Source: a virus | DNA length: 36,690 nt | Virus genome (UHGV): UHGV-0304565 | Direction: 5' to 3' (one strand) | Shown: in pieces, positions 1 through 36,690 of the stretch | Layout of the letters: each line of letters begins with the position of its first letter | How positions within the stretch are numbered: position 1 is the first letter of the stretch | Made by a program: the position numbers and the translations under genes | Notes under the pieces: model-generated | Told to the model about the DNA's origin: nothing | Database searches by the model: none | What the model saw: the letters and a program-made list of their open reading frames with translations, nothing else

Positions 1-19
1 TTAAACAACCTCTGTTCGC

Positions 20-47
20 AATGCCCGGCAACACGCTGGGCATTTTC
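20..47 (+). terminator. Possible intrinsic terminator at the window edge
   Basis: Inverted repeat aatgccc (21-27) / gggcatt (39-45) followed by tttt. Alternative reading: start of a minus-strand ORF (ATG at 47-49) running off the left edge. Confidence 0.3.
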
Positions 48-83
48 ATATAGACACAATCCCTCCTGATTTACACAAGCCCT

Positions 84-98
84 AAAACAATTTGTTTT
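84..98. promoter_or_regulatory. Palindromic element AAAACAA-T-TTGTTTT (early-region operator-like site, copy 1)
   Basis: Perfect 7-bp inverted repeat with 1-bp spacer, read directly; member of a recurring family. Confidence 0.45.
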
Positions 99-116
99 CT
101 ACCTTTTGTTGATTGA

Positions 117-148
117 GATAATAAGCCACATAAGAAAACAAATTGTTT
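117..148 (+). promoter_or_regulatory. Putative early promoter: -10 GATAAT (117-122) plus palindrome AAAACAA-A-TTGTTT (135-148)
   Basis: -10-like hexamer 13 nt upstream of the palindrome, same spacing as at 2621-2655, 3104-3139 and 4773-4805; directly upstream of SD taggag and ATG 160. Confidence 0.45.
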
Positions 149-159
149 AGGAGATGAAG

Positions 160-402
160 ATGTTTGGAACAGCAAAAGAAATCATCGAGAAACTGAAAAA
201 CTATCCAGAAGACGAACCCTTACTCATGGTTATGTGGCACAAAGAAGATATTGCTGAAGTAAGGACAGATCTCACTGATGAACAATGCGTACAGGTGATG
301 CAAAAAATCAGACAATGCCATAACGCTGATGTCGGCGTTAATTGGGAGGTTATATCAACTACGGCGAATGAGTTGTTTCCGAACGGGGTGGTAAAATGCT
401 GA
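160..402 (+). CDS. Hypothetical early protein (80 aa)
   Basis: ORF track 154..402; ATG 160 preferred because SD taggag (148-153) abuts ATG 154 but sits 6 nt before ATG 160. No recognisable motif. Confidence 0.6.
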   Translation: MFGTAKEIIEKLKNYPEDEPLLMVMWHKEDIAEVRTDLTDEQCVQVMQKIRQCHNADVGVNWEVISTTANELFPNGVVKC

Positions 403-584
403 AACTCACCAAATTGTATAAGACGACAGTTAGTAGCCCTACCCTCGTTACACAGCATGGCTCTGAGTGTCTACCAAATATCTGTTTCGAGCACCATACG
501 ATCTCGGACTCAATTGGGTACAGAAACGGAGTATGGGGGAGTCAGGGGAGGGAAGAAAAGCTGCGTGATTACGGTGCCACATAG
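396..584 (+). CDS. Hypothetical protein (62 aa), start overlaps previous stop (ATGCTGA)
   Basis: ORF track entry; GGGGTGG SD-like sequence 6 nt upstream; start/stop overlap suggests translational coupling. No motif support. Confidence 0.3.
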   Translation: MLKLTKLYKTTVSSPTLVTQHGSECLPNICFEHHTISDSIGYRNGVWGSQGREEKLRDYGAT

Positions 585-696
585 CAAACCATCAAGAACA
601 TTCGAAAGGTGCTCGATGTAGGATTTGATGCGGTACAATTCCACCCTGACGCTGAAATAGACGATGGTCTGGAAAATTGGAAATTGTGAGGGATAA

Positions 697-1095
697 ATGA
701 AATATGCACCATTGGCACTAATATTTTTTGTGCTTTCTGCTAATGCCACGCCAGTTGAAGAGCCTAACACTATCGTGTACCCACGATGCATGAAAATAGA
801 TCCGGAAACACACAAGCAATTACCTGGTTACAATATTGTTATGGATATAGGGAATAAATTTAAAATCGTTTCCCCAAATGGGAATTCGGTGATATCCATC
901 TCGCTTGCCCAAAGTGAAAAAGATAGGAACATGTTCGACGCCTCAGTCGGCGATGTTTACTTCTCTCGTTACCATGTTCAACCTGATGGGAACTTTCTAT
1001 ACTCAGCCTGGAGTGAAAAGGCGAAAGTTACAGTGCTGTGTAATGGTAAAAGCGGTGAGCGGCATTACGTTGACCCTATTCATTTCGAGAACTGA
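697..1095 (+). CDS. Hypothetical secreted protein with Sec-type signal peptide (132 aa)
   Basis: N-terminus MKYAPLALIFFVLSANA-TPV: hydrophobic core plus A-x-A signal-peptidase site; SD gaggg upstream. Confidence 0.6.
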   Translation: MKYAPLALIFFVLSANATPVEEPNTIVYPRCMKIDPETHKQLPGYNIVMDIGNKFKIVSPNGNSVISISLAQSEKDRNMFDASVGDVYFSRYHVQPDGNFLYSAWSEKAKVTVLCNGKSGERHYVDPIHFEN

Positions 1096-1303
1096 CTACA
1101 CAAGTAAACAAATCAATCAGTTGATAATGGCGGTCACAATTTGATTCTTTCTATAAGAATCCGTTGATCGCCACTACTCTCCTTCCATACCTGCAACCAC
1201 ACCTTTAAATATCAATAGGTTAACGTTGTTTATACCAATAAGAAAACAACTAAATAACAGATCAACGAAACGTCAACGCTTTCACCCGATTTGGTCTAAA
1301 AAA

Positions 1304-1333
1304 TTGACGTTTTCACACACCACTGCTTATACC
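1304..1333 (+). promoter_or_regulatory. Putative sigma70-type promoter (-35 TTGACG, 18-nt spacer, -10 TATACC)
   Basis: Hexamers read directly at 1304-1309 and 1328-1333; it faces into the A+C-rich tract. Confidence 0.4.
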
Positions 1334-1505
1334 CGTAATTCTACGCAGCAGACAGCGCCACAGCGTCCAATTTTCACCACAGACGACCCAACACACTACC
1401 AACAAAAACACACGCTCAAAATCGCTCCCGTTGCGTTACATAACCATATAAACAACTTATTTTCAGGTATAACAAAACAACCAAATAACACATATGCCAT
1501 TACCA

Positions 1506-1590
1506 AAAACAACCAACCTCTTTATGGCAGGCTACCGAAAAGACCCACCTCTTCTTCCCAGGCTACCGGACAACCAACCTAACTTTCACA
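1506..1590. repeat. Copy A of a degenerate ~80-bp repeat (ACCAACCTCTT ... CAGGCTACCG ... ACCCACCT ... GGCTACCG ... AACTTTCAC)
   Basis: Aligns by eye at roughly 80 percent identity with 4683-4755. Confidence 0.5.
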
Positions 1591-2088
1591 GGCAATTCGA
1601 AACTTCCATACGCGCGATACCCACGACACGCCATTACCCAAACAGCGAAGAAACACCAGAATCACTGAAACCCCAACGAAGCCTGTAACCGCAAGGTTTC
1701 TCTCAATCCCAAAAGACACGAAACATAACAATCACGGGAAACGCCATTACCCAATACACGAATAACTACAAAAGCCCTTCACACACTCCAGACAAACAAC
1801 TCAAACACAATAACGAAAACAATCGCCCACCTGCCATTACTCCATATACGGAGAAGAACAATCACCAAAACGACGAGAACACCCCATAGAATAACCACCG
1901 CAAAACGAACGAAACCACATACACCGACAGAGAAAACAACACACCCAATTCACCAACAGAAATAGTCGCCGTATAGAACATTCTGGAAGGAGTGAGCATT
2001 AACGCCTATAGAGAGGTTGAGACAGATAAAACACGAAGAAAACACAACATGTATAGCGAAGAAGCCAGGTATGTATAAGTGGGGAGGG

Positions 2089-2113
2089 AAGGAGGGGTGT
2101 CGCCTCCTTTTTC
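2089..2113 (+). terminator. Intrinsic terminator
   Basis: Stem aaggagg (2089-2095) / cctcctt (2103-2109), 7-nt loop, T-run 2108-2112. Confidence 0.55.
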
Positions 2114-2175
2114 GTATTTATTCAACTACTGATTTTATCCCCCGTAACACCCCTACGGTCAGCCTTCGGTCCATA

Positions 2176-2310
2176 CAGGGAAAAGGCTGCATCCCGCTAC
2201 AGAAACGGCTGGGTTGCCTTCGGGGAACGGCTGGAGGTTTTCAGGGAAACGGTCGAGTTGCCTGTGTGGATTTCGGGAAAAGGCTCGATGCCGGTTCAGG
2301 AACGGCGGCG
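2176..2310. repeat. Iteron-like array A: six copies of cAGGGAAAcGGCTg-type repeats
   Basis: Copies start at 2176, 2199, 2221, 2242, 2274, 2297 (spacings 23, 22, 21, 32, 23 bp), roughly two helical turns apart. Confidence 0.6.
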
Positions 2311-2620
2311 TACCGGTATAGCGAGAGGGAGAGTTGCGGCTACCCACCTGTAATGTGCGGGAAGAAGAGAGGCGCTCACGTAGGCGGACTTGCTTACCGC
2401 TGGATTCCCTCTGAATGCCCAGCTACAGCGTAATTGTGCCAGAGAGTCAGCGGGTCACAATCGATTTCAGTAGGTTTTCGGGGAGAGGATTATTCTGCCC
2501 ACCAGCCACCTTCGGCCACTAAATCAGAATAATGTAAAAAGTGTTCTCGGTACTGAACCTGAAAACTCACTGCCAAAACCACATTCACCGGAATAAAATC
2601 CTTTTTCGCCTTTGCGTTAT

Positions 2621-2655
2621 TGCGATAATAACGCCAACAAGAAAACATGTTGTTT
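2621..2655 (+). promoter_or_regulatory. Early promoter-operator module: extended -10 TGcGATAAT (2621-2629) plus palindrome AAAACA-tg-TTGTTT (2642-2655)
   Basis: About 35 bp (CGATAATwAACrCCAACAAGAAAACA..TTGTT) is shared with 4772-4805. Confidence 0.5.
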
Positions 2656-2667
2656 AAGGATTGCTTT

Positions 2668-2997
2668 ATGTTTGCAAATATCGACATCAACCAAATCAAG
2701 AAATTAACTCAAAAAGAGTTTGATCAGTTTTATGAGTTAGAAGGTTGGTCTTCCACTCTGATTAATTCGCGGTGGGTGCTTGAGCTGATGACTCGTGATG
2801 ACGCACCTGCTTTGATGATTTGCGACATGGGTGAAGATGCTGACTTTATGGATATGAGCGAATTTTGTGTGGACACATACAACCGCAGCCAGAAGTACTA
2901 CTTCACATGCGATAGCGAGAATGACGTGATTTCTAAGGTCTATCTTCACCTTGTCCAGCATTGGGACGTTCAGGAGTTTCTTGAAGTATTCGCGTAA
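2668..2997 (+). CDS. Hypothetical strongly acidic early protein (109 aa)
   Basis: ORF track 2647..2997; ATG 2668 preferred (SD aagga 2655-2659, 8-nt spacing; ATG 2647 lies inside the palindrome). About 20 percent D+E. Confidence 0.55.
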   Translation: MFANIDINQIKKLTQKEFDQFYELEGWSSTLINSRWVLELMTRDDAPALMICDMGEDADFMDMSEFCVDTYNRSQKYYFTCDSENDVISKVYLHLVQHWDVQEFLEVFA

Positions 2998-3103
2998 CCT
3001 CAACCAAAGCCAGCATTGCTGGCTTAACTTCTCTGTGGCCGCAGGGAAGAACCTGCATATCGCTCATGCACCTGATCAATATGCTTTGTAGCCGTTTTCT
3101 TAC

Positions 3104-3139
3104 TGGTATTATTTACGCCATTGAGAAAACAAGTTGTTT
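3104..3139 (+). promoter_or_regulatory. Early promoter-operator module: extended -10 TGgTATTAT (3104-3112) plus palindrome AAAACAA-G-TTGTTT (3126-3139)
   Basis: Same -10-to-palindrome spacing as the other copies. Confidence 0.45.
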
Positions 3140-3150
3140 ACGGAGTTGTG

Positions 3151-3462
3151 ATGAAGAAATCATTGGTTCTTGGTCTGGACAAAGACCAGAAGAGAAAAGA
3201 GAAGCCTGCGCTGGTTGCTCAATTAACTTTGCTGGACATCGTTGCCAATGGAACCTCTATTCGTCTGTTCCGTGAAACAGCGGTGTCTTTCGATAAAAAC
3301 ACCTTTACTCGTTATGTAATGAATGTTCGTCGCCAGCGTGGAAAAGGCTGGGTGGCATTTCAAAGAATGTGGCCGGAACATCAGCTCGAACTGGCTTTGA
3401 TGGAAGTTAACCGCGTGGCCCAGCAAGAAATTCAGAGAGCATCAGTGATGGCAATAGCCTGA
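3151..3462 (+). CDS. Hypothetical early protein (103 aa)
   Basis: ORF track 3121..3462 starts on TTG inside the palindrome; ATG 3151 with SD acggag preferred. Confidence 0.5.
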   Translation: MKKSLVLGLDKDQKRKEKPALVAQLTLLDIVANGTSIRLFRETAVSFDKNTFTRYVMNVRRQRGKGWVAFQRMWPEHQLELALMEVNRVAQQEIQRASVMAIA

Positions 3463-3496
3463 TAATGTGCAAGTGGTAATTAGTCGACAGTACGAC

Positions 3497-3524
3497 AGCC
3501 CCGCCATCCTTACGGGGCTTTTTG
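3497..3524 (+). terminator. Intrinsic terminator
   Basis: Stem agccccg (3497-3503) / cggggct (3513-3519), 9-nt loop, T-run 3519-3523. Confidence 0.7.
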
Positions 3525-3587
3525 TATTGTAAGTACATACTTACGGTTATAAAATAGAAAAATAACCAAGACACTACGGAGAGTGAA

Positions 3588-3983
3588 ATGACCGTTAAAC
3601 GCGAAAAACTGACAGTTGATGTTTACTATGCCTCTGAAACCGCCGAAGGTAAGAATGTGGCAAAAATCACCGTTGTTACGTACAACACCGAAACTGGTGC
3701 CGAAGTCCAGGCCAGTACGATCGTGCGTAAAGGTGATGCCTCCGGCGGCGAGTACGCGACTCAATACCAGTCTATTTTCGATGCAACTGACCCGCTGCTG
3801 CTGAAAATCGAGAACTACTTCCGCCAGGTTGATGAAGAGGTGTTTGAAACCATGATGAATATGGTTAACACCGTATTCGCCTCCAGCCTGAATACCAACA
3901 CTACCTGGATTGGTCAGTACGGCCTGCGCATTACCTCCGGCATTCCTGCTGACACCTTAATCCCTGAAAGCGTATTCGCTTAA
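3588..3983 (+). CDS. Hypothetical early protein (131 aa)
   Basis: Strong SD ggagag 6 nt before ATG; flanked by terminators on both sides. Confidence 0.65.
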   Translation: MTVKREKLTVDVYYASETAEGKNVAKITVVTYNTETGAEVQASTIVRKGDASGGEYATQYQSIFDATDPLLLKIENYFRQVDEEVFETMMNMVNTVFASSLNTNTTWIGQYGLRITSGIPADTLIPESVFA

Positions 3984-3992
3984 TCCTCTTTA

Positions 3993-4020
3993 AATGGCGC
4001 GTAAACCGCGCCATTTTCTT
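3993..4020 (+). terminator. Intrinsic terminator
   Basis: Stem aatggcgcg (3993-4001) / cgcgccatt (4007-4015), loop taaac, then ttttctt. Confidence 0.7.
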
Positions 4021-4027
4021 ATGCCCG

Positions 4028-4042
4028 ATAACAATTTGTTTT
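4028..4042. promoter_or_regulatory. Palindromic element AtAACAA-T-TTGTTTT
   Basis: Family member upstream of the 4101 gene. Confidence 0.4.
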
Positions 4043-4100
4043 CTGCCTTATCTGATTTGTGAAAATGATTTCACTGAAGCAACTTAATAAGGAAACCATC

Positions 4101-4475
4101 ATGGGGCTTGATATCTACATCGAGACGCAGCCAAAAAACGATCTGAATAACGATACATCCAGAAAGCGGGTTGCTTACTTCCGTAAGTTCAATGCACTCG
4201 TTGGGTGGATGGAGCGCAACGTAGGTGAAGTCGAAAATTGTGAGCTTTTAGAATTAACGATGAATGACATTTGTCTTCTGAAAGCTCATTTGATGCACAT
4301 AAACGAAAGTAATTGCGAAGAGTACTTGCCTACCCGGGAAGGTTTTTTCTTCGGCAGTCAGGAGTACGATGAAGGTTACTGGCATGATGTGGGGGAGTTG
4401 AAAGAGCTTGTGGAAGATCTGATTAAGAACCACGACTTTCACAATAACAGACTGACCTTCTGCGCCTGGTGGTAA
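4101..4475 (+). CDS. Hypothetical early protein (124 aa)
   Basis: ORF track 4059..4475; ATG 4101 preferred (SD aagga 4090-4094, 6-nt spacing). Confidence 0.55.
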   Translation: MGLDIYIETQPKNDLNNDTSRKRVAYFRKFNALVGWMERNVGEVENCELLELTMNDICLLKAHLMHINESNCEEYLPTREGFFFGSQEYDEGYWHDVGELKELVEDLIKNHDFHNNRLTFCAWW

Positions 4476-4477
4476 AT

Positions 4478-4621
4478 ATGGGCGATTTCAAGAAACGCCT
4501 GAAGGAAAGAGCCGAGATGGTCAGAAAGCAAAACGCCTCTTCTGTCATCAGATACGCAAGGCAGTTTAGTCGCAACAACAAATCAGTTGAGGAAAAGATC
4601 CTTAGCGTAATCGGTCGATAA
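4478..4621 (+). CDS. Possible small protein (47 aa), absent from the ORF track
   Basis: ATG 2 nt after the previous stop; GGTGG 5 nt upstream; followed by hairpin aaggcca/tggcctt (4627-4650). Below the 60-aa track cutoff. Confidence 0.25.
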   Translation: MGDFKKRLKERAEMVRKQNASSVIRYARQFSRNNKSVEEKILSVIGR

Positions 4622-4682
4622 TTATTAAGGCCATCAGCATTGGTGGCCTTAAATGACCATCCTGTTTCCCGCAGGCTAAAAA

Positions 4683-4755
4683 CACCAACCTCTTACCTCC
4701 AGGCAACCGACAAACCCACCTGTTCCCGTCCGGCTACCGCAACTTTCCACTTTGA
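4683..4755. repeat. Copy B of the degenerate ~80-bp repeat
   Basis: See 1506-1590. Confidence 0.5.
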
Positions 4756-4805
4756 CGCCTTATTCGTACAACGATAATTAACACCAACAAGAAAACAATT
4801 TGTTA
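4752..4805 (+). promoter_or_regulatory. Early promoter-operator module: -35 TTGACG (4752-4757), -10 GATAAT (4773-4778), palindrome AAAACAA-T-TTGTTA (4792-4805)
   Basis: Hexamers and palindrome read directly; 15-nt spacer is suboptimal. Confidence 0.5.
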
Positions 4806-4825
4806 TTTACGATAAGGAATTAATC

Positions 4826-5308
4826 ATGAATTTTATCGCTACTGTAAACGCACCCGCACATGGCAATATCGCTGTAACGTTCTCTGACATTGAAAAACGA
4901 GTACTTGGTGCATGGCGCGACAATGAGACGGTAGAACTGTCAGCACAAGAAAAATGCATTATTGCACGCGACATCATTTGTAATTGTCGTTACTCGCGGG
5001 TAATTGAGAAAGCGTATGTGGTAAATTCTGGATTCGGAACGTTCGTCTTTCCGGTGCGCTCCGGGCGATTCTGCCAGTCCAAGCTGATTGAGTTCGCTAC
5101 GCAGATTTCTGTCTGGATTAAAACTCAATCGTCGTTCAAATTTTCCGACGATGAAGCATTATCGCAGGGGATGCGGATCGCCAACAATGCAATTAAATGC
5201 AAAAACATTACGTATACCGCTGGCGTTGATACATGGAAACTGTTTTGCGCTAACTTTATGCTGAATGTATACGCAAGCAACCGCATCCACATCCTTGATG
5301 GCGTGTAA
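4826..5308 (+). CDS. Hypothetical early protein (160 aa)
   Basis: SD aagga 7 nt before ATG; weak hairpin plus ttctct downstream (5319-5343). Confidence 0.6.
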   Translation: MNFIATVNAPAHGNIAVTFSDIEKRVLGAWRDNETVELSAQEKCIIARDIICNCRYSRVIEKAYVVNSGFGTFVFPVRSGRFCQSKLIEFATQISVWIKTQSSFKFSDDEALSQGMRIANNAIKCKNITYTAGVDTWKLFCANFMLNVYASNRIHILDGV

Positions 5309-5343
5309 CTGAGAAGAGGGCCAGAAACGGCCCTTTCTCTATA

Positions 5344-5475
5344 GCCACCAGCTGCCGCAGGGAAATTTTCAGAAACGGCGAGGAACGTATTCATGAGCCG
5401 ACGGGGAACGGCCAGGATTTTTTCGGGAAACGGCTGCATTCGCCTTTATATAGAAAAAACATCGGGAAGCTGGTG
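5344..5475. repeat. Iteron-like array B (GGGAAACGGC-type repeats) flanked by inverted Chi-like octamers
   Basis: Repeat copies at 5359, 5370, 5381, 5402, 5424, 5463 (11/22-bp phasing); CCACCAGC at 5344-5351 and GCTGGTGG at 5468-5475. Confidence 0.55.
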
Positions 5476-5845
5476 GAATCCAACCAGCGGTTGTCGGACA
5501 GGTGAGCGGGGAAAATTATGATGACTTTCGTCGCCTGAGACATCCAGATTTCTTTCGTAGCGTAATCACATACGTGATTAAGTGGTGTGATTATGTGAAA
5601 AATCACGCGCACATAATACGCGAGCGGATACGGAACAAAACAAAATGCCGATCCGCGCCGACAATTAAACGCGGATCACATAGCAAGAATAAAAGCCAAT
5701 GATTAACCATACACCATAACGCAATATAACGCGATTTAAGCGCGTTAATGCGCTAAGTAATGGGTATATACTGGTAAGGATATAAAAGCGCGTCTGTGGC
5801 GTTATTTTGGCGCTTATTTTATGTTGTTGGAGTGAGTTAAAGACA

Positions 5846-5873
5846 ATAAAAAACGCGCCAATGATGGCGCGTT
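5846..5873 (-). terminator. Intrinsic terminator (minus strand), first of a tandem pair
   Basis: Stem aacgcgcca / tggcgcgtt with loop atga; A-run on the plus strand 5846-5851 gives a U-run on the minus transcript. Confidence 0.6.
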
Positions 5874-5893
5874 ATGGTGGAAGTATTGGAAAC

Positions 5894-5918
5894 GAAAAAA
5901 GCGCCCATAGTGGGCGCT
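5894..5918 (-). terminator. Intrinsic terminator (minus strand, possibly bidirectional)
   Basis: Stem agcgccca / tgggcgct (5900-5918), loop tag, plus-strand A6 before and tttta shortly after; the same 19-mer recurs at 6396-6414. Confidence 0.6.
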
Positions 5919-5923
5919 CGATT

Positions 5924-6154
5924 TTATTTATGTAAACTGATTTCAAATCCCATTTCTACAAACGCTTTTAGCATTAAAAATATATCAGCGTCATTCACGT
6001 CTGCTTTTTTCCGCTCCTGGTCGCTCAATAAGTCAATTTTGCGCGTCGTTTCATCTATAAGCTCGACTGCGCGCCCAGCGTAACCAGCGATCCCAGCGAT
6101 GCGATTAACATAATATTCATTATGGACGTTAACGCCAGCGATAAGAACAAACAT
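5924..6154 (-). CDS. Hypothetical protein (76 aa)
   Basis: SD aaggag upstream on the minus strand; last gene before the tandem terminators. Confidence 0.55.
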   Translation of the reverse strand: MFVLIAGVNVHNEYYVNRIAGIAGYAGRAVELIDETTRKIDLLSDQERKKADVNDADIFLMLKAFVEMGFEISLHK

Positions 6155-6174
6155 GATTAAGCTCCTTAAAAAAA

Positions 6175-6378
6175 TTAAACAGAATTTTGAAGTTTTCCGA
6201 TTAATGCGCTTAAACGTAAATATTCACGTTTACGCTTACAATCTCGTTTACTGTTAAGCAAATCAGAAAACGTAAAATTTAATTGGTCGCGTTGCGCGAT
6301 CAAATCATCGATTAATTCCAGTTTATAAGCGCGATACTTTGCGCGATATTCCGCGCGGATCTTGTCATAGCTGACCAT
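6175..6378 (-). CDS. Hypothetical protein (67 aa)
   Basis: ORF track 6175..6423; internal ATG at 6378 preferred because the first 15 codons span the 19-bp hairpin and an SD aggag precedes the second ATG. Confidence 0.5.
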   Translation of the reverse strand: MVSYDKIRAEYRAKYRAYKLELIDDLIAQRDQLNFTFSDLLNSKRDCKRKREYLRLSALIGKLQNSV

Positions 6379-6426
6379 TTTTAAAGCTCCTTTAAAGCGC
6401 CCATAGTGGGCGCTTGATTCCATTAA

Positions 6427-7077
6427 TTACGCTTTGAAAGCATCAGCTAAATAATTGTAGAAATCATTTTTAATGAAGCGATATTGCTGAGTACCAGCTT
6501 TCGCGCTCCCAGCTCCTTTGACTTTTTCAACAAGTCCGAGACGTTCGCAAAGATTGATCAACTGGTTGGCTTGAGTATAGCCAGCGTCCAATTTAATCTC
6601 GCACGCTTTTTTGGCTTCATTCATTAAATCGAAAACAGCGCCATTCGTGAACGTGTCGATCTCGTCGTTAATCATATCGATTAAAGCGAATACACGAGAT
6701 CCAGACATATCAGCGACGGAATAAACACACTTTCCAGCTTTAATGGATTTAACCAGATAAACCAGTTTTTCCAGTGAATAACTATTAGTCATAGCATCAC
6801 GGAAAAATACTTCTGGCGCTTGTTTGCTTGCTTTAATTGCATAGTAGAAAACAGAGCATAATTTTTCGTCTTCAACAGCGTTTACAACGTTGTTGATGAA
6901 GTAAGCAAGTTTAGTGGTTGCAGCTTGCATATTTGCTTTGTCTGCTTTAGTGTGCGTACCATTTTTATAATGTTCGTTATATGTTTGAGTTGCCAGATCT
7001 GCTTTTTCGCGCAGCTCGTCGGATACAATGGCAGCAGCTTCAATGATGGATTTTTTAGAAATGATAATGTTAGCCAT
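6427..7077 (-). CDS. Hypothetical protein (216 aa) with a helix-turn-helix-like C-terminal segment
   Basis: SD aagga 8 nt upstream; C-terminal YTQANQLINLCERLGLVEKVKG looks like a DNA-binding helix pair (pattern judgement only). Confidence 0.55.
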   Translation of the reverse strand: MANIIISKKSIIEAAAIVSDELREKADLATQTYNEHYKNGTHTKADKANMQAATTKLAYFINNVVNAVEDEKLCSVFYYAIKASKQAPEVFFRDAMTNSYSLEKLVYLVKSIKAGKCVYSVADMSGSRVFALIDMINDEIDTFTNGAVFDLMNEAKKACEIKLDAGYTQANQLINLCERLGLVEKVKGAGSAKAGTQQYRFIKNDFYNYLADAFKA

Positions 7078-7374
7078 GATTTTATTCCTTAGTATAAATA
7101 TTAAAATTTAACTCAAGAAAGAAAGTGTTTTGCACTCGTTCCTGATGCGTTCAATTATCGATACGCGAAAAAAGATTGCAAGTGTTTTTTTAAGTTTTTT
7201 TGCAGGTATGAAAGTCCTAGAAATAAAAGCTAGATCGTCGAAGGTGTTCCCTAAATAAATAATAAATTCCGGCTTTTGACCTTATATATTTATACGGGGG
7301 AGAATTGAATGAGTGTTAAACGAATGGCATGTAAAATAATAACCGGACTTAGCCGGTTATTACCCTTATAGAAA

Positions 7375-7896
7375 TTAAAACGGAAGGATTCGTTCAACCC
7401 AATCGAAGAAAATAAGTATTTTTCTACCGTCTTCCAACTTAAGTGTGACTAGACAGGCGTCAACGCCATCTGACGTTCCCTCAATTTCGCGACCGTCTGC
7501 CATGTAGACCCTTATAGATTTGCCGTTTTGGTAAGCCTGACGACATATCTTAAAAAAGTCACGACGTGATGGCTGATTAACCATCTGTTCATTGTTTAGC
7601 GTTAGTCGACCTGTGAATGAAGTGTCAACCTCTTCTATGCCCGACTCAATTGTGCTAATGCGCTCAAGAGGGAGCCTTATACGATTTGTGTTGCTAAGCG
7701 GATCTGGTGTGAGGTTCAGCTTATTTCTTGCGCTCAATAGCCCGTAGACATACATGCAAAACACTTGGCCGTCTTCGAGAGTGACTCTTACAGGAAATTT
7801 TGCACTCCGCCAGAAGAGCAAGGTGCGCTCAGCATGTTCGTAGTCTCGCGGCCAGACTTCAGCCGGTATGCCGTAGGTGATGTCCAATGTTCTCAT
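7375..7896 (-). CDS. Hypothetical protein (173 aa)
   Basis: Start overlaps the stop of the upstream gene (ATGA); hairpin aataaccgg/ccggttatt downstream at 7338-7365. Confidence 0.55.
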   Translation of the reverse strand: MRTLDITYGIPAEVWPRDYEHAERTLLFWRSAKFPVRVTLEDGQVFCMYVYGLLSARNKLNLTPDPLSNTNRIRLPLERISTIESGIEEVDTSFTGRLTLNNEQMVNQPSRRDFFKICRQAYQNGKSIRVYMADGREIEGTSDGVDACLVTLKLEDGRKILIFFDWVERILPF

Positions 7897-8486
7897 TCTG
7901 ATACTCTTAGAGGTGTTTTCAGCAACCCAAATTTAAATTCTTTGTTACCAACGACAAAGAAGGGAACCTCAACATAGATTTTTTTATCGACGGATTTAGA
8001 GTTCGCTGTTTTCTGTATGTCACGAACGATACGTTTTGAGATATTTTCATCGATAAACAATACCTTTCCATTTGTATTCCCTTCAGCCTTGGCGTAAGTA
8101 ACGATAGGCTCTTCATTGCCAACCCTAATGTTTACTTGGCAACCTGTTGTAGCCATTTCATCACAGTAAAGTGTGCCGTCTTGAACTTCCAAAACAATTC
8201 CAGATGGCTTCATGGCTTCGTCAGAGCTTACATTAACGTTTTCTGGTACAGCGGTCCCGTTAATTTGCAACCGTAATCTTTCTTTTCCTGCATTAAGTAT
8301 TGTTTCTTCTGCGTTATCTGAGAATCTGAACCAGACTGGTTGAATCAGACCTCGTGATTCGTATTTTAGTACGTCTTCAGAAGTATACATGCTGTACGTT
8401 TTTTGCATGTCGGAGACGATATCTGACAACGCATTTGCGGAAAATGACGAGAGGTATATACAAGCAAGAAGTAACGAACGTTTCAT
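7893..8486 (-). CDS. Hypothetical secreted/periplasmic protein (197 aa)
   Basis: N-terminus MKRSLLLACIYLSSFSANA-LSD: signal peptide with A-x-A cleavage site. Confidence 0.6.
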   Translation of the reverse strand: MKRSLLLACIYLSSFSANALSDIVSDMQKTYSMYTSEDVLKYESRGLIQPVWFRFSDNAEETILNAGKERLRLQINGTAVPENVNVSSDEAMKPSGIVLEVQDGTLYCDEMATTGCQVNIRVGNEEPIVTYAKAEGNTNGKVLFIDENISKRIVRDIQKTANSKSVDKKIYVEVPFFVVGNKEFKFGLLKTPLRVSE

Positions 8487-8666
8487 TTTTATACAGCGAT
8501 TGTTGCAAAGTAGAATTATAAATATCCAATAGTCTCAAACGATAAGTTTTCAACTGTAAATAGCAGACGTGTTTCTCTAAAAGCTGTGCGGCAAAGGCGT
8601 TGTTGCCGCACTCTGTCTATTAGCTCTTCAAGTCTGGCAATTCTGAAATTGACTAAGAATCCAATA

Positions 8667-8945
8667 TTACGGCAGTTTGCTTAGAATTTGCTCTAAATCT
8701 TCCTTTGTCATATTAGAGTTCTCATAGATGCGCATGATTTTCTCACGAGCCTTAGCAGAGACTCCAACGGCAGATGAAACTTTGTCAAATTCAGCCATTG
8801 TCATCGCTTCCAGAATGGTATTGATAACTTCAGCCTTAGACATTTTGATGTTTTTTTCTTTTAGTTTCATTTGAAACTTTCCAAGTTTGTCATTGGCCTT
8901 ATCGGACAATGCCACCTGACAATAAGTTGTTTTCTTTTCGCTCAT
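8667..8945 (-). CDS. Hypothetical small protein (92 aa), possible DNA-binding regulator
   Basis: Starts 2 nt after the helicase stop; hairpin plus T-run downstream on the minus strand (8588-8612). Confidence 0.5.
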   Translation of the reverse strand: MSEKKTTYCQVALSDKANDKLGKFQMKLKEKNIKMSKAEVINTILEAMTMAEFDKVSSAVGVSAKAREKIMRIYENSNMTKEDLEQILSKLP

Positions 8946-8947
8946 AA

Positions 8948-10507
8948 CTAATCTCGTTTCAGAACTCCAAAATCGAATGCGCCATCAATAGGCAATACAC
9001 CTTCTGCAAAGCCAGGTGTGGTGTCGATGATGTGTTTTCGCTCATAAGAGTGAGACAACAGGTATTTGTTGCTAATGTCAATGAAATCAGTGATAAAACA
9101 CACGTTTGCCTGATTCTTCTTGGCTCGTAAGCCACGACCGACACGCTGCCTCATTTCAACTTCTGCTTTCCCACCACCAGCCAGAATGACCGCACCAACG
9201 CTTGGCACATCAACACCGACATCCAGAATAGTCGAGCCTATTAAAACATCTATTTCGCCAGACGCTAAACTGTTCAGCTTTGCTTGCCTTGTCGCCTGGT
9301 TCGATTCCCCATAGATGAAGTCAACTCTAAGGCCGGACTCCTTCATCATCTCCATCAGGATTTGCCCGTGGCGTTTAAGACGAACCAGAGTCATGCAATT
9401 GAGAGAATGTTGCTTATAGAGCAATGCTTCGCGCACAATGGCCTCGTTACGTCCCAAATTATACACGATCCCCAACTGATAAGCCTTTTGGTAGGCTGTG
9501 CTCATACCTACTCTAAAATTAAGGTGTTTGTTGGCAAGTTCCGCCTTGATTCTGACCTCGTCTGGCTTGTAAGCAACTTTATGATAAAGGAAGTACGGTT
9601 TTGCCAGAATGCCTCGATCAATCAGGTACTTTTCTGTGACTTTAATTTCAATTCGCCCGGCCACCGCCATCAGGCGCATGTTGGCTTCCGTCGAATCCTT
9701 CATGAACGGCGTGGCTGTAAGCGCCAGACGATAGTCTGCGTTCACACATAATCTGGCGATGTCATAGAAATTTGAGCCTGAAGACTCATGCGCCTCTTCC
9801 AGAATAAGAAGAGAGACACTTGAAAGGAAGCGTTTCACCAACTCCCGACGTTTGAGGTGGTAGCTCTTTTTATCTGGTGTTGCATCGCGTGGTGGTTCTT
9901 CAAGGAAACTTGCCAGAGTTTGAACTGTAGCGACGTTGATATGTCGTGATACCTGGAACTCACCCGAGCCAATGACTCCAACCTTTTGGTCTTTTAACCA
10001 CGGTTCGCCATTTTCGGCGCGGTAGTCGATGGATCTCTGGAAGTTTTCGGCCATTTGAAACATCAGAACAGAGCGGGTTGTTAAAAATAATGTCATTCGA
10101 CCGATACGTGCAGCTGCTTTGCAGGCAACGTTAGATTTCCCGCCACCAGTAGCGATCTGCGCAATCATCATTCCCTCTCGAACCAGTGTTTCCACAGTCT
10201 GATCCTGATACGCATAATCAGGATTGTATGGGAATGGGTTAACCGCCGGATTTGGTTTTCCAAGCGCCGGGGCTTTGTCTTTGCGGATATGAACACATTT
10301 GATGCCCGCCTTGTTCAAGTTCGCCGCTACAGGCTTGGCAAAGCCAGCAGGGAACGAGTTTTTACTCCAGTTGAACATCGTGCTTGTGCCCTTCCAGTCG
10401 CCAGTCTCGACTTCGTAGCTCAACATTTGCTGCACCAGTTGCTTTACCTTGTCATCTGCGCCAGAAATAAGCGCATTTACTGCGTTAGATACAATCCGAA
10501 CAGTCAT
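8948..10507 (-). CDS. Superfamily-2 DEAD/DEAH-box helicase (519 aa)
   Basis: Walker A ATGGGKS, DExH-like LILEEAHESSG, motif VI QRVGRGLR; SD aaggaaagagg upstream. Confidence 0.8.
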   Translation of the reverse strand: MTVRIVSNAVNALISGADDKVKQLVQQMLSYEVETGDWKGTSTMFNWSKNSFPAGFAKPVAANLNKAGIKCVHIRKDKAPALGKPNPAVNPFPYNPDYAYQDQTVETLVREGMMIAQIATGGGKSNVACKAAARIGRMTLFLTTRSVLMFQMAENFQRSIDYRAENGEPWLKDQKVGVIGSGEFQVSRHINVATVQTLASFLEEPPRDATPDKKSYHLKRRELVKRFLSSVSLLILEEAHESSGSNFYDIARLCVNADYRLALTATPFMKDSTEANMRLMAVAGRIEIKVTEKYLIDRGILAKPYFLYHKVAYKPDEVRIKAELANKHLNFRVGMSTAYQKAYQLGIVYNLGRNEAIVREALLYKQHSLNCMTLVRLKRHGQILMEMMKESGLRVDFIYGESNQATRQAKLNSLASGEIDVLIGSTILDVGVDVPSVGAVILAGGGKAEVEMRQRVGRGLRAKKNQANVCFITDFIDISNKYLLSHSYERKHIIDTTPGFAEGVLPIDGAFDFGVLKRD

Positions 10508-10552
10508 AAACCTCTTTCCTTAGTGCCTTTTGTATGTTATTTGGCTATTATA

Positions 10553-10572
10553 ATAAGTAAGTGATTACTTAG
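10553..10572. promoter_or_regulatory. ATAAGTAA-family motif with inverted repeat (AGTAA-gtga-TTACT) in the divergent intergenic region
   Basis: Read directly; adjacent TATAAT at 10548-10553. Confidence 0.4.
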
Positions 10573-10589
10573 TGGATTGTAGCAATAAA

Positions 10590-11270
10590 ATGGATGTAAA
10601 AATCACGATTTTGCAGGTTGATGTTGTCAACCTTCGCCCGAATACCTGGAACACCAATTCGGTTGGTGCGCAGAATTTTGAAAAACTGAAAGGTTCTATC
10701 GAAAAATTGGGCTTTTTTAAGCCAATTTTGGCTCGTGAACTTGAAGATGGATTTTTTGAAATCCTCGGCGGCGAACATCGCTGGCGTGCTGCTATTGAGC
10801 AAGGAATTTCAACGGTTCCGGTGCTTTCTGTGGGCAAAATTAGCGATGTCGTGGCAAAACAGATGTCACTGGTGGACAACGAGCGATACGGTGAAGACGA
10901 CCAAATCGCATTGCAACGCTTCATTGAAGAAATTCAGTCAGAACTTGACTATCAACTGTCTGAAATCGCCCCGTATGACGACGAAATCTCGATGGTTTTA
11001 GCAAAAGAGGCGGCAATCGACCTTGAAGCACTGGAGGCGTTGTCTCGTGGTAGTGATGAGCCTGTCGATACCGACAAACGAGAGAAAACCGAACGTGTGG
11101 GTGCGGAACATCAGACCATGCGCTTCAAAGTAACTTTCGATGCGTCAGATCGTGTTGCAGAAACCATAAAAAACATCATCAAAGAGCAGGCTATTAACAC
11201 CGGTAATGAAATGGAGAACGCTGGTGAGGCTCTGGTGTGGCTGGTCGACTACTACAAGGAGCGTATGTAA
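10590..11270 (+). CDS. ParB/Srx-like N-terminal domain protein 1
   Basis: ILGGEHRWRAA resembles the ParB GERRxRA box. ORF track starts at GTG 10572; start uncertain. Confidence 0.6.
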   Translation: MDVKITILQVDVVNLRPNTWNTNSVGAQNFEKLKGSIEKLGFFKPILARELEDGFFEILGGEHRWRAAIEQGISTVPVLSVGKISDVVAKQMSLVDNERYGEDDQIALQRFIEEIQSELDYQLSEIAPYDDEISMVLAKEAAIDLEALEALSRGSDEPVDTDKREKTERVGAEHQTMRFKVTFDASDRVAETIKNIIKEQAINTGNEMENAGEALVWLVDYYKERM

Positions 11271-11938
11271 TGACCAAAAAGTTTGAAATCGTATATCGCG
11301 ACCCGGCAGATCTTATTCCCTATGAGATGAATGCCAAAAAGCATGATGAACAGCAGATCCGAGATCTGGCCGCAGCCATTAAAAAGCGCGGATTTGACCA
11401 GCCAATTACGGTCGATAAGAACGACGTAATTATTACTGGCCACGGCCGCCGTGAGGCTGCAATTTTTGCTGGACTTGAGCGCGTACCGGTTATTGTTCGC
11501 GATGATCTCAGTGATGACGAGGTTCGTGCGAAGCGCCTTGAAGATAACCGACTTGCCAGCATTGATTACGATGCAATTAAGCTACAGAAAGAGCTTGAGT
11601 CGCTTGTTCTGGACGATATCGAGGTTTTCGGCTTTGAAGAGCGTGAGTTGAATGTTCTCGTTGGCAGTATGACAGAAGAAATGGACACCGACTCGCTAGT
11701 TATCGATCTTGGCGAAGAAACTAAACGACAGAAGGATGAACACACCGAGATCAGTCGTGAAGTTGCAGCGGAAGAAGTACGTGTTGTCGACGTATTGGGC
11801 TTTAAAACGCTCCCTGCTGGCTCTGCCATTGTTGTTGGTGATTTGCTTGCCCATATGGAAGAAATGACGGGAGAAAGCGGGGTAGACGCATTTGTGGCAT
11901 ATGCGGAGAAGATCTCTTCCGGGGAGATGGCTGCATGA
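11270..11938 (+). CDS. ParB/Srx-like domain protein 2
   Basis: ITGHGRREAA motif; ATG overlaps the previous stop (TAATG); SD aaggag 9 nt upstream. Confidence 0.6.
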   Translation: MTKKFEIVYRDPADLIPYEMNAKKHDEQQIRDLAAAIKKRGFDQPITVDKNDVIITGHGRREAAIFAGLERVPVIVRDDLSDDEVRAKRLEDNRLASIDYDAIKLQKELESLVLDDIEVFGFEERELNVLVGSMTEEMDTDSLVIDLGEETKRQKDEHTEISREVAAEEVRVVDVLGFKTLPAGSAIVVGDLLAHMEEMTGESGVDAFVAYAEKISSGEMAA

Positions 11939-12573
11939 GCAAATACATCATCAACGTATCGTTTCAGACACGCGTAAATAAAACCACGCGCACGTTGGAA
12001 ATCGCTGAGTCGTTCGGGCTTGGCCTGGACGAAAAAGAGTGGACGCTTTACGACAATCTGGAGCTGGAAGTGAAGCAGGGCGATGTGGTGTACATCACCG
12101 GCCAATCCGGTTCCGGCAAATCCGTTGTGCTGCGCGAGTTGCAACGACAGATGAAGGATGAAGGGCTGTCTGTAGCCTCCATCGATGATTTTACCTTCGA
12201 TAATGAGGTTAACGTCATCGATCAGTTGGGCAAAACGACCAGTGATGCGCTTGGGTTGTTATCTATGGCTGGTCTGAACGATGCATATCTGTTTGTTCGC
12301 AAGCCTTCTGAAATGTCAGACGGCCAGAAATATCGTCTCAAGATTGCCAAACTGATTGAGTCAGGCGCTAAAGTATGGGCTGCTGACGAGTTCGGCGCTG
12401 TTCTAGACCGTGTAACCGCTCAGGTTGTGGCGTCTAACCTCCAGCGTGCCGCTCGAAAGGTTGGTGCGACGGTAATGGTGGCGACGACTCACGAAGACCT
12501 GAAGAACGCGCTGCGCCCGGATATGCAGATCACCAAGCACTACAAAGAACGCGTGAAGGTGGAATATGCCTGA
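11935..12573 (+). CDS. ABC-type ATPase (minimal nucleotide-binding domain, 212 aa)
   Basis: Walker A GQSGSGKS, signature-like SDGQKYRL, Walker B VWAADEF, H-loop ATTHED; ATGA overlap with the upstream gene. Confidence 0.7.
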   Translation: MSKYIINVSFQTRVNKTTRTLEIAESFGLGLDEKEWTLYDNLELEVKQGDVVYITGQSGSGKSVVLRELQRQMKDEGLSVASIDDFTFDNEVNVIDQLGKTTSDALGLLSMAGLNDAYLFVRKPSEMSDGQKYRLKIAKLIESGAKVWAADEFGAVLDRVTAQVVASNLQRAARKVGATVMVATTHEDLKNALRPDMQITKHYKERVKVEYA

Positions 12574-12820
12574 TTTGAAGATCGTAGAGCTGAAGCCATC
12601 GAAAGAGACTGATAACAACAACGTGGAAGTCATCCGCCTGCTGGAAGAAGCACTTCAGCACGCCAGAGAAGGAAAAAGCCAGAGCCTGGCGCTGTTGATG
12701 ATCAACAACGACGGCAGTGTTCTTGATTGCTGGCATAACGGCGGGCGCCCGTATGTCATGGTAGGGGCGATGGAGTCTCTTCGCCTGGATTTCATCAATG
12801 CCAATATCGAGCGCAGGTGA
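12566..12820 (+). CDS. Hypothetical protein (84 aa)
   Basis: Overlaps the ATPase stop; SD aaggtgg upstream. Confidence 0.55.
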   Translation: MPDLKIVELKPSKETDNNNVEVIRLLEEALQHAREGKSQSLALLMINNDGSVLDCWHNGGRPYVMVGAMESLRLDFINANIERR

Positions 12821-12825
12821 TCGAC

Positions 12826-13716
12826 ATGGCAGATATCATCATCAAACGCTACCGCCCTGAAGAGTTTCCGCGTCATCTGGACTTTCTGGAGCGAATGACT
12901 GTCACAAAGGGAACTGTAGAGGACTGGCACGCTCTTAAGTCGCTTCACTACAAAACAGACGGCAAACCTTTCGCGCCAACATACTATCGCTGCGAACTGG
13001 ATGACCGTCTGGTGGGCGTCGTGGTTATGGCTTACCCGAAACTTCTGCTGGCACCTCGCCATCGCATGTTTCCTAAGTTGAAACCAACCACCAATACCAC
13101 CGTGGCTAACCAGTACTGGGGCCGGTACGTGAATAACAACTTTGCGGTGATCAGCCGCTCAGTTGTGGATACTCAGTACCGTGGCGTAGGCGTCTCTTAT
13201 CGAATGATTAACCTGGTTAGCAGGATGCATGACCGGCCAATCATTGAGATCCAGTCATCGATGAGCAAATACAATCCCTTCGCCATGAAAGCAGGGTTTA
13301 AGTTCATCCGCCCTGAGCGACCGAAGAGCTATGAAAGTGCACTGCGTGTGTTCCAGCGCCATTTCCGCTCCGACCCGGGTGATAACGAGGCGATCGTCAA
13401 AGAGTTGTTCGCTATGAGCGAGTCTCGTCGTCGCCGTGCACTGCGTGATCTGGTGGCGGACTACCACAAAAACAGTTCCCTGGCAAAAGCTGGGCGGAAT
13501 CGTGGCACGACGATTCAGGACATTGCCGACAGTCTGGTGGACGAGGCCAGCATTGTGAAGCTGCTCAAGGACATTCACAACCTGAGCTTTACGTCTCCGT
13601 TGTATGGTGTGTATCGAAACCCTGACTTTGGTCGTCGACTGCCTGACACGCTGCCACTGCTGGCATTCGACAAACAACCTTTGGATAAACCGTTAGAAAT
13701 TGCTTTACCGGCATAA
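12826..13716 (+). CDS. GNAT-like acyltransferase-fold protein with C-terminal extension
   Basis: GNAT motif A-like QYRGVGVSYRMINLV and motif B-like NPFAMKAGFKF. ORF track starts at GTG 12817 overlapping the previous stop; ATG 12826 used. Confidence 0.5.
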   Translation: MADIIIKRYRPEEFPRHLDFLERMTVTKGTVEDWHALKSLHYKTDGKPFAPTYYRCELDDRLVGVVVMAYPKLLLAPRHRMFPKLKPTTNTTVANQYWGRYVNNNFAVISRSVVDTQYRGVGVSYRMINLVSRMHDRPIIEIQSSMSKYNPFAMKAGFKFIRPERPKSYESALRVFQRHFRSDPGDNEAIVKELFAMSESRRRRALRDLVADYHKNSSLAKAGRNRGTTIQDIADSLVDEASIVKLLKDIHNLSFTSPLYGVYRNPDFGRRLPDTLPLLAFDKQPLDKPLEIALPA

Positions 13717-13725
13717 GGATTTGCC

Positions 13726-13992
13726 ATGACGTTAACCGATAAACAAAAGGACATCATCAAAACGCTCAATCTCGGTTATGAGCGAGGTCATCTACTTGAC
13801 CTGGACGAATTGCTTGAAGTTTTGCCGTACAAGACAACCAAGCAAAGTATCCAGTTCTCAATTCGCGCTCTGATAAAAAAGGGGCTGGTGGAGAAAGGGC
13901 ATACGCGCCAACGCAGTGACAATCGCTATCACCGCCGAACTCTTGGGTTAACTACTTTAGGTCGAGCCAAAGCGAAGTTACTGGTGATGTAA
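13726..13992 (+). CDS. Small basic protein (88 aa), possible winged-helix DNA-binding regulator
   Basis: SD aagga 7 nt upstream; segment SIQFSIRALIKKGLVEKG resembles MarR/PadR-type recognition helices (pattern judgement). Confidence 0.45.
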   Translation: MTLTDKQKDIIKTLNLGYERGHLLDLDELLEVLPYKTTKQSIQFSIRALIKKGLVEKGHTRQRSDNRYHRRTLGLTTLGRAKAKLLVM

Positions 13993-14016
13993 TCGGTCTG
14001 GGAGCTTATTTAAAGA

Positions 14017-14071
14017 CCTGCTTCTGTATATATAAATAATAAGTAACTTATTAAATATATACGGAAGCAGG
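14017..14071. promoter_or_regulatory. Long near-perfect palindrome (about 18-bp arms) centred on AATAAGTAACTTATT
   Basis: Left arm cctgcttctgtatatata (14017-14034) against right arm tatatacggaagcagg (14056-14071), one mismatch. Confidence 0.5.
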
Positions 14072-14108
14072 CTTCGTAAGACATGCCAGACCTAATTAAA
14101 CACCCCAG

Positions 14109-14148
14109 AAAACAAGTTGGTTAGCAGATGCAGTAAACAAGTTGTTTT
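14109..14148. promoter_or_regulatory. Two tandem AAAACAA-G-TTGkTT palindromes upstream of the terminase genes
   Basis: Copies at 14109-14122 and 14134-14148, same family as the early-region operators. Confidence 0.45.
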
Positions 14149-14187
14149 AGAGCGCATGGACGCGCTCTGTGTGTTTTAGAGGGATCT

Positions 14188-14820
14188 ATGACGGTCGAAA
14201 AAGACGAGGTAAAAACTCGCCTGACACCAGCGGAGTGGGCCGAAGCTGAAGCCAAATGGACGTCAGGCGAATATACACTCTCAAAGCTGGAGGAAGAGTA
14301 CGGCATTCGTCGTGAAACACTCTCCAGACATTTCAAAAAGCGAGGATTAGAGAAAGGCGCGGACTCTGTTGGGAAGATGGTTCGTGAGTCTCTTAAATCT
14401 GACGCAGAGCTTCGCGCTAAAGCCCGTGCGGAAAAGATAGAAGAACGTCGTACACGTTATGACGGCTGGGCGTATGCGTTGGGGCAGATGGTGATGGTCG
14501 AAGTCACTACGGCCAAACGTGAGGGTAAGCCTTTAGGGGCGATTGAGGATTCTCTCAAGAGCTTACAGAGAGCCAGTAATACCCTTGCAAAATGCTTTGA
14601 AGTTTCGTCCAAAGCATTGGGCATGGATCATGCGGAAAATGACGAGGAAGAAATTCCGAACCTGGTATTTGGTGAGCTTACGCCTTCCCAGGTGGCGAAA
14701 TTACGTCAGGAAGACGACGAGCCTGAAATCATCGATGACGAATTGCTTGAGACGTTGGAAGAAGAAACTCTAAGCGAATTTGATGCGACAGATGATGGAA
14801 GTGAAGGGGAGGACGAATAA
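14188..14820 (+). CDS. terS: Terminase small subunit (putative)
   Basis: Position immediately upstream of terL with 1-nt stop/start overlap; N-terminal HTH-like segment; acidic C-terminus. Confidence 0.6.
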   Translation: MTVEKDEVKTRLTPAEWAEAEAKWTSGEYTLSKLEEEYGIRRETLSRHFKKRGLEKGADSVGKMVRESLKSDAELRAKARAEKIEERRTRYDGWAYALGQMVMVEVTTAKREGKPLGAIEDSLKSLQRASNTLAKCFEVSSKALGMDHAENDEEEIPNLVFGELTPSQVAKLRQEDDEPEIIDDELLETLEEETLSEFDATDDGSEGEDE

Positions 14821-16076
14821 TGGCAATCCCGTCCTCGCTCAGTCTTGTGCAACTGCATTCTGGACAGATGAAAGTCTTCCAGTCTCCGCATCGATTTAAA
14901 GTTGTTTGTGCTGGTCGACGCTGGGGAAAATCCCGGTTGTCGATCTCCACTATTATTCGTGCGGCGGCAAAGGAAAAAAAGCAAAGGGTCTGGTATGTCG
15001 CTCCTACTTACCAGATGGCTCGCCAGATTTTGTGGGACGATCTACAGGAAGTTCTGCCTCGTAAGTGGGTTAGGAAAAAGAACGACACCACGATGACAAT
15101 CGTGTTGAAGAACGGTTCGGAGATCGCCCTCAAAGGTGCTGATAAGCCTGACACTCTGCGCGGCGTAGCGTTGCATTTTGTAGTGCTTGATGAATTTCAG
15201 GATATGAAGGCTGACACCTGGTACAAGGTGTTACGACCTACTCTTTCATCGACACGCGGCGGTGCACTGATCATTGGTACGCCAAAAGGCTTCTCGGAAT
15301 TTCACAAACTGTGGACTATAGGCCAGAACGTAGAGCTGCAAAGAAAGGGACAGTGGAAGAGCTGGCAGTTTGTAACTGCCGATTCTCCGTTTGTGCCTAC
15401 GGCGGAAATTGAAGCTGCTAAGAACGATATGGACCCCAAATCGTTCGCTCAGGAGTACCTGGCCAGCTTTGAGAACATGTCCGGGCGCGTTTACTACCCG
15501 TTCGATCGTAACGTGCATGTAAAACCGCTTCAGTTCAACCCTCGGTTGCCTATATGGGTAGGGCAGGACTTCAACATTGACCCGATGTCTTCAGTAATTT
15601 TGCAACCTCAGCCAAATGGTGAGCTATGGGCAATTGATGAATTGGTGCTCTTTTCCTCTAACACGGCAGAAGTTTGTGATGAGCTTGAGAGACGCTTCTG
15701 GCGCTGGAAATCACAGGTAACGGTATTTCCAGATCCGGCAGGTGCTTATCGCCAACATGCTCGTGGGGAGTCTGACGTAGACATATTCAAAGAGAAGGGA
15801 TTCTTACGTGTCGATTATTCGAAAAAGCACCCGCCAATTGCGGATCGTGTTAATGCTGTTAACCGAATGCTGATGTCCGCATCTGGAGATATCCGGCTGT
15901 ATATCGATCCGAAGTGCAAGCATTTGATTGATTCACTGGAAAAAGTCATCTACAAGCCTGGAACACGAGATATGGATAAGACAGGTGGCATTGAGCATAG
16001 TGCAGACGCATTGGGCTATCCAGTACATCGTAGGTATCCAGTCAAAAACCGTGTTATTCTTGGTGGTTCTCGGTAG
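14820..16076 (+). CDS. terL: Terminase large subunit
   Basis: P-loop GRRWGKS, Walker B HFVVLDEF, C-terminal nuclease-like region; position before portal. Confidence 0.85.
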   Translation: MAIPSSLSLVQLHSGQMKVFQSPHRFKVVCAGRRWGKSRLSISTIIRAAAKEKKQRVWYVAPTYQMARQILWDDLQEVLPRKWVRKKNDTTMTIVLKNGSEIALKGADKPDTLRGVALHFVVLDEFQDMKADTWYKVLRPTLSSTRGGALIIGTPKGFSEFHKLWTIGQNVELQRKGQWKSWQFVTADSPFVPTAEIEAAKNDMDPKSFAQEYLASFENMSGRVYYPFDRNVHVKPLQFNPRLPIWVGQDFNIDPMSSVILQPQPNGELWAIDELVLFSSNTAEVCDELERRFWRWKSQVTVFPDPAGAYRQHARGESDVDIFKEKGFLRVDYSKKHPPIADRVNAVNRMLMSASGDIRLYIDPKCKHLIDSLEKVIYKPGTRDMDKTGGIEHSADALGYPVHRRYPVKNRVILGGSR

Positions 16077-16092
16077 GTAAGTAATTATCTAA
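16077..16092. promoter_or_regulatory. ATAAGTAA-family motif (GTAAGTAATTATCTAA) upstream of portal
   Basis: Read directly. Confidence 0.35.
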
Positions 16093-16102
16093 GGTTATTC
16101 AA

Positions 16103-17677
16103 ATGGAATTGAACGACAAACAAATTAAGGATCTGGTGGCGCGACGCCACCCGGAATACGAAAAGAAAAAAGAACATTGGGACTTCCTCGCCAGCACTTA
16201 CGCTGGCGGGCGTGGTTGGTTTACAGACAATATCTTTCGTTACTTTAAAGAGGGAGATCAGGAGTTTAAGGAGCGTGTTGAGCGTGCCTATCGCTTCAAC
16301 CACACCCGTGAGGTGGTAAACCTCATCAACAAATATCTCTTTAAAGAAGACATTCATAGAAATATCGAAGAGGCACCAGAGCAGATCCGCAATTTCTGGA
16401 AACGTGCGACTCGCCAGAATGCCTCTATTGACTCATTTATGGCCGCCATTGATTTGCAGTCGTCTATTTACGGTCGCATATGGGTTGTTGTCGATAGCAC
16501 GATGAGTGGTGATGTTGAGTCAGTAGCTGACGAGAAAAAGAAAGATGCTCGCGCCTACGCCTACTGGATTTCACCTCAGCAAATGCTGGATGTGGCATGG
16601 GACGACGACGGGAATATGTTGTGGGCGTTAATTGTGGAAGTCGCTCGTGATGACGCAGATCCTTTTACTTCTACAGGTCAGGAATACCAACGTTATCGTC
16701 TGTGGACACAAAACGAGTGGTATCTGTTCCGTGAGGAAGTGAAGAAGGGCGCTGGTGGAGCAGGTCGCCGTCAGGCAAAAGTTATTTTAGAGGATAGCGG
16801 TGAGCATAATCTCGGCGTAGTTCCTGTGTTTCCTGTTGATTGTATTGGAGAAAGTGAATCACCGTATTTCAGCCCATCGTTGATCGATGATATCGCTTAT
16901 CTTGATCGTGCGGTTGCAAACTATCTGTCAAACCTTGATGCCATTATTCAGGATCAGACATTTAGCCAGTTGGCTATACCGGTACAGTCGCTTTTACCTG
17001 GTGATGAAAACCACACTAAAGTGCTTGAAATGGGCACAAAGCGAGTCTTCACCTACGATTCTGAAGGTGGAAACCAGCCGTTTTATCTGTCACCAGACCC
17101 GAAACAAGCTCAGATGATCATCACTACGATTAAGACGGTGATTAACGAAATCTACCATTCAGTTGGTGTAGCTGGTGAGCGAACGAAGCAGGACAACGCA
17201 CAGGGAATCGATAATTCATCTGGTGCCGCAAAAATGTATGACTTCCAGCGTGTAAATAGCTTGCTTGTCACAAAAGCAGAGCGTCTGGAAAGGGCTGAAC
17301 GCCAAATCATGCTACTGGTTGCGAAATGGATGGGGGTAGATCTGGACGAAGACCACTCTTTAATTGCGTATCCAGAAAGTTTCGATATTCGTGGCCTTAC
17401 TGATGAATTTTCTGTTGCCGAGAAACTGTCATTACTTCAGGCACCGGACTCTGTACGTCGTCACCAGATGGAAATGCTTATTGAGAAGATTTTCCCGAAC
17501 ATTACTGAGGCGATGAAAAAGGAATTTGATAAAGATCTCTTGAATTTTCCTCCAAAAAATGATCTAAATACCCTTGAAAATAAGTCAGTACATACTTATG
17601 ATCGTGGTGCAGCCCAAGAAAGCGGGCAAGATCAACCCCGAGGGAATGGGGACTCATCTACTCAAGAGAACGAGTGA
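16103..17677 (+). CDS. Portal protein (putative)
   Basis: 524-aa protein directly downstream of terL and upstream of scaffold and capsid; call rests on size and synteny. Confidence 0.7.
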   Translation: MELNDKQIKDLVARRHPEYEKKKEHWDFLASTYAGGRGWFTDNIFRYFKEGDQEFKERVERAYRFNHTREVVNLINKYLFKEDIHRNIEEAPEQIRNFWKRATRQNASIDSFMAAIDLQSSIYGRIWVVVDSTMSGDVESVADEKKKDARAYAYWISPQQMLDVAWDDDGNMLWALIVEVARDDADPFTSTGQEYQRYRLWTQNEWYLFREEVKKGAGGAGRRQAKVILEDSGEHNLGVVPVFPVDCIGESESPYFSPSLIDDIAYLDRAVANYLSNLDAIIQDQTFSQLAIPVQSLLPGDENHTKVLEMGTKRVFTYDSEGGNQPFYLSPDPKQAQMIITTIKTVINEIYHSVGVAGERTKQDNAQGIDNSSGAAKMYDFQRVNSLLVTKAERLERAERQIMLLVAKWMGVDLDEDHSLIAYPESFDIRGLTDEFSVAEKLSLLQAPDSVRRHQMEMLIEKIFPNITEAMKKEFDKDLLNFPPKNDLNTLENKSVHTYDRGAAQESGQDQPRGNGDSSTQENE

Positions 17678-17698
17678 TAAGTAACAAAAGGAATTTTT

Positions 17699-18586
17699 AT
17701 GAATCTGTGGCAAATGCTTTTGGCCCGTCGTGGTCTGATGGATGTCGCTGAAGCGCATGAGCGTGGAGGCGCTGGCGGTGTAGCTGCTGATAATGAGCAG
17801 AGCACACAAGATCCTGACAAACAGGGTGAACAAAAAGAGCAGCCGAAGGGCGATGACGAATACGCTGGCATGACTCAGGAAGAGTTACTGGCCGAACTTC
17901 GTAAAACCAAGAAAGCTGGTGCTGAACTGCTGAAGGAGAACATGAAGCGCAAAGAGAAAGAGCGCACATTGGCCGATCAGCTTGCTCAGTACGGTGATAT
18001 CGACCCGGCGCGTGCTCGCCAGCTTTTAGAAGCTGAACAGGCCGCAGAAAATGCACGTCGTGAGGCGGAGCAAGCTGAACTGGAGCGTCGTGGTGAGTTC
18101 GATGCTGTTAAAAAACAGATGATCGAAGCACACCAGGCAGAGCTGGCACAGCGTGACGAACGTTATACAGCACTGGAAAGTGAAAACGCATCACTGAAAT
18201 CTCAATTAGTCGAGATGACCGTGGGCGCTTCCTTCAGTAACTCTCTCTTCCTACGTGACAAAGTTCTGATGACCCCGGCAAAAGCCCGCGTGATCTACGG
18301 TTCTCATTTTGAAGTGGGTGAAGACGGTAGCGTAGTGGGTTATGACAAACCGGCAGGTCATAAAGAACGAGCTGTTCTGGTTGACGGTGAAGGTAAGCCG
18401 TTGCCGTTTGAATCCGCGATTGAACGCATTGTGCGGGCAGATCCGGAAGCTGACGCATTGATGCGTAGCGAAGCCAAGCAGGGTGTAGGCTCACATTCCA
18501 AATCGACCTACATAATATCCCAACCGAAGAACAAGTCGACTATGGATAAGTTGGCCTCCGGTCTGGGGAAAATTGGACTTAAGTAA
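17699..18586 (+). CDS. Capsid scaffolding protein (putative)
   Basis: Charged, alanine/glutamate-rich helical sequence between portal and major capsid genes. Confidence 0.55.
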   Translation: MNLWQMLLARRGLMDVAEAHERGGAGGVAADNEQSTQDPDKQGEQKEQPKGDDEYAGMTQEELLAELRKTKKAGAELLKENMKRKEKERTLADQLAQYGDIDPARARQLLEAEQAAENARREAEQAELERRGEFDAVKKQMIEAHQAELAQRDERYTALESENASLKSQLVEMTVGASFSNSLFLRDKVLMTPAKARVIYGSHFEVGEDGSVVGYDKPAGHKERAVLVDGEGKPLPFESAIERIVRADPEADALMRSEAKQGVGSHSKSTYIISQPKNKSTMDKLASGLGKIGLK

Positions 18587-18611
18587 CATCTAAATCAAAG
18601 GGAATTGATAG

Positions 18612-19487
18612 ATGCCATTACTGCGTGAAGAAGCTGAAAAGCTGTCTAACAACGAACTTGAACAGGGTGTGATCGAAACTATCATCGATCGCGATGACCT
18701 GTTTGCCATCCTGCCTTTTATGAAAATTAATTCAAAGGCATATCTGTACAACCGTGAAAAAACGCTGAGCGAAGCTACTTTCATTGATGTGAACGACACC
18801 ATCACCGAAGGTGCAGCAACCTTCGAAGAGAAAGTTGCGAAGCTGCGCATTCTGGCTGGCGACGTTGACGTCGACAAATTCCTGGCTACCACTATGGCTG
18901 ATACCAACAACCAGCTGGCTATCCAGGTTCGTCAGAAAGTCAAAGGTCTGGCTCGTGCCTTCCGTCGCAATCTGATTGTTGGCGACTCCACCACTAACAA
19001 CAAAGCCTTCGACGGCATTCCACGCCTGATGCACGCAGATCAGAAGATCGATATCGCCGGTGCATCTATGACTTTCTCTATGTTCGACGAACTGGTCGAT
19101 GCGGTGAAAGATCTTGGTGCTGACTGCATCATGATGCGTTCAGAGCACCTGCGTGCTTACCGTGCGCTGCTGCGTACAGTAAACGTAGGCCCGTCTGAAA
19201 TCATGATGGAGAACTTCGGTCGTCCGATGCTGTGTCATAACGGCGTTCCGTTCATCATCAACGACTTCATCCCGACCGATTCTGGCAAAGCAAGCATCTA
19301 CTGCCTGCATCTGTCAGAAGAGAACGGCGTTACTGGTCTGTATGGCGGCGACAACGCAGGTATCGTTGTTGAAAACATTGGCACTGTACAGAACAAAGAC
19401 GCAGTACGTACCCGTGTGAAGTGGTACTGCTCTCTGGCGAATAAGCACGATAAGGCTATCGCTGCACTGACCAATGTAAAAATTTAA
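18612..19487 (+). CDS. Major capsid protein (putative)
   Basis: 291-aa protein after scaffold, strong SD, followed by a strong terminator. Confidence 0.7.
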   Translation: MPLLREEAEKLSNNELEQGVIETIIDRDDLFAILPFMKINSKAYLYNREKTLSEATFIDVNDTITEGAATFEEKVAKLRILAGDVDVDKFLATTMADTNNQLAIQVRQKVKGLARAFRRNLIVGDSTTNNKAFDGIPRLMHADQKIDIAGASMTFSMFDELVDAVKDLGADCIMMRSEHLRAYRALLRTVNVGPSEIMMENFGRPMLCHNGVPFIINDFIPTDSGKASIYCLHLSEENGVTGLYGGDNAGIVVENIGTVQNKDAVRTRVKWYCSLANKHDKAIAALTNVKI

Positions 19488-19497
19488 TCAGTGTGGT

Positions 19498-19513
19498 AGA
19501 TAAGTAATTATCT
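19498..19513. promoter_or_regulatory. Palindromic ATAAGTAA-family motif AGATAAGTAATTATCT
   Basis: Perfect 5-bp arms GATAA/TTATC with 4-bp spacer. Confidence 0.4.
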
Positions 19514-19520
19514 ATGTTTA

Positions 19521-19548
19521 AGGGTGGGCTATACGCCCACCCTTTTTG
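19521..19548 (+). terminator. Intrinsic terminator after the major capsid gene
   Basis: Stem agggtgggc / gcccaccct, loop tatac, T5 run. Confidence 0.75.
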
Positions 19549-19560
19549 TAGGAGCAAGAA

Positions 19561-20481
19561 ATGCCAGAACAAAAGATGAAGATTACGGAAGAGGCATTTT
19601 CGGATTTTACGGGGCATATGTGCCGCGCCGGATTTACCAATTCTATCTCCGATGAACCTTTAACCGAGCGGCAACAAAGTCAGCTATCTGCTTGTTTGCA
19701 GGCGGTTCCCCTCTCCCAATCCGTAAACATAACCCCGGCTTCACCGTCAGTTTTGGTTGGGAAAACTGTTCAACTTAGTGCAGGTATTAGTATGGGTAAG
19801 AGTGCCAGTTCATTCACCTGGAAGTCAGCGAATGATCAAATTGCAACCGTTAACGGCACTGGATTAGTAACTGGTGTAGCACCAGGCAAAGTAAAAATTA
19901 CTGCAACTGATCAGGAAACCCAGCTTTCCGCGTCAGTGGAAGTCACCGTAAATCCGGTAGCCGTTCAATCCGTAACGGTAACGCCAGACTCAACCTCTGT
20001 TGAGAAAGGGAAATCAGTCAGTCTGAAAGCGAATGTTCAGCCGTCAAATGCGACGAATAAGGCTGTTACCTGGTCTTCAAAAAATGAAGATAAGGCAACG
20101 GTAGACCAGAGCGGGAACGTTACTGGTGTAGAAGTTGGCACTGCGACGATTGAGATCGTTTCCCAAGATGGCAGCAAAAAGGCAACTGCAACGGTGGAAG
20201 TAACTGCGCCTGTTGTGGCTGTTACCGCCGTCGAAATCGACCCAAATAGCACAACCGTTGAGGCAAACAAAACTGTTCAGCTGACCGCAAATGTCGAGCC
20301 GGCAGGAGCCACAAATAAAACCGTTACTTGGGAATCCAAAAATACCGAGTTTGCAACGATTGACAGCGAAACCGGTGTTGTAACTGGTGTTGCGGCTGGT
20401 ACTGCCACAATCGAGGTTACTACCCAAGATGGTAGCCACAAAGCGACAGCAACTGTAGAAGTTACTGCCGCACAGGAATAA
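19561..20481 (+). CDS. Ig-like (Big_2-type) domain protein with three tandem domains; probable capsid decoration protein
   Basis: Three repeats of the pattern V.V.P...V..G.T.QL.A.V.P..AT...VTW.S.N...ATV...G.VTGV..G.ATI....QDGS.KAT..VEVT. Confidence 0.65.
   Translation: MPEQKMKITEEAFSDFTGHMCRAGFTNSISDEPLTERQQSQLSACLQAVPLSQSVNITPASPSVLVGKTVQLSAGISMGKSASSFTWKSANDQIATVNGTGLVTGVAPGKVKITATDQETQLSASVEVTVNPVAVQSVTVTPDSTSVEKGKSVSLKANVQPSNATNKAVTWSSKNEDKATVDQSGNVTGVEVGTATIEIVSQDGSKKATATVEVTAPVVAVTAVEIDPNSTTVEANKTVQLTANVEPAGATNKTVTWESKNTEFATIDSETGVVTGVAAGTATIEVTTQDGSHKATATVEVTAAQE
19951..20466 (+). repeat. Intragenic tandem duplication (two ~258-bp Ig-domain units)
   Basis: Protein repeats 2 and 3 are also similar at nucleotide level. 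Confidence 0.5.
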
Positions 20482-20525
20482 CCGATATTGGGCGGCTTTC
20501 GCCGCCCAAGTGGAGAGAAAGCGTT

Positions 20526-20960
20526 ATGAAACCAGCAAAAATTGTTTTATTAGAACCGCAATTTTCCGGTTATTCGGGAATGTTGTGCGGCGTTCAGTTC
20601 GAGAACGGGGTGTCCGTAGCGGAGTTGCCTTTTATCGATCAGCAAAGGATTTGTGCCTCAATGCGAGCATCAACAGTCGAGGGCAAAAATGTTTCTCCGT
20701 CTGCCGCATACAGTGATCGTGGCGAGTTGGCCGCAGACCTGATTACCGAGCCAGCAGCACCTGACATTGTGCCAATGAAACGTGGGACACCAGATGAACC
20801 GGCCAAACAGATCCAGACTTTCACACGAGAAGAGTTGGAGTCAATTGCAGACAATGAAGGCATTGCCGGTCTACGTGTGATTGGTAATCAGGTTGGTGTC
20901 AAAGCGAAAGGAATTGTCGAGATGATTGAAGGCATCCTGAAAGCACAAGGCGGTGAGTAA
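20526..20960 (+). CDS. Hypothetical virion/head-tail protein (144 aa)
   Basis: GC hairpin 20488-20510 then SD ggagag; located within the structural module. Confidence 0.5.
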   Translation: MKPAKIVLLEPQFSGYSGMLCGVQFENGVSVAELPFIDQQRICASMRASTVEGKNVSPSAAYSDRGELAADLITEPAAPDIVPMKRGTPDEPAKQIQTFTREELESIADNEGIAGLRVIGNQVGVKAKGIVEMIEGILKAQGGE

Positions 20961-21793
20961 TGGCGCAGATCGACTCGTATCGTAGCGGTGAAGCTGTTTC
21001 CCTTTCATTTGCCTTCAACGTGCTGGATATCGAATCTGCTACCTACACAGTAAAGGACAGCACCGGGGCTATTCTCGTTGATGGCGAGCCGCTAGAAATT
21101 ACCAGCGGTCAAATGTCGATTCCGGTTGTCGTGTCGGCTGAATATAACCAGCTTTCTGAGAAAGAACGCGATCTGCGGTACGTCATTGTGAAGGCTGTTG
21201 CATCGGGTCTGACGCATGAAGAGCGGCAAATGTATGTTCTGCTGAATAGTTTTGAACTGTCGATACCAGAACAGTCGTTTGCAACTGTCGCTGATGCTCA
21301 AATGCAGGCGATCGATATGCTGAATGGGGACACTTTGCTGTCGGATGGTGAAGGCTTAATGCGCAAGCGTCTCATTGAGGCTACCAGACGAATTAAAACT
21401 TTACCGTTCTCAATCCGCAAAATTCTACGTATCGACTTTGACCGATACGATCGCCCTCAAAATATGCTGAATGTGTATGACATTCCGTGGGGAGCAGATG
21501 GAGCGTACCGGCATGATTTAGTCGATTGGGAAAAGATGACGCAGGAGAAGTTTGAAGAGTTCCCTGACTACTTCAAAGAAGCGTTGATGCTTGCCGTTGT
21601 CAACGAAGCGTGTGAGATCGCAAATGGCAATGATGTAGCCGCAGCACGAGAGGATGGCATTTTGTCAGAGTCCATCGGTGAAACAACCAACATGTACCGT
21701 ACCGGTAAAGCTGCAAACGTGCATGTGGCTCGTAGTACCTGGCGCTTGCTGGTCAGTTACATCAACAACCGTATGATTGTTCGCCGTGCGTAA
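20960..21793 (+). CDS. Hypothetical structural protein (277 aa)
   Basis: ATG overlaps the upstream stop; located within the structural module. Confidence 0.5.
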   Translation: MAQIDSYRSGEAVSLSFAFNVLDIESATYTVKDSTGAILVDGEPLEITSGQMSIPVVVSAEYNQLSEKERDLRYVIVKAVASGLTHEERQMYVLLNSFELSIPEQSFATVADAQMQAIDMLNGDTLLSDGEGLMRKRLIEATRRIKTLPFSIRKILRIDFDRYDRPQNMLNVYDIPWGADGAYRHDLVDWEKMTQEKFEEFPDYFKEALMLAVVNEACEIANGNDVAAAREDGILSESIGETTNMYRTGKAANVHVARSTWRLLVSYINNRMIVRRA

Positions 21794-21872
21794 CGCCAGT
21801 CGCATTATTTACTTTTGGTCTAAAGGGTTTTTGGCCAGTAATGAGAGCGACCGACAACAACAGGGAGAGAGC

Positions 21873-22217
21873 ATGAATATTTCATGGCAAACAGAAATTG
21901 CGATCTACCGCTTTGGCGCAAAGAACGTTTACGGTGAGGCGCAATTACAATTCGTCAGGAAGACGAATGTCGGCGTGGTTAAGTTCGAACAGAGTAATGA
22001 GAAATCGTCAGTTCGTGCTGATAGCTCTGGTAGTCGTGGTAAGGCGAGTCTGGAGCTGTTTGATGCTGTGTTAGTTGTCCCTTTGGAAGCGGCTGTACAA
22101 CTTGATGATGTACTGATCCTTGAAGGTCAAAAATTAAAGGTGTCCAGTGTTCATCGCCGCTGGGGGCTACGAGGAAGACCTGGGCATCTTGAAGTAGGGG
22201 CGAATATATGGGTCTGA
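21873..22217 (+). CDS. Hypothetical head-tail joining protein (114 aa)
   Basis: ORF track 21777..22217; ATG 21873 with SD gggagag preferred. Confidence 0.45.
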   Translation: MNISWQTEIAIYRFGAKNVYGEAQLQFVRKTNVGVVKFEQSNEKSSVRADSSGSRGKASLELFDAVLVVPLEAAVQLDDVLILEGQKLKVSSVHRRWGLRGRPGHLEVGANIWV

Positions 22218-22681
22218 AATACGATGCGCATCAGTTCAAACGTGCGGGGAATCGACTCAACAACAGCCAGAAAGCATTTAAGCGATATCTTATTCGGGAC
22301 ATGGAAAAGCTGGCGCGTTTGGTTGAGCGTCTCAGCCGTGCAATGGCCCCGCTGGAAACCGGATCTCTGGAGACAGCCATCTTTGCCAGGGTGATTAAAG
22401 AAGGTTATTCAGGGCTGCGTATTGAGCTTTCTGTGTCTGGAGCAAAACCACGTCAGGGGCATCCGGGCGTAGAAGTAGGTGACTATGCTAAGTACATGGA
22501 GCTGGGTAAATACCGACTCGGTTATCTTTCTCGAATGAAGAACGTGACAAACCCACCAATTGCCGGTGTTAAACCCCGTGTTGGGCCACACTTTCTGGAA
22601 AGAGCGGTGGAAATTAGCGAGAAGCAGTTCTCAGAAGCGATTCTTGAGGCTGCCAGAAAAGCCGGATTTACGAGAGGTTAA
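22208..22681 (+). CDS. HK97 gp10-like tail completion/head-tail adaptor protein (putative)
   Basis: Motif PLETGSLETAI resembles the D/ETGxLRxSI signature of that family; position upstream of the major tail gene. Confidence 0.45.
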   Translation: MGLKYDAHQFKRAGNRLNNSQKAFKRYLIRDMEKLARLVERLSRAMAPLETGSLETAIFARVIKEGYSGLRIELSVSGAKPRQGHPGVEVGDYAKYMELGKYRLGYLSRMKNVTNPPIAGVKPRVGPHFLERAVEISEKQFSEAILEAARKAGFTRG

Positions 22682-22682
22682 T

Positions 22683-23066
22683 GTGTTTATTGAAGCGTTT
22701 GCAAGTTTGATGCAGAAGGCAAAGATTGGCACGGTCGGGACTGACATTTTCTGTCACTACTTGCCTGCCAATGTGAAATCTGGCGTCCTGCTTATTAACC
22801 CAAATACCGGTATTAGCATCGATCATGAGCTACAGGGCTTTTATCTCGAATCATTCACAATCATTGTGCGTGGTTCGTCAATTACTACGACGGTTGAGAA
22901 AGCCAATAAAATCATTGAGATGTTTCCAGTAGAGGAAACGGAATCTGGTGGTGTTTATTTTCGACTTGTACGACCGATGGCGATGCCAATCATTTATCCC
23001 AAAAATGATGGGGCATTAATAGAAGCAGGCATTCCTGTTGAATTTGCTGGCTATTTATTGAATTAA
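22683..23066 (+). CDS. Tail terminator-like protein (putative, lambda U position)
   Basis: ORF track 22560..23066 overlaps the upstream gene by 120 nt; GTG 22683 (SD gagagg) or ATG 22710 are more plausible starts. Confidence 0.4.
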   Translation: MFIEAFASLMQKAKIGTVGTDIFCHYLPANVKSGVLLINPNTGISIDHELQGFYLESFTIIVRGSSITTTVEKANKIIEMFPVEETESGGVYFRLVRPMAMPIIYPKNDGALIEAGIPVEFAGYLLN

Positions 23067-23073
23067 CTCAATT

Positions 23074-23091
23074 AGTAAGTATATACTTACT
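23074..23091. promoter_or_regulatory. Perfect 18-bp palindrome AGTAAGTATATACTTACT (ATAAGTAA family)
   Basis: Read directly; 50 nt upstream of the major tail gene start. Confidence 0.4.
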
Positions 23092-23140
23092 ATTAGCGCA
23101 ATGAATGCGTAGAATTAACGGAAAAAGGAGTTTTCCATCA

Positions 23141-23887
23141 ATGTCTAATACCCATGTAAAAAACATCAAACTTGGTGCCTGTAAGGTGTCGTTTGGTGGT
23201 GTGGATTTGGGTTACACCAAAGGTGGTGTTCAGGTTGAAGTAGCCACTGAAACGCTGAAAGTCACCGTCGATCAGTTGGGGCAGACCGTAATTTCCGAAT
23301 TAGTTCAGGGGCGCAACATTACCATCACCGCGCCTCTGGCTGAGTCTGTACTCCAAAACATGGTTGACCTGATGCCTGGTTCTACTCTGAGCGAAGATGA
23401 CAGCTCTGTCACGATCACATCTGCACAGGGCGTTAACCTGATTGATGTGGCGAAGGAGCTGGTTCTGACTCCGCAGGACACCACCGACTATGTGTTGACC
23501 ATCCCGAAAGCGGCAACCGCGGGCAACTTCACTATGACCTACCAGTCTGATGATGTTCGTGTGTTCTCTGTTCAGTTCAGCGCATACCCGGATGATGAAG
23601 GCGTTCTGGGCAAAATGAGCGGCCCTAAACCGGTAAAAACTGTGTCGATCTCACCGGAATCTCCAACCGTAAAAGCTGGAGAAACTGTGCAACTGACAGC
23701 CGAAATCACTCCAGCTGATGCCGCAGACAAAACCGGTGTTTGGGAATCCGAAGATCAGGAAAAGGCCACGGTAGATCAAACGGGTCTGGTACGTGGTGTG
23801 GCGCAGGGTTCTACAAATATCTCCTTCACCAGCAATAGCGGTGGTAAGAAGGCAACTAAGTCAGTAACGATTAACCCCGCAGATTAA
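23141..23887 (+). CDS. Major tail protein with C-terminal Ig-like (Big_2) domain
   Basis: ORF track 23105..23887; ATG 23141 with SD aaaaaggag preferred. C-terminal segment matches the Big_2 pattern of the 19561 gene; same architecture as lambda V. Confidence 0.7.
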   Translation: MSNTHVKNIKLGACKVSFGGVDLGYTKGGVQVEVATETLKVTVDQLGQTVISELVQGRNITITAPLAESVLQNMVDLMPGSTLSEDDSSVTITSAQGVNLIDVAKELVLTPQDTTDYVLTIPKAATAGNFTMTYQSDDVRVFSVQFSAYPDDEGVLGKMSGPKPVKTVSISPESPTVKAGETVQLTAEITPADAADKTGVWESEDQEKATVDQTGLVRGVAQGSTNISFTSNSGGKKATKSVTINPAD

Positions 23888-23900
23888 TCAGTAATTAAGC

Positions 23901-23927
23901 AGAGGCTCAGGATGGGCCTCTCTTTTA
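23901..23927 (+). terminator. Intrinsic (probably partial) terminator after the major tail gene
   Basis: Stem agaggc (23901-23906) / gcctct (23916-23921), T-run 23923-23926. Confidence 0.55.
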
Positions 23928-23942
23928 AAAGGATTTTAACCA

Positions 23943-24260
23943 ATGACCAAATTACTCGATCTCGATTCCATTCTGCCTCCGAAGAAAAGCATCAAATTTG
24001 GCGGTCAGGAATATCCCATCGTTGAAATGACGGTAGGTCTGTTCGTTTCCATCAAGCAGATGGAAGGTAAAGATCTCATGAACATGTCTCCTGTTGAGCA
24101 AGTGACAGCTTATGCAGATCTGGTTCGTAAGGTTATCCCTTCAGTACCTGACGAAGTTCTTGAAAAACTGACTGTTCCGCAACTCCAGCAGATCTTCACC
24201 TTCGCTATGGAAGTGATTGATGAAGAAAACGAAAAAGCGGCTGGCGAAGGGGCAAAGTAA
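23943..24260 (+). CDS. G: Tail assembly chaperone (lambda G-like)
   Basis: 105-aa acidic protein between major tail and tape measure genes. Confidence 0.65.
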   Translation: MTKLLDLDSILPPKKSIKFGGQEYPIVEMTVGLFVSIKQMEGKDLMNMSPVEQVTAYADLVRKVIPSVPDEVLEKLTVPQLQQIFTFAMEVIDEENEKAAGEGAK

Positions 24261-24610
24261 TTTCCCGCGATGAATCCGGGACAAGGACCGTCTCAATAGA
24301 TCTCGGATTCTATTTCAGTCGTGTAGTTGCTCACTACGCCGTGTCGCCATTAGAGCTACTGAACGTTCCTCTCACGATGTTCTGGATGCTCAGTCGCAAT
24401 ATAGACCGTCTGCGTGCGGAAGAGGATGTCCGCAACTTACAAGTCGCTCGTGCGTCCCAGGCGGATGGCGAGGCTGTGAAGGCGTTCATGGAGGGTTTGC
24501 AACTCAGGATTGGAAGACCAGTCGTAACAGATAAAGTCTACGATCCAAGCCAGGATAAGGCAGACCCTGACGCCAAAGAGCAACTGATGCAAATATTTGG
24601 CAGAGGATGA
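23943..24610 (+). CDS. Tail assembly chaperone GT-like fusion made by a programmed -1 frameshift near 24231-24260
   Basis: The -1 frame is open from 24224 to 24610 and overlaps the end of G; candidate slip sites gAAAAAg (24231-24237) or AAG-TAA (24255-24260). Confidence 0.5.
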
Positions 24611-24617
24611 CAAGGGA

Positions 24618-27600
24618 ATGTCACAAAACGTAGAGTTTATCCTGTCGCTGGAAGACAAACAGTTTACAGCGTCAATCGATCGTGCGGGGAAACTGCTTAC
24701 TCGATTTGGTGAGCAGGTAACAAAGCCTGCTCAAAAAATCCAAACCTTTGAACGCTCTTTGGGTTCGGTCGCCCGTATTATTGGCGTTCTGGAAAGCAAG
24801 CTCGATTCTACGGCAGATAAACTACAGGATGTAGCTGCCGGTTTTGAGCTTGCTTCAGATGCTACGCGTAAAATGCGTGGCAACATCACCAGCCTCAATT
24901 CTGGTCTTAAAGCCCTGATTGAGCGCGTCGATACGACAACTTCTTCAGTAGATAAACTCACCGCGTCATTACGTAAAGTGCAATCAGAGCTAAATGATTT
25001 CTCTGATTGGGCGACCTATGCAAGCAAAAGCGCAAGCCGCTTTGGTACGGAGGTCAAAGAAGCCTCTGCGTCCGTGAGTGGCATGAATACGCGTCTTAAT
25101 GCCACGACGAAGCGACTCAGTAATTGGGGTGTCACAACGAGTCAGGCTGCCGAGGGACTGAAAAAGGTTCGTGAGCAGATGGACGAAGTTATCGGACGTC
25201 AGCAACTGATTAGCAAGCCGGTACGCGTTCGTACATCTGGAAGTGGCGATGGTGGTAGCGGGCGGCGTAGCGGCGCTTCTGGCCATAGCGGTAAAAGTAA
25301 CGAAGGAGGTATGTTCTCTGGCCTTCGTGGCAACATTTTCCTGCTTGGCGAGATCGGAGATGCAGCCAGAACGGTTACTGACATCATGTTTGGGTGGCAG
25401 AAGCCTATTGTTGAAGCTGCGGCCGAAATGGAACGTATGCGGGTGATGCTTCGAGGGTTGAATAAGGAGAAGTCCAACCCGGGCCAGGCTGCCGCTGATG
25501 ATATGAAGTACATCGTAGACATGGCTCAAAATGCGCCGTTCGCGATGCAGGCGTTAACAGACTCCTTCGTGAAGTTTCGTTCTGCTGGCTTAGATCCAAC
25601 CGATGGTTCTCTGAAGGCGCTGGTGGACTCCGTTGCTCGTTTTGGTGGTGATAGTGAGCTGTTGAAACGTGCGGCTGTGGCCGTTCAGCAGATGTCCGGT
25701 AAGGGCGTTGTGTCAATGGAAGAGCTACGTCAGCAATTAGGTGAAGCCGTTCCTAACGCGATGCAGGCAATGGCAGACGCCGCAGGCATCACTATGGGGG
25801 AACTAACTAAAGCCGTTGCCAGCGGTACGGTTGAGGCAAAGCAGGCGTTGTCTCTGATGTTTGTTGGTCTGCGTGCGGAGAACGAGAACGCAGCGAAAGA
25901 CATGATGCAAACCTACACAGGTGCGCTGGCGCAACTTCAGACGTCATTCACGTTATTTGCTGATCGAGTTGGTCAGGCTGGATATCTGGATTCTCTATCA
26001 AAGGGGATGAAAGAACTGGCTTCAATCATGAATAGCGCCGAAGGGATTTCGTTTGCCAATTCTTTAGGTTCGGGGTTAACGACGGCAATCGATGGGTTGC
26101 GTCAGCTTGCTCAATGGTTAGCAAAGAACCAAGAGCTGGTAATTAATCTCGGTAAGGTCGTGGCCGCGATGGTTGCGTTCAAACTGATGCGAGCAGGGAT
26201 CATGGGGGTAGTTGGCGCTGGCAGCCAGATGGTTAGCACCTTTGCCACGATGGCGACCGCCATACAGACTCCATTTAACCTCGGCGCTACAGCAGTAACT
26301 CGATTCAATCGTGCGGCACGTATGGGGTTGGCTCCGATCCCCTCTCTTATTTTCGCCATCCGTGGGGCGATTACGGGGCTTAAAGGTGCTTTTGCAGGAT
26401 TAACGGCGTTCATTGCAGCAAACCCTATAGGGGCAGCATTTACAGTTGCCACTGTAGCTGTTGCTGGCCTAATCACGTACATGACCATGCTCCGCAGCGA
26501 AACTTCAAAGGTCGTTGACGAGATTAGGAAAATACCAGAAGCGATGACAGCGGCCAAACGTGCACAAATGGCCGACCGCGCAGAAAAGCTCGAAAAGCAG
26601 ATTCTTGCTGATCAACGAGCATTAAAAACTGGTGAGGGTGTTAATTACGTATCTAACTCTGCCGGTGTTATTACTCACAAAGAGTCGAAGGCTGACATCG
26701 AAGCTCGCCTGAAAAAAAATCAGGAAGAGTATCAAAAGATAACCGGCACGATAGCTCTTGGTGACGGCGCTGTAGCAAAGCGTTTGGCTAAAGAGGCTGC
26801 CGAATCTCAGATTGAGAAAATTCGAGCGGAAAACCAGATTTTCGCGGCAACATTCGTGAAGGCCCGGCAGGAGGCTCTGGAGAAGATCCAGAAAATCAAT
26901 GATGACAGTTCACTTTCAGATGATGAAAAGAACAAGCTATTGGCACCGTTACGTGAAACGGTAAACAAAAGCTATCTGGAGCCTGCGCAAAAACTGGTTG
27001 ATTCACTTTCTTCTCGTAAGAATGCGACCGAGAAGCAAATCGCGACTCTTAATGATCAGCTTGAAAAAGCCAAAAAGGATGGAAATACCGAGCAGATCCA
27101 GAAACTGCAAGGCAGTATTCGTGGTTATCAGGAGCATTTGGAAACCGTTGCTCAGGAACTGACTCAGGCAGAGTTCGAGAGAGATAACGCGGCCAAAACT
27201 GGTAAGGGCGTGATGTCAAACCAGGGGACTGTTCTTGGGTTAGGTACAACTGATAAAGCTGCTCAGAAGGCGCTGGCGCAATATATGCGAAACCAGATGG
27301 ATTCTGCGACTTATCAGCGTACTTTGCCTGACGGCACTCCGATGATGGACTTCGAAGGTAAGCCTATTATTGGGCCTAAACAACTCAAGACGCAGCTTAA
27401 TTTGCAGAAAGCATCCAGTGCCAGCTCTCTGGAGAAAATGAGCGATGAAGAGCGTGCCGCAGCCATTGCTGCACTGACTAAAGCTCGTGAACAGGATGCC
27501 GCAGCCGCCGAGAAAGCCGCCCAACGATCAGCTAATGCTTCGCAGCGTGCGGCCAAGAAGGAACAGGCAGCGCAACAGAAACTGGCAGCCGGATACCAGA

Positions 27601-29189
27601 AGGCTCTGGACAAAGCCGATCAGCTTATGGGGCAAATGGGTGAAAGCTCTAAGGCTACGGTATCGTTTGATCAGTCTCTTCGCGATACAACGAAATCGCT
27701 GACAGATTTGGCTAATGCGGTTCCTAACGAGTTCATCACTCAAGAGATGATCGACAAGGCGAAAAAACGTCTTGAAGACCTCAAAAATGCGACACCTGAA
27801 TATCGCGAGATGTTTAATCGCCGCAATGTTGAGCAGATGATCTCCACTTGGGCACCGGAGGCGGATTCCATTATTAGTGCTGGCTATACGCCGTCTCGCG
27901 AAGAGAAAGTTGCTGATTTCGAAGACACCTACAACCGCAATCTCAAAGCGTTGATAGAACTTCGTGATAAGGCGTCTGATCCTAAAGTTGTGGCGCTTTA
28001 TACAAAGAAAATCAATCAACTGATTGCTGCTGGCAATACCGCGCTCATTAAAGAGACAGGGACTGCGACGCAGAAGTTGGCACTGGAATACGAAAACCTG
28101 GCAGAGCAGATCGAAAGCACCTGGACTGACTTGTTTAGTGGCTTAACGGATGTCCTGACTGATTTCGTTATTAACGGGAAGATGAGCTTCTCCAGCCTGT
28201 CTCAGTCCATTTTGAAAGATATCACCAATATGGTCGTGAAGTCGCAGATCACGCTGCCTCTAATGAACATGTTGGGGATGGGAACCACCGCAGCTGGTAG
28301 TTCACAGAGTGGTAATTTGCTCACCGGGGTTGCTTCCGCAGTTGCCAATCAAGGTGTGCGCATAAGCAACACTGTTAATGGCGACAAGTCGGTAGGAGAA
28401 GCCACGAAGGAGACGTCCAGTTCGGTAACTGGATTGGGGCAAACGACACAGCAGACCACCAGCGCAATTGGCACAGCAACAAATGCGATTGGTAGCTGGG
28501 TATCAGGGCTATTTGATAGCACCGAAGCCAAAGATGCTGAGACAAAAGCAGTGAAGGATTCCATCTTCTCGATGCAGAACCTCAGCTCTGTTACCGGTGC
28601 TCTGTCTGCCGCGTTTGCAATGCTTGGAGCTAATGCTTCCGGCTCTGGTAATAAGTGGTTGAATTTCGGCGCGACAGTTGCATCTGGGTTGGTTTCAGTA
28701 TGGGCAGGTGGTGGATTCGATGGATTGATGTCCGGTTCTTCTGGCTCAACTTCCGGGTTCAACAATCTGACCAGTTCTGCTGCCGATGGCACGAATGGTA
28801 TTCCTGCAATTCCGAAGTTTGCAAATGGTGGCATATTCGGAAAAGACGGCGTGATCCCGCTCCGGGCATACCAGAAAGGCGGTATCGCCAACTCACCTCA
28901 ATTGGCGTTGTTTGGGGAAGGCGATATGAATGAGGCGTATGTTCCATTGCCTGATGGTCGAACAATCCCTGTAACGCTCAGTACCGATGGTATGAGTGGA
29001 GGAGGAAATGTTCTTTCTCCGGTATCAATTGAGATCAACGTCCATAGTGACGGTAGCACAACTGAATCCGGCGATACAGAAAGCATATGGAACAATGCCG
29101 CTCAACGGATGAAAGCAATCGCGCTTGAGACTATCGCTCAAGAGAAACGCCCTGGCGGATCACTCAACCCAAACACTCAACGTAACTAA
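24618..29189 (+). CDS. Tail tape measure protein (about 1523 aa)
   Basis: Very long alanine-rich helical protein with a hydrophobic central segment; position after G/GT. ORF track starts at TTG 24597. Confidence 0.85.
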   Translation: MSQNVEFILSLEDKQFTASIDRAGKLLTRFGEQVTKPAQKIQTFERSLGSVARIIGVLESKLDSTADKLQDVAAGFELASDATRKMRGNITSLNSGLKALIERVDTTTSSVDKLTASLRKVQSELNDFSDWATYASKSASRFGTEVKEASASVSGMNTRLNATTKRLSNWGVTTSQAAEGLKKVREQMDEVIGRQQLISKPVRVRTSGSGDGGSGRRSGASGHSGKSNEGGMFSGLRGNIFLLGEIGDAARTVTDIMFGWQKPIVEAAAEMERMRVMLRGLNKEKSNPGQAAADDMKYIVDMAQNAPFAMQALTDSFVKFRSAGLDPTDGSLKALVDSVARFGGDSELLKRAAVAVQQMSGKGVVSMEELRQQLGEAVPNAMQAMADAAGITMGELTKAVASGTVEAKQALSLMFVGLRAENENAAKDMMQTYTGALAQLQTSFTLFADRVGQAGYLDSLSKGMKELASIMNSAEGISFANSLGSGLTTAIDGLRQLAQWLAKNQELVINLGKVVAAMVAFKLMRAGIMGVVGAGSQMVSTFATMATAIQTPFNLGATAVTRFNRAARMGLAPIPSLIFAIRGAITGLKGAFAGLTAFIAANPIGAAFTVATVAVAGLITYMTMLRSETSKVVDEIRKIPEAMTAAKRAQMADRAEKLEKQILADQRALKTGEGVNYVSNSAGVITHKESKADIEARLKKNQEEYQKITGTIALGDGAVAKRLAKEAAESQIEKIRAENQIFAATFVKARQEALEKIQKINDDSSLSDDEKNKLLAPLRETVNKSYLEPAQKLVDSLSSRKNATEKQIATLNDQLEKAKKDGNTEQIQKLQGSIRGYQEHLETVAQELTQAEFERDNAAKTGKGVMSNQGTVLGLGTTDKAAQKALAQYMRNQMDSATYQRTLPDGTPMMDFEGKPIIGPKQLKTQLNLQKASSASSLEKMSDEERAAAIAALTKAREQDAAAAEKAAQRSANASQRAAKKEQAAQQKLAAGYQKALDKADQLMGQMGESSKATVSFDQSLRDTTKSLTDLANAVPNEFITQEMIDKAKKRLEDLKNATPEYREMFNRRNVEQMISTWAPEADSIISAGYTPSREEKVADFEDTYNRNLKALIELRDKASDPKVVALYTKKINQLIAAGNTALIKETGTATQKLALEYENLAEQIESTWTDLFSGLTDVLTDFVINGKMSFSSLSQSILKDITNMVVKSQITLPLMNMLGMGTTAAGSSQSGNLLTGVASAVANQGVRISNTVNGDKSVGEATKETSSSVTGLGQTTQQTTSAIGTATNAIGSWVSGLFDSTEAKDAETKAVKDSIFSMQNLSSVTGALSAAFAMLGANASGSGNKWLNFGATVASGLVSVWAGGGFDGLMSGSSGSTSGFNNLTSSAADGTNGIPAIPKFANGGIFGKDGVIPLRAYQKGGIANSPQLALFGEGDMNEAYVPLPDGRTIPVTLSTDGMSGGGNVLSPVSIEINVHSDGSTTESGDTESIWNNAAQRMKAIALETIAQEKRPGGSLNPNTQRN

Positions 29190-29231
29190 CTATCGACTGC
29201 CCCGACCGGGGCAGTCTCACAAGGATGTGAG

Positions 29232-29567
29232 ATGGAAAGACAAACGTTTAATTGGTATCCAGATTACGAATCTGAAAAAAGCGTAAAACCGAATGTAACG
29301 ATACTTAATTTTGGTGATGACTACGAGCAACGACAGGCTCAAGGTCTTAATCGTATTAAAGAAGAATGGTCGCTAACCTTTACCAGACCATACAACGAAA
29401 TTAATGCAATCGATGACTTCCTGACTGAGCGAGCAGGCGTTGAGTCGTTCTATTGGGTTAATCCAAGAGGAAAACGGATTGTAGTTGTATGCGACAGTCA
29501 TACGGTCAAGCGATATCAAGGGTACGCTGTATTAACCGCTCCATTCAGACAAGTATTTGAGGCTTAA
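29232..29567 (+). CDS. M: Minor tail protein M
   Basis: Size and pattern (FGD.Y.QR...GLN ... FL.E..G...F.W..P) match lambda M as I recall it; GC hairpin 29195-29216 upstream. Confidence 0.75.
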   Translation: MERQTFNWYPDYESEKSVKPNVTILNFGDDYEQRQAQGLNRIKEEWSLTFTRPYNEINAIDDFLTERAGVESFYWVNPRGKRIVVVCDSHTVKRYQGYAVLTAPFRQVFEA

Positions 29568-29575
29568 GTATCTGG

Positions 29576-29596
29576 ATAAGTAAGTACTAATTTAAT
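29576..29596. promoter_or_regulatory. ATAAGTAAGTACTAATTTAAT motif (late-region family)
   Basis: 15 of 19 positions match 35929-35949. Confidence 0.4.
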
Positions 29597-29649
29597 ATTA
29601 TTGTGGCGCTGACAGGATGTTAGCGCCTACTTATTTCAAGGATGAAACA

Positions 29650-30348
29650 ATGGGAATAAAAGCTGATATTCAGAGCTTATCTCCCTCTGCACTCATTGAG
29701 TTGTTCGTACTGGATATGTCGAACACAACTTCAGGGGGGAAGCTATTCTTCCACGCCGGAACAAACGAACTGATGCAACCGGTTGTCTGGCAAGGAGTGA
29801 CATACGAGCCGTGGCCAATCAAAGCATCAGGCTTTGACAAAACGGGTCAGGGAACGTTACCACGTCCAAAAATTCAGGTATCGAACTTTGCCGGAACCGT
29901 CTCTGCGGAAGTTCAGGCAAACGACGATCTTGTTGGCTGCCGCATTATTCGCAAGATGACGCTGGCTCGCTTCCTCGATGCCGTTAATTTTAAAGATGGC
30001 AACCCAACAGCAGATCCAAACCAACATTTCCCGGATGAAATGTGGTTTATCGAACAGAAAACTCTCGAAACTCATCAGGTTGTCGAGTTTGAATTGTCCA
30101 GTGTGTTCGATTTGATGGGGGTGCAACTGCCGTATCGTCAGATCATTAAAAACACCTGCCCGTGGAAATACCGAGGGCCAGAATGCGGCTATACCGGCCC
30201 ATATTTCGACAAAAATAACCAGCAGACGTCTATGTCTGGTGCTGATTACTGCACAAAACGTTATGACGCCTGTAATGCGCGTCGGAATTATTTTGCCAAC
30301 GGAGTGATCCATTTTGGCGGATTTATTGGAGCTACGCGGTATGGGTAA
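29650..30348 (+). CDS. L: Minor tail protein L
   Basis: ARFLDAVNF, WQG, CGYTGP and FGGF segments match lambda L; ATG 29650 with SD aagga preferred over track start 29617. Confidence 0.8.
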   Translation: MGIKADIQSLSPSALIELFVLDMSNTTSGGKLFFHAGTNELMQPVVWQGVTYEPWPIKASGFDKTGQGTLPRPKIQVSNFAGTVSAEVQANDDLVGCRIIRKMTLARFLDAVNFKDGNPTADPNQHFPDEMWFIEQKTLETHQVVEFELSSVFDLMGVQLPYRQIIKNTCPWKYRGPECGYTGPYFDKNNQQTSMSGADYCTKRYDACNARRNYFANGVIHFGGFIGATRYG

Positions 30349-31138
30349 TAAAGCAATCCCTGAGCTTGGCTCTGACGTTATGCAGCAAATCTATCTCTGC
30401 GCCATAAATCGCTACCCTAATGAAGCGTGTGGCTTTCTGGTTAGAACTAATGGCGACAAATATCGCTTTATGGAAGCGCGGAATGTTTCGGAGAACCCGC
30501 AGAACACTTTTGTAATGCACGTTGACGACATTATGGCGGCAGAGGATGCGGGTGATGTTATCGCAATCTGGCATTCACATACTGATGAATCAGCAGAAGC
30601 ATCTGATGCCGATCGTGCAGGCTGCGAAGCGACGGAAGTTCCGTGGATGATTCTGGCTATTCGCAAGAATGTTGAGGGAGATGCCCCTTTCCATTTTAGC
30701 GAGATGAATGTGATCACACCTGATGGTTTCGAAATGCCATACCTGGGCAGACCGTATGTATTTGGCGTATTCGATTGCTGGATGTTGTGTCGGGACTATT
30801 TGAAGCGTGAGTTTAACGTCGAACTAAACCCGAACGCACACCTGCATATTCCATCGTGGTACACCGGCGATAACGACATTCTCGACCAGAACTACCGAAA
30901 CGAAGGATTGGTACGGCTTGCGCCCGGAACAGAGCCTCAACGTGGGGACATCTTCTTTATCCAATACGGGAAAATGCCTGACCACTGCGCGGTTTATATC
31001 GGCGATGGAATGATTCTTCATCACCAGATCGACCGCCTTAGTTGTCGTGCTTATTACGGCGGAATGTATCAGAAACATACGACGCATCACTTGCGTCACA
31101 GAGACTTGCTCAAGGGAGATGAGACGTGTCTGAGTTAG
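30341..31138 (+). CDS. K: Tail tip assembly protein K-like (MPN/JAMM plus NlpC/P60 domains)
   Basis: JAMM motif WHSHTDESAEASDAD; C-terminal Cys/His-containing region consistent with NlpC/P60. Start ATG 30341 or TTG 30314. Confidence 0.75.
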   Translation: MGNKAIPELGSDVMQQIYLCAINRYPNEACGFLVRTNGDKYRFMEARNVSENPQNTFVMHVDDIMAAEDAGDVIAIWHSHTDESAEASDADRAGCEATEVPWMILAIRKNVEGDAPFHFSEMNVITPDGFEMPYLGRPYVFGVFDCWMLCRDYLKREFNVELNPNAHLHIPSWYTGDNDILDQNYRNEGLVRLAPGTEPQRGDIFFIQYGKMPDHCAVYIGDGMILHHQIDRLSCRAYYGGMYQKHTTHHLRHRDLLKGDETCLS

Positions 31139-31719
31139 TTCATGTGCAGCTTGGCGGCCCTATGGCCAAACATTTTGGCCGCCACTGGCATCTAAAGGTG
31201 CGTAATACAAAACAGGCTCTGGATTTAATTGAGGCTAACAAGCCTGGGTTTAAAGCATGGATGAAGCGCAACATCAAAACCTATGACAGATACCACATCC
31301 AGATCACCAATAAACAGGGTCACAAGTGGTCTGTGGACGAGAGTGAATATCAGATGATGGGGCAGTCTGACAACATTGCCAAAATACGCATTACCCCTGT
31401 TCCGCGAGGGAGCGGCGGATCTGCTTTTGGGTGGTTTCAGACGGTAGTAGGGGCCGCTTTGTTGGTTGTATCGGCGGTAATGATGCCTGCTTTAGCACCT
31501 CTCGGTTTGTCACTGATGATGGGCGGTATATCACAAATCATATCGCCGCAAGCCACTAACGAAAGTGTGAGGCAAGCGGATAATTCGAACTCATATTATT
31601 TCGACGGCCCTCAAAATACAGAAAACCAGGGAAACCCAGTACAACTTATCTACGGCGAGGAAATTCTGGTTGGCTCACAGGTTGTGAGTTCTTCAATCAC
31701 GATTGACCAGCTAATGTAA
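31126..31719 (+). CDS. I: Tail assembly protein I-like
   Basis: GTG start with SD gggag, overlaps the end of K; position between K and J; hydrophobic segment mid-protein. Confidence 0.6.
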   Translation: MSELVHVQLGGPMAKHFGRHWHLKVRNTKQALDLIEANKPGFKAWMKRNIKTYDRYHIQITNKQGHKWSVDESEYQMMGQSDNIAKIRITPVPRGSGGSAFGWFQTVVGAALLVVSAVMMPALAPLGLSLMMGGISQIISPQATNESVRQADNSNSYYFDGPQNTENQGNPVQLIYGEEILVGSQVVSSSITIDQLM

Positions 31720-31737
31720 ACAAGGATTTTTTTGAAC

Positions 31738-34700
31738 ATGGAACAGTTCAAGAAGAAAAAGTTACCGCTGTTTATTGCCGGTGCGGGTGGTAAAAAAAGC
31801 AGCAAAAGCTCTAGCCGTACACCGGTTGAAGCCGACGATACCGTAAATTCTCGTGCAATGGCCGCTATCCTCGATCTTCTTGGGGAAGGTGTAATTGGCG
31901 GCTTGGTAAATGGCGCAAGATCTATTTTTATCGACGATCTGCCGATTGTAAATGAAGACGGTTCCTCCAACTTCAGCGGAATCACATGGGATTTTCGCGA
32001 CGGTTCGCAAGACCAGACTCCAATGTCTGGCTTTGATTTTGTCGAAACGCCTAAATCCGTCAATATCCAGTTAAAAAAAACACATTATGTAACGGTTTCA
32101 ATCGATAACGATGAAGCTGATCGGGTTCGTGTCATCATGAAGTTTCCTTCTTTGCGAAGCATAGATAAAAAAACTGGTGACACGAACGGTACAACCGTTG
32201 AGTACAAGTTCCAGATAGCAAATGGCGACTCAACATTTGTAGATGTGGTCGCAGAAGGTGAAAAAAGCGTTGGCATTAAGCTAACTGCAAAGAAGACAGG
32301 TGTTTATTACCGTAGCTATGAGCTGAAGCTGTCTAAGCCTGGACGCGCGTACAAGGTTCGTGTAGTCCGTATTACCGATGATAACAGCAGCCAGTATCTC
32401 TATAACGATACATGGGTGGACTCAATAGGTGAGATTGTAGATACACCGATGAACTACCCAAACTCTGTGCTGGTGGGGCTGAAGGTTAATTCTGAGCAAT
32501 TTGGTAGCACCATGCCATCTCGTTCGTATTTGGTGCGTGGATTAAAAATTCGCGTGCCGTCAAACTACAACGAGGCCAGCAACACTTATGATGGTGTATG
32601 GGATGGCACTTTTAAGCTGTTGTCTTCTTCAAACCCTGCGTGGATTCTCTTTGATTTGCTTACCAATGCTCGATATGGCCTTGGTCAGTATGTGTCGGAA
32701 TCTATGATTGACCTCGGCCAGCTATACCAGATCGGTCGATATTGTGACGAAGAGGTTGATGATGGCTTTGGTGGTAAAGAGAAACGCTTTGCAATCAATA
32801 CGCAGATCACCAGTCGACAGGACGCATACCGATTAATTCAGGATATTGCCGGTGCATTCCGCGGTATGGTGTTTTGGGCTGGTGGCATGGTTAACATCAT
32901 GCAGGATAGTCCATCAGATCCGGTAATGATGTTTACCAACTCCAACGTCAAAGATGGACTGTTTACCTATAAAGGTTCTGCGCGTAAAGATCGCCCATCC
33001 GTTGCGCTCGTAACCTACAACAACAAGGAGGACGGTTATAAGCAAAACATCGAGTACGTTGAAGATCAGGACGCAATGCGCCGTTATGGTGAGCGTAAAA
33101 CAGAAGTCGTAGCATTTGGATGTACAAGCCGAGGCCAGGCTCACCGAGTTGGTTTGTGGCTTTTGTATACCGCCAGAATGGAGTCGGATGTAATTACATT
33201 TACTGCCGGTTTAGACGCCTCATTTCTGATGCCCGGTGAAACCGTTCTGATTCAGAACAAATATCGTGCAGGTAAACGTAACTCCGGTCGAATTGTGGAG
33301 TTTACCAAAAACAGCATCACTCTCGATGCGCCTGTGTCGTTAGCTAAAAGCGGCAGCTTTATTCGGATATTGAATCAGGAAGGCAAAATCGTTGAACGCG
33401 ATGTTCTTGAAACTGGCGAAAACATAACAAAGGTTACGTTTTCAAAAGCTCTGTCGTCAGCGGAAACGCCTGTTTTGAACGGTGTCTGGACAATTACAGA
33501 ACCAGATCTCGAACCTATGCGCGTTCGCATCGTTAACATCGCGCAGGGGGAAACGCCGGGTAGCTTTGACATCACCGCTGTTGAGAACAATCCGTCTAAA
33601 TATGAGGCGATTGACAATGGTGCAACGCTTATCCCGCAGAATACGACGGTATTGGACCCGACTTACTCCAAGCCGTCTAATTTGCAAATCACCGAAGGGA
33701 CTTATCTCTCAAGCCCAGGCAACCTGTCAGTAAAACTGACTGCAACATGGGAAGGGAAATCTCCAGAGTATTGGATCAGTTGGCGACGTTCTGATGAAAA
33801 CAATGTATCGAACTGGCAATCGGCGCGTGTAACCGAAGAGCAATACGAAATCGTTAATGTTGCGGAGAATGGACGCTACGACTTCCAGCTGTATGCGGTT
33901 TCATTCAACGGTAAAAAAACAGAGATTATCAGTACCGTTTATCAGGTGCTGGGCACAATGACACCGCCAGATGCTCCAACGTCATTAACGGCCGTTGGAG
34001 ACTATCGTAATGTGATACTGAATTGGGTTAATCCAGATTCGGTAGACCTTGATCACATTAATGTTTACGCATCCCAGACCAACAATCTGGATACAGCGAA
34101 ACTGATCGCAGAGTCTGCAAGCACCACCTTTACACATGCTGGTCTTGGGGATAGCGAAACGTGGTATTACTGGGTTCGAGCATCGAACAAGCGAGGTATG
34201 TTAAGTCCTCCGAACTCAAACTTGGGGACAGAGGCGACAACTCGCGATGTACTGTCGTTCCTGACAGGCAAAATTACGTCTTCTGAACTTGGCCAGGCTT
34301 TACTTGAGGAAATCGACTCAAAAGTATCTCAGGAGGCGGTGGATTCCATCTATGAACAGATGGATGAAAGTCTGAAAAGCCTTGATGACAAGTTTACAGA
34401 GACAGATCGGCGGCTTGAAGAAGCTCAAAACGATCTTAAAACGGATGTTTCCAGTACTGTAAGCAAGGTGGAAGACGCTCTTAAGGAAGTTGAAAACTCT
34501 AACGCTGCTTTAATTCAGTTGCAGGAAACTGTATCAGAGCAGGGCAAAGCTGTAGCTGGAGCTGTTGAGGCGGCAAATGCAGCACTTGACAATTCATCGG
34601 CTTTAATCGCGGAGGAACGTGAAGCACGAGTTGAGGGTGACTTGGCAAACGCGAAAGAAATTGAGGCGATGAAGTCAACTGTAGATAGCAGTTTAGCCAC

Positions 34701-35898
34701 CATTGAAGAAATGAAAAAAACCGTGGCTGAAGTTGAGCGTTCCAGTGCCGAAGTGACAACAAACATTGAGGCATTGGCTAAAACAAACATCGATCTTGCT
34801 TTGCGTCAGGATGAAGATCAGCACAAGCAGATGGTGAGTAATGCGAAGATCACCACAACTCAGAAGGCTTTTGCAGACGATATATCTGCAATGGCTACGA
34901 AAATGGAAGAAATTCGCGCTGAAATAAATGAGGATATCAGAGCTTCAATCACTGAAGAAACAACGGCTCGTGTAGATGCTGATAATGCTATTGCAAGCAG
35001 AATCACCAAACTTGAATCAAAGATTAACGATGATATTTCTGCCGCAATTGTGAGTGAACAAGAGGCACGAGCTAGTGCCGATGAAGCACTTTCAAAAGAA
35101 ATACTATCGTTACAAGCCAAAATTGAAGGCGATATTAGTGCAGCTATATCTGAAGAAAAAATTGCCCGAGCAACTGCTGATGAATCTTTAGCACAACAGA
35201 TAACCACATTGAAGAGCCAGACGGGTAAAGATATTAAGGCGGCTGTAGCAGAAGAGACGAAAGCCAGAACTGACGCTGATTCGGCTTTGGCTTCTAGTAT
35301 CACTAATCTACAGGCGCAAACGAGCAAAGATATTAATGCCGCGATTACGTCTGAGGCGACTGTGCGCACAAACGCCGACAATGCTCTAAGTGGACGAATT
35401 GACACCTTAAAAGCATCAGTTGATGGAAATACAGCGACAATTCAAGAGCAGGCAACTGCTATTGCTGATACTAACAAAAAGGTTTCAACCGCGTGGACGT
35501 TGAAGATGGAAACGTCAACAAGTGGTGGGCAAAAATATGTCGCAGGTATTGCGCTTGGAATTGACACCACGGGGCTTTCCCAGTTTTTGGTGCAAGCAGA
35601 TCGATTTGGTCTAGTCAACTCAGTTAACGGAAAGATCACCACACCATTTGTTATCGAAAACAGCGTTGCATACATGAATGGTGCGTATATTAAGGATGGT
35701 ACTATCACAAATGCAAAGGTAGGTGACTTGCAATCAACAAACTTCGTAAGCGGACGAGCCGGATGGCGATTTGGTAAAAATGGAACGCTTGAGATCAACG
35801 GCAATAGTGGCGGCAATGGGAGATTGGTTATAAATGGTCAGAGGATTGACGTTTATGATGACAATAATGTCCTTCGAGTTAGGATTGGTCAGCTTTGA
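31738..35898 (+). CDS. J: Host specificity protein J (central tail fibre/tip attachment protein)
   Basis: Multiple segments match lambda J (YPN..LVG..V.SEQFGS, VPSNYN, WDGTFK, AFGCTSRGQAHR.GLWL, KITxSxLGxxLLE, YVAGIxL...LSQFLV). Contains a long coiled-coil insert and lacks the lambda C-terminal domain. Confidence 0.9.
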   Translation: MEQFKKKKLPLFIAGAGGKKSSKSSSRTPVEADDTVNSRAMAAILDLLGEGVIGGLVNGARSIFIDDLPIVNEDGSSNFSGITWDFRDGSQDQTPMSGFDFVETPKSVNIQLKKTHYVTVSIDNDEADRVRVIMKFPSLRSIDKKTGDTNGTTVEYKFQIANGDSTFVDVVAEGEKSVGIKLTAKKTGVYYRSYELKLSKPGRAYKVRVVRITDDNSSQYLYNDTWVDSIGEIVDTPMNYPNSVLVGLKVNSEQFGSTMPSRSYLVRGLKIRVPSNYNEASNTYDGVWDGTFKLLSSSNPAWILFDLLTNARYGLGQYVSESMIDLGQLYQIGRYCDEEVDDGFGGKEKRFAINTQITSRQDAYRLIQDIAGAFRGMVFWAGGMVNIMQDSPSDPVMMFTNSNVKDGLFTYKGSARKDRPSVALVTYNNKEDGYKQNIEYVEDQDAMRRYGERKTEVVAFGCTSRGQAHRVGLWLLYTARMESDVITFTAGLDASFLMPGETVLIQNKYRAGKRNSGRIVEFTKNSITLDAPVSLAKSGSFIRILNQEGKIVERDVLETGENITKVTFSKALSSAETPVLNGVWTITEPDLEPMRVRIVNIAQGETPGSFDITAVENNPSKYEAIDNGATLIPQNTTVLDPTYSKPSNLQITEGTYLSSPGNLSVKLTATWEGKSPEYWISWRRSDENNVSNWQSARVTEEQYEIVNVAENGRYDFQLYAVSFNGKKTEIISTVYQVLGTMTPPDAPTSLTAVGDYRNVILNWVNPDSVDLDHINVYASQTNNLDTAKLIAESASTTFTHAGLGDSETWYYWVRASNKRGMLSPPNSNLGTEATTRDVLSFLTGKITSSELGQALLEEIDSKVSQEAVDSIYEQMDESLKSLDDKFTETDRRLEEAQNDLKTDVSSTVSKVEDALKEVENSNAALIQLQETVSEQGKAVAGAVEAANAALDNSSALIAEEREARVEGDLANAKEIEAMKSTVDSSLATIEEMKKTVAEVERSSAEVTTNIEALAKTNIDLALRQDEDQHKQMVSNAKITTTQKAFADDISAMATKMEEIRAEINEDIRASITEETTARVDADNAIASRITKLESKINDDISAAIVSEQEARASADEALSKEILSLQAKIEGDISAAISEEKIARATADESLAQQITTLKSQTGKDIKAAVAEETKARTDADSALASSITNLQAQTSKDINAAITSEATVRTNADNALSGRIDTLKASVDGNTATIQEQATAIADTNKKVSTAWTLKMETSTSGGQKYVAGIALGIDTTGLSQFLVQADRFGLVNSVNGKITTPFVIENSVAYMNGAYIKDGTITNAKVGDLQSTNFVSGRAGWRFGKNGTLEINGNSGGNGRLVINGQRIDVYDDNNVLRVRIGQL
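34924..35418 (+). repeat. Five tandem ~99-bp (33-aa) repeats inside J
   Basis: Protein repeats of the pattern DI.AAI..E...R..AD.AL...I..L.A... Confidence 0.65.
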
Positions 35899-35928
35899 TT
35901 GTGGAAAAAAATAATCATTTCTGTAAAA

Positions 35929-35994
35929 ATAGGTAGGTACTAACTTAATGGTGGGCATGGAACGCCCACCATATCTAGGAGCAAAGGATAAATG
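35929..35994 (+). promoter_or_regulatory. Late regulatory module: ATAGGTAGGTACTAACTTAAT motif, GC hairpin (35950-35970), SD aggag, ATG
   Basis: Same architecture as 19498-19563 (motif, GGTGGGC/GCCCACC hairpin, TAGGAGCAA SD). Confidence 0.45.
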
Positions 35995-36690
35995 TGGTAC
36001 AGGGAAGGTACAATAAATCTCACTAAAGGAAATAAAACTGTAGTGGGAACAGGCACAGCCTGGGGAGTGACGGCGAACGGCGTCCTTCCAGGTATGATAT
36101 TGATTGGCCCCGATAATAAGTTATATGAAATAAAATCAATCGAGAGTGACACTTCGTTAACTCTTGTTGAAGCCTACGGTGGCAGCACCCAAACAAATGT
36201 TCCGTGCAGAATAATTACGACCTATGAAGGTGATTTGACCCAATTTAGTGCTCGTTTTACTGCGCTTATGTCTCGCATGTCAGCCGATTCAAAAATGATG
36301 CGTAGTTGGCTGACTGCCGTGGATGAAATAACAATTGAGCGTGAAGATGGCACGGAATTAACCGTAAAATCCCTTACGCAGATCGTTAATGAGCACAATG
36401 AGAACCTAGAATGGTATAAAGAAAATACTCCCATAATTAACACCGCTGCACAAAAAGCTAAAGAGGCGGCAGCGAGCGCAACAGCGGCCAAAAAATCAGA
36501 AACCAACGCAAAAGCGAGTGAGACCGCGGCGAAGAGCAGCGAAACGAACGCGAAGTCCAGCCAGACGGCAGCGAAAACCAGTGAGACGAATGCAAAGGCG
36601 AGCGAGACGGTGGCGGTAAACTCGGCGAAAGCCGCCGCAACCAGCCAGAGCGCAGCAAAAGCAAGTGAGGATGCTGCAAGAGAATATGCA
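35992..36690 (+). CDS. Side tail fibre protein, 5' partial (runs off the window)
   Basis: Open frame of 233 codons to the window edge; C-terminal part shows the K.SETNAK.SE.AA repeats typical of phage side tail fibres; strong SD. Confidence 0.7.
   Translation, partial: MWYREGTINLTKGNKTVVGTGTAWGVTANGVLPGMILIGPDNKLYEIKSIESDTSLTLVEAYGGSTQTNVPCRIITTYEGDLTQFSARFTALMSRMSADSKMMRSWLTAVDEITIEREDGTELTVKSLTQIVNEHNENLEWYKENTPIINTAAQKAKEAAASATAAKKSETNAKASETAAKSSETNAKSSQTAAKTSETNAKASETVAVNSAKAAATSQSAAKASEDAAREYA

What the first reader, a model, noticed from the sequence alone, without database searches (positions are those of the whole stretch)
84..4805. Recurring early promoter-operator module: GATAAT-type -10 followed about 13 nt later by the palindrome AAAACAA-n-TTGTTTT
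The palindrome occurs at 84-98, 135-148, 2642-2655, 3126-3139, 4028-4042 and 4792-4805, each time 10-60 nt upstream of a start codon. In at least four cases a -10-like hexamer (GATAAT at 117, TGcGATAAT at 2621, TGgTATTAT at 3104, GATAAT at 4773) lies 13-14 nt upstream, placing the palindrome at about +5 to +20 of the predicted transcript. Two modules (2624-2655 and 4772-4805) share about 35 bp. This indicates one regulator controlling a family of early promoters.
Basis: seen in the sequence. Interest (0 to 1): 0.6.

Follow-up and report, generated by a model that had tools for sequence, protein, structure and literature searches.

The report
Genome-wide operator palindrome of SSU5-like phage-plasmids
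The repeated palindrome is real: it is a conserved protein-binding site at fixed positions around many promoters of a plasmid-like temperate phage common in E. coli, Salmonella, Klebsiella and Yersinia, and it most likely lets one phage repressor keep most lytic genes off, although that repressor is not identified.

Summary
All six palindromes and four -10 hexamers are at the stated coordinates. The window is 97% identical to Escherichia phage Cyrano, an SSU5-like phage-plasmid.

Matches of at least 12/14 to AAAACAAnTTGTTTT number 10 in the window (shuffles 0.6). Whole relatives hold 15-21 each (shuffles about 1). Sites lie at orthologous positions in Cyrano, SSU5, Klebsiella pJN2-26 and Yersinia pMT1, and nearly all are intergenic.

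The geometry is fixed. The -10 hexamer ends 19-21 nt before the palindrome centre, which puts the site at about +14. A second class, including 84 and 4028, is centred at -38 of TGnGATAAT promoters. Paired sites lie exactly 51 bp apart.

The two arms degenerate independently, with no compensatory changes. The central base is random and the RNA does not fold. This fits a dyad-symmetric double-stranded DNA operator.

The first genes behind these promoters are at background in a Cyrano lysogen. Sites also precede terS, parA, helicase, cobT and nrdB, so "early promoters" is too narrow.

The regulator is unidentified. A lysogen-expressed 92-aa protein with a ribbon-helix-helix (RHH)-like sequence pattern (8667-8945) is my leading guess. 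The conserved FljA homologue (7375-7896) models as a tandem Sm/Hfq fold, so it is a poor duplex-DNA candidate.

This is a new member of a known kind, of moderate interest.

The parts
84..98 (.). Class-A palindrome, upstream type (AAAACAATTTGTTTT followed by CT). Its centre is about -38 relative to the TGaGATAAT promoter.
   Evidence: Perfect 14/14 match. It lies 51 bp centre-to-centre from site 135. The same pair occurs in Cyrano, SSU5 and IMG/VR relatives.
114..122 (+). Extended -10 element TGaGATAAT of the promoter for gene 160-402.
   Evidence: Read from the sequence.
135..149 (+). Class-A palindrome, downstream type (AAG-AAAACAAATTGTTTA). Its centre is about +14, and the Shine-Dalgarno sequence AGGAG follows directly.
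160..402 (+). First gene cassette, an 80-aa protein of unknown function. ATG 160 has better spacing from the Shine-Dalgarno sequence than ATG 154.
1449..1463 (.). Class-A site (12/14) inside the long non-coding A/C-rich stretch.
   Evidence: It is conserved in Cyrano 94604, SSU5 90739 and pJN2-26 25868.
2621..2656 (+). Module: TGcGATAAT, then aacgccaacaag, then AAAACATGTTGTTTA.
2668..2997 (+). Cassette gene of 109 aa. The likely start is ATG 2668, after the Shine-Dalgarno sequence AAGGA.
3104..3140 (+). Module: TGgTATTAT, then ttacgccattgag, then AAAACAAGTTGTTTA.
   Evidence: The footprint is conserved across four genomes.
3151..3462 (+). Cassette gene of 103 aa.
4028..4042 (.). Class-A palindrome, upstream type (ATAACAATTTGTTTT followed by CT), centred at about -38.
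4057..4065 (+). Extended -10 element TGtGAAAAT of the promoter for gene 4101-4475.
4101..4475 (+). Cassette gene of 124 aa.
4773..4806 (+). Module: GATAAT, then taacaccaacaag, then AAAACAATTTGTTAT.
4826..5308 (+). Cassette gene of 160 aa (phrog_1641).
14092..14148 (+). terS control region: a -10-like CTAATT (14092-14097) and two class-A sites 25 bp apart (14109-14123 and 14134-14148).
   Evidence: The region is conserved in Cyrano, SSU5 and pMT1. pJN2-26 has a single site here.
14148..14178 (+). Terminator-like hairpin with a T-run, between the class-A sites and the terS Shine-Dalgarno sequence.
14188..14820 (+). Small terminase subunit gene, the first gene of the late operon.
8667..8945 (-). 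92-aa protein with an RHH-like sequence pattern, orthologous to CYRAN_117. It is a candidate regulator. A 12/14 class-A-like site at 8919-8933 lies in its first codons.
   Evidence: Its expression in the lysogen is 114 against a median of 9.8.
7375..7896 (-). FljA-family protein (PF03614), a core gene of SSU5-like elements. It is an alternative candidate that would act on RNA.
13726..13992 (+). 88-aa winged-helix-like protein directly upstream of the terS control region. It is a minor candidate.
   Evidence: It is at background in the lysogen.

Best explanation
The palindrome AG-AAAACAA-n-TTGTTTT-CT is most likely the operator of one dyad-symmetric, sequence-specific protein that binds double-stranded DNA and is encoded by the SSU5-like phage-plasmid itself.

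Operators sit at two fixed places around sigma-70 promoters whose main element is a good or extended -10 (TGnGATAAT). One place is centred at about +14, between the start site and the ribosome-binding site. The other is centred at about -38, where a -35 hexamer would lie. The strongest promoters carry both, exactly 51 bp apart and arranged as a larger inverted repeat around the -10.

Bound protein would block RNA polymerase binding at -38 and promoter escape or early elongation at +14. Pairs may be bridged. About 15-20 such sites per 105-110 kb genome put the accessory-gene cassettes (window 1-5400), replication and nucleotide genes, parA and the terminase/late operon under one repressor. In the plasmid-prophage state these promoters are off.

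Shown here: the sites, their statistics, their geometry, their conservation, the lack of RNA-type covariation, and the silence of the downstream genes in a lysogen.

Inferred: the transcription starts, that a protein binds, the sign of regulation, and the regulator's identity. My ranking for the regulator is the lysogen-expressed 92-aa RHH-like protein at 8667-8945 (about 0.3), a CYRAN_45-type HTH repressor (about 0.15), the small winged-helix proteins (about 0.15), and other or unknown for the rest.
For: - Enrichment is 10- to 35-fold over dinucleotide shuffles in four genomes.
- 18 of 19 Cyrano sites are intergenic and upstream of + strand genes.
- Geometry is fixed. The -10-like hexamer ends at -21 to -19 from the centre in 23 of 28 contexts, against about 14% in controls. 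Upstream-type sites lie at -38, and the pair spacing is 51 bp in the window, Cyrano, SSU5, pMT1 and IMG/VR relatives.
- Symmetry without pairing constraint. There are 58 one-sided deviations from consensus, of which 5 still pair, plus 1 compensatory change. The central base is A11/C10/G10/T9.
- RNA folds of the leaders are no better than shuffles, at -1 to -4 kcal/mol.
- About 20% of sites lie upstream of the adjacent promoter and just after terminators, so that promoter does not transcribe them.
- Phylogenetic footprints: upstream of helicase, cobT, nrdB, parA and terS, the palindrome stays fixed while the flanks diverge between E. coli, Salmonella and Klebsiella elements.
- In LF82(Cyrano) RNA-seq, the first genes behind class-A sites read 5.7-25.5 (median about 7.5) against a prophage median of 9.8. 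Only parA reaches 50, despite near-consensus -10 elements.
- Genes expressed in the lysogen (CYRAN_26/27, 43, 45, 50/51, 63, 99, 117) have no class-A site upstream.
Against: - No transcription start, footprint or binding experiment exists for any SSU5-like element.
- No regulator gene carries an obvious autoregulatory class-A operator.
- The regulator cannot be named from homology. The 92-aa model has low confidence (pLDDT 62.6) with no fold-search match, and its hhalign match to CopG gives only E 0.014.
- Silence in a lysogen would also follow if the promoters needed an activator.
- Many module copies are paralogous or orthologous, so site counts overstate the number of independent events.
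- SSU5 lacks the CYRAN_45 repressor but keeps all sites. pMT1 lacks the ParG-like protein but keeps its sites. Neither of those two proteins can be the universal binder unless the sites are relics in those elements.
Confidence: 0.6

Rival explanations
1. The element works in RNA. Most copies lie in very short 5' leaders directly before the ribosome-binding site. The conserved FljA-family protein (7375-7896) would bind there and block translation, as FljA does on fliC mRNA in Salmonella.
For: - A full-length PF03614 protein (E 1.4e-68) is present in every complete SSU5-like phage record and in 831 plasmids.
- FljA is reported to prevent fliC mRNA translation (PMC2652032, citing Yamamoto and Kutsukake 2006).
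- 39 of 65 sites are of the downstream type, and at most of those inspected the ribosome-binding site follows within a few bases.
- The Salmonella/Citrobacter fliC leader carries ACATCAAGTTGTAAT, a 10/14 match, just upstream of its Shine-Dalgarno sequence.
Against: - Reverse-complement symmetry of the arms has no rationale for recognition of single-stranded RNA.
- No stable hairpin forms, and there is no compensatory covariation.
- 11 of 65 sites lie at -38, after terminators, including the perfect 14/14 site at 84.
- The distance to the -10 is fixed, whereas the distance to the start codon varies from 10 to about 60 nt.
- The fliC similarity is weak (roughly p 0.02-0.05), and the E. coli K-12 fliC leader lacks it.
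- The FljA homologue is only about 2-fold above background in the lysogen.
Confidence: 0.12
2. The palindrome is a positive-control element. It would be part of a phage-specific promoter class that fires only when a phage activator or modified RNA polymerase is present, for example one of the small winged-helix proteins. The promoters would then be silent in lysogens for lack of that factor.
For: - Several sites (helicase, terS, nrdB, tciA-like) have only weak -10-like hexamers such as CTAATT or CACAAT and no -35. The standard sigma-70 scan finds none of the modules.
- In the cassette modules the whole 35-75 bp block, including the -10-to-palindrome spacer CCAACAAG, is conserved.
- The downstream genes are silent in the lysogen.
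- Two conserved winged-helix-like proteins are not expressed in the lysogen.
Against: - Activators rarely work from +14.
- Many modules carry near-consensus extended -10 elements (TGcGATAAT, TGgTATTAT), some with TTGACG-like -35 elements. Such promoters should fire unaided.
- The same palindrome occurs at -38 and at +14 in opposite orientation, which fits occlusion better than a directional promoter element.
- At non-paralogous sites only the palindrome is conserved.
- No phage sigma factor or RNA polymerase is annotated, although I did not search for one exhaustively.
Confidence: 0.1
3. A host DNA-binding protein shared by E. coli, Salmonella, Klebsiella and Yersinia binds the sites. Candidates are IHF or another nucleoid-associated protein, or a dedicated host regulator.
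For: - The motif is unchanged across four host genera.
- It resembles the IHF core WATCAAnnnnTTR, from memory, with two mismatches.
- No phage regulator can be assigned.
Against: - The strict dyad symmetry is unlike IHF sites.
- I could not recall any enterobacterial regulator with this consensus. This was a memory check only.
- An exact-match scan of viral contigs found multi-site loci only in SSU5-like elements. Hits elsewhere were lone chance matches in AT-rich coding DNA.
Confidence: 0.07
4. There is no dedicated regulator. The similarity would reflect spread of one promoter cassette by duplication and recombination in a hyperplastic accessory-gene region, like the promoter-stem-loop cassettes of T4-type phages. 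The palindrome would be a passenger or a recombination signal.
For: - Cassettes at 2621-2997, 3104-3462, 4028-4475 and 4773-5308 each consist of promoter, palindrome, ribosome-binding site, small ORF and terminator-like hairpin.
- Variable regions of relatives carry many modules in front of unrelated genes, for example L051 with 10 sites in 11.4 kb of which only 38% is homologous.
Against: - Sites in front of parA, helicase, cobT, nrdB and terS share nothing but the palindrome.
- Half-sites are kept close to consensus over divergence that has randomised the flanks.
- Spacing from the -10 is fixed.

Cassette mobility is compatible with the operator reading and probably accompanies it.
Confidence: 0.05

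Closest known systems
P1 C1 repressor and its dispersed operators (phage-plasmid P1)
   Same: One prophage repressor controls many operators scattered round a roughly 100-kb plasmid-prophage. The operators overlap promoters of replication and other lytic functions (from my knowledge of P1).
   Different: P1 operators are 17-bp asymmetric sites, whereas these are symmetric 15-19-bp palindromes. No C1 homologue was noticed here. Binding is untested.
KorA/KorB global regulons of IncP-1 plasmids and omega of pSM19035
   Same: Short palindromes or repeats recur at many promoters of one replicon, some upstream and some overlapping the promoter, and they coordinate maintenance and other operons. A class-A site also precedes parA.
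   Different: The motif differs (KorA GTTTAGCTAAAC, KorB TTTAGCSGCTAAA, from memory). The ParG-like RHH partner of ParA is absent from pMT1, which keeps the sites. This is a phage lytic programme and not a conjugative plasmid.
Stoperators of cluster A mycobacteriophages (L5 gp71)
   Same: Dozens of repressor sites lie in short intergenic gaps downstream of start sites and silence the whole genome in lysogeny. A site at +14 could likewise act as a roadblock.
   Different: Stoperators are asymmetric and orientation-dependent, and most are not tied to a promoter. These sites are symmetric and locked to a -10 at fixed distance.
lac O1-type downstream operators and paired operators
   Same: An operator is centred just downstream of the start (+11 in lac, about +14 here). 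A second operator lies about five helical turns away, which suggests cooperative binding or looping.
   Different: The spacing is 51 bp and the partner overlaps the -35 position. The protein family is unknown.
Arc/Mnt/CopG/MetJ-type ribbon-helix-helix operators
   Same: Two 7-bp half-sites have centres 8 bp apart, a size and spacing that suit a dimer of RHH dimers. Two lysogen-expressed proteins have RHH-like sequence patterns: window 8667-8945 and Cyrano CYRAN_29.
   Different: The RHH fold is not demonstrated for the 92-aa protein. No binding data exist.
FljA and the fliC leader (Salmonella flagellar phase variation)
   Same: A conserved family member is encoded 2.5 kb from the cassettes. 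A conserved motif lies just before ribosome-binding sites. The fliC leader has a 10/14 look-alike.
   Different: The evidence here points to recognition of duplex DNA and not of RNA.
Promoter-early stem-loop cassettes of T4-type phages
   Same: Small accessory genes each carry their own conserved promoter module and terminator, in a variable region.
   Different: Here the conserved element is a protein-type palindrome at fixed promoter positions. It also occurs at core genes.

Membership tests
Repressor-controlled sigma-70 promoter (operator overlapping the core promoter or the early transcribed region) | A recognisable -10 (with or without -35) at a fixed distance from the site | tested here: met
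   TGnGATAAT-type elements are present. The hexamer ends 19-21 nt before the centre in 23 of 28 contexts, against about 14% in controls.
Repressor-controlled sigma-70 promoter (operator overlapping the core promoter or the early transcribed region) | Transcription starts mapped at the predicted place | not testable with these tools
   No 5'-end data are available. The published RNA-seq is reported per gene only.
Repressor-controlled sigma-70 promoter (operator overlapping the core promoter or the early transcribed region) | Downstream genes are off when the regulator is present | tested here: inconclusive
   The genes are at background in the LF82(Cyrano) lysogen. The regulator is unknown and there is no derepressed comparison.
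Dyad-symmetric double-stranded DNA operator | Two inverted half-sites that each drift towards the same consensus independently, with an uncontacted centre | tested here: met
   There are 58 one-sided deviations, 1 compensatory change, and a random central base.
Dyad-symmetric double-stranded DNA operator | A protein that binds the site | not testable with these tools
   Candidates only.
Structured RNA element (hairpin in the 5' leader) | A stable fold better than shuffled sequence | tested here: not met
   Minimum free energy is -1.1 to -4 kcal/mol, with z-scores of -0.7 to +0.9. A 1-nt loop is impossible.
Structured RNA element (hairpin in the 5' leader) | Compensatory base changes | tested here: not met
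   1 compensatory change against 58 one-sided changes.
Known RNA families (Rfam) | A match at the gathering score | tested here: not met
   No match anywhere in the window.
FljA-type post-transcriptional control | An FljA-family protein is encoded | tested here: met
   PF03614, E 1.4e-68, full length.
FljA-type post-transcriptional control | The target motif always lies inside the regulated transcript | tested here: not met
   11 of 65 sites lie at -38, after terminators.
FljA-type post-transcriptional control | The motif matches the FljA site in fliC mRNA | tested here: inconclusive
   There is a 10/14 look-alike in the Salmonella/Citrobacter fliC leader. The papers that define the site are not held.
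ParB/KorB- or ParG/omega-type partition protein acting as global regulator | A site is present at the par promoter | tested here: met
   The class-A site upstream of parA is conserved in three genera.
ParB/KorB- or ParG/omega-type partition protein acting as global regulator | The partition protein co-occurs with the sites | tested here: not met
   No ParG-like protein was found in Yersinia pMT1. pMT1 nevertheless keeps 7 sites.
P1 C1-type regulon | A 17-bp asymmetric operator and a C1 homologue | tested here: not met
   The motif is symmetric. No C1-like protein appears in the annotations seen. No dedicated search was done.
Mobile promoter cassettes (T4 PeSL-like) | A conserved promoter block in front of unrelated small genes in a variable region | tested here: met

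The most novel reading that the evidence does not exclude
The regulon might belong to the FljA-family tandem-Sm protein. On this reading the protein grips the A-rich and U-rich motif in the first 20 nt of each message, or in the melted promoter-proximal DNA, and shuts down about 20 phage transcription units. Salmonella's flagellar phase-variation repressor FljA would then be a domesticated copy of this phage global regulator, with the fliC leader mimicking the phage site.
Probability: 0.1. Interest if true: 0.8.

Novelty: new member of a known kind. Interest (0 to 1): 0.45.

Why it matters
SSU5-like phage-plasmids are the largest group of phage-plasmids in enterobacteria (PMC7969092). The terS-terL region of this element occurs on plasmids in 239 of 5426 complete E. 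coli genomes. It also occurs in 406 PLSDB plasmids, including Y. pestis pMT1. How these elements keep about 100 kb of lytic genes silent is not described in the literature I could search.

A single 19-bp operator at fixed promoter positions gives a concrete regulatory map. It also gives a bait sequence for finding the repressor. It offers a way to predict which accessory cassettes are prophage-silent, and a handle for inducing or curing these elements.

Tried and rejected
- RNA hairpin: rejected on folding energies and absence of covariation.
- Known RNA family: none found.
- ParG-like RHH protein (CYRAN_29) as the binder: weakened, because pMT1 lacks it and keeps the sites.
- CYRAN_45 as the binder: weakened. 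Its own promoter carries a different palindrome, GGTAAGTGCTTACC, and SSU5 lacks the gene yet keeps all class-A sites.
- FljA homologue as a duplex-DNA binder: unlikely given its tandem Sm fold.
- Co-occurrence tests to separate the candidates: these failed. The FljA-like, 92-aa and 88-aa genes are syntenic core genes in every relative found, including a 59%-identity element and a chromosomal copy.
- Search for the motif in unrelated viruses: only lone chance hits turned up, in AT-rich coding DNA.
- Literature on the FljA binding site: the two key papers are not held. Searches for the motif or for SSU5 regulation found nothing.
- The consensus sigma-70 scan did not detect the modules, because they lack a canonical -35.
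- Structure of the 92-aa protein: the model has low confidence and the fold search was uninformative.

Full report
**What the window is.** Bases 1-5400 match Escherichia phage Cyrano at 97% identity over 82% of the query. Cyrano (OV696614, 108 kb) is the phage-plasmid pLF82 of E. coli LF82. Related E. coli and Klebsiella elements match too. Window position 1 corresponds to Cyrano 93030, just after a phage methionyl-tRNA synthetase gene, and the window runs across the Cyrano record ends into the terminase and tail genes. Cyrano is an SSU5-like element, maintained as a plasmid at about 5.5 copies and inducible by genotoxic stress (PMC9928086). The setting is therefore a temperate phage-plasmid and not a virulent phage with an "early" class in the T-phage sense.

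**Check of the observation.**
- The six palindromes and the four -10 hexamers are at the stated coordinates.
- AAAACAANTTGTTT with up to two mismatches gives 21 strand-matches against 2.64 expected, with 0 of 100 shuffles reaching that.
- Counting at least 12 of 14 matches to AAAACAAnTTGTTTT gives 10 sites in the window against 0.6 in dinucleotide shuffles. Cyrano has 19 against 1.2, SSU5 21 against 0.6 and Klebsiella phage pJN2-26 15 against 0.9.
Two precede terS (14109, 14134), one lies in a non-coding stretch (1449), and one lies in the first codons of a minus-strand gene (8919).

**Distribution.** In Cyrano, 18 of 19 sites lie between genes. They are upstream of + strand genes:
- terS (two sites), parA, the replicative helicase, cobT and nrdB;
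- CYRAN_58, a TciA-like gene, CYRAN_87 and CYRAN_93;
- the run of small cassettes that corresponds to window 1-5400.

SSU5 and pJN2-26 have sites at the orthologous positions. So does Yersinia pestis pMT1. Alignments of orthologous upstream regions show the palindrome, and the -10 where one is present, held constant while the flanks diverge. An exact-match scan of viral contigs returned many SSU5-like contigs with several sites per locus. Outside that group it returned only single chance matches in AT-rich coding DNA.

**Anatomy.**
- The motif extends to AG-AAAACAA-n-TTGTTTT-CT.
- There are two classes of site. In the downstream class (39 of 65 sites), a -10-like hexamer ends 19-21 nt before the palindrome centre in 23 of the 28 contexts that have such a hexamer. 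Random positions give about 14%. The centre therefore falls near +14.
- At the downstream-class sites in the window the ribosome-binding site follows within 0-20 nt.
- In the upstream class (11 of 65 sites, including 84 and 4028), the palindrome is centred 38 bp before the start implied by an extended -10 (TGaGATAAT, TGtGAAAAT). It often follows the terminator of the preceding gene directly.
- Where both classes are present (window 84/135; SSU5 88318/88369 and 93661/93712; pMT1 44128/44179; relatives L051, L093 and L101), the centres are exactly 51 bp apart.
- In each site the half nearer the -10 is the better-conserved one, so a pair forms a larger inverted repeat around the -10.
- The terS region has two sites 25 bp apart, followed by a conserved terminator-like hairpin before the terS ribosome-binding site.

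**DNA or RNA?**
- Among 40 distinct 15-mers there are 58 one-sided departures from consensus. Only 5 of these still pair, and there is a single compensatory change. The central base is A11/C10/G10/T9.
- Leaders folded as RNA reach only -1 to -4 kcal/mol, no better than shuffles.
- About a fifth of the sites are not transcribed from the adjacent promoter.
- The distance to the -10 is fixed, while the distance to the start codon varies.

All four points favour a dyad-symmetric protein on duplex DNA. They argue against an RNA hairpin or a single-stranded RNA site.

**Sign of regulation.**
- The modules carry good extended -10 elements, and some carry TTGACG-like -35 elements.
- In LF82 overnight cultures the first genes behind class-A sites read 5.7-25.5 normalised counts: CYRAN_1 7.1, 32 21.1, 47 7.8, 58 5.7, 70 12.9, 85 7.0, 87 7.1, 93 6.3, 101 7.5, 105 12.8, 106 12.2, 108 5.7, 110 6.7 and 111 25.5. 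The prophage median is 9.8. Only parA (49.8) is higher.
- Genes expressed in the lysogen have no class-A site upstream.

Positions at -38 and +14 are classical for occlusion and for blocking escape. I therefore read the palindrome as an operator for a repressor present in the plasmid-prophage state. A dependence on an absent activator is not excluded.

**Who binds?** This could not be settled.

- *92-aa protein (8667-8945).* It has a strand-helix-helix sequence pattern like RHH proteins, and hhalign to CopG gives E 0.014 in the expected register. It is a core gene next to the UvsW-like helicase. It is expressed 12-fold above background in the lysogen. Its model has low confidence. A half-site spacing of 8 bp would suit a dimer of RHH dimers.
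- *CYRAN_45, the annotated repressor.* It has a different palindrome (GGTAAGTGCTTACC) at its own promoter, and SSU5 has no such gene.
- *CYRAN_29, annotated as a toxin.* It has an RHH signature and follows parA, so it looks like a ParG-type partner. pMT1 lacks it and keeps seven sites.
- *Two small winged-helix-like proteins* (13726-13992 and CYRAN_37). They are silent in the lysogen.

All of these genes are syntenic in every relative retrieved, so co-occurrence cannot separate them.

**Comparison with what is known.** The arrangement works like the dispersed operator regulons of plasmid-prophages and large plasmids: P1 C1, IncP KorA/KorB and pSM19035 omega. With respect to the +14 position, it also resembles lac-type downstream operators and mycobacteriophage stoperators. 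It is not a member of any of those families by sequence. The cassette layout in 1-5400 is promoter, operator, ribosome-binding site, small ORF and terminator-like hairpin. Module-rich variable regions occur in relatives. Both recall the mobile promoter cassettes of T4-type phages, and that is compatible with the operator reading. I found no description of this motif or of SSU5-group regulation in the searchable literature.

**Verdict.** I classify this as a new member of a known kind. It has practical value because these elements are common, on plasmids in 239 of 5426 complete E. coli genomes.

Noticed in passing
window 10549-10572, 16076-16089 and 3528-3545; Cyrano 42606-42619: A second genome-wide palindrome, (A)TAGGTAAGTnCTTACCTA(T), occurs about 10 times per genome in intergenic gaps. 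At the ParB-like operon a variant directly follows a perfect TATAAT. At the CYRAN_45 repressor promoter it follows TAATAT. It looks like a second operator class, perhaps that of CYRAN_45. From memory it also fits the SlmA site pattern GTnAGnnCTnAC.
   Followed up: partly
window 1100-2112: About 1 kb lacks any convincing ORF. It is strongly A/C-rich on the + strand, carries repeated GCCATTACC units (1494, 1630, 1743, 1833) and 31-nt tandem units (1507-1600), and contains a class-A site at 1449. It ends at a terminator-like hairpin at 2086-2112. There is no Rfam match. It could be a long non-coding RNA with repeated protein-binding motifs, or an origin-like region. Cyrano annotates two doubtful ORFs here.
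   Followed up: partly
window 2150-2500: G-rich direct repeats (GGGAAAAGGCT...AACGGC, for example 2178-2214 and 2275-2311) follow the terminator. Their function is unknown.
   Followed up: no
window 14148-14178: A conserved terminator-like hairpin with a T-run lies between the terS promoter and operators and the terS ribosome-binding site, in all four genomes compared. This suggests that late-operon expression needs antitermination or read-through.
   Followed up: partly
window 14017-14071; Cyrano 31157-31213: A 55-bp inverted repeat (CCTGCTTCTGTATATAT...ATATATACGGAAGCAGG) lies upstream of the terS control region. A near-identical repeat lies upstream of CYRAN_31. It could be a bidirectional terminator or a recognition site, for example for packaging.
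   Followed up: no
window 7375-7896 (-): The FljA-family protein is predicted to be two tandem Sm/Hfq-like domains, each a helix followed by five strands. No solved structure matches it by sequence. If correct, this would account for the RNA-directed action of the flagellar repressor FljA. It also shows that the family is a core gene of SSU5-like phage-plasmids.
   Followed up: partly
Cyrano 29975-30334 (L003): CYRAN_29 is annotated as a RelE/ParE toxin. It has an RHH signature after a basic tail and follows a small ParA, so it looks like a ParG-type centromere-binding protein.
   Followed up: partly
window 2647-2670; Cyrano 95805: The Cyrano annotation starts CYRAN_105 at an ATG inside the palindrome. 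The ATG at window 2668, seven nt after the Shine-Dalgarno sequence AAGGA, is the more likely start. CYRAN_110 likewise appears to start upstream of its own operator.
   Followed up: no
window 3009-3023, 3498-3524, 3994-4018, 4627-4650 and 5318-5338: A GC-rich hairpin follows most of the small genes in 2600-5400, so most of these units look monocistronic. The consensus terminator scan flagged none of these five.
   Followed up: no
window 4680-4745 and 1507-1600: Similar CCAACCTCTT...CAGGCTACCG units occur upstream of the 4773 module and inside the non-coding region. This suggests shared repeat material between the two places.
   Followed up: no
L013-L022 (fliC leaders): The Salmonella and Citrobacter fliC leaders are nearly identical and carry ACATCAAGTTGTAAT just before the ribosome-binding site. 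E. coli K-12 has a different sequence there.
   Followed up: partly

Follow-up and report, generated by a model that had tools for sequence, protein, structure and literature searches.

Organisation of the locus

The window, which designates here the whole 36,690-nt stretch of the virus genome UHGV-0304565 that was analysed, contains a tract dominated by A and C on its plus strand. This tract is a real, conserved and protein-free module of the SSU5/pHCM2-type phage-plasmids of enterobacteria. It sits at the border between variable cargo genes that are expressed in lysogeny and conserved early genes, at 2668-5308, that are controlled by an operator. The upstream genes are different in every lineage and the small downstream genes are common to the lineages. 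The initial annotation had recognised the tract itself (1304-2113) but had missed its extension to about 2340, an operator common with the neighbouring early promoters and repeats common with other intergenic regions. As delimited by sequence comparison, the conserved ORF-free unit is larger and runs from about 1238 to 2340, both edges being visible in the diversity within the E. coli clade; nucleotide diversity falls from 0.09-0.17 to 0.03 at about 1238. In this unit, the A+C tract is preceded by a promoter-like element and followed by a G-cluster, a hairpin and the segment with the highest G content in the window (Table 1).

Table 1. Features of the module, of its flanks and of related repeats elsewhere in the window
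Feature	Position	Strand	Description
Upstream conserved block	1127-1173	+	Just past the upstream gene, outside the low-diversity module; nearly invariant across lineages
Module 5' edge	1238-1304	+	Half-operator-like AAGAAAACAAC, then TAAATAAC; invariant alignment block
Promoter-like element	1305-1334	+	TTGACG (1305-1310), 18 nt, TATACC (1329-1334); or 17 nt, TTATAC
Core A+C-rich, G/T-poor tract	1336-1977	+	ORF-free; plus strand RNA predicted to be unstructured
Early-region operator palindrome, AAACAAnTTGTTT copy	1450-1462		One mismatch in the window
Four dispersed GCCATTAC units	1496-1861 (starts 1496, 1630, 1743, 1833)	+	In different reading frames
Three tandem 31-nt repeats	1506-1600	+	ACC(A/C)ACCTCTT-N5-CAGGCTACCG; C-rich, anti-Shine-Dalgarno-like
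G-cluster GGGGAGGGAAGGAGGGG, then hairpin and T5	2076-2113	+	Resembles an intrinsic terminator closing the A+C tract
Post-hairpin motifs CGTATTTATTCAA and ATCCCCCGTAAC	2114-2150	+	Conserved across lineages
G-rich 3' domain	2151-2340	+	Same low-diversity module
Second 31-nt repeat array, three copies	4650-4743	+	Flanked by a terminator hairpin (4628-4652) and the following early promoter module
Second cluster of GGGAAACGGC-type repeats	5345-5440	+	Just past the terminator hairpin closing the plus strand early genes; flanked by Chi sites

The upstream block carries GTTGAT motifs and, as read from the sequence, TGGCGGTCA (1127-1135) is able to pair with TGATCGCCA (1165-1173), around GATTCTT-TCTAT-AAGAATC. 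At the 5' edge of the module, direct TCAACG repeats at 1262 and 1273 are inverted with respect to both the -35 hexamer, TTGACG, and GTTGAT at 1163. The -35/-10 pair described initially is present, and its hexamers and spacing are kept in all lineages with a spacer of variable sequence (TTGATC-17-TTATAC in Cronobacter). Nevertheless, the -10 is weak: TTGACG matches at five of six positions but TATACC at four, and the consensus scan made no call because this -10 is devoid of the final T.

At the other end, the hairpin with its T5 run, which had been reported as clean, does exist in the window (2086-2113) but the T-run is not universal, being present in E. coli and some other lineages and absent in pHCM2 and Enterobacter. 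A terminator-type hairpin followed by a U-run was found in the window and in K. variicola and was not called in pHCM2. The hairpin is kept in six lineages with the help of G-U pairs, pairing being observed in 96.7% of cells versus 95.2% in shuffles, a difference that is not significant. The G-cluster at 2081 is one of only three such patterns in 36.7 kb, and the non-template strand that follows it contains 37-41% G. Further downstream, the 3' domain displays about six GG(G/R)AAA(A/C)GGC-type repeats (2170-2310) with a spacing of 21-30 nt and includes the most G-rich 150 nt of the window (0.407, +3.5 SD). Its predicted structure is no greater than that of shuffles. Conserved RNA structure, sought in this domain and in the 5' 185 nt, was weak or absent, the consensus fold of these first 185 nt in seven lineages reaching only -6 kcal/mol.

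Composition, repeats and conservation of the tract

The 810 bases between 1304 and 2113 comprise 314 A, 241 C, 122 G and 133 T, and the core tract (1336-1977) is composed of 0.41 A, 0.31 C, 0.13 G and 0.15 T. The dominance of A and C was thus borne out, with a maximum of 0.77 at position 1648 in 300-nt windows against a mean of 0.50 (sd 0.045) for the window; only the count given initially for 1741-1800, 47 A+C out of 60, was inexact and became 48 out of 60. The A+C fraction exceeds 0.66 without interruption from 1184 to about 2100 and nowhere else in the window, and in the close relative Cyrano no other locus of the 108-kb genome lies above +3 SD in A+C. GC skew ranges from -0.38 to -0.51 across 1201-1900.

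Several repeats are embedded in the tract. The direct repeat for which four copies had been claimed occurs three times as GCCATTACC and once as GCCATTACT, and it is therefore the 8-mer GCCATTAC that is repeated fourfold, the longer unit being present three times only. ACCAACCT and CAGGCTACCG, reported twice each, were both confirmed and are parts of a 31-nt repeat in three copies, of which a relative (L012) possesses four. Some 8-mer with four copies arises in 18 of 500 shuffles, so that the GCCATTAC repeat is borderline in a single sequence and becomes convincing only because its copies are conserved in other lineages, which contain three to six of them with the consensus (G)GAAC-GCCATTAC-YCCAYAYRCGGAGAAGAAC. 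The C-rich 31-nt repeat and the G-rich repeat of the 3' domain recur beside two other terminator hairpins. Concerning the operator AAACAAnTTGTTT, nine matches were counted in the window versus 0.21 expected. The others belong to the early promoters at 136, 2643, 3127 and 4793, where they lie 14-15 nt past the -10, and the copy found inside the tract is perfect in pHCM2, Enterobacter, Klebsiella and Cronobacter.

The tract occupies an identical position in Escherichia, Salmonella (pHCM2, SSU5), Enterobacter, Klebsiella, Kluyvera, Buttiauxella and Cronobacter, and it matched 839 plasmid records. The only new hosts that emerged from a scan of species-representative genomes were Kluyvera and Buttiauxella, both with a pHCM2-type tract, and their homologues were found with the ATAAGAAAACAAnTAAATAAC motif as query. 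Phage-plasmids of this type occur widely in clinical Escherichia, Klebsiella, Enterobacter and Salmonella, and some of them have been reported in the literature to carry resistance genes; their regulation is almost unstudied. A literature search for the locus or for phage RNA decoys of Rho returned nothing relevant and no paper mentioning the element, and a 2026 preprint on phage-plasmid copy number deals with a different family.

Between lineages, the tract is 62-69% identical, reaching 69% between lineages in which third codon positions of neighbouring genes are only 37-46% identical, and 283 of 727 alignment columns (39%) are invariant across eight lineages. Variable columns remain A+C-rich (59-71%, with 16-17% T) and so do lineage-specific insertions (66-70% A+C). 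In addition, the distance from the -10 to the first post-hairpin motif is constant, at 748-826 nt in every lineage. Because identity exceeds that of third codon positions, the skew persists in variable columns and insertions and length is constant, sequence comparison shows that selection maintains the tract, the A+C richness of its plus strand included. In the comparison with related phages that had been proposed, skew and primary sequence are both kept, and the element is discrete, conserved and strand-specific instead of arising by chance in DNA poor in T. The skew is unlikely to have a mutational origin: the commonest class of difference between lineages is the A<->C transversion and not transitions, and neither strand is transcribed in lysogens. 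Under any reading, the tract is a clear case in which the composition of the strand itself, and not a sequence or a fold, is under selection.

Transcription, translation and a possible Rho-dependent barrier

The two open reading frames listed initially, 1226-1582 and 1494-1688, exist. However, stop-free frames shift in frame and extent between lineages with indels of 16, 5 and 1 nt, which are not all multiples of three, and the GCCATTAC units are spread over all three frames; these features uphold the earlier statement that the element has no protein product. Between 1336 and 1977, start codons are limited to two ATG, no GTG and one TTG, and a single Shine-Dalgarno-like motif occurs in 1335-1977. 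The PGAP annotation of the five RefSeq plasmid records examined contains no gene at the tract, and the whole gene-free gap of about 1.4 kb is devoid of annotation in the inspected plasmid records.

The plus strand RNA of the tract is predicted to be the least structured of the window, with minimum free energies of -4 to -15 kcal/mol per 150 nt versus -37 +/- 8 for the window; expressed per nucleotide, folding amounts to -0.13 kcal/mol versus -0.306 +/- 0.023 in control segments. The minus strand RNA is ordinary. The tract has a C/G ratio of 2.68 in the window, as against 1.78-1.88 in three further lineages, and YC dinucleotides number 88-109 per 643 nt. An excess of C over G, no structure and no ribosomes are the hallmarks of substrates of the termination factor Rho (review PMC12360218). 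As judged from sequence, the tract combines the traits of a rut site, with C far above G over at least 60-80 nt in an RNA that is predicted to be unstructured and untranslated, and it looks like a candidate giant loading site for Rho.

Expression data are available for lysogens of Cyrano, a 97%-identical phage-plasmid. There, the 5' third of the tract had 0 FPKM in LB and no more than about 14 FPKM even where the next early gene reached about 200 FPKM, and the upstream gene CYRAN_102 had 50-64 normalised reads (PMC9928086, S1 Table); these values for the tract are those of CYRAN_103, which spans its first third only, and pertain to lysogens. An intrinsic terminator between the upstream gene and the tract was sought in the window, pHCM2 and K. 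variicola and none was found, reads being thus lost without one. Zero reads in lysogens could equally result from cutting and degradation of the upstream transcript. The long non-coding RNA postulated initially was accordingly not detected in this lysogen RNA-seq. As to the transcription unit with a promoter and a terminator, the framing is there in form, but the -10 is weak, the T-run is not universal and no transcript is seen in lysogens.

The reading that we prefer, though tentatively, is that the module may constitute a composite Rho-dependent and hairpin transcription barrier between the cargo genes and the repressed early genes. Since the plus strand is selected to be A+C-rich, any rightward transcript would be single-stranded over about 650 nt, free of start codons and ribosome-binding sites, C-rich and G-poor. 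Acting in cis as a barrier or sink, the module would allow Rho to load onto the naked A+C RNA and RNA polymerase would be released at or before the G-cluster, the hairpin and the G-rich segment downstream. From their position directly after the tract, the G-cluster, the hairpin and the most G-rich 150 nt are plausible as a pause/release zone. Read-through from cargo genes would thereby be kept out of the early genes, transcripts from the module's own weak promoter-like element would likewise be stopped, and only by overriding Rho would the phage lift the barrier. Our inference concerns the loading of Rho, the termination site and the biological role. Were it confirmed, such a barrier would show how a cargo-swapping mobile element shields its lytic programme from cargo transcription, and would provide a natural, portable and very strong insulator.

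Like rut sites and Rho-dependent terminators (lambda tR1 rutA/rutB, leader attenuators), the tract corresponds to a C-rich, G-poor, unstructured and untranslated RNA placed upstream of a pause/release zone, where foreign or phage transcription must be silenced. Characterised rut sites are roughly 60-100 nt, and the tract is five to ten times longer. It differs also in being strongly U-depleted and A-rich, in its conserved primary sequence with repeated motifs and in having its own promoter-like element, and its Rho dependence is predicted only. Several points weigh against the barrier. A length of 650 nt and 39% invariant columns both exceed what a simple Rho loading site requires. C, and often U as well, is abundant in known Rho sites, and Rho alone does not explain the strong U depletion and A excess. 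The 5' promoter-like element would be superfluous, yet it is among the most conserved parts, and pHCM2 and Enterobacter have no T-run after the hairpin. The upstream gene of Cronobacter is encoded on the opposite strand, so that cargo read-through cannot be the sole reason for the module. The barrier explains neither why the primary sequence is so strongly conserved nor why motifs are repeated, and both facts imply additional sequence-specific partners.

Other readings of the module

A function in trans is unlikely but comes next. The promoter-like element would fire in the lytic cycle and yield a hairpin-capped RNA of about 0.78 kb, structure-free and invisible to ribosomes, that would serve as a decoy, scaffold or landing platform for a single-strand-binding protein of the host or phage. 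Candidate partners are Rho, the gp32-like single-strand-binding protein, ribosomal protein S1 or the 30S subunit, and an unknown phage protein. Rho and the gp32-like protein would be the leading ones, GCCAUUAC and the anti-Shine-Dalgarno-like repeats acting as specific binding sites. A conserved promoter-like 5' end and hairpin 3' end at a fixed distance of 748-826 nt are consistent with such an RNA. In pHCM2 and Enterobacter, the next gene lies on the opposite strand, so that the unit is not the leader of a downstream ORF. Conservation of primary sequence and the same-orientation GCCATTAC units and 31-nt repeats suggest sequence-specific sites in an accessible single strand, and the tract RNA is poor in U so that few RNase E cleavage sites are expected. 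The gp32-like protein is encoded by the phage, and gp32 of T4 binds the unstructured leader of its own mRNA. The words sponge, decoy and titrate are absent from a 2025 review of Rho regulation, hence the niche seems to be empty. On the other side, no transcript is seen in lysogens even with neighbouring early genes partly on, the -10 has no final T, and Rho translocates along RNA instead of staying bound, which would make titration inefficient. If true, a trans-acting naked RNA would represent a new type of phage RNA.

Moreover, the known sponge logics (Hfq, CsrA, GcvB) gave no signal beyond base composition. For the distal face of Hfq, 13 ARN triplets in runs of at least three were counted versus 12.3 +/- 5.8 in shuffles; among four lineages, three were devoid of any (ARN)n excess and the remaining one (L039) had 22 versus 9.5 +/- 5.3. 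A CsrA sponge was rejected on the basis of only three GGA in 1336-1977; the 3' domain has eight in 190 nt versus about six estimated by hand from its G and A content. CsrB/RsmZ (CsrA) and CrcZ (Hfq/Crc) are long non-coding RNAs with multiple repeated single-stranded motifs between a promoter and a terminator, a plan that the tract shares in form, but GGA is rare in the tract, (ARN)n is at shuffle level and structure is almost nil. The motifs of CsrB are displayed in hairpin loops. The GcvB anti-sRNA sponges SroC and AgvB (from an EHEC prophage) are, like the tract, phage- or host-encoded and C/A-rich; the known ones mimic GcvB targets, and the host range of the tract coincides with GcvB-bearing bacteria. 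Nevertheless, the tract pairs with the R1 seed just as composition-matched shuffles do, with a mean duplex energy of -16.01 versus -16.00 +/- 0.37, and three other lineages are slightly weaker than their shuffles (GcvB sequence verified against E. coli genomes). Known GcvB sponges are also below about 200 nt, compared with about 780 nt here.

Further RNA functions were discarded. Antisense targets in the phage plus strand were at chance level (30 versus 24.7 expected for k = 11, 5 versus 6.3 for k = 12), and local alignment scores for a fliC-leader mimic aimed at the phage FljA-like protein equalled those of shuffles. A ToxI-like type III antitoxin array was rejected: Tandem Repeats Finder detected no array in the window or pHCM2, and the downstream genes vary between lineages. 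Rfam 15 gave no gathering-score match in the whole window, and a permissive search of 1000-2700 returned two chance-level matches (E = 2 and 8.3). No tRNA or tmRNA gene was found. By eye, short matches to the tmRNA resume region (9 nt) and to the 16S 530 loop (8 nt), as well as P1-pac-like TGATC(A/G) motifs, were judged to be at chance level.

A rather improbable reading is that the module is a transcription-primed (R-loop) origin, or a replisome-loading zone, for lytic replication. RNA started at the promoter-like element would stay hybridised to the C-rich template once it reached the G-cluster and G-rich segment, phage RNase H or a helicase would make the primer, and the A+C tract would keep the RNA and the displaced DNA strand structure-free. 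The phage possesses T4-type genes for UvsW helicase, UvsX/RecA, UvsY, gp32-like SSB, RNase H, primase and helicase, and T4 origins F and G work via R-loops that UvsW removes. A G-cluster followed by the most G-rich stretch is an anatomy usually linked to R-loop formation, and the 21-30 nt separating the G-rich repeats is an iteron-like spacing. The plasmid origin itself was rejected as a role for the tract. The RepA gene lies at 60.6-62 kb in Cyrano, 33 kb off, and its repeats, which include iterons and DnaA-box-like sequences read directly from the sequence, are unrelated to the tract; with origin and repA so distant, a separate lytic origin would be needed. The module would share with T4 oriF/oriG and ColE1 RNA II a promoter and a non-coding transcript ending at a G-rich segment, and UvsW and RNase H extend the comparison to the T4 R-loop origins.

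In contrast to these origins, the module has no evident DNA unwinding element, the length and composition of the tract have no counterpart, and RNA II is highly folded, unlike the transcript predicted here, which would have no structure. By nearest-neighbour energies, A+C-rich RNA does not favour RNA:DNA hybrids, which would reduce the tract to a mere spacer, and T4 origin elements are far shorter than its 650 nt. The cumulative GC skew shows no inflection beyond the tract's own composition, and no initiator gene adjoins the module. Two natural variants may also speak against an origin, one with an IS3-family insertion inside the tract and another (L012) with unrelated sequence replacing the G-rich domain. 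If correct, this would be the first lytic origin defined for the SSU5/pHCM2-type family.

Even less probable is that the module is a double-stranded DNA regulatory array, or its relic, made of duplicated early-promoter modules, operators and protein-binding repeats, the skew of which would be a by-product of same-orientation A/C-rich motifs. Such an array is suggested by the regulon operator at 1450, by the half-operator-like AGAAAACAAC at 1241 and 1931, and by the 31-nt repeat common to the tract and the region upstream of the promoter at 4750. By eye and unscored, 1570-1660 looks like promoter module 4741-4800 in a decayed state, and there is a similarity between the GCCATTAC units and the start regions (ACGCCA...AGAAAACAA) of those modules. 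The second most skewed locus of the genome is the iteron field of repA. However, inter-motif columns and insertions are equally A+C-rich and T-poor, which double-stranded sites cannot explain. The purine/pyrimidine balance of the tract is even, and, as far as we know, duplex DNA has no property that depends on an A+C versus G+T skew. Were it a relic, the module would not have kept 69% identity where synonymous sites are saturated, or its length.

Finally, a low-complexity protein rich in P/T/N/Q/H/K, encoded for instance by ORF 1226-1582 (annotated CYRAN_103), is very improbable: in its favour, stop-free stretches measure 60-227 codons and exist in every lineage, an ORF is annotated here in two phage records and the phage carries tRNA-Asn, tRNA-Thr and tRNA-Ser genes, but the lineage-specific frames and indels, the repeat units in all three frames, the five RefSeq records, the near absence of start codons and ribosome-binding sites and the 0 FPKM of CYRAN_103 all point the other way.

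Composition and anatomy of the module

The tract had been described in the initial annotation as A+C-rich and depleted in G and T, which is borne out by an A+C content of 69% in window 1304-2113. In 300-nt windows, the A+C fraction peaks at 0.77 vs 0.50 +/- 0.045 for the window, and it exceeds 0.66 without a break from 1184 to ~2100 and nowhere else in the window. In the full genome of Cyrano, the 97%-identical phage-plasmid, +3 SD is exceeded at the tract locus alone. The A+C count of 1741-1800 is 48 of 60 instead of 47, and the dominance of A and C holds. The hairpin with its T5 run and the two low-complexity ORFs lie where they had been placed. The promoter stands in part: both hexamers are present at their positions, but the -10 lacks the last T and a consensus scan gives no promoter call. 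The repeat reported as four-fold was found three times as GCCATTACC and once as GCCATTACT. The only other strongly skewed stretch of the Cyrano genome, at 61,616-62,000 (~16,616-17,000 in locus L052), has an A+C fraction of 0.36 on the + strand and corresponds to the plasmid origin, where iterons and DnaA boxes lie upstream of repA.

Comparison of 16 distinct sequences of the E. coli clade gave a uniform nucleotide diversity of 0.02-0.03 across 1238-2340 vs 0.09-0.19 on either side, so that this module is taken as the evolutionary unit.

Parts of the module and positions of the palindrome (window coordinates)
Feature	Position	Remark
5' block, conserved		with TCAACG repeats
Promoter-like element	1305-1334	
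A+C tract	1336-1977	
Purine-rich link, variable	between A+C tract and G-cluster	
G-cluster and hairpin	2076-2113	
Post-hairpin motifs, conserved	3' of hairpin	
G-rich domain	2151-2340	GGGAAA(A/C)GGC-type repeats
Palindrome AAACAAnTTGTTT	85-97, 136-148, 1450-1462, 2643-2655, 3127-3139, 4029-4041, 4793-4805, 14110-14122, 14135-14147	

The G-rich domain holds the highest G content of the window (0.407, +3.5 SD), and its repeats recur at 5345-5440, past the terminator closing the early genes. The palindrome has nine occurrences (0.21 expected). Four of them, at early genes, belong to a repeated 55-nt promoter module in which a -10 (GATAAT or TATTAT) precedes the palindrome by 14-15 nt, and the palindrome is probably the operator of a putative early-region repressor; the 1450-1462 copy is located inside the tract. 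The 31-nt repeat of 1506-1600 is also common to the tract and the rest of the early region: it recurs in three copies at 4650-4743, with a terminator hairpin (4628-4652) on one side and the promoter of the gene at 4826 on the other, and + strand RNA is likewise unusually unstructured there (4651-4701, MFE -12 to -18 kcal/mol per 150 nt). Read by eye rather than from a scored alignment, some stretches of the tract resemble decayed copies of the promoter modules.

Distribution, selection and coding status

Around the tract, the sequence is 93-97% identical to Escherichia phages Cyrano (the pLF82 phage-plasmid of strain LF82), PhiR41_1 and CMS-2020a, which are SSU5/pHCM2-type phage-plasmids of ~108 kb. 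With a more sensitive search, 839 plasmid records and phage SSU5 itself were seen to carry the tract, the plasmids coming from Klebsiella, Escherichia, Enterobacter, Salmonella (including pHCM2), Citrobacter, Cronobacter, Shigella, Kluyvera and Buttiauxella. Almost no annotated gene lies under the match among the matches listed, and a gene-free gap of 1.4-1.8 kb was observed at the syntenic place in every lineage examined. One plasmid match (H14) has two separate matching places. Natural variants were also found among IMG/VR relatives: L019 carries an IS3-family insertion within the tract at ~window 1830, while L012 keeps tract and hairpin, continues with unrelated sequence from ~window 2150 on and carries the 31-nt repeat in four copies.

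Comparison of related phages indicates that skew and primary sequence are both conserved. The E. coli lineage and pHCM2 share 69% identity over the tract, and their neighbouring conserved genes reach 53-69% protein identity but only 37-46% at third codon positions. The alignment of eight lineages has 283 invariant columns out of 727; the others remain A+C-rich (59-71% A+C, T 16-17% in every lineage), as do segments limited to some lineages (66-70%), and the commonest inter-lineage difference is A<->C, a skew-preserving transversion. The Cronobacter copy, which BLAST aligns over 46 nt only, retains a promoter-like element of unchanged spacing, the operator, GCCATTAC units, 31-nt-type repeats, a G-cluster, the post-hairpin motif and a tract that is T-poor and equal in length; the distance from -10 to post-hairpin motif is 748-826 nt everywhere. 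Judged from these alignments, the tract is under selection for sequence and composition alike. Since the strand bias persists at freely varying positions, the comparison points to a function exerted by a single strand, be it RNA or exposed DNA, rather than by duplex binding sites alone. The spectrum of differences, and the fact that neither strand is transcribed in lysogens, make a mutational cause of the skew unlikely.

The proposed lack of a protein product is supported by stop-free frames that differ in frame and extent among lineages, long stop-free stretches arising in all three + frames because T is scarce. Tract alignments contain indels of 16, 5 and 1 nt, and GCCATTAC units fall in different frames inside one sequence. 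NCBI annotations of five RefSeq plasmid records examined have no gene at the tract, and the ORFs that some phage records annotate over it are inconsistent in position or strand. The ORF at window 2017-2433 (CYRAN_104 in Cyrano), which covers the hairpin and G-rich repeats, maintains neither frame nor length across lineages; its G/K/R-rich translation simply reflects the GGGAAA repeats and it is probably spurious.

Predicted RNA and possible roles

The + strand RNA of 1301-2000 is predicted to fold far less than any other in the window (-4 to -15 vs -37 +/- 8 kcal/mol per 150 nt), and RNA of the opposite strand has ordinary structure. Over 725 nt, the fold amounts to -0.13 kcal/mol per nt vs -0.31 +/- 0.02 in controls, with -0.17 to -0.21 for the tract in other lineages. 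No conserved fold emerged in the first 185 nt of the tract, the 3' domain had no structure in excess of a composition-based prediction, and no Rfam family matched. The hairpin at 2088-2113 is retained with G-U pairs, formable by + strand RNA alone; since an all-purine arm faces an all-pyrimidine one, this retention is not significant. The tract contains two ATG, no GTG and one TTG, a single Shine-Dalgarno-like motif, and a C/G ratio of 2.7. The preferred substrate of Rho is C-rich, G-poor, unstructured and untranslated RNA (PMC12360218), exactly the type that the tract RNA is predicted to be.

Expression was taken from Cyrano gene values in a published reanalysis of LF82 RNA-seq (PMC9928086, S1 Table). 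In lysogeny, the upstream gene CYRAN_102 has 50-64 normalised reads in LB and more in other conditions, CYRAN_103 (covering window 1226-1582) is at the floor with 0 FPKM in LB and <= ~14 FPKM in all ten samples, and CYRAN_105, the next early gene, reaches ~200 FPKM inside macrophages (PMC9928086). No intrinsic terminator was found between upstream gene and tract in three lineages. On one side of the module lie cargo genes, different in each lineage and in part expressed in lysogeny; on the other lie conserved operator-controlled small early genes.

It is likely that the element acts through its + strand in single-stranded form. The most economical reading, and a tentative one, is a composite Rho-dependent and hairpin barrier or sink, in which the hairpin and the G-rich stretch 3' of the A+C tract could pause polymerase. 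If true, this would be a giant stand-alone conserved Rho-loading module. Such a barrier does not explain why the promoter-like element is conserved, why U is depleted and not just G, why the tract is so long or why its sequence is conserved to this degree, and these four features keep two other explanations alive. A trans-acting naked RNA, rather unlikely, would be categorically new; an R-loop-type lytic origin, a more doubtful proposal, is suggested by the UvsW, UvsX, UvsY, gp32-like and RNase H genes of the phage and the G-cluster plus G-rich anatomy. Less likely than these are a duplex-DNA regulatory array or relic, improbable in view of the bias at freely varying positions, and, with its shifting frames, a protein-coding element, which is hardly credible. 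No description of the element was found in the literature searched, and a 2025 review of Rho regulation makes no mention of an RNA sponge or decoy.

Several specific roles were rejected. The tract shows no enrichment of (ARN)n tracts for an Hfq sponge, GGA motifs are too scarce for a CsrA sponge, and complementarity to the G/U-rich seed of GcvB is the same as in shuffled tracts. Antisense targets in the phage genome did not exceed chance, a tandem array was sought and not found, and a plasmid origin is ruled out by its location elsewhere. The - strand of window 7375-7896 encodes a 173-aa FljA-family protein (Pfam Flag1_repress, repressor of phase-1 flagellin, E = 1.4e-68). FljA acts on the fliC mRNA leader, and the phage-plasmid copy might silence host flagellin. 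This gene led to a comparison with the fliC leader, to which the tract has no similarity, and mimicry of the FljA target was dismissed.

Other features of the region

A second gene-free region of ~600 nt (window 5309-5923) lies where + and - strand genes converge. Within it lie Chi sites in opposite directions (- strand at 5345, + strand at 5469) and four to five GGGAAACGGC-type repeats resembling those at 2170-2310, along with two hairpins: a terminator at 5316-5340, and AAAGCGCCCATAGTGGGCGCT, which has a second copy at 6394-6414. Just upstream of the module, a nearly invariant block (1127-1173) has a possible 9-bp outer stem, TGGCGGTCA pairing with TGATCGCCA, and is associated with two inverted GATC-containing motifs, GTTGATC/GATCAAC, 97 bp apart (1162, 1259). 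Finally, Chi, GCTGGTGG, is present in 10 copies in the whole window vs 0.75 expected from shuffles (for instance 2499, 5345, 5469, 9174 and 13884), an enrichment that would be consistent with linear replication products being protected against RecBCD.

Follow-up and report, generated by a model that had tools for sequence, protein, structure and literature searches.

The DNA examined here, a 36.7-kb window, comes from an SSU5/pHCM2/pMT1-type phage-plasmid with 97% identity to phage Cyrano, and it carries two related clusters of three tandem ~30-nt units each. The repeat is a genuine cis-acting signal under strong purifying selection family-wide, and what it most likely controls is the site at which transcription stops. 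Our preferred reading, to which we give a probability of roughly 0.37, is that each cluster is a strand-specific RNA element that would load Rho, probably with a putative specific factor.

Both clusters lie on the + strand, cluster A at 1509-1599 and cluster B at 4653-4740. An earlier note had described a single repeat of ~80 bp with about 80% identity and its second copy at 4683-4755. The similarity is borne out, with a mean column identity of 79% in a MAFFT alignment of 1495-1600 with 4670-4765 and 72.9% over 85 nt in blastn (E = 1e-8), so that 73-79% replaces the flat 80%. The local alignment score is 50, whereas 2000 shuffles with dinucleotides preserved scored 16.3 ± 2.65 and in no case more than 34; the real match is thus far above shuffled A+C-rich sequence, and the composition effect that would have explained it away falls. 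All of the quoted strings were located in the window: ACCAACCTCTT occurs at 1512 and 4684, CAGGCTACCG at 1528 and 1559 with the variants CAGGCAACCG at 4700 and CCGGCTACCG at 4730, ACCCACCT at 1543 and 4714, and AACTTTCAC at 1581 with its counterpart AACTTTCCAC at 4741. The single-block form does not stand. Copy B was rightly placed, but because the repeat consists of three tandem units its true start is 4653 and not 4683.

The unit consensus is A..ACC(C/A)ACCTCTT-N5-CAGGCTACCG-AAAA with a tandem period of 28, 29, 30 or 31 nt, and, read as RNA, every unit carries a pair of conserved blocks that contain ACC, namely ACCnACCUCUU and CAGGCUACCG. In cluster A, unit 1 (ACAACCAACCTCTTTATGGCAGGCTACCGA, 1509-1538), which is kept in relatives, and unit 2 (AAGACCCACCTCTTCTTCCCAGGCTACCGG, 1540-1569) both score 40 bits with the position weight matrix and match ACCNACCT-N8-CAGGCTACCG exactly, while unit 3 (ACAACCAACCTAACTTTCACAGGCAATTCG, 1570-1599; 28 bits) is the degenerate one of the three in every lineage. 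In cluster B, unit 1 (ATGACCATCCTGTTTCCCGCAGGCTAAAAA, 4653-4682; 32 bits) has its 3' ACCG replaced by AAAA and contains TTTCCCGCAGGCTAAAAAC, nearly invariant across 8 diverged lineages; unit 2 (AACACCAACCTCTTACCTCCAGGCAACCGA, 4681-4710; 38 bits) is the best-conserved unit of the family; and unit 3 (CAAACCCACCTGTTCCCGTCCGGCTACCGC, 4711-4740; 35 bits) is degenerate and 7 nt longer in lineages of the Klebsiella type, with a deletion of the unit in one. If as many as 3 mismatches are allowed, ACCNACCT-N8-CAGGCTACCG occurs 4 times in the window against 0.04 expected, and no further unit copies were found on either strand of the window or in the ~98 kb of the close relative Cyrano.

Searching related phages, as had been proposed, recovered both clusters family-wide, SSU5 included, with order and orientation kept. 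They are present in 878 PLSDB plasmids and in 239 of 5,426 complete E. coli genomes (0 chromosomal), and from Yersinia pMT1 to Klebsiella the units keep their order, their orientation and their internal logo. In more than 90 contigs, every unit points the same way as the + strand genes around it. Among 101 unique units, A21 G22 G23 C24 A26, which include the only G residues, are invariant at 94-100%, and positions 12-13 are ~70% conserved. Unit 2 of cluster B is nearly invariant in 8 lineages in which the adjacent gene keeps just 14% of its third codon positions invariant, and it is found upstream of 57/57 unique homologues of the gene starting at 4826. Nearby synonymous sites and non-coding DNA are saturated, and islands of 30-50 nt stay nearly invariant among them.

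The base composition of the clusters is strongly asymmetric between the strands. Cluster A has 36% C and 14% G and cluster B 41% C and 14% G; at unconstrained columns the values are C 48% / G 11% for cluster A and C 44% / G 15% for cluster B, and in the flanks C and G are about equal (0.27/0.25 and 0.22/0.22). For C content, cluster B ranks among the highest 0.06% of the 92-nt windows in the 36.7 kb. Since the excess of C over G is seen at free columns despite saturated third codon positions, the asymmetry is being maintained, and it is meaningful only on a single strand. The RNA has no particular fold, with minimum free energies of -8.4 and -9.6 kcal/mol per ~92 nt (z about 0), and a folded RNA motif has no support at z = -0.26 and -1.28, the second value being owed solely to the upstream hairpin. 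A protein-coding repeat was discarded, as the frames open and close differently in 9 lineages and units 28-31 nt apart do not keep one frame. Nearly all of the 239 E. coli plasmids have no PGAP annotation at the clusters, and Rfam covariance models over positions 1-6500 gave no match at E <= 1 except two sub-threshold chance matches at 5838-5922. The earlier suggestion of a shared binding site or RNA motif is right in that selection across the SSU5 family marks a functional element, and too generic as a mechanism.

Untranslated C-rich RNA is an expected substrate of Rho, the classical example being rutA/rutB of lambda tR1. Both clusters have the length (~80 nt or more), the C-rich, G-poor composition and the scarcity of secondary structure of such a site. 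As to untranslated RNA, no ORF is conserved, a + strand hairpin covaries 5' of cluster B and operator- and promoter-like blocks lie 5' of cluster A, while RNA-seq of lysogens has no reads over cluster A. In E. coli, Rho-dependent 3' ends have a stem-loop without uridines, enrichment of C over G and a rut site directly downstream (Dar & Sorek 2018, PMC6061677). The clusters resemble these terminators in their ~90 nt of C-rich, G-poor, unstructured and apparently untranslated sequence, and cluster B also in having a covarying U-less stem-loop directly 5' and in standing at what would be the end of a transcription unit; such a stem-loop is absent at cluster A. The one at cluster B, AAGGCCATC-AGCATT-GGTGGCCTT (4627-4650, + strand), appears in the minimum free energy structure as a stable hairpin at the 3' end of the upstream cassette, lacking a U-tract. 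In 16 distinct sequences, pairing holds in 97.9% of cells, and both sides have changed in 3 of the pairs, with G-U intermediates for which pairing works on the + strand reading alone. The same hairpin also occurs without cluster B, in pBL12EC-1, which counts against a Rho architecture.

As the earlier note had it, cluster B lies directly 5' of the -35 hexamer of the 4826 gene, with 11 nt from the end of copy B to TTGACG. The putative promoter-operator (4752-4804, + strand) was read from the sequence and is absent from the output of a simple consensus scan; it would comprise TTGACG at 4752-4757, GATAAT/TAATTA at 4773-4780 and a palindromic operator, GAAAACAATTTGTT, at 4791-4804, which is an operator-family member, and its blocks are conserved in 8 lineages. 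Cluster B travels with the downstream gene (57/57 loci), and synteny ends directly upstream of the hairpin and the cluster. It is unlikely to be an activator site of this promoter, as cluster A has no downstream promoter; such a role is also weakened by a 7-bp difference between lineages in how far the best-conserved unit stands from the -35.

Cluster A falls, as had been noted, within an A+C-rich non-coding locus (1126-2112, + strand), which was delimited by composition, a 9-lineage alignment and a terminator scan. The locus contains conserved blocks at 1126-1172 (GTTGA(T/C)A..TATAAGA..CCGTTGATCGCC) and 1304-1333 (TTGACG-N17/18-TATACC) and GCCATTACC motifs at 1495, 1630, 1743 and 1833, and it ends in a G-run and a terminator-like hairpin at 2086-2112. 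The terminator scan found no terminator-like hairpin between the upstream gene (697-1095) and the locus, where an untranslated C-rich RNA would be open to Rho; cluster A has no protective hairpin upstream. At 45 nt upstream of the cluster lies an operator-like palindrome, ATAAACAACTTATTTTC (1448-1464, + strand), of the same family as the operators of the small-gene promoters, with an AAACAA.TTGTTTT block that is invariant in 9 lineages. Cluster A is situated in the leader of an operator-controlled, ORF-less locus, which has no conserved reading frame, no excess RNA structure (z = -0.67) and no reads in lysogens. In LF82 lysogens CYRAN_103, an ORF annotated over cluster A, has essentially no reads under any condition, and CYRAN_110, just 5' of cluster B, is near the floor. 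With such near-silence, any RNA role must belong to lytic growth alone.

On the preferred Rho reading, we infer that + strand transcription passes through the clusters and that its termination there depends on Rho. The ~90-nt signal in the transcript would be a C-rich, G-poor, unstructured platform of three ~30-nt units that acts as a rut-type site and loads host Rho on untranslated RNA, so that the early region would have two polar barriers. Transcription of the upstream cassette would stop at cluster B, just short of the separately regulated 4826 promoter, and its transcript would be shortened to the conserved hairpin without a U-tract at 4627-4650; cluster A would attenuate the operator-controlled A+C-rich transcript ~50-150 nt past its start. 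Rut sites are normally without sequence conservation. The clusters differ from ordinary ones in that three units stand in tandem, that their bipartite core is nearly invariant, with an AGGC that does not vary, and that one motif serves two sites. The near-invariance of A21 G22 G23 C24 A26 is beyond what Rho alone explains and counts against a plain rut site. Since the motif is conserved far beyond the bulk C-richness that suffices for Rho, an extra sequence-specific factor, of phage-plasmid or host origin, may read the CAGGCUA/ACCnACCU core and modulate termination at both sites.

Almost as likely as the loading of Rho, and still tentative, is that the clusters are arrays on double-stranded DNA, where a putative protein would bind the bipartite units (ACCnACCT, CAGGCTACC) cooperatively at about three helical turns per unit, and would regulate the adjacent operator-controlled promoters or form a boundary or a looped nucleoprotein structure. 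A priori, direct repeats in tandem beside a promoter are in most cases places where a protein binds DNA. The periods of 28-31 bp are near 3 helical turns, the near-invariant bases are specific ones, and both clusters are within ~50 bp of an operator-controlled promoter, A 3' of the operator at 1448 and B 5' of TTGACG at 4752. In addition, cluster A is maintained though untranscribed in lysogens. The loop, if there is one, possibly involves two G-rich arrays on the + strand, A' at 2176-2320 (about six ~22-bp units with the core GGAAACGGC) and B' at 5345-5435 (about four units of the same family, past the gene at 4826-5308 and its terminator), whose periods are near 2 turns (21-24, 32 bp). Each cluster is the left border, and a G-array the right border, of a ~0.8-kb module with unrelated interior, at a near-constant distance in every lineage. 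This fixed ~700 bp between cluster and G-array resembles an architecture at the DNA level and speaks against an RNA reading.

Several observations fit a DNA array less well. The units have no dyad symmetry, the 28-31 bp spacing alters the rotational setting by up to ~100 degrees, and the excess of C over G at free positions has no obvious meaning in a duplex. With such variable unit spacing, and with distances to promoter and operator that shift between lineages, a single-stranded ligand fits better than a phased duplex array. The 4826 promoter seems self-sufficient, and ten other promoters share its operator type without any such array. No candidate binder was found: the adjacent 160-aa protein has a confident model with no DNA-binding fold and no structural neighbour, and two nearby ParB_N genes are silent in lysogens, that is in the plasmid state, in which ParA and RepA are expressed. 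Known plasmid repeats bear some likeness to the clusters, since the P1 incC/incA iterons around repA, R1 parC and pB171 parC also have two direct-repeat arrays flanking a short gene or unit, adjacent to promoters and conserved in the family. However, the units of those arrays measure 11 or 19-22 bp and the cluster unit 28-31 bp, the clusters are not beside rep or par, have no AT-rich unwinding element and show a strong strand bias, and the arrays flanking a module differ in sequence (C-units and G-units). Iterons (17-22-bp direct repeats in helical register, with a rep gene, DnaA boxes and an AT-rich unwinding element beside them) were rejected on the period, on the C-richness of the region and on RepA, which is 33 kb away in Cyrano; a near-DnaA box, TTACCCACA, lies 5' of cluster A in some lineages and is absent in the window. 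A parS/parC centromere, expected as a palindromic site beside a parAB operon with its binder expressed in the plasmid state, was rejected on the lack of dyad symmetry, on the silent ParB_N genes and on ParA (CYRAN_28), which is ~40 kb away with no units near it.

Antitermination is quite unlikely. The CCUCUU units would here act as nut/boxA-like sites that recruit Nus or a phage-plasmid factor to the nascent RNA, so that RNA polymerase reads through Rho-dependent and intrinsic stops, which would yield the long A+C-rich RNA without translation and let transcripts run on into the 4826 gene. The presence of one copy in each of two transcription units, both in the same orientation, recalls nutL/nutR of lambda, also a co-oriented pair in one phage genome, or the boxA of rrn leader and spacer; both systems are, like the clusters, linear, pyrimidine-rich and CUCUU-containing, and ACCUCUU(U)A resembles boxA GCUCUU(U)A. 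From known Rho biology, an untranslated, unstructured C-rich RNA of ~800 nt would presumably need shielding from Rho. Still, the boxA consensus (C/U)GCUCUU(U)A is not matched: the G of the GCUCUU core is C in the units, which read ACCUCUU, ACCUGUU and ACCUAAC, the third unit carrying CCUAAC, their positions 12-13 vary, and the best-conserved block, CAGGCUACCG, has no boxA counterpart. There is no boxB-like hairpin in the units, and no N-, Q- or NusG-like gene was recognised. An alignment with lambda nutR-tR1 was equalled by 342 and 371 of 1000 shuffles; the likeness to lambda rutA/boxA/rutB does not exceed what base composition alone would give, which also counts against the Rho reading.

Very improbable, too, is that the clusters have little function of their own and are recombination boundaries, homology patches for cassette exchange in this hypervariable early region or relics of a duplicated module (C-cluster, ~600 bp, terminator, G-array). 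The two colinear blocks of similarity with equal spacing in both modules would agree with a relic, and a boundary is suggested by the separation of 1.4-4.2 kb between the clusters with variable gene content, by the synteny break directly 5' of hairpin and cluster B and by the cassette insertion flanked by two hairpin copies in pBL12EC-1. The region is also similar to T4-type PeSL (promoter-early stem-loop) cassettes, reportedly described from hyperplastic regions by Arbiol et al. in 2010, in its array of small-gene cassettes with a conserved promoter/operator 5', a related hairpin 3' and variable gene content; the C-rich units, however, are not in every cassette and occur just twice, at two conserved core modules. 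Recombination alone cannot maintain near-invariant islands of 30-50 nt amid saturated sites, nor does it suit the order, orientation and logo of units kept from Yersinia pMT1 to Klebsiella, and the insertion junction in pBL12EC-1 is at the hairpin, outside the units. Finally, recruitment of RfaH in leftward transcription by the reverse complement of block 2, CGGTAGCCTG, which matches 9/10 bases at positions 3-12 of the ops element GGCGGTAGCGTG (its consensus reportedly as in Bailey 1997, Artsimovitch & Landick 2002 and Zuber 2018), can practically be dismissed. Of the element, which should stand as GGCGGTAGnnTG on the non-template strand after a promoter, only CGGTAGCCTG is present, on the minus strand and without the two 5' G (unit positions 30-31 are C in just 5% and 33% of units). 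Conservation is inverted, with invariant G22 G23 on the non-conserved nn/C9 of ops and the critical C3 G4 G5 at the unit positions that vary most (76-81% conserved). To the right of either cluster, the + strand block has neither genes nor scan-detectable promoters on the minus strand, and four terminators at 5919-5606 close off the leftward operon.

A more specific proposal, unlikely as it stands, is that the clusters are sites on nascent unstructured RNA for a putative dedicated factor of SSU5-type phage-plasmids that would switch Rho-dependent termination on and off. If true, they would be a hairpin-less counterpart of the lambda nut sites, and the switch would gate two insulated ~0.8-kb modules, each running from a C-rich array at its left to a G-rich array at its right, one of them a conserved ~0.9-kb A+C-rich long non-coding RNA and the other a gene whose fold matches no known structure.

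The two stretches at 1506-1590 and 4683-4755, which an earlier note had described as copies of a degenerate repeat of about 80 bp, do align with each other. Their local alignment score of 50 was reached by none of 2000 dinucleotide shuffles (16.3 ± 2.65), which disposes of the possibility that they resemble each other no better than shuffled sequence, and identity was 72.9% over 85 nt by blastn (E = 1e-8) and 79% of columns by MAFFT. The similarity was thus correctly recognised, while the size of the unit was not: the true unit is about 30 nt long and is present three times in tandem at each site, on the + strand at 1509-1599 (cluster A) and at 4653-4740 (cluster B). Likewise, the second site was rightly placed upstream of the -35 hexamer of the promoter of the 160-aa gene at 4826-5308 (the 4826 gene), with the last unit ending 11 nt before TTGACG (4752-4757), but it begins 30 nt earlier than proposed, at 4653. 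No further copies of the unit were found on either strand of the window, nor in the approximately 98 kb of the Escherichia phage-plasmid Cyrano (pLF82).

The first 6 kb of the window are 97% identical to Cyrano, are also matched by CMS-2020a and PhiR41_1, and show weaker matches to Klebsiella phage-plasmids and Salmonella phage SSU5, from which we assign the window to the SSU5/pHCM2/pMT1-type phage-plasmids. Both clusters are present in SSU5 itself. The exact pattern ACCNACCT-N8-CAGGCTACCG matches 93 stretches of IMG/VR contigs, mostly 50-110 kb long, and among species-representative genomes it occurs in Kluyvera, Buttiauxella, Dryocola and Yersinia pestis pMT1, amid the expected single chance hits. 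A weight-matrix scan of relatives recovered the same architecture almost everywhere, with the two clusters in the same orientation and 1.4-4.2 kb apart, cluster A varying from 2 to 4 units and cluster B having 1-3 strong units; Yersinia pestis pMT1 has only cluster B and the 160-aa gene, the entire A+C-rich module being absent. By blastn, 878 PLSDB plasmids carry the element (840 of them non-mobilizable), in Klebsiella, Escherichia, Enterobacter, Yersinia, Salmonella, Citrobacter, Cronobacter and Shigella. Of 5,426 complete E. coli genomes, 239 contain it, in each case on a plasmid and in none on the chromosome, and almost always without an annotated feature beneath it. Tandem units also occur on a 604-bp contig of an actinomycete assembly (Catenulispora yoronensis) and in a Bacillota MAG, where enterobacterial phage-plasmid DNA was most likely a contaminant or mis-binned. 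The element matches no Rfam family, is unannotated and, as far as we could search, is new; no description of the motif was found in the searchable literature, where its strings match unrelated primers only.

The sequence logo of 101 unique units comprises A1, A4 C5 C6 (C/A)7 A8 C9 C10 T11, T13 T14 and C17 in the 5' part and C20 A21 G22 G23 C24 T25 A26 C27 C28 G29 followed by an A-run in the 3' part, with A21, G22, G23, C24 and A26 being 94-100% invariant and with unit periods of 28, 29, 30 or 31 nt. Cluster B was compared in eight lineages between which the neighbouring 160-aa protein is now about 67% identical and only 14% of the third codon positions of its gene are invariant. The middle of the cluster, TTTCCCGCAGGCTAAAAACACC(C/A)ACCTCTTACCGCCAGGCTACCGA, is almost invariant across these lineages and matches the -10 box and operator of the adjacent promoter in conservation; cluster A is conserved likewise in nine lineages. 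Cluster B lies upstream of each of the 57 unique 4826-gene homologues collected, and this, together with near-invariant units beside saturated third codon positions, indicates strong purifying selection on the element. Few non-coding sequences of the family are conserved as strongly as the motif, and the clusters are two fixed points in an otherwise hypervariable cassette region.

Each cluster forms the left border of a module of about 0.8 kb, the right border of which is a G-rich array of direct repeats of about 22 bp with the core GGAAACGGC: six repeats at 2176-2320 (A') after cluster A and about four at 5345-5435 (B') after cluster B, and no others of this kind exist in the genome. Cluster and array are separated by about 700-780 bp in the two modules alike, throughout the lineages examined, and the similarity blocks are colinear, while the interiors are unrelated, an A+C-rich non-coding stretch in the one and the 160-aa gene in the other. 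That the A+C-rich segment is a degenerate relic of the 160-aa gene was rejected, there being no profile match. The spacing of the G-arrays is iteron-like. Long-range pairing between clusters and arrays was rejected as compositional, since duplex energies were just 1-2 standard deviations better than those of shuffles, and the inverted resemblance of GGAAACGGCTGGGT to the reverse complement of ACCCACCTCTTCC is weak and depends on poorly conserved positions of the G-unit.

Upstream of cluster B, at 4627-4650 on the + strand, lies a conserved stem-loop with a 9-bp stem and loops that vary. Pairing holds in 97.9% of the cells across 16 distinct sequences, three pairs are changed on both sides, and ten G-U intermediates fit a + strand RNA only; no U-tract follows the stem. 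In pBL12EC-1 an extra cassette sits between two copies of the stem-loop, which shows that it is a 3'-end element of the cassette that can exist without cluster B and that such hairpins mark junctions of cassette exchange. Cluster B, unlike the stem-loop, always accompanies the downstream 4826 gene, the promoter of which bears the family operator at 4791-4804. Related hairpins at 4627-4650 and 3006-3026 close small-gene cassettes (AAGGCCAyC-N6-GGTGGCCTT; AAGCCAGCATTGCTGGCTT), and in most relatives the loop and 3' arm form an exact Chi site, GCTGGTGG, where the window instead has GCATTGGTGG. The 4826 homologue of Cyrano, CYRAN_111, is modestly expressed in lysogens of its host strain LF82 (PMC9928086).

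An operator-family palindrome (1448-1464) precedes cluster A by 45 nt, and the cluster lies inside a non-coding locus of about 1 kb (approximately 1126-2112) which is A+C-rich, poor in T and G, and conserved in its block architecture in all lineages. From the left, this locus consists of an invariant 47-nt block, GTTGACATTGGCGGTCACAAATTGA..TATAAGA..CCGTTGATCGCC (1126-1172), a TTGACG-N17/18-TATACC sequence, the operator, GCCATTACC and the three units, three further motifs of the form GCCATTAC(Y)(Y)CA(W)A(Y)RCGGAGAA, and, at the right end, a conserved G-run GGGGAGGGAAGGAGGGG before a terminator-like hairpin (2086-2112); in all, four GCCATTACC...CGGAGAA motifs occur, at 1495, 1630, 1743 and 1833. 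No ORF in the locus is conserved among the lineages, and a 781-nt stretch of it shows no excess RNA stability. Promoter-like sequence was not found downstream of cluster A, which argues against the units being upstream activator sites. CYRAN_103, an ORF annotated over the cluster A stretch, had essentially zero reads in LF82 lysogens in LB, medium and macrophages (PMC9928086). The locus may give rise to a long non-coding RNA of the lytic phase; alternatively, it may act as DNA, for example as an origin.

In Cyrano both clusters fall at about 94.5-98.3 kb, the distal end of a 37-kb + strand gene block, with repA 33 kb and parA about 40 kb away and the terminase genes about 10 kb further on. Around them are arrayed small genes of unknown function, each with its own promoter, palindromic operator and 3' hairpin. 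The operator-like sequence, a palindromic 17-mer GAAAACAAnTTGTTTTC, covers the start of the 5' UTR of each small gene, and in nearly all small early genes it separates the -10 box from the Shine-Dalgarno sequence (83, 134, 1448, 2641, 3125, 4027, 4791, 8918, 14108 and 14133); the last two copies are directly upstream of the small terminase gene (14188), and Cyrano has further copies across its genome. It resembles an operator bound by a global repressor of the lytic genes. The minus strand at 7375-7896 encodes a full-length homologue of the phase-1 flagellin repressor FljA (PF03614, E = 1e-68), which LF82 lysogens express. Proteins of the FljA type block translation of fliC mRNA (PMC2652032), and the E. 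coli fliC 5' UTR shows weak, insignificant resemblances to the operator and 5' UTR of the 4826 gene (4794-4820; 74% over 27 nt, E = 0.77) and to G-array B' (12-mer TGAGCCGACGGG, 5394-5405). The FljA-like protein may be the reader of the palindromic operators, which is a lead and not a result. At 10572-13716, directly upstream of the terminase genes, an operon (CYRAN_119-122) encodes ABC-type ATPases and two proteins with a ParB_N domain. Lysogens do not express it, whereas they do express the true parA and repA, and we therefore ascribe to it a lytic-phase function and not plasmid partition. Just left of the window (CYRAN_100 region), relatives carry genes for a full-length methionyl-tRNA synthetase and for a MinD/Mrp-like ATPase, the latter being expressed in lysogens.

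The most discriminating evidence on the mechanism of the clusters is their base composition. Even in columns that are variable across lineages, the clusters keep 44-48% C and 11-15% G, whereas C and G are about equal in flanking non-coding sequence, and the C content of cluster B is in the top 0.06% of windows. Since neighbouring neutral sites are saturated, this asymmetry is being maintained, and a maintained excess of C over G is meaningful for a single strand only. The lack of structure in the clusters, the variable spacing of the units, their orientation with transcription and the U-less + strand hairpin before cluster B point the same way. Rho-dependent 3' ends in E. coli have a stable stem-loop without following uridines, enrichment of C over G, and a rut site immediately downstream (Dar & Sorek, PMC6061677), an architecture matched by cluster B and its hairpin. 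On these grounds we favour, at a probability of roughly 0.37, the reading of the clusters as putative RNA-level Rho-loading elements. Cluster B would then be a terminator or insulator before the 4826 promoter, and cluster A a leader attenuator of an operator-controlled non-coding transcript; two ACC-containing blocks in each of three units give six blocks at a spacing of about 15 nt, which could suit the six primary sites of the Rho hexamer. Rho needs no conserved sequence, and the near-complete invariance of five unit positions therefore leads us to postulate a sequence-specific reader in addition. The silence of cluster A in lysogens counts against Rho loading, and our confidence in this reading is limited.

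Tandem repeats beside promoters are usually protein sites on duplex DNA, and that the clusters are such a binding array is only slightly less probable than the Rho reading. Periods of about three helical turns in the C-units and two in the partner G-arrays look DNA-level, as does the fixed pairing of cluster and array, but a candidate binder was not found: the adjacent 160-aa protein was modelled confidently (pLDDT 91), and the model has neither a structural neighbour nor a nucleic-acid-binding fold that could be recognised. Among the consensuses of sigma-54, sigma-E, sigma-32, CRP, DnaA and other host factors, compared by eye as leads, none fits all units. The clusters are not iterons, given the period of 28-31 bp, the distance to repA and the absence of an AT-rich element, nor a centromere, there being no dyad symmetry and parA being distant, with the nearby ParB_N genes silent in lysogens that express parA and repA. 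Antitermination sites of the nut/boxA type are improbable, as the boxA core is unmatched, boxB is absent and alignment to lambda nutR-tR1 is no better than for shuffles; similarity to lambda rutA/rutB is not significant either. A coding or leader-peptide function was rejected because the frames of cluster A open and close differently by lineage, no start codon is conserved and the periods are not multiples of three; a folded RNA motif because z is about 0 in the clusters and the only nearby structure is the stem-loop upstream of B; and a trans-acting complementary RNA because no anti-unit sequence occurs in the window or in 98 kb of Cyrano. Least probable of all are recombination relics and RfaH ops sites, the latter suggested by the likeness of the minus-strand reverse complement of block 2, CGGTAGCCTG, to the ops core but rejected because the 5' GG of ops is missing from the units, the conservation profile of the unit is the inverse of that of ops, and no leftward transcription unit exists.

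Phage-plasmids of the SSU5/pHCM2/pMT1 type are frequently found in clinical Klebsiella, E. coli, Enterobacter, Salmonella Typhi and Yersinia pestis and carry resistance genes, and to our knowledge almost nothing is known of the regulation of their early region. In kind the motif is a conserved cis-regulatory repeat, and the likeliest answers to its mechanism are conventional ones; it is a very widespread and sharply defined signal in these clinically relevant elements, and a compact sequence signature for detecting the family. If it is a sequence-specific element for Rho loading or termination control, it would be an unusual and tractable case of a conserved, modular rut site, and would draw attention to a regulatory long non-coding locus as well; should it be a DNA-binding array, the clusters would mark the targets of a regulator. 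On either reading, the six units with their two invariant cores offer a precise handle for mutational work.

Follow-up and report, generated by a model that had tools for sequence, protein, structure and literature searches.

Two arrays of phased direct repeats bracket a small-gene operon in SSU5-type phage-plasmids

The locus and its repeat array

The DNA analysed here is a stretch of 36,690 nt, referred to below as the window; judged by its sequence, it is part of a phage-plasmid of the SSU5/pHCM2/pMT1 type (pLF82-type). This assignment was made because the nucleotide matches of the window are Escherichia phage Cyrano, SSU5 and their relatives in the plasmid database PLSDB. Over positions 1100-2700, the identity is 96-97% both for Cyrano (the pLF82 phage-plasmid of E. 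coli LF82) and for 'phage CMS-2020a', while PhiR41_1 reaches 91-92%. Ciprofloxacin induces Cyrano 39-fold (PMC9928086). When positions 2050-2660 were searched at higher sensitivity, the matches also included SSU5, several Klebsiella phage-plasmids and about 800 (796) PLSDB plasmids from Klebsiella, Escherichia, Enterobacter, Yersinia, Salmonella, Citrobacter and Cronobacter; nearly all of these plasmids are ~100-115 kb in size and non-mobilizable. The terminase, portal, tape-measure and tail genes are found in the right two thirds of the window. A close relative, the 112-kb pECOH89, carries CTX-M-type resistance and encodes a replisome of its own, with dnaE, a DnaB-like helicase and a primase.

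The repeat array that is the subject of this study, array A, falls in an ORF-poor gap of 1.57 kb (1096-2667), bounded by ORF 697-1095 on one side and on the other by a gene that starts at 2668. The same ORF-free gap contains an A+C-rich, G+T-poor segment (1226-2050, + strand) with a GC skew of about -0.5 and an AT skew of about +0.5, in which GCCATTACCC occurs four times and three 30-bp repeats are found at 1506-1600; the skew and the motif GGGTAATGGC on the minus strand are present in all relatives examined. A terminator scan places an intrinsic-terminator-like hairpin (2086-2113, + strand; GGAGG..CCTCC followed by a T run) at the end of this segment. The hairpin has a folding energy of -17.9 kcal/mol (z = -3.4), an equivalent is found in Cronobacter (z = -3.9), Klebsiella and pLAO18, and its loop, TCGC, is invariant in the alignment. 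Between terminator and array lies a conserved leader (2114-2175, + strand) with invariant alignment columns, made up of a short AT-rich stretch (CGTATTTATTCAA..GATTTTAT), the invariant CCCCCGTAA, and CAGCCTTCGG; array A starts 63 bp past the hairpin. We consider that the A+C-rich segment, the terminator and array A probably form one module.

On its other side, array A is followed by a flank with a G+C content of 0.56-0.60, and the promoter/operator block of the 2668 gene (2590-2660, + strand; an invariant TTATTGCGATAATAAC, then CCAACAAGAAAACAnnTTGTTT) is found ~290 bp downstream. This block is part of the downstream gene and not of the array; in SSU5 and C. freundii, insertions are present between the two. 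The preliminary description had placed the array in non-coding DNA between a terminator and the promoter of the 2668 gene, and both flanking elements are confirmed here. Promoter blocks with TTATTGCGATAATAAC and GAAAACAAnTTGTTTTC recur ahead of each small gene, and their motif differs from the GGGAAACGG of the array. These dispersed blocks may be comparable to the set of C1 operators in P1, a likeness that concerns the surroundings and not the GGGAAACGG arrays.

Array A itself consists of six direct repeats, all on the + strand, with the core [A/G]AA[A/C]GG at 2181, 2203, 2225, 2247, 2278 and 2300, and thus core-to-core steps of 22, 22, 22, 31 and 22 bp. We refer to the motif by its core GGRAAMGG, by an extended form, CAGGGAAACGGCTG, and by a short form, GGGAAACGG. 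Copy 1 (CAGGGAAAAGGCTG, 2176-2189) has one mismatch to the consensus, and its core positions are 67-100% identical across nine lineages; copy 2 (TACAGAAACGGCTG, 2198-2211) is absent from phage PhiR41_1. Copy 3 (TCGGGGAACGGCTG, 2220-2233) and copy 4 (CAGGGAAACGGTCG, 2242-2255) together form a nearly invariant stretch of 31 bp, GGRAAMGGCTGGAGGTTTTCAGGGAAACGG, and copy 4 is the best conserved of all, with nine of ten core positions identical in all nine lineages. Copy 5 (TCGGGAAAAGGCTC, 2273-2286) lies 31 bp past copy 4, a step that is the same in SSU5 and pCY-CTX, while copy 6 (TTCAGGAACGGCGG, 2295-2308) is the weakest.

When up to three mismatches are allowed, the consensus CAGGGAAACGGCTG is matched at 2176, 2198, 2220 and 2242, in exact 22-bp steps, and the weaker copies are those at 2273 and 2295. 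The whole window contains 11 such matches, where 2.8 are expected and none of 100 shuffles reached 11. Similarly, six same-strand cores within 135 bp were not obtained in any of 300 composition-preserving block shuffles (mean 2.6, maximum 5). The array is not reported by Tandem Repeats Finder, because the 22-bp units have only ~10 conserved bases in common. The six direct repeats phased at about 22 bp that had been described from the sequence are thus borne out, with coordinates that were right to within 1-2 bp. The steps correspond to 2, 2, 2, 3 and 2 helical turns, which leaves the sites offset from one another by no more than about one third of a turn; the earlier description is thus supported as regards a phasing of about two turns. 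A spacing of 22 bp is equally typical of origin iterons.

Conservation of the array and the overlapping reading frame

The pattern of 22-22-22-31-22 is identical in SSU5 and in Enterobacter pCY-CTX, at ~70% overall identity. In Klebsiella, where the motif variants TGGAAACGG and GTGAAAGGG occur, the steps are 43-22-22, and Cronobacter has a minimal 22-22 version. Over nine lineages, the identity to the window is 0.79 for the motif cores vs. 0.58 for the spacers (Mann-Whitney p = 2e-5). In Y. pestis pMT1, array A was lost via an IS-associated rearrangement, while a second array (array B, see below) and a 483-nt gene were kept. Array A thus has the features of an operator or architectural array: the sites are better conserved than the spacers, the whole-turn spacing is kept, and all copies have one orientation. 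We read this pattern as that of binding sites kept by selection in a constrained geometry, and consider it likely that array A is a protein-binding DNA array.

Two pattern scans, one for GGCTGG-N10-GGAAACGG in viral contigs and one for GGGAAACGG-N13-GGGAAACGG in genome contigs, were too unspecific to be of use and gave almost only chance or unrelated matches; seven true SSU5-like loci were recovered despite this. In the literature on SSU5, pHCM2 and pMT1 we found no description of the array A region, and a preprint on heteroresistance that we considered concerns a different phage-plasmid family.

An open reading frame (ORF 2017-2433, 138 aa) runs across the array, and if it were a real gene, the repeats could simply mirror a repetitive protein. 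The frame is open in the window, SSU5, pCY-CTX and C. freundii likewise have one + strand frame that passes through the array without a stop, and the submitters of Cyrano annotated a CDS at this position (CYRAN_104). The ORF also has 31 database matches, but these are ragged (77-174 aa, with 36-100% coverage) and restricted to close relatives. Against a gene, all three + strand frames contain stops across array A in five of nine relatives, a deletion of ~22 nt takes out copy 2 in PhiR41_1, and further indels in the relatives are not multiples of three. The divergence by codon position (0.36, 0.35 and 0.29) shows no excess at third positions, family searches against PHROG and Pfam gave no match, and the RefSeq-derived gene tables of four plasmids have no CDS at this position. 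We thus reject ORF 2017-2433 as a gene, in line with the earlier view that it is probably spurious; that it should nonetheless encode a protein appears extremely improbable.

A second array and the proposed operator pair

The same motif forms another cluster, array B, at 5320-5436 on the + strand, with cores at 5325, 5373, 5406 and 5428 (steps of 48, 33 and 22 bp). Its last pair reads GGGGAACGGCCAGGATTTTTTCGGGAAACGGCTG, and two copies 22 bp apart are found at the 3' end of the array in every lineage compared (E. coli, SSU5, Cronobacter and pMT1); the mean column identity over E. coli, Salmonella SSU5, Cronobacter and Y. pestis pMT1 is 81%. Array B overlaps the terminator at the end of the 2668-5308 operon, a hairpin with the sequence GGGCCAGAAACGGCCC followed by TTTCTCT (5319-5341, + strand; -17.7 kcal/mol, z = -3.7), in such a way that the first copy of the motif sits in the loop and the 3' arm of GGGCCAGAAACGGCCC. 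The terminator stem shows compensatory changes, being GGGCC/GGCCC in the window vs. GGGGC/GCCCC in SSU5 and pMT1.

Arrays A and B have the same orientation, each is located directly 3' of an intrinsic terminator on the + strand, and together they flank the six-gene small-ORF operon 2668-5308. Array B had been missed in the preliminary description, and with it the picture becomes that of a pair bracketing an operon and not that of a single array. What array B faces is a convergent operon, not a promoter. In the 112 kb of pECOH89, the two arrays are the only clusters of the motif: there are 11 matches with at most one mismatch, six of them inside the arrays, and the other five correspond to chance level (5.1). 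The architecture of array A is of a familiar kind, that of iteron- or operator-like phased direct repeats; the paired arrangement directly after terminators is unusual.

From these features we infer both the binding of protein to the arrays and a regulatory or insulating role. We tentatively suggest that arrays A and B are regulatory or insulating operators, made up of cooperative sites for a predicted binding protein, and regard this as a serious possibility that still falls somewhat short of being probable. Six asymmetric sites in the same orientation, two turns apart with one step of three turns, would support cooperative binding along approximately one face of the duplex. We propose that the arrays work as a pair, with a DNA-binding protein encoded by the phage-plasmid coating both of them. 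The resulting nucleoprotein complexes might act as operators or insulators: they might be roadblocks that strengthen termination, and/or A and B might be joined by looping, in a complex that determines how the early operon between them is expressed while the phage-plasmid is in its plasmid (lysogenic) state. We favour such an insulating or operator-like role because the arrays are found directly after terminators, on both sides of one operon and far from promoters, and because insertions are tolerated in the intervening DNA. Against the proposed role, array A is not a classical operator overlapping a promoter, given the ~290 bp to the nearest promoter and the intervening insertions in SSU5 and C. 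freundii.

Candidates for the binding protein are an FljA-family regulator (7375-7896, minus strand), a 216-aa protein (6427-7077, minus strand), for which we found no PDB, NCBIfam or Pfam match, and two ParB-N-domain proteins (10572-11938). The promoter regions of the candidate regulators contain no copies of the motif, and there is therefore no clue from autoregulation. In every lineage, a 160-aa protein confined to the SSU5-type family is encoded immediately upstream of array B. Its structure model is confident (pLDDT 89), with no significant structural neighbour and no match to a DNA-binding fold.

The small phage regulators P2 Cox and 186 Apl bind cooperatively to direct-repeat arrays at two loci, in a regulatory or architectural role; neighbouring sites there follow each other at about one helical turn, and they overlap either a promoter or attP. 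The arrays described here resemble them in having one asymmetric motif, in one orientation, at two genome loci, and by analogy binding might be cooperative here as well. They differ from the Cox and Apl sites in their two-turn spacing and in their position just after terminators, hundreds of bp away from promoters. No Cox- or Apl-like gene was identified.

Origin, centromere and RNA readings

Array A had been proposed to represent either origin iterons or cooperative regulator sites. The latter stands as our best reading, whereas iterons of the plasmid origin are not supported. Tandem repeats of ~17-22 bp in the same orientation and with ~22-bp phasing are what is expected of iterons, and array A has this spacing; direct repeats with a conserved core and a variable spacer, 22 bp from centre to centre and in 5-6 copies, are likewise known from the iterons of Rep_3/RepB replicons (P1 RepA oriR/incA, F RepE, pSC101 and R6K). 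The likeness to the P1 RepA iterons may be a parallel in form, and a second array of the same sites elsewhere on the replicon is reminiscent of P1 incA and of handcuffing arrays. In contrast to such iterons, the repeats of array A are not the sites of the replicon's own initiator next to its gene. The RepB-family initiator (RepA) is encoded at 101-1315 of pECOH89, ~35 kb from array A, and on the flanks of its gene, as in P1, there are 15 iteron copies of another sequence, GTATGCTGTCAGCGGTAAT, which is unrelated to GGGAAACGG. Neither array has an adjoining rep gene, and the accessory elements are absent as well: with up to one mismatch, neither 1000-2700 nor 5300-6000 contains a DnaA box (TTATCCACA), the ten 40-mers of highest AT content in the first 8 kb offer no unwinding element next to either array, and there is no GATC cluster next to the arrays, with only two GATC sites in the 1.57-kb gap.

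A different question is whether, besides the plasmid origin of RepA, there is a further origin of the phage (lytic) type in which array A provides the binding sites of the initiator; a phage initiator bound to the phased repeats would then load the phage-plasmid's own DnaB-like helicase, primase and DnaE. The 22-bp phasing with 5-6 copies is classical iteron geometry, the array is located in a conserved ORF-free region of 1.5 kb that is strongly asymmetric between the strands and contains repeats of several families, and the phage-plasmid encodes a replisome of its own. In addition, we found no mapped lytic origin in the phage-plasmid literature, and in a distant relative from Acinetobacter the syntenic position is taken by a gap without ORFs that is rich in repeats. 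However, the missing DnaA box, the distance to the AT-richest 40-mers and the scarcity of GATC sites speak against an origin of this type too, as does the G+C-rich flank after the array. Neither array adjoins an initiator-like gene; in terms of a lambda O/ori type of origin, the neighbouring ORFs belong to no recognised initiator-like family and an AT-rich flank is lacking. The motif moreover forms two arrays 3 kb apart, of which array B is kept in pMT1, a replicon treated mainly as a plasmid in the phage-plasmid literature. The cumulative GC skew of pECOH89 is monotonic, with no inflection at the array, but it is dominated by gene orientation and therefore uninformative on origins. We consider a lytic origin at this site unlikely; the positive support for it is confined to the geometry of the repeats and to their unusual surroundings without ORFs.

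The arrays might also be centromere-like partition sites, bound by a ParB-N-domain protein (10572-11938) or by the small partner of a ParA-like ATPase. Direct-repeat arrays are typical of type Ib, II and III centromeres, and the short clusters of direct repeats, sometimes two of them, in R1 parC/ParR, pSK41, TP228 parH/ParG and pBtoxis tubC/TubR are similar in form to arrays A and B. The genes for the two ParB-N-domain proteins are found 5-8 kb from the arrays, together with an ABC-type ATPase; these proteins are kept, like array B, in pMT1 (86% identity), and also in Acinetobacter phage-plasmids (36%). The array motif GGGAAAC presumably resembles a half-site of the ParB/Noc palindromes. The locus for the ParA-like ATPase (MipZ/ParA family) and its 117-aa partner (33.5-34.6 kb of pECOH89) is not accompanied by an obvious repeat array, which would leave room for a centromere elsewhere, but at ~43 kb it is far from arrays A and B. 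Centromeres of the R1 parC/ParR type, which nucleate a wrapped or filamentous nucleoprotein complex, sit beside their par operon, unlike arrays A and B, neither of which lies immediately beside a par operon of its own or adjoins either of the two par-like loci. Instead of a 16-bp palindrome of the parS type, we see only pseudo-palindromes of T-tract and motif with variable centres (1-3 nt). In Acinetobacter as in the window, the ParB-N genes and the ABC ATPase directly precede the terminase, a position that points to a function late in the cycle or in packaging. Overall, we regard a centromere function as quite unlikely.

The last alternative is that the repeats act in RNA, where read-through transcripts would present tandem single-stranded GGGAAACGG sites to an RNA-binding protein such as the FljA-family protein encoded at 7375-7896. 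All copies have the orientation in which the flanking genes are transcribed (+), and the FljA-family protein, encoded 5 kb away, is full-length (Pfam Flag1_repress, E = 1.4e-68). Salmonella FljA is reported to block translation of the fliC mRNA (PMC2652032), and an 11-nt string, GAGCCGACGGG, is common to array B and the 5' leader of E. coli fliC. This 11-mer is specific to the E. coli lineage, however, with GAACCGAAGGG in other lineages, and may be due to chance; since the link consists of one 11-mer in one lineage, we treat it as a lead only. Folding of 2114-2345 (both strands) and of 2320-2600 revealed no excess stability (z = -0.02, +1.09 and +1.55), and a search of Rfam gave no match at the gathering threshold, the best relaxed match reaching 19.8 bits vs. 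a gathering score of 40.2 bits; a stable or conserved fold is thus lacking. As both arrays are 3' of intrinsic terminators, they would be transcribed only by read-through, and the strict conservation of whole-turn spacing is more natural for duplex DNA. We therefore consider a function in RNA to be very unlikely, and return to the operator pair as our preferred reading.

In a broader view, the 1.57-kb gap, with its G-poor and possibly transcribed 0.8-kb segment, its terminator and array A, might together with array B constitute an unrecognised locus for the control of replication or maintenance. Such a locus could be an unmapped lytic origin, or a switch that couples plasmid maintenance to lytic replication via a new site-specific protein; we offer this as a speculation that is on balance improbable. 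If true, it would provide a family-wide handle on copy number and induction, as the locus is common to pHCM2 of S. Typhi, pMT1 of Y. pestis and hundreds of plasmids with resistance genes from Klebsiella and E. coli.

For annotation, the consequences are immediate: the repeats of the array should not be labelled as the plasmid origin, nor the overlapping ORF (CYRAN_104 in Cyrano) as a gene. SSU5-type phage-plasmids are common across the Enterobacteriaceae and include S. Typhi pHCM2, Y. pestis pMT1 and many carriers of CTX-M-type resistance, while their cis-acting control elements are essentially undescribed. The strictly conserved pair of arrays around an early operon of small genes thus offers an entry point to early-gene regulation in these phage-plasmids, and possibly to their replication or segregation.

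The A+C-rich segment upstream of array A

Within the ORF-poor gap that leads up to array A (the six phased repeats at 2176-2310), a 0.8-kb segment at 1226-2050 is strongly A+C-rich and G+T-poor on the + strand, with a GC skew of about -0.5 and an AT skew of about +0.5. Promoter-like sequences stand 5' of this segment, a block at 1229 (+) and a TTGACG-N17-TTATAC at 1306-1334 (+), the latter kept in Cronobacter, and the 3' end is formed by the terminator at 2086-2113; ORF 1226-1582, which falls within the segment, belongs to no family. The segment could encode a G-poor, unstructured non-coding RNA, or could constitute a large Rho-loading (rut-like) insulator.

The segment also carries four copies of a GCCATTACCC-type motif, all on the + strand (1496, 1630, 1743 and 1833); each relative examined has three. 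Read as its reverse complement, GGGTAATGGC, this motif agrees with the array motif GGGAAACGGC at all but two positions. The copies may represent a related set of sites in the opposite orientation to the array motif. Three tandem 28-31-bp repeats, CCAACCTCTT..N..CAGGCTACCG, are found in the same gap at 1506-1600, and another three at 4650-4745, just 5' of a promoter in the intergenic region 4622-4825; the Cronobacter gap has these tandem repeats as well.

Promoter blocks, Chi sites and the surroundings of array B

A promoter/leader block, TAACnCCAACAAGAAAACAAnTTGTT, which includes the palindrome GAAAACAAnTTGTTTTC, is common to the 5' side of each small + strand gene (69-147, 1229-1249, 2629-2654, 3111-3144, 4013-4046 and 4777-4810, all +), and these blocks resemble a dispersed operator set. 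The sequence TTATTGCGATAATAAC at 2617 is invariant. The promoter 5' of the minus-strand 216-aa gene is of similar shape, TTGnnn-N17-TAATnn. Two near-identical copies of a 34-bp terminator cassette, AAAGCGCCCATAGTGGGCGCT.., follow two successive minus-strand transcription units (5898-5931 and 6394-6427).

The 36.7 kb of the window contain 10 Chi sites (GCTGGTGG), vs an expected 0.75. Array B, the second array of the same motif (5320-5436), is flanked by two copies in opposite orientation, at 5345(-) and 5469(+), and a copy conserved in the family, at 2499(-), is situated 3' of array A and 5' of the 2668 promoter; the other seven are elsewhere in the window.

On the 3' side of array B, the 0.5-kb ORF-free region 5436-5935 retains 76% identity out to pMT1. 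It contains several palindromes (AATCACATACGTGATT; GATCCGCG..CGCGGATC), a GGGTAATGGGTAT(A/G)TAC box and, on the minus strand, two strong terminators. A small RNA gene or a further cis element could be located here. A 160-aa protein (4826-5308, +), found only in SSU5-type elements, is always encoded 5' of the array. Its AlphaFold model is confident (pLDDT 89.4) and is without a significant PDB neighbour, and for this reason the predicted structure may be a new fold.

Plasmid replicon and a FljA-family protein

In pECOH89, a 112-kb relative, the repA region (99-1854) has about 5 iterons 5' and about 10 iterons 3' of the RepB-family gene, a P1-like layout. Since the annotated start codon, at position 101, falls inside the first iteron cluster, the annotated start of this gene is probably wrong.

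At 7375-7896 (-) the phage-plasmid encodes a protein of the FljA family at full length (Pfam 'repressor of phase-1 flagellin', E = 1.4e-68), which is kept in pMT1 and SSU5. Array B and the 5' leader of E. coli fliC have an 11-nt string in common, and one may ask whether the phage-plasmid represses host flagellin.

A comparable locus in Acinetobacter phage-plasmids

Two ParB-N-domain proteins and an ABC-type ATPase form a module at 10572-12573, with a divergent DEAD-box helicase on one side and the terminase on the other. Acinetobacter baumannii phage-plasmids carry the module in a syntenic position, at 36% identity (19986-22558 in the distant relative p5769). At a position comparable to that in the window, p5769 also has an ORF-free, repeat-rich gap (12507-13858), whose repeats are different: TATAGAAATGTAGAAAC.., in three to five copies spaced 62-67 bp apart. 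The presence of this gap points to an ancestral origin of a repeat-rich non-coding locus in the wider group.

Follow-up and report, generated by a model that had tools for sequence, protein, structure and literature searches.

Phased repeat arrays in the non-coding DNA of SSU5/pHCM2-type phage-plasmids: a conserved element, its Chi octamers and a candidate winged-helix partner

What does a phage-plasmid do with a short array of direct repeats that is flanked by inverted Chi octamers and lies in a gap between two converging sets of genes? This question was raised by array B (5357..5436, + strand) in UHGV virus genome UHGV-0304565, of which the window, the whole stretch of DNA analysed here, covers 36,690 nucleotides. 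The window, we found, belongs to an E. coli phage-plasmid of the SSU5/pHCM2 type. Across the region, identity to the Escherichia phage-plasmids CMS-2020a, PhiR41_1 and Cyrano (pLF82) is 96-97%, and identity to Klebsiella relatives is 84-86%. Of 5426 complete E. coli genomes, 239 had a match to a 630-bp query around array B, and every match was on a plasmid of ~100-120 kb. At blastn sensitivity, the array B query matched 784 plasmids from Klebsiella, Escherichia, Enterobacter, Yersinia (pMT1), Salmonella (pHCM2), Citrobacter and Cronobacter, nearly all of which are typed as IncFIB and are non-mobilisable. These plasmid matches, together with the IncFIB typing, place the window in the SSU5/pHCM2/pMT1 phage-plasmid supercluster. 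Elements of this type are common, with hundreds of plasmids in Klebsiella, Salmonella, Enterobacter and Yersinia. They carry genes for resistance, and the complete relative that we used for comparison, the E. coli EC052 plasmid (110,648 bp, assembled from four fetched stretches), carries both CTX-M-55 and dfrA51. Apart from RepA and Par, the cis-acting DNA sites of these elements are essentially unmapped, and in the literature searched we found no description of the gap, the arrays, the Chi-rich interval, the virion termini of SSU5 or its lytic origin.

Array B consists of five direct copies of C(A/G)GG(A)AAACGGC in an 11/22-bp phase, all on the + strand: CAGGGAAATTT at 5358, CAGAAACGGC at 5370, GAGGAACGTA at 5380, CGGGGAACGGC at 5402 and CGGGAAACGGC, the last full copy, at 5424. 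The 22-bp steps are exact for four copies (5360/5382/5404/5426), with one copy interleaved at +11. A degenerate sixth repeat (CGGGAAGCTG / CGGGAAGC) at 5463 on the same strand overlaps the right Chi octamer, and an extra CAGAAACGGC copy at 5322 lies inside the terminator hairpin upstream. A T-tract (TTTTTTCGGGAAACGGC), invariant in relatives, precedes the last copy, and array B of pA320 has gained one additional exact 22-bp unit. The array therefore shows what is generally expected of an iteron-like array: at least four direct copies, helical phase, a conserved motif and free spacers. On its left, the Chi octamer CCACCAGC (as read on the + strand; 5345..5352, encoded on the - strand) sits inside a conserved block, GTCCACCAGCTGCCGCAGGGAAA; on its right, GCTGGTGG occupies 5469-5476 on the + strand. 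Both octamers fall within a 12-nt inverted repeat, CCACCAGCTGCC/GGAAGCTGGTGG, whose left arm spans 5345-5356.

The motif is not confined to array B. Six copies make up array A (2176..2310, + strand) in another unannotated gap of the window, where they are spaced by 22, 22, 22, 31 and 22 bp, that is, by two or three helical turns. The two arrays are 3.2 kb apart, have the same orientation and are each followed by TATAG, at 2317-2321 for array A and at 5449..5453 (+ strand) for array B. The preliminary description of this DNA had listed the repeats, their kinship with a second array and an inverted Chi bracket. Reading the sequence directly, we recovered the repeats within 1 base of the positions given there and the bracket with its coordinates shifted by 1 base, and the kinship of the arrays extends to motif and orientation alike. 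Allowing at most one mismatch, GGGAAACGGC occurs 10 times in the window against 1.75 expected, a number reached in 0 of 100 shuffles; six of these matches are in the arrays, four in A and two in B. The looser motif G[AG]AA[AC]GG has 6 + 4 copies in the arrays, on the + strand without exception, and throughout the 110.6-kb relative the G[AG]AA[AC]GG / GGAAACGG motif forms only two clusters, arrays A and B. Array A is conserved in Kluyvera, Buttiauxella, many IMG/VR contigs and the distant locus L147, with conserved flanks in most relatives. In Buttiauxella, a stretch between two of its repeats is missing (53 bp by count of the alignment gap), and Y. pestis pMT1, which keeps array B, lacks array A.

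We then asked whether the gap that holds array B encodes anything. It extends over ~615 bp (5309-5923) between a 160-aa gene (4826..5308, + strand) on the left and the first minus-strand gene (5924..6154) on the right. As had been proposed, it is non-coding: none of its ORFs is conserved, most relatives have no gene annotated there, and in the annotated records examined it carries no feature except an occasional 50-aa PGAP call. Three candidate small proteins, that 50-aa PGAP ORF (5391..5543, - strand) and ORFs of 73 and 66 aa, were rejected because none is conserved. The 160-aa gene ends in an intrinsic terminator hairpin (5317..5340, + strand; GGGCC-AGAAAC-GGCCC followed by TTTCTC). Its stem is maintained in relatives by compensatory and G-U changes (GGGCC/GGCCC vs GGGGC/GCCCC), and the repeat motif recurs once more across its loop and 3' arm. 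The central part of the gap (5477..5851) is variable. It contains ATCAC/GTGAT repeats and GATC sites, with ATCAC-family inverted repeats at 5563-5617, the inverted repeat GATCCGCG/CGCGGATC at 5650-5677 and, within the variable sequence, a conserved block, TAATGGGTAT(A/G)TAC, at 5762-5775. The GATCCGCG hairpin is confined to the E. coli lineage. Two terminator hairpins on the - strand (5873-5852 and 5919-5899) close the minus-strand operon, and both are invariant even where the proteins of relatives are 53-63% identical. The preliminary description had also noted the further inverted repeats, the tandem terminators and, to the right, genes for a helicase and a possible DNA-binding protein; all are present. 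The hairpin at 5899-5919 also resembles a + strand terminator.

The gap could act as RNA, either as a GGA-rich protein sponge (CsrB-like) or as a structured non-coding RNA closed by a CCACCAGC/GCTGGTGG stem. There are ~9 GGA triplets in 150 nt, single-sequence folds close the array through the Chi inverted repeat by a long-range stem (with z-scores of only -1.8 on the + strand and -2.4 on the - strand), and this inverted repeat reaches past the Chi octamer in all four types of flank seen among relatives. Against this, RNAalifold supported only the hairpin at 5317-5340, and neither the array nor the gap showed covariation. The covariation term was about 0; the value for the remainder of the gap, +0.81, gives no support. 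The mutated stem arms of Y. pestis and Buttiauxella are uncompensated. Rfam 15 returned nothing at the gathering threshold, and a permissive search gave only sub-threshold, terminator-like matches at 5838-5934. The CsrA-sponge idea was dropped because conserved CAGAAACGG copies contain no GGA. Moreover, an RNA has no need of a strict helical period. This period, the free spacers and the unit-wise indels form the pattern of a protein-bound DNA array rather than of an RNA, and we consider an RNA-level element very improbable.

Next, we examined how the gap has evolved, using an alignment of 12 sequences from Escherichia, Klebsiella, Enterobacter, Cronobacter, Salmonella pHCM2, Kluyvera, Y. pestis pMT1 and Buttiauxella. 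Gap length (about 615-690 bp) and order are constant throughout. Its best-conserved parts are the upstream terminator, the block GTCCACCAGCTGCCGCAGGGAAA, the repeats (in which TTTTCGGGAAACGGC is invariant) and the two minus-strand terminators, with a mean column identity of 0.81-0.87, as against 0.56-0.58 in the middle of the gap. This pattern was confirmed in 48 distinct versions from IMG/VR and plasmid loci. Length changes in the arrays involve whole repeat units, and the spacer sequence varies while the motif stays constant. TATAG follows the last repeat of both arrays in all relatives, and the gap and the arrays are kept throughout the supercluster and even in relatives whose neighbouring protein is ~30% identical. 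In comparisons with distant relatives, identity is 78-84% in the array core, as against 44-47% at third codon positions of the adjacent gene. Such a difference indicates purifying selection on non-coding DNA, and on this comparative evidence we regard array B as a functional cis-element.

Is this element the origin of the plasmid? The preliminary description had read the locus as a replication origin or a major regulatory hub. The array, the terminators and the non-coding character on which that reading was built are all there; the plasmid origin is elsewhere. In EC052, repA lies at 81,235-82,290 (81.2-82.3 kb) with 21-bp iterons, ATCCACTATAGAGAG, on both sides, and the region also has DnaA boxes (TTATCCACA) and GATC clusters, as in a classical P1/RepFIB-type oriR. 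For these plasmids, which are iteron-regulated IncFIB/IncpKPHS1 replicons, the published iterons adjoin repA (PMC6735626). The short way round the 110.6-kb circle, repA is ~36 kb from array B. The iteron look of array B, its 22-bp period and the existence of a second array would fit an origin or a RepA copy-control iteron locus (like P1 incA), since P1/RepFIB iteron loci (oriR, incC, incA) likewise have ~20-bp phased repeats at two places. However, the ATCCACTATAGAGAG iterons have a 21-bp period and flank repA elsewhere in the genome, the array motif CGGGAAACGGC is unrelated to them, and neither a rep gene, nor a DnaA box, nor an AT-rich or GATC block adjoins array B. No DnaA box was found within 7 kb of the array, and neither array has a conserved A+T-rich unwinding region beside it (the GC content is 0.38-0.54). 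In addition, a Cronobacter member typed with a different replicon cluster still keeps the array. We therefore rejected array B as the plasmid origin, and a RepA-related function is the least probable of all the readings considered here. GC skew is monotonic, tracks gene orientation and is uninformative. A second origin, used in the phage mode, or another regulatory role is possible.

If RepA does not bind the arrays, which protein does? No initiator of a known family was found near them, and to our knowledge the array motif contains no known consensus of an E. coli regulator. The 160-aa protein encoded upstream gave a confident structural model with no fold match. Among the neighbouring genes, those with an assignment encode two ParB_N proteins, an ABC-type ATPase, an FljA-like regulator (7375..7896) and an SF2 helicase (8948..10507); the other neighbours are of unknown function in Pfam and PHROGs. 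One more gene, at 6427..7077 on the - strand and thus in the last part of the minus-strand helicase operon that stops at the gap, encodes a 216-aa protein with a helical N-terminal region and a predicted C-terminal winged-helix domain. Its AlphaFold model (pLDDT 84) consists of long N-terminal helices and a C-terminal winged helix. The Foldseek match of this domain is generic (E about 0.1), and the match to TubR is no better than those to ArsR and MarR. Members of this family occur only in these elements: a word-indexed search gave 102 clusters, and only 23 relatives turned up among 1.84 billion representatives.

Conserved gene order, which extends to very distant members, is what links this gene to the arrays most strongly. 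At the loci L147 and L148, where protein identity is 30-32%, the order is conserved (ABC-ATPase, ParB_N, ParB_N, divergent SF2 helicase and, further on, the winged-helix gene). There, the winged-helix gene is followed by a non-coding gap of 600-750 bp and then by small genes on the opposite strand. In L147 (55% GC), at least 8 copies of GGAAACGG occupy the corresponding end of the gap, and 4.7 kb from them a second array has 10 copies, oriented alike. L148 (33% GC) has two CAAAACGCC sites and two of the form GGGAA(A/C)GTTTTCCC. The putative recognition helix, (G)YTQxNQL, is the best-conserved stretch of the 216-aa family, and its constancy parallels that of the GGGAA(A/C) core of the sites, which is an association. 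The 216-aa winged-helix protein is, judging by gene order and motif constancy, the best candidate for the array binder. A potentially autoregulatory iteron at the promoter of its gene was set aside because it is found in the window only and is not conserved.

Taken together, the phasing, the selection on the arrays and the company they keep make it likely that arrays A and B are a protein-binding DNA array that is independent of RepA and whose candidate binder is encoded by the element. What the complex is used for can be proposed only tentatively, by analogy: it may be a cis-site for replication in the phage mode, or for its control. We hypothesize that the winged-helix protein would coat each array on one face of the helix, aided by the phased T-tract, and that the two arrays, 3.2 kb apart, could pair by looping. 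The complex would then serve phage-mode (non-RepA) replication or its control, as ori and crr do in P4. Outward-facing Chi octamers on both sides would switch RecBCD to its recombination mode before it reaches the array. As a whole, this explanation, with A and B as arrays of helically phased sites for an element-encoded protein acting in phage-mode replication, is the best that we can offer, with a probability of roughly 0.4. Ranked by function, phage-mode replication comes before transcriptional looping or activation, which comes before a role in packaging or at DNA ends, and a centromere comes last.

The comparison with P4 is close in layout. P4 has two clusters of octamer repeats for its alpha protein, ~4.5 kb apart and both needed in cis. 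Here, likewise, two clusters of one short direct repeat have the same orientation, are a few kb apart, belong to a phage/plasmid hybrid and are separate from any host-type origin. Origins typically have phased arrays of this sort. In P4, however, the binder is the primase-helicase alpha and the origin is proven, whereas our candidate is a predicted winged-helix protein of 216 aa. Pairing also cannot be obligatory for whatever function is retained in pMT1, which keeps B without A. A second likeness favours replication: the motif occurs as iterons elsewhere, since the nonamer GGAAACGGC is repeated 4-6 times at a 22-bp period in the O-like initiator gene (phrog_9773 group) of lambdoid prophages. 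Nonamer and period are the same as in the array, but the lambdoid iterons are dyads (CGGC-N6-GCCG) inside the initiator gene, with a DnaA box and an A+T-rich region containing GATC behind them. In lambda-type origins an O-like initiator is encoded round the iterons, whereas no ORF spans the arrays here. Searches of the window and the complete relative by tblastn, BLASTP and HMM found no O-like homologue, with a weak match to the primase. As our search was wide, the shared nonamer may be coincidence. Other observations weigh against replication: the replisome genes (DnaB-like helicase, primase, DnaE) are 40-60 kb away, and a conserved unwinding element, a DnaA box and a recognisable initiator are all missing at the arrays. 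For the explanation as a whole, the binder is a candidate, its fold match is generic and the orientation of Chi shows no significant origin-type switch.

The arrays lie on either side of a cassette of small genes (2647-5308), A upstream and B downstream, which would suit a role in transcription. The arrays could be operators that loop out and silence this 3-kb cassette, as lambda OL-OR do. Alternatively, they could be activator-dependent promoters, with the last repeat lying over the -35 position and TATAG as a weak -10, firing rightwards into the cassette from A and into the gap from B, where the transcript would be antisense to the minus-strand operon. TATAG lies 17-26 bp past the start of the last repeat at both arrays, the hairpin at 5899-5919 could terminate a + strand transcript, genes for an FljA-like regulator and the winged-helix protein are close by, and some cassette genes are expressed in the lysogen (PMC9928086). 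However, a consensus scan found no sigma-70 promoter at either array, TATAG lacks the T at -7 in most relatives, the gap shows no RNA covariation, and operators seldom consist of five to ten phased direct repeats. Regulation of transcription through the arrays is therefore, in our view, unlikely, and we continue to prefer phage-mode replication.

The Chi octamers required separate consideration. RecBCD recognises GCTGGTGG when it approaches from the 3' side of the octamer; consequently, both octamers of array B would be met by an enzyme moving toward the array. The left octamer is exact in most relatives, with one mismatch in Y. pestis and Buttiauxella. To the right of array B, relatives have a + strand Chi in four unrelated sequence contexts, with 9-12 bp of complementarity to the left arm, which points to selection at this place for either Chi or the inverted repeat. 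The most distant relatives have lost this bracket. The preliminary description had made its reading depend on how far the frequency and orientation of Chi depart from chance. Frequency does so clearly: the window has 10 copies against 0.75 expected, and genome-wide Chi is over-represented about 8-fold, being the third commonest octamer in the E. coli relative (28 copies) and the commonest in the Klebsiella relative (30 copies). Orientation does not do so significantly. An origin defined by Chi polarity was rejected, as 20 of 28 octamers are concordant in the E. coli relative (permutation P 0.23) and 19 of 30 in the Klebsiella relative (P 0.79), and there is no significant origin-type switch at the array.

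Chi is also concentrated. In the interval from array A to array B, 7 of 28 Chi octamers lie within 4 kb (random-placement P about 0.008), and in a second relative 10 of 30 lie within 4.6 kb of the same interval (P about 5e-5). The distant loci L144 and L147 are likewise enriched. One of these octamers, at 2499..2506 on the - strand of the window, is in a conserved block ~190 bp past array A; in relatives, several lie in intergenic, terminator-like hairpins with GCCACC/GGTGGC stems. Chi is known to regulate RecBCD in phages and plasmids that have no inhibitor of this enzyme (lambda red gam Chi+; Chi protection of rolling-circle plasmids; Bobay et al. 2013). As in such elements, the octamer here is exact and over-represented. 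Unlike in them, copies of both orientations are concentrated in one interval of 3-5 kb, some of them form part of terminator hairpins, and a repeat array is bracketed by Chi as a 9-12 bp inverted repeat. In the literature searched, we found no description of a Chi-array arrangement of this kind.

This clustering bears on the ends of the virion DNA. The interval between A and B could be a pac-proximal or terminally redundant end, with the arrays as sites for the packaging machinery and Chi guarding the injected linear DNA; the Chi-rich interval would block RecBCD and drive RecA-dependent circularisation into the plasmid state. Consistent with this, Chi is the first or third commonest octamer, its clustering between A and B recurs in L144 and L147, both orientations are present, some copies are inside terminator hairpins, and TerL belongs to the Terminase_6N/3 type. 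Sites for small terminases typically have phased repeats (SPP1 pacL/pacR, lambda cosB). On the other side, the terminase genes begin 8.7 kb to the right (TerS 14188, TerL 14820), the Chi octamers of array B are lost in the most distant relatives, and pMT1, which is reported to share only about half of pHCM2, nevertheless keeps array B. The literature searched yielded no virion-end data on SSU5-type elements, and we give packaging a low probability.

In a broader form of the same idea, two arrays for the candidate binder bracket a Chi-rich interval of 3-5 kb, in both orientations, that works as a module for DNA ends or recombination. This interval could be the pac-proximal or terminally redundant part of the virion DNA, or the place where recombination-dependent replication begins. 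RecBCD would be halted there at either end of injected or rolling-circle DNA and RecA would be loaded, leading to circularisation into the plasmid state or to concatemer formation. Such a module would be a host-dependent counterpart of P1 Cre-lox or of lambda Gam/Red; we regard it as improbable.

Finally, we considered whether the arrays act like a centromere, as a site for partition or positioning to which a winged-helix adaptor binds. In tubC-TubR and in the parC-ParR system of R1, as here, there are two clusters of phased direct repeats, and a neighbouring gene encodes a protein whose predicted fold matches the TubR type. The convergent gap is not transcribed, and pMT1 and pHCM2, in both of which the element is conserved, persist as plasmids. 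In those systems, however, the cognate NTPase is encoded next to the site, whereas here the operon has no ParA-, ParM- or TubZ-type gene and no adjacent partner NTPase. A ParA-type system (an AAA ATPase and a small protein) is encoded elsewhere, at 47.3-48.3 kb of EC052. The Par system presumably differs among members (P1-type ParAB in pMT1 and pHCM2) although the arrays are the same, and TubR fits the winged-helix fold no better than ArsR or MarR do. A centromere is accordingly doubtful, and phage-mode replication is still the function that we would place first.

A phased repeat array is in itself a familiar structure; what is new is its predicted winged-helix partner and the conserved clustering of Chi. 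Our analysis defines a deeply conserved module of two phased arrays, a Chi-rich interval and a family-restricted winged-helix protein encoded beside the operon of an SF2 helicase; as a module, it is without annotation in the records examined. Should it prove to be the lytic origin, the region of packaging or DNA ends, or a switch that controls them, it would offer a handle for curing, engineering and tracking these elements, and a mobile element would be organising the Chi/RecBCD activity of its host around one locus. Should the arrays turn out to be ordinary operators, the interest would be modest.

The Chi-bearing hairpins also leave a trace inside the cassette. The window has a hairpin, AAGGCCATCAGCATTGGTGGCCTT, at 4627..4650, which is a degenerate copy of the Chi-bearing terminator hairpins that, in relatives, stand between the small genes of the interval from array A to array B. 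Where the window keeps this single copy, relatives carry an extra gene of 282 bp between two Chi-bearing hairpins.

We compared array B, the repeat array in the non-coding gap where the minus-strand helicase operon ends, with its counterparts in related plasmids. In pA320, one 22-bp repeat unit (CGGGAAACGGCCAGGATTTTTT), which aligns to window positions 5402-5423, is duplicated in exact tandem. This duplication shows that the repeat copy number changes by slippage or unequal exchange. A second difference begins directly after the last array B repeat, where about 200 bp of the window (5437-5620) differ in sequence from some E. coli relatives (pLAO4 and pA320). These two plasmids are otherwise close to the window in the array and in the right-hand parts, and the sequences rejoin near 5620. 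We describe 5437-5620 as a recombination patch, the left edge of which lies at the array and Chi. In some plasmids, PGAP calls a 50-aa hypothetical protein (WP_023145150.1) at window 5391-5543, minus strand. Its ORF overlaps array B and is broken by indels in relatives, and it is very probably spurious.

Next to these local differences, we analyzed Chi (GCTGGTGG) across the element. Using records L141-L143 and the composite of the E. coli plasmid relative EC052, Chi ranked first among octamers in a Klebsiella relative and third in an E. coli relative. Its density in the element, approximately 1 per 4 kb, equals that of the E. coli chromosome. Chi is also contained, in either orientation, in hairpins of the form AAGGCCACCA-loop-TGGTGGCCTT located between genes, as seen at window 4627-4650 and at positions 7376 and 7855 of the EC052 record. 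In relatives, a 282-bp gene sits between two such hairpins. The window does not carry this gene and retains a single, degenerate hairpin at 4627-4650. Because the gene is missing while one degenerate hairpin is kept, the intergenic Chi hairpins look as if they were cassette junctions.

Array B shares a further feature with array A, the other array of the same repeat motif. The sequence TATAG is present 3' of the last repeat in both, at 2317-2321 for array A and at 5449-5453 for array B, and its distance to that repeat is nearly fixed for both arrays in every relative, even the most distant. TATAG is similar to the RepA iteron core (CACTATAG) and also to a weak -10 element.

Immediately 5' of array A, about 600 bp (window 1400-2000) display extreme strand asymmetry. 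The plus strand of this stretch is nearly all A and C (GC skew around -0.5, AT skew around +0.5) and includes repeats such as CGCCATTACCCA; in one record, a hypothetical ORF is annotated inside it.

A different motif, CCAACAAGAAAACAAnnTGTT, was observed directly upstream of many small genes (window 131, 1239, 2630-2648, 4780-4798 and 14105). It occurs in about 20-30 places in the complete relatives, and the octamers GAAAACAA and AGAAAACA rank first and second in the E. coli relative (30 and 29 copies, respectively). The motif is probably a promoter or operator motif belonging to the element itself.

On the terminase side, window 10572-13992 is the beginning of a plus-strand operon that continues into the terminase genes. 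This region encodes an ABC-type ATPase and two ParB_N proteins that are paralogs of each other, together with proteins of 299 aa and 88 aa, the latter of which, by eye, looks like a winged helix. The block that spans the ATPase, the two ParB_N genes and the divergent helicase is kept even in the most distant relatives. Finally, the gap immediately 5' of the small-terminase gene carries a long A+T-rich palindrome (CTTCTGTATATATAAATAATAAGTAACTTATTAAATATATACGGAAG; 14018-14066), which may be a late promoter or a site for a regulator, or a candidate for pac.

Follow-up and report, generated by a model that had tools for sequence, protein, structure and literature searches.

A conserved hairpin at the boundaries of small-gene cassettes in SSU5-like phage-plasmids

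Why does one perfect palindrome occur twice in a single operon, once at its end and once between two of its genes? The window that raises this question, the whole 36,690-nucleotide stretch of the virus genome UHGV-0304565, carries the 19-mer AGCGCCCATAGTGGGCGCT at 5900-5918 and again at 6396-6414, 496 bp apart. Our search of the window found these two exact copies and no other, confirming the preliminary description on this point. No third copy appeared in the window when up to three mismatches were allowed, and the minus-strand matches are the same two palindromes read backwards. Chance is a poor explanation for this reuse, as had already been argued: dinucleotide shuffles lead to an expectation of 0.01 matches, and the sequence stays exact in relatives across saturated synonymous divergence. 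The comparisons presented here make it probable that the palindrome, which we call H, is a conserved intrinsic-terminator hairpin that ends the leftward operon of the p216 gene, and that it is reiterated at the boundaries of small-gene cassettes, where it provides the breakpoints of cassette turnover.

The repeated hairpin and its surroundings

The window belongs to an SSU5-like phage-plasmid. The region around H is 96.6% identical to Escherichia phage PhiR41_1 and also matches CMS-2020a, Cyrano, Salmonella phage SSU5 and Klebsiella SSU5-like phage-plasmids, while 791 PLSDB plasmids match the 641-bp region, including Yersinia pestis pMT1 and Salmonella Typhi pHCM2. In PhiR41_1, the closest complete genome (108 kb), the locus is the meeting point of a long rightward gene block and a leftward block with p216, and H occurs exactly twice when up to three substitutions are allowed. 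Related phage genomes carry H in one or two places each. The preliminary description had proposed a search for further copies and had counted their absence against a specific role. There are indeed none in the genome beyond the two, yet this is uninformative, because H is specific to this locus and is conserved there across the whole phage-plasmid family.

All three genes neighbouring H lie on the minus strand. The first, at 6427-7077, encodes p216 (216 aa, phrog_1513, function unknown) and is always directly upstream of the first hairpin. The structure predicted for p216 joins a helical domain at the N-terminus to a C-terminal one that resembles a winged helix; the protein gave no informative match in a Pfam and PDB profile search, and a BFVD fold search returned nothing significant. 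It is followed by cassette gene A at 6175-6378 (67 aa, phrog_6145) and cassette gene B at 5924-6154 (76 aa, phrog_1585). Their dN/dS values, 0.08 for A against SSU5 and 0.33 for B against phage p4727, indicate that both are real genes under purifying selection. An 82-aa open reading frame listed from 6423 was rejected as a spurious extension of A through the internal hairpin, as relatives annotate a 204-nt CDS; direct reading of SSU5 showed that the upstream ATG in that phage meets a stop.

A promoter-like site, TTGCAA-16-GATAAT, lies on the minus strand at 7154-7181, some 75 nt ahead of the p216 start. Although only a consensus match, it probably starts the p216-A-B transcription unit. It is also the nearest minus-strand site of this kind to the hairpins (7181-7154), and there is none at or next to either copy of H. 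Two genes upstream, at 7375-7896, lies the gene for a FljA-family protein (PF03614, E 1e-68).

On the minus transcript H folds in both contexts into an 8-bp stem, AGCGCCCA/TGGGCGCT, with a 3-nt loop; for the copy at 5900-5918 the stem is also given as 8-9 bp. The identity between the copies covers 21 nt (AA plus the 19-mer), followed by a single C/T mismatch and then by GATT. The internal copy, H2 (6396-6414, minus strand), lies 13 nt after the stop codon of the p216 gene and leads into UUUAAAGGAG, a truncated U-run joined to the Shine-Dalgarno sequence (SD) of the 67-aa gene. The transcript after H2 reads UUUAAAGGAGC, with 3 U and the SD for the ATG at 6378. Written as UUUAAAGGAGCUUUAAAAAUG, the sequence behind H2 brings the SD and then the beginning of the small gene that follows, as it does behind internal copies in relatives. 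The SD lies 5 nt beyond H2 and is unpaired in the fold; this copy has no full U-run and sits, as described earlier, just upstream of the SD of the gene at 6175-6378.

The terminal copy, H1 (5900-5918, minus strand), follows the 76-aa gene. The minus transcript continues from it as UUUUUUCGUUUCC, and H1 is terminator-like on the plus strand too (CGATTTTATTT). The U-run and conserved tail of this terminal structure occupy 5888-5899 on the minus strand and read TTTTTTCGTTTC in transcript sense. A second tandem terminator, AACGCGCCA-loop-TGGCGCGTT with a U-run of its own, lies at 5852-5873 on the same strand, about 48 nt downstream of H1. The predicted fold of H1 has a dG of -15.9 kcal/mol (z -4.4), and that of the tandem pair reaches -31.6 kcal/mol (z -5.8).

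Cassette states and breakpoints across the family

Loci for comparison, about 200, came from an exact-pattern scan of IMG/VR and two p216 protein searches, and the cassette states were read from 93 distinct versions; of the two p216 searches, the one on genome contigs gave only 5 loci. A set of 84 loci was gathered through the p216 protein, independently of H. In 84 of these 84, with p216 identities of 62-100%, H lies 14-24 nt after the p216 gene. The set ranges over Escherichia, Klebsiella, Salmonella, Enterobacter, Kluyvera, Buttiauxella and Y. pestis pMT1. Exact 17-mer matches in IMG/VR without p216 fell into two kinds, contig fragments of this family and unrelated GC-rich contexts (L010, L024, L025, L040, L062, L101, L106, L107), and the unrelated ones were discarded as chance.

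In transcript sense the layout of the family is p216-H-(SD-small ORF-H)n-UUUUUUCGUUUC (tail TTTTTTCGTTTC)-second terminator, with n equal to 0, 1 or 2. The small ORFs belong to cassette family A (67 aa) or to B and B' of the 76-aa family, B' being 45-50% identical to B. Where n is 0, the T-run directly follows the single hairpin, giving p216-H-TTTTTT (L034, L171, L194). Where n is 1, the spacing from H to H is 247 with cassette A, 270-274 with B, and 270 or 307 with B'; the pMT1 and pHCM2 loci, which we examined directly, are of this kind and hold B'. Where n is 2, there are three hairpins in the order B'-H-B (L035, L086, L143). Fused cassettes without the middle hairpin also occur, either A-B, as in the window, or A-B', as do empty tandem units of H and T-run 44-48 nt apart (L065, L031, L037, L205). 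Relatives differ in what lies between the two copies of H: the 76-aa gene only in Cyrano, the 67-aa gene only in SSU5, and both in the window. That the two copies bound an array of small-gene cassettes, varying between 0, 1 and 2 among relatives, and that swaps of these cassettes break precisely at H, had escaped the preliminary description.

Read from these sequences, each repeat unit consists of H followed by a short T-run and an SD, and each added cassette brings one hairpin, so that an array of n cassettes has n+1 hairpins. The tails of internal copies in relatives read UUUUAAGG, UAGUUUUAAGG or UUAUUC, and the second-terminator site of the window is the position of an extra copy of H in divergent relatives. 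The rule is not absolute, because the A-B junction of the window (6155-6174, minus strand) has no hairpin. Of the repeat unit, the T-run and the SD are still present there (TTTTTTTAAGGAGCTTAATC), and the hairpin missing from it separates the cassettes in the three-hairpin relatives (compared: B'-H-B in L035, L086 and L143, and H-B in Cyrano). Slipped-strand deletion of a middle hairpin between TTTAA repeats was considered as the origin of this junction but does not reproduce it exactly.

We clustered the flanks at 94% identity, taking 250 nt to the left and 220 nt to the right of the array. The same combination of left and right flank clusters can hold different cassettes, with spacings of 307 and 247 in L7xR17, and of 271, 496 and 270+271 in L5xR11. 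Left/right hybrids exist as well, for example an SSU5-type left flank joined to an E. coli-type cassette and right flank. The cleanest pair is L053 and L074, whose left flanks are 90% and right flanks 98% identical around unrelated inter-hairpin segments (52% in a forced global alignment); here identity ends 1 nt inside each hairpin. In the L020/L160 hybrid the junction falls in TTTTAAGGA, adjoining H. Near-identical flanks around unrelated cassettes, with the breaks at H, therefore identify H with its T-run and SD as the boundary of cassette gain, loss and replacement.

Identical hairpins on either side of a cassette probably allow recombination or template switching to delete, add or replace it, which would explain the differing cassette content of otherwise near-identical genomes. 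The swaps could also come from ordinary homologous recombination in the conserved flanks, and in that case the breakpoints at H mark original insertion sites, not necessarily present-day recombination points. The length of H, 17-19 bp, is short for RecA-type recombination and counts against exchange at H itself.

The same pattern could also be read as the work of a dedicated site-specific or single-strand recombinase, of the integron attC or REP/RAYT-like kind, for which H would be the target. Such an enzyme would account for promoterless ORFs that each carry the same hairpin, for hairpins numbering one more than the cassettes and for the precise boundaries, and the family does encode an integrase elsewhere in the genome. 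We nevertheless regard this as very improbable. The 19-bp palindrome of H is perfect and has neither extrahelical bases nor GTTRRRY-type core sites. It is present in 2-3 copies at one locus only, with no recombinase gene adjoining the array. The cassette families are endemic to the locus, tblastn with the A and B proteins finding matches only in SSU5-like phages. The hybrid junctions, moreover, lie in the adjacent SD microhomology and define no single fixed crossover point.

Conservation of the stem and loop

The 7-bp core of the stem is exact in 177 of 179 copies (distinct sequences). Conservation does not extend to the bases just outside the stem, apart from the T-run that follows the last copy, and H together with TTTTTTCGTTTC is conserved across right-flank clusters. 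The synonymous divergence of p216 gives the measure of this constancy: the window and SSU5 differ by a dS of 0.99, and deeper clades by more than 1.9, with third-position identities of 0.40-0.62. Neutral survival of a 17-mer is very unlikely, because even in the closest comparison it would amount to 0.62^17, or about 3e-4, per copy. H is exact in relatives whose p216 is only 48-62% identical, although the most divergent of these clades (48-53% p216 identity) were found through H itself and are ascertainment-biased.

In the clade at 62% p216 identity the enclosed 67-aa protein is about 30% identical to A by eye, equals it in length and sits in an inter-hairpin segment of the same 230 nt, with both copies of H exact. 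A separate family, 'cassette C', was considered for this gene and dropped, its translation being a distant homologue of the 67-aa protein. Exact hairpins on both sides of so distant a homologue of A indicate that the H-A-H arrangement is old and that the internal copy is constrained too. It is scarcely credible, then, that a recent local duplication left the repeat behind as a neutral scar with no function. Such an origin might be suggested by two copies that share one operon at a distance of 496 bp, and tandem duplications of the 44-48-nt unit do occur, but both copies are exact across a dS of at least 1 while their flanks have diverged, and H-A-H predates the split of the clades with 62% p216 identity, so that the comparative data contradict a scar. 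Homogenisation by recombination alone is also an unlikely cause of the identity, because the conversion tracts would need to be confined to the palindrome. In L152 and L205 a rare loop variant is common to all copies within the genome, a sign that conversion between copies does take place.

The loop varies in sequence but hardly in length, being 3 nt in 369 of 372 copies. In transcript sense it reads CTA in 265 copies and TAG, its flip, in 39, and the rarer flipped pairs are TTA/TAA, TTG/CAA and TCA/TGA. Flipped loops are minority alleles in many clusters, and CTA is the major form in nearly all clades. Recurrent flipping implies that the palindrome forms a hairpin or a cruciform in DNA. The persistence of CTA as the major form despite these flips suggests that orientation matters, and we argue from this for a strand-specific function. 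Loops of 4 nt and a stem shorter by 1 bp (AGCGCCA-GAAA-TGGCGCT) are tolerated at homologous positions.

An exact 7-bp stem with no compensatory G-C/C-G swap over saturated divergence exceeds the needs of a generic terminator, and may point to a trans-acting factor that the terminator reading leaves out. The second, non-H terminator could have served as a freely evolving control, but it failed as one, being well conserved itself in the 73-100% clades; its loop, too, flips from one relative to another. Its conservation weakens the argument for a factor specific to H.

The factor would be a protein if H were a sequence-specific binding site, which we think possible but on balance doubtful. In a double-stranded DNA version a p216 dimer would place its C-terminal winged helix on half-sites AGCGCCCA, with a 3-bp spacer and centres 11 bp apart, and might act as a roadblock or insulator. 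In an RNA version a phage protein, for example a FljA-like post-transcriptional repressor, would bind the hairpin near the SD and control translation of the cassette. Invariant arms (177/179) around a loop or spacer that varies in sequence but is nearly fixed at 3 nt (369/372) are what half-sites at a fixed spacing would produce. The p216 gene and H are found together in 84 of 84 loci, and the putative recognition helix of p216 keeps Y167, T168, Q169, N171, Q172 and L173 invariant even at 48% overall identity. A FljA-family protein is encoded nearby, at 7375-7896, but FljA as the binder of H is speculative, and the literature on FljA held no usable binding-site information.

Several observations fit a binding site poorly. 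Neither copy of H has a promoter, and the genome, its p216 promoter included, contains no H-like half-site above chance. For a symmetric dimer bound to double-stranded DNA it would not matter which way round the central triplet lies, yet CTA dominates nearly every clade, which points to a role as RNA or single strand; loops of 4 nt and a stem 1 bp shorter are tolerated at homologous positions as well. The second terminator, finally, is not H and yet well conserved, so that strong conservation may belong to terminators at this junction in general. One formulation takes account of orientation: H would be a recognition element, as RNA or single-stranded DNA in transcript orientation, for a phage-plasmid protein (p216 or FljA-like candidates), and would both gate expression and define the insertion point of a mini-array of promoterless cassettes. 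We consider this rather unlikely. If true, it would amount to an undescribed module conserved from E. coli and Klebsiella phage-plasmids to pMT1 and pHCM2.

Termination, read-through and known systems

A terminator scan called H1 on both strands and also called the second hairpin, but called H2 on neither strand. The same division follows from the usual definition of an intrinsic terminator, a GC-rich stem-loop with a U-run of about 5 or more after a coding region, which describes H1 and excludes H2. The U-run UUUUUUCGUUUCC and the scan thus agree with the preliminary description that the copy at 5900-5918 is terminator-like on the minus transcript. It had been placed second of two tandem terminators, which has to be reversed: transcription runs from right to left, so that this copy comes first and 5852-5873 second.

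From these features we infer termination at H1 and partial read-through at H2. It seems probable that the last copy, with its full U-run, terminates the operon where it converges with the rightward block, and the second terminator 48 nt on would be a backup. Insertion of a cassette would part a hairpin from the full T-run; internal copies have just 3-5 U in front of the SD. Such copies, including that at 6396-6414, would most likely be read through, acting at best as leaky attenuators, and may form stable 3'/5' structures that protect the flanking mRNA segments. An attenuator or stabiliser role for 6396-6414 is plausible on its sequence context. Expression of the cassettes would then depend on read-through from p216.

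Stabilisation might even be the whole function. H would then be purely an RNA-level processing or stability element, a processing site being among the roles suggested in the preliminary description. It would shield the p216 mRNA upstream of it against 3' exonucleases or, once RNase E has cut, the cassette mRNA downstream. Expression would differ in level along the operon as a result, and the placing of H at cassette boundaries would be incidental. The hairpin is stable in both contexts, the internal copy lies 5 nt upstream of an unpaired SD, and a loop that prefers one orientation speaks for a strand-specific function; mRNA stabilisation has an analogue in intercistronic REP hairpins, such as that of malE-malF. 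This reading is improbable, however, as it leaves unexplained the n+1 rule, the empty tandem units, and the unrelated cassettes that start or end within 1 nt of H. A stabiliser requires a stable stem, not this exact sequence, and H has no match in Rfam: a scan of the window region and the pMT1 locus against Rfam 15 found no family at the gathering threshold, the best scores being 16-27 bits against thresholds of 38-70. The weak matches (Ysr224, ncS025, Alpha_RBS) were dismissed as chance-level.

Read as a terminator hairpin repeated at cassette boundaries, H makes this locus a compact and well-delimited case of phages shuffling small accessory genes. One frozen terminator hairpin stands at the cassette boundaries, and n=0, 1 and 2, fused and empty states all occur in nature. 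SSU5-like phage-plasmids are common in clinical Enterobacteriaceae, and the family includes Y. pestis pMT1 and S. Typhi pHCM2. The locus raises the question whether conserved terminator hairpins are points of recombination or template switching, and whether a hairpin frozen over saturated divergence is read by a specific factor. It also draws attention to two families of small proteins (67 aa and 76 aa) that are under purifying selection and whose expression is proposed to depend on read-through of H.

Our literature search found no paper on this hairpin, but several known systems share parts of its design. REPs are imperfect palindromes of about 35 bp with hundreds of chromosomal copies in enterobacteria. 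Like REPs and BIMEs, H is an extragenic GC-rich palindrome within an operon that can be tandem and may stabilise upstream mRNA. It is, however, a perfect 19-bp palindrome in 2-3 copies, restricted to a phage-plasmid locus, and so is not a high-copy dispersed repeat.

Hendrix, Juhala and colleagues reportedly described in 2000 the morons of lambdoid phages, each a gene flanked by its own promoter and a factor-independent terminator. The cassettes here are likewise small accessory genes between resident genes, with a terminator hairpin, and their presence or absence separates close relatives. Unlike morons, they have no promoters of their own and would rely on read-through in the p216 operon, and all of them share one hairpin and are stacked behind one gene.

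Ordinary intrinsic terminators, including tandem and bidirectional ones, correspond closely to H1, with its GC-rich 8-bp stem, 3-nt loop and 6-U run right after a stop codon. H1 also stands at a convergent junction, with a T-rich tail on the other strand and a second terminator behind it. The differences are the internal copy without a U-run and a stem frozen over saturated divergence, which would not be expected of ordinary terminators.

Integron gene cassettes, of which there are phage examples (PMC9892861), offer another comparison. The attC arrays share with H promoterless ORFs that each have a hairpin site and a variable-length array after a fixed point. H, however, has neither R''/L''/L'/R' boxes nor extrahelical bases and is not a 57-141-bp imperfect palindrome; there is no GTTRRRY in its flanks, no integrase in the neighbourhood and no sharing of cassettes with other loci.

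By analogy, the closest counterpart of the H array is the promoter-early stem-loop (PeSL) cassette of T4-type phages, in which a stem-loop motif flanks small genes (Arbiol et al. 2010, PMC2839356; Comeau et al. 2014, PMC4122927). PeSLs contain a strong sigma-70 promoter, number about 50 per genome over the hyperplastic regions and vary in stem-loop sequence, and their mini-circles have been shown (PMC2839356; PMC4122927). Both elements are short conserved intergenic motifs that hold a terminator or attenuator stem-loop and finish with the SD of the gene that follows. Each flanks small genes whose function is unknown, and where close relatives differ by an insertion, a deletion or a replacement, the break falls at the motif. 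No sigma-70 promoter was detected at H, however, whereas PeSLs have one; H occurs in 2-3 copies at one locus against about 50 dispersed copies; and H is one exact 17-19-mer throughout the family whereas the PeSL sequence is variable. Without a promoter, with few copies at one locus and with one frozen sequence, H is not a PeSL. As a conserved terminator hairpin which, together with an SD, bounds cassettes, the H array resembles PeSLs, morons and tandem or bidirectional terminators.

Loop variation and insertions at the hairpin locus

In two of the compared loci, L152 and L205, the hairpin copies of a genome all have the same rare loop, TGA/TCA, and these rare-loop copies are flipped relative to each other; in L205, from K. 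pneumoniae pMB7868_2, they lie at about 2006-2067. Sequence comparison thus suggests gene conversion between the hairpin copies of a genome, to judge from this sharing. The loop of the second terminator, which lies at 5852-5873 in the window, flips too, with TCAT/ATGA, TTGT/ACAA and TTGA/TCAA found across the window and its relatives. As the inversion is also seen between relatives at this second hairpin, loop inversion is a general mutational process at such perfect palindromes.

In the E. hormaechei plasmid NZ_CP132001.1 (L207), an IS4-like element, ISAeme15, interrupts the terminal hairpin (about 527-543 and 1968-1984, + strand of the locus), accompanied by the 13-bp duplication GCCCACTATGGGC. 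The position of p216, the 216-aa gene directly upstream of the first hairpin, contains or adjoins an IS1.

Genes of the region and the convergent gap

The 67-aa cassette protein is labelled ‘MIT family metal ion transporter CorA’ both in the SSU5 record JQ965645 (L003:3123-3326) and in phrog_6145. As the protein has only 67 residues, is highly charged and helical, and gave no significant Pfam match, the label looks like a propagated mis-annotation. Upstream of p216, on the minus strand, is a gene for a 173-aa FljA-family protein (window 7375-7896; PF03614, E 1e-68; phrog_1444), the C-terminal part of which gives weak LSM/Hfq-like matches; this gene has a terminator hairpin of its own at 7340-7359.

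Where the gene blocks converge, about 540 bp are non-coding (window 5309-5851); this gap contains further hairpins at 5606-5622, 5646-5678 and 5727-5747, together with GCGC/AT-rich repeats. It is well conserved in relatives, the right flanks of the pHCM2-like and SSU5-like loci being 98% identical.

Other palindromes and reused stems

An unrelated IMG/VR contig, from a different virus, has two palindromes around a -10-like element (L015:2140-2225; L091:520-605), in the order CTGCCCATAGTGGGCAG, TATAAT-like box, GCGCCCATAGTGGGCGC, SD, start codon. The core CCCATAGTGGG is common to both palindromes, which may be an operator pair.

In PhiR41_1, the closest complete genome, the stem AGGCGTC/GACGCCT occurs three times, outside the window (L203:47544-47561; L204:1143-1161; L204:2282-2301), each time 3' of a different gene and followed by a T-run, with loops of 4, 5 and 6 nt. 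It is a second reused terminator stem, and stem reuse may be a general habit of the phage family. The window itself has two copies of a 7-bp stem, GGTGGGC/GCCCACC (19523-19541 and 35950-35970), one followed by a T-run (CTTTTTG) and the other by the SD-like ATATCTAGGAGC. This stem follows the same pattern as the conserved 19-bp hairpin, with one copy as a terminator and the other ahead of an SD.

Follow-up and report, generated by a model that had tools for sequence, protein, structure and literature searches.

Seven co-oriented minus-strand open reading frames (ORFs) in a viral stretch of 36,690 nt (the window) raise the question of whether the SF2 helicase and the exported protein encoded there work as one module with the genes around them. 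In the initial annotation, the helicase and a 216-aa helix-turn-helix protein were proposed to act at nearby iterons, with a periplasmic protein excluding superinfecting phages. We favor, with a probability of roughly 60%, a different reading, in which the block is a conserved segment of the SSU5/pHCM2/pMT1-type phage-plasmid backbone and consists of three independently regulated units. These would be a helicase pair, an FljA-like regulator beside a swappable envelope-protein slot and an operon for a DNA-binding protein that is silent in lysogens.

The gene block and its relatives

The window is a phage-plasmid of the well-known SSU5/pHCM2/pMT1 type, with nucleotide identities of 93-97% to the Escherichia phages CMS-2020a, PhiR41_1 and Cyrano and of 80% to SSU5. 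The seven annotated ORFs are all found at their reported positions (Table 1) and each matches a PHROG family (E-values from 2e-93 to 5.5e-39), which identifies them as real genes rather than chance ORFs. The order helicase, 92-aa gene, slot, FljA-like gene, 216-aa gene is kept in 13 of 13 phage-plasmid loci examined, among them a Klebsiella element that is divergent and has another replicon type. Gene block and order in SSU5, pHCM2, pMT1, Cyrano (pLF82), PhiR41_1 and CMS-2020a are those of the window, and in all of them the block adjoins the same divergent ParB-like/ATPase operon. The helicase, 92-aa, FljA-like and 216-aa genes constitute a core of constant order that is present in about 815-830 plasmid records (FljA-like, 831, including 341 from Klebsiella and 62 from Y. 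pestis pMT1; 92-aa, 817; 216-aa, 815), whereas the gene for the secreted 197-aa protein occurs in 65 records and is accessory cargo. Two features set the window apart: the cargo between the 92-aa and FljA-like genes differs lineage by lineage, and the window possesses both the 67/82-aa and the 76-aa tail ORFs, of which most relatives have only one. At the protein level, the window and Cyrano share 99% identity for the helicase, 98% for the 216-aa protein, 89% for the 92-aa protein and 75% for the FljA-like protein, while their slot contents are unlike. Such divergence of the 92-aa gene, the FljA-like gene and the slot amid conserved flanks is what would be expected of regulators that determine specificity. 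The block is therefore largely ordinary, being already-known family backbone and not a single replication-and-exclusion module.

Table 1. Coordinates of genes and predicted regulatory features in the block (positions in the window).
Feature	Position	Strand	Remarks
SF2 helicase, 519 aa	8948..10507	-	ResIII/DEAD and Helicase_C domains; core; first gene of unit 1
92-aa core protein	8667..8945	-	starts 2 nt past the helicase stop codon
GC-rich hairpin, 9-bp stem	8586..8611	-	between the 92-aa and slot genes; probable end of unit 1
Exported 197-aa protein	7893..8486	-	accessory cargo in the variable slot
FljA-family protein, 173 aa	7375..7896	-	PF03614; core gene; ATGA overlap with the slot gene
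Predicted intrinsic terminator of the FljA-like gene	7333..7366	-	14-bp stem and U-run
Control region of the 216-aa operon	7078..7332	-	invariant blocks and sigma-70-like promoter
216-aa core protein	6427..7077	-	N-terminal helical domain and C-terminal winged helix (modeled); silent in lysogen (Cyrano homolog)
Small ORF, 82 aa as listed	6175..6423	-	phrog_6145 (1.9e-46), aligned from residue 16
76-aa ORF	5924..6154	-	last gene of unit 3; phrog_1585 (5.5e-39); strong Shine-Dalgarno sequence
Two predicted tandem intrinsic terminators	5919-5899, 5873-5852	-	close unit 3

Transcription units and expression in a related lysogen

Published RNA-seq data of the relative Cyrano, together with hairpins and a conserved promoter, point to at least three separately controlled transcription units rather than one. 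Four features mark the putative boundaries: the GC-rich hairpin, the predicted terminator downstream of the FljA-like gene, the sigma-70-like promoter at 7181-7154 (TTGCAA-16-GATAAT) and, at the end of the block, the tandem terminators noted in the initial annotation. The GC-rich hairpin probably ends unit 1, and its assignment as a terminator stays putative because the minus-strand T-run is weak (AGCTTTTA). The predicted terminator of the FljA-like gene is invariant across genera. The control region of the 216-aa operon shows a mean identity of 81% among seven elements from four genera, with invariant blocks, and no RNA covariation was detected in it.

Expression was read from RNA-seq of Cyrano lysogens (PMC9928086 S1 Table; prophage median background, 9.81), i.e. 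in a 93% identical relative and not in the window's own element; since slot content and orientation around the FljA-like gene differ in Cyrano, the promoters of the window may be used differently. In these lysogens, the helicase (CYRAN_118) reached 46.1, or 4.7 times the prophage background, the 92-aa homolog (CYRAN_117) reached 114.5 (11.7 times), and the slot lipoprotein (CYRAN_115) was well expressed. The FljA-like gene (CYRAN_114) gave a value of 18.1 in overnight LB and log2 values of 7-8 in growing and intramacrophage bacteria. The homologs of the 216-aa protein (5.9) and the 76-aa protein (CYRAN_112, 5.0) were at the detection floor, and the ParB-like genes were silent. Cyrano is kept at 5.5 copies per cell in the plasmid state and has a separate repA located elsewhere.

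The FljA-like protein and the adjoining variable slot

Unit 2 (8486-7375) would consist of a hypervariable cargo slot followed by the core FljA-family gene with its own terminator. Although none of the block's unknown proteins had been credited with an assignable motif, the 173-aa protein is a full-length member of Pfam PF03614 (Flag1_repress, FljA; E = 1.4e-68, 230.5 bits against a cut-off of 24) and matches phrog_1444 (1.1e-89). Homology to proteins of unrelated function had been named as evidence against the proposed module, and the 173-aa protein is such a case, being homologous to FljA, which represses the translation of flagellin. It is 35% identical over its full length to flagellin-linked FljA (E = 3e-34), with the invariant motifs YG..AE.WPR.Y, DFF.IC, DGR and DWV.RI in common, and it has the same size as the FljA proteins of Salmonella fljBA and the linear plasmid pBSSB1. 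Unlike those genes, it follows a variable exported-protein gene and not a flagellin gene, and it belongs to the core of a phage-plasmid lineage whose hosts include non-flagellated bacteria. Residues 120-164 display sub-threshold similarity to Hfq/Sm proteins (E about 1); a PDB profile search matched only Hfq and Hfq-like chains, in this same segment, and hhalign detected no second Sm-like copy. FljA acts post-transcriptionally by blocking translation of fliC mRNA (PMC2652032). The FljA-like protein may likewise be an RNA-binding post-transcriptional regulator, whose conserved target would lie in the element itself, or would at least not be host flagellin. We prefer such an element-internal role for three reasons: in plasmids of Klebsiella and Y. 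pestis the gene is intact and under purifying selection, it lacks a flagellin neighbor, and its expression in LF82 goes along with motility.

The competing view, which we regard as unlikely, is that the protein acts on host fliC mRNA by repressing its translation, and that the phage-plasmid thereby lowers flagellin on lysogeny; possible gains would be protection from flagellotropic phages, energy saving and evasion of TLR5/NLRC4. Its appeal lies in the full-length homology and common invariant motifs with a functional FljA, in the Cyrano copy being on in growing and intramacrophage bacteria and in most of the family's hosts being motile (E. coli, Salmonella, Enterobacter and Citrobacter), and FljA homologs of other plasmids repress fliC post-transcriptionally (PMC2652032). 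However, identity to true FljA is just 35%, and neither the window nor any phage-plasmid locus examined contains a flagellin gene, leaving the regulator without a partner for phase-variation logic. The gene is also intact and under purifying selection (dN/dS 0.07-0.3) in non-motile hosts, namely in three distinct lineages of the gene on Klebsiella plasmids and in Y. pestis pMT1, and LF82, in which the Cyrano copy is present and expressed, is motile. H:d flagellin is still made by S. Typhi strains with pHCM2, which further counts against fliC repression. As for the hosts themselves, the Klebsiella and Yersinia plasmids may have come recently from motile bacteria, with which a flagellin target stays compatible. 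Partial FliC repression in LF82 would leave motility in place.

The slot gene overlaps the FljA-like gene by ATGA, as initially annotated, and the signal peptide called for its 197-aa product is borne out by a conserved Sec-type signal (MKR, a hydrophobic core and the boundary FSANA/LSD). The protein is not a lipoprotein, given that Cys9 is not conserved; Cys108 and Cys116 of the mature protein are invariant. In relatives, the slot holds unrelated lipoproteins. Rarity and a hypervariable position fit a moron or lysogenic-conversion gene. Phage loci of this type encode lipoproteins or exported proteins, e.g. Cor, Llp and Bor, and resemble the slot in combining a small exported-protein or lipoprotein gene, a hypervariable position and a temperate element; the slot proteins have no sequence or fold similarity to Cor, Llp or Bor. 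The cargo could thus be an envelope protein that serves lysogenic conversion, exclusion being one candidate role, and comparisons with Pfam, PHROG, PADLOC and other databases revealed no similarity of the 197-aa protein to a known exclusion protein.

The 216-aa protein, the helicase pair and the tail ORFs

In unit 3 (7181-5924), the conserved promoter and an operator-like region would drive the 216-aa protein and one or two small proteins, up to the tandem terminators. The helix-turn-helix noted at the C-terminus of the 216-aa protein is present and is modeled as a winged helix after a helical domain of about 125 residues. The protein is 84-98% identical across genera; its sequence matched neither a Rep family nor a PDB entry, and its whole chain had no match in PDB or BFVD. 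Winged-helix regulators of the MarR, ArsR, PadR and Fur/PerR types have no sequence similarity to it and no counterpart of its helical N-terminal domain. As unit 3 is silent in lysogens, it presumably acts after induction, and the 216-aa protein may be a lytic-phase DNA-binding regulator or organizer. It had been proposed as a replication initiator or organizer; it is not the plasmid-state initiator, since its Cyrano homolog stays at the detection floor in a plasmid state with 5.5 copies per cell, a separate repA exists and neither a Rep match nor iterons were found, and a role in lytic replication is still compatible. By analogy with P1, in which the lytic replicon RepL/oriL is repressed in lysogens and is distinct from the plasmid replicon RepA/oriR, the protein could initiate lytic replication with the neighboring helicase serving it. 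The silent gene behind a strongly conserved control region, its strictly core status and high conservation, the winged helix and the nearby helicase are consistent with this scenario, which is nevertheless improbable: the protein resembles neither RepL nor lambda O nor another initiator in sequence or whole fold, its gene and the adjacent DNA yielded no repeats and no origin-like AT-rich element, and the helicase is under different regulation, being on in the lysogen. The one tandem repeat found (6329-6357) is a coding repeat.

Unit 1 (10507-8667) would couple the helicase translationally to the 92-aa protein and be transcribed in the plasmid (lysogenic) state. The annotated SF2 helicase is confirmed by its domains (ResIII, 1.2e-14; DEAD, 2.7e-14; Helicase_C, 4.9e-13), by phrog_16 'DNA helicase' (2e-93) and by the motifs ATGGGKS, EEAH (237-240), TAT (264-266) and QRVGRGLR (454-461). 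Across all related loci it is 72-99% identical. Its nearest PDB sequences are XPBII (2.4e-12), Rad25/XPB (1.5e-8), RecG (4e-8) and T4 UvsW (4.8e-8), with which it shares two RecA-like domains and motifs I, II (EEAH), III and VI; this likeness is confined to the helicase core (E-values of 1e-8 to 1e-12). No domain was assigned to residues ~1-95, and the scores stay below every specific subfamily threshold. The 92-aa protein matches phrog_1466 (9.6e-46) and, weakly, phrog_4268 'transcriptional repressor' (5.5e-4). Its alignment pattern, CQVxL..KANxKL..F...L.E....SKA(E/D)(V/I)I, is RHH-like and suggests a possible small DNA-binding regulator; the PDB and database comparison gave no support for an RHH fold. 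The helicase may be a DNA replication, repair or recombination enzyme with the 92-aa protein as regulator or partner.

That the pair, perhaps with the divergent ParB-like/ATPase genes, is a defense or anti-defense system and does not serve replication is very unlikely: both genes are on in the lysogenic state, the helicase weakly matches PADLOC PbeA (5e-23) and the NCBIfam dnd restriction helicase (3.9e-16), and one report describes a Klebsiella SSU5-like plasmid that protects against incoming DNA (PMC8969562), but the scores lie far below family cut-offs (59 against 600 bits) and reflect the generic SF2 core, no nuclease or sensor domain is present, the ParB-like partners are off in the lysogen and the other genes of the block have no PADLOC match.

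For the adjoining 'iteron array B' of the initial annotation, Tandem Repeats Finder and a repeat finder yielded only short two-copy repeats in the region 5300-5900. The best motif, ATAACGC, has four of its ten window copies within 5716-5875, one of which is a terminator stem, and the array is not convincing. The single replication-and-exclusion module is a highly doubtful reading: co-orientation and synteny across the family, a bona fide SF2 helicase, a winged helix also used by Rep initiators, two 'replication protein' entries among the weak BFVD domain matches of the 216-aa protein and a moron-like exported protein would suit it, but it is opposed by at least three differently regulated units with unlike expression in the lysogen of the 93% identical relative, by a 216-aa gene that is off during plasmid replication with repA elsewhere, by the lack of a Rep-family match, convincing iterons or similarity to any exclusion protein found, and by the FljA homolog among its members.

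Both small tail ORFs are real genes, as annotated. For the 82-aa ORF, translation most likely begins at Met16 (6378), giving 67 aa, because an AAGGAG Shine-Dalgarno sequence precedes this ATG and none precedes Met1, and both the PHROG profile and SSU5_119 begin at this residue. The 'MIT transporter' label of phrog_6145 is not credible for a soluble protein of 67 aa. Among the relatives, the 67/82-aa ORF is missing from Cyrano and pMT1 and present in SSU5 and the Klebsiella elements, while the 76-aa ORF is missing from SSU5 and the Klebsiella elements and present in Cyrano and pMT1.

Gene content and identity of the block

Between positions 5500 and 11000, the window shows a nucleotide identity of 93-97% with three Escherichia phages, CMS-2020a, PhiR41_1 and Cyrano (pLF82); with Salmonella phage SSU5 the figure is 80%. 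These matches identify the window as a phage-plasmid of the SSU5/pHCM2/pMT1 type; the gene order is likewise shared with reference members (13 loci compared). These elements are widespread in clinical Enterobacteriaceae, with more than 800 plasmid records, among them the Yersinia pestis virulence plasmid pMT1. Seven minus-strand ORFs (Table) are flanked by plus-strand small genes on one side and a divergent ParB-like/ATPase operon on the other. All of them are present where the initial annotation placed them and are real genes, since each matches a PHROG family (E-values from 2e-93 to 1e-39). That annotation was largely correct in what it observed: the SF2 helicase, the signal peptide of the 197-aa protein (a conserved Sec signal with cleavage between ANA and LS), the ATGA overlap of its gene with the next one and the tandem intrinsic terminators at the end of the block were all recovered. 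Its interpretation as a single replication-and-exclusion module is not correct, as the block consists of three differently regulated units plus a cargo slot, in which four core genes can be told apart from a swappable envelope-protein position. The block is a backbone segment of a known phage-plasmid family that has been sequenced and annotated many times, and is otherwise ordinary; the sole point of wider interest is a FljA-family protein that is a core gene regardless of host flagellation.

Features of the block and of neighbouring regions in the window
Feature	Position	Strand	Remarks
Helicase gene	8948-10507	-	SF2
92-aa protein gene	8667-8945	-
Hairpin	8586-8611		GC-rich, after the 92-aa gene
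Exported 197-aa protein gene	7893-8486	-	occupies the cargo slot
FljA-like 173-aa protein gene	7375-7896	-
Terminator	7366-7333		14-bp stem, after the FljA-like stop codon; invariant in elements of four genera
Spacer	7078-7374		297 bp
Promoter	7181-7154		TTGCAA-16-GATAAT, ahead of the 216-aa gene
216-aa protein gene	6427-7077	-
82/67-aa ORF	6175-6423	-	probable start Met16 at 6378, giving 67 aa
76-aa ORF	5924-6154	-
Tandem terminators	5919-5899, 5873-5852		intrinsic
Non-coding region	5300-5920		~600 bp
Hairpin	5310-5340	+	in the non-coding region
Hairpins	5678-5649, 5622-5606	-	in the non-coding region
Divergent operon	10572-12573 and beyond	+	ParB-like/ATPase
Asymmetric region	1000-2000		GC skew -0.35, AT skew +0.33
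29-mer direct repeats	1630, 1743, 1833		degenerate, GCCATTAC-type
Periodic repeats	1507-1593		~31-nt period

The helicase belongs to SF2 (DEAD/DEAH, ResIII), as the Pfam domains ResIII/DEAD and Helicase_C score above threshold, and motifs I (ATGGGKS), II (EEAH), III (TAT) and VI (QRVGRGLR) are found across two RecA-like domains. The nearest solved structures by sequence are XPBII, Rad25/XPB, RecG and T4 UvsW (E-values 1e-12 to 1e-8), all of which match the helicase core only. The Cyrano counterpart is annotated as T4 UvsW helicase; UvsW itself (2oca) aligns with residues 229-485 only, at E=4.8e-8, and is thus a weaker match than XPBII (2.4e-12). A search for defence systems with PADLOC returned generic helicase-core matches only. 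The 92-aa gene begins 2 nt past the helicase stop codon. The N-terminal conserved pattern of its product is compatible with a ribbon-helix-helix motif (Arc/MetJ/CopG), and a weak match to the PHROG repressor family phrog_4268 (5.5e-4) was obtained; this fold finds no support from Pfam or PDB profiles, and PDB searches with the single sequence or a profile gave designed helical repeats and noise only. At the other end of the block, relatives carry the 67/82-aa ORF, the 76-aa ORF or, as the window does, both, and neither product has informative matches. A soluble protein of 67 aa cannot credibly bear the name "MIT family metal ion transporter" given to phrog_6145; this name, which has spread via PHROG and into SSU5 records, is almost certainly wrong.

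Core genes, cargo slot and transcription units

The gene order helicase, 92-aa, slot, FljA-like and 216-aa is unchanged in 13 related loci, and is also found in a divergent Klebsiella element of another replicon type, whose FljA-like protein is only 38% identical. A tblastn search against 72,556 plasmids detected the FljA-like gene in 831 records, the 92-aa gene in 817 and the 216-aa gene in 815, with the same spread of hosts for all three (~340 Klebsiella, ~220 Escherichia, ~90 Enterobacter, 62 Yersinia and 50-60 Salmonella). For the exported 197-aa protein, the count is only 65 plasmid records, 54 of them from Escherichia. Its position is filled differently in other elements: by an unrelated 199-aa protein (E=2.1 against the window protein) together with a plus-strand 266-aa lipoprotein in Cyrano, by a 140-aa lipoprotein in SSU5 and pMT1, and, in Klebsiella elements, by three other ORFs or by a lipoprotein of 145 aa encoded on the opposite strand. 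Pfam gave no significant match for any slot protein, that of the window included. Identity between the window and Cyrano reaches 99% for the helicase and 98% for the 216-aa protein, as against 89% for the 92-aa and 75% for the FljA-like protein, so that the slot and the genes on either side of it form the centre of a variable patch.

Published RNA-seq data for the Cyrano lysogen E. coli LF82 (PMC9928086, S1 Table) fit a partition of the core genes into lysogen-expressed and lysogen-silent units, the values being those of a relative whose slot differs from that of the window.

Expression of block homologs in E. coli LF82 carrying Cyrano (PMC9928086; prophage median background 9.81)
Cyrano gene	Product	LB overnight	Other conditions
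CYRAN_118	helicase	46.1 (4.7x background)	log2 7.2-8.4
CYRAN_117	92-aa protein	114.5 (11.7x); listed as lysogen-expressed	high in all conditions
CYRAN_115	slot lipoprotein	28.6	up to log2 9.4
CYRAN_114	FljA-like protein	18.1	log2 7-8.1 in growing and intramacrophage bacteria
CYRAN_113	216-aa protein	5.9 (floor)	low
CYRAN_112	76-aa protein	5.0 (floor)	low

The 92-aa homolog is the most highly expressed block gene in the lysogen. The slot lipoprotein of Cyrano (CYRAN_115; 6273-7073 of the comparison locus L001) rises to log2 ~9.2-9.4 in growing and intramacrophage LF82 versus 4.7-5.0 in overnight LB, and this strong up-regulation indicates that slot cargo can be highly expressed lysogenic-conversion genes. 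The 197-aa protein of the window is not a lipoprotein, as conservation does not extend to its Cys9; two cysteines of the mature part are invariant. As accessory cargo, and given that the Cyrano slot lipoprotein is expressed in the lysogen, it fits a lysogenic-conversion envelope protein. Superinfection exclusion by this protein is possible, and comparison with described exclusion and defence proteins (PADLOC, Pfam and PHROG-annotated families) revealed no similarity in sequence or fold.

The boundary between the FljA-like and the 216-aa genes is marked by the invariant terminator and by a spacer with a mean identity of 81% and invariant blocks. Across elements of E. coli, Salmonella, Yersinia and Klebsiella, the spacer is better conserved than the adjoining FljA-like coding sequence; its long invariant stretches include ATTTATTTAGGnAACACCTTCGA, and the motif TATAAGG(G)T recurs within it. 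RNAalifold supports only the terminator in this conserved intergenic region and detects no covariation, so the blocks are best read as DNA-level control sites; the spacer probably holds operator sites for the lysogen-silent promoter. An Rfam scan of 5200-10900 yielded no significant RNA family.

The 216-aa protein downstream of this promoter belongs to a narrow family of 102 clusters, almost all of which come from contigs of ~105-112 kb; when 1.84 billion proteins were searched exhaustively with its profile, only 23 representatives were retrieved, all within the family itself. Its AlphaFold model (pLDDT 81, pTM 0.70) predicts long N-terminal helices followed by three helices and a beta-hairpin wing, a winged C-terminus that bears out the helix-turn-helix-like C-terminus described initially; fold searches with this model gave generic winged-helix matches only. 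Identity as an iteron-binding Rep (RepA/Rep_3 type) was rejected, as no Rep-family signature occurs in Pfam, NCBIfam or PDB profile searches, the homolog is lysogen-silent and repA lies elsewhere. The "iteron array B" reported beside the block is not supported: a repeat finder, TRF and motif counts detected only short repeats in two copies each and a weakly clustered ATAACGC motif. Lysogen silence, a separate repA (Cyrano has a repA of its own and a copy number of 5.5 per cell) and the absence of iterons contradict a role as plasmid-state initiator. The 216-aa protein may have a lytic-phase role, as a regulator or, by analogy with P1 RepL, as a lytic initiator.

The FljA-like protein

The initial annotation had found no assignable motif among the unknown proteins of the block, but the 173-aa protein is a full-length member of PF03614 (Flag1_repress, FljA), scoring 230.5 bits against a gathering cut-off of 24 over profile positions 1-170 of 170. 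It aligns end-to-end with the flagellin-linked FljA of a 26-kb linear Salmonella plasmid (35% identity, E=3e-34), and the motifs YG..AE.WPR.Y, DFF.IC, DGR and DWV.RI are invariant in both. The only PDB profile matches, to Hfq and Hfq-like proteins over residues 120-164, are sub-threshold and agree with weak Pfam Hfq/LSM matches. A tandem arrangement of Sm-like domains was discarded after hhalign of the N-terminal against the C-terminal half gave a probability of 0.7%.

FljA-type proteins block the translation of fliC mRNA (PMC2652032), and the full-length homology and common motifs keep alive the explanation that the phage-plasmid protein represses host fliC. Against this, the fljB-fljA arrangement is absent, the gene upstream being that of the exported protein, and tblastn with flagellin was negative for the window and for every phage-plasmid locus; L005, the control locus, returned flagellin followed by FljA. 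In an integrated relative on an E. coli chromosome, too, the FljA-like gene sits among the 92-aa and 76-aa ORFs and not near flagellin. The gene is also core in plasmids of two classically non-motile hosts, Klebsiella (341 records) and Y. pestis (62 records), and the Klebsiella copies form three distinct intact lineages with dN/dS of 0.07-0.3. In addition, LF82 is motile although it expresses the Cyrano copy (PMC8956108). Taken together, these observations favour an RNA-binding regulator that would act on the element's own transcripts.

That the family is core irrespective of host flagellation suggests that it regulates the element itself at the post-transcriptional level and that FljA may have arisen from a mobile element. 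In its full form, the tentative proposal, to which we assign a probability of about one in four, is that FljA-family proteins were ancestrally post-transcriptional regulators of phage-plasmids, Sm/Hfq-like RNA binders acting on their own mRNAs (e.g. those of a lysis-lysogeny circuit or the neighbouring lysogen-silent operon), that the flagellar FljA of Salmonella and of pBSSB1-type plasmids would be a later exaptation, and that the FljA-like gene would form, with the 92-aa gene and the slot, an allele-specific immunity-like patch in a 98-99% conserved backbone. A scan of species-representative genomes for FljA contexts, made with search patterns tailored to the phage-plasmid clade, returned 6 loci, all of phage-plasmids. 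Among the papers searched, none connected SSU5-type phage-plasmids with FljA, motility or the block helicase; a heteroresistance preprint deals with another phage-plasmid family. The question raised here is why plasmids of hosts that lack flagella conserve a flagellin-repressor homolog among their core genes; answering it could uncover both a regulator of phage-plasmid lysogeny that acts at the RNA level and the evolutionary source of FljA.

Neighbouring regions and related loci

The divergent operon encodes two proteins with ParB/Srx-like N-terminal domains and an ABC-type ATPase, joined in relatives by an ATPase fused to an acetyltransferase. It lies beside the helicase in every relative and is at the expression floor in the Cyrano lysogen; it is probably not a plasmid partition system. 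The non-coding region on the opposite side of the block contains several hairpins and the small ATAACGC cluster, has no Rfam match and, beyond close E. coli relatives, is conserved only from ~5800. Further away, the strongly strand-asymmetric region with its two sets of repeats may be the other "iteron array" of the initial annotation, or an origin-like or binding-site region.

An apparently decaying chromosomal copy of the block in E. coli (L006; CP125919.1, 385158-397682) retains a helicase fragment, the 92-aa ORF, a partial 216-aa gene and the 76-aa ORF, along with a secreted-protein homolog (45% identical) and a FljA-like gene (48% identical), a composition that suggests the remains of a related, integrated element. 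Finally, contigs (L015, L016) or proteins (P0093, P0195) with these enterobacterial genes are labelled as Bacillota or 'Candidatus Fimivivens' MAGs, Finegoldia magna and Gemella morbillorum, labels that are most likely binning or contamination artefacts.
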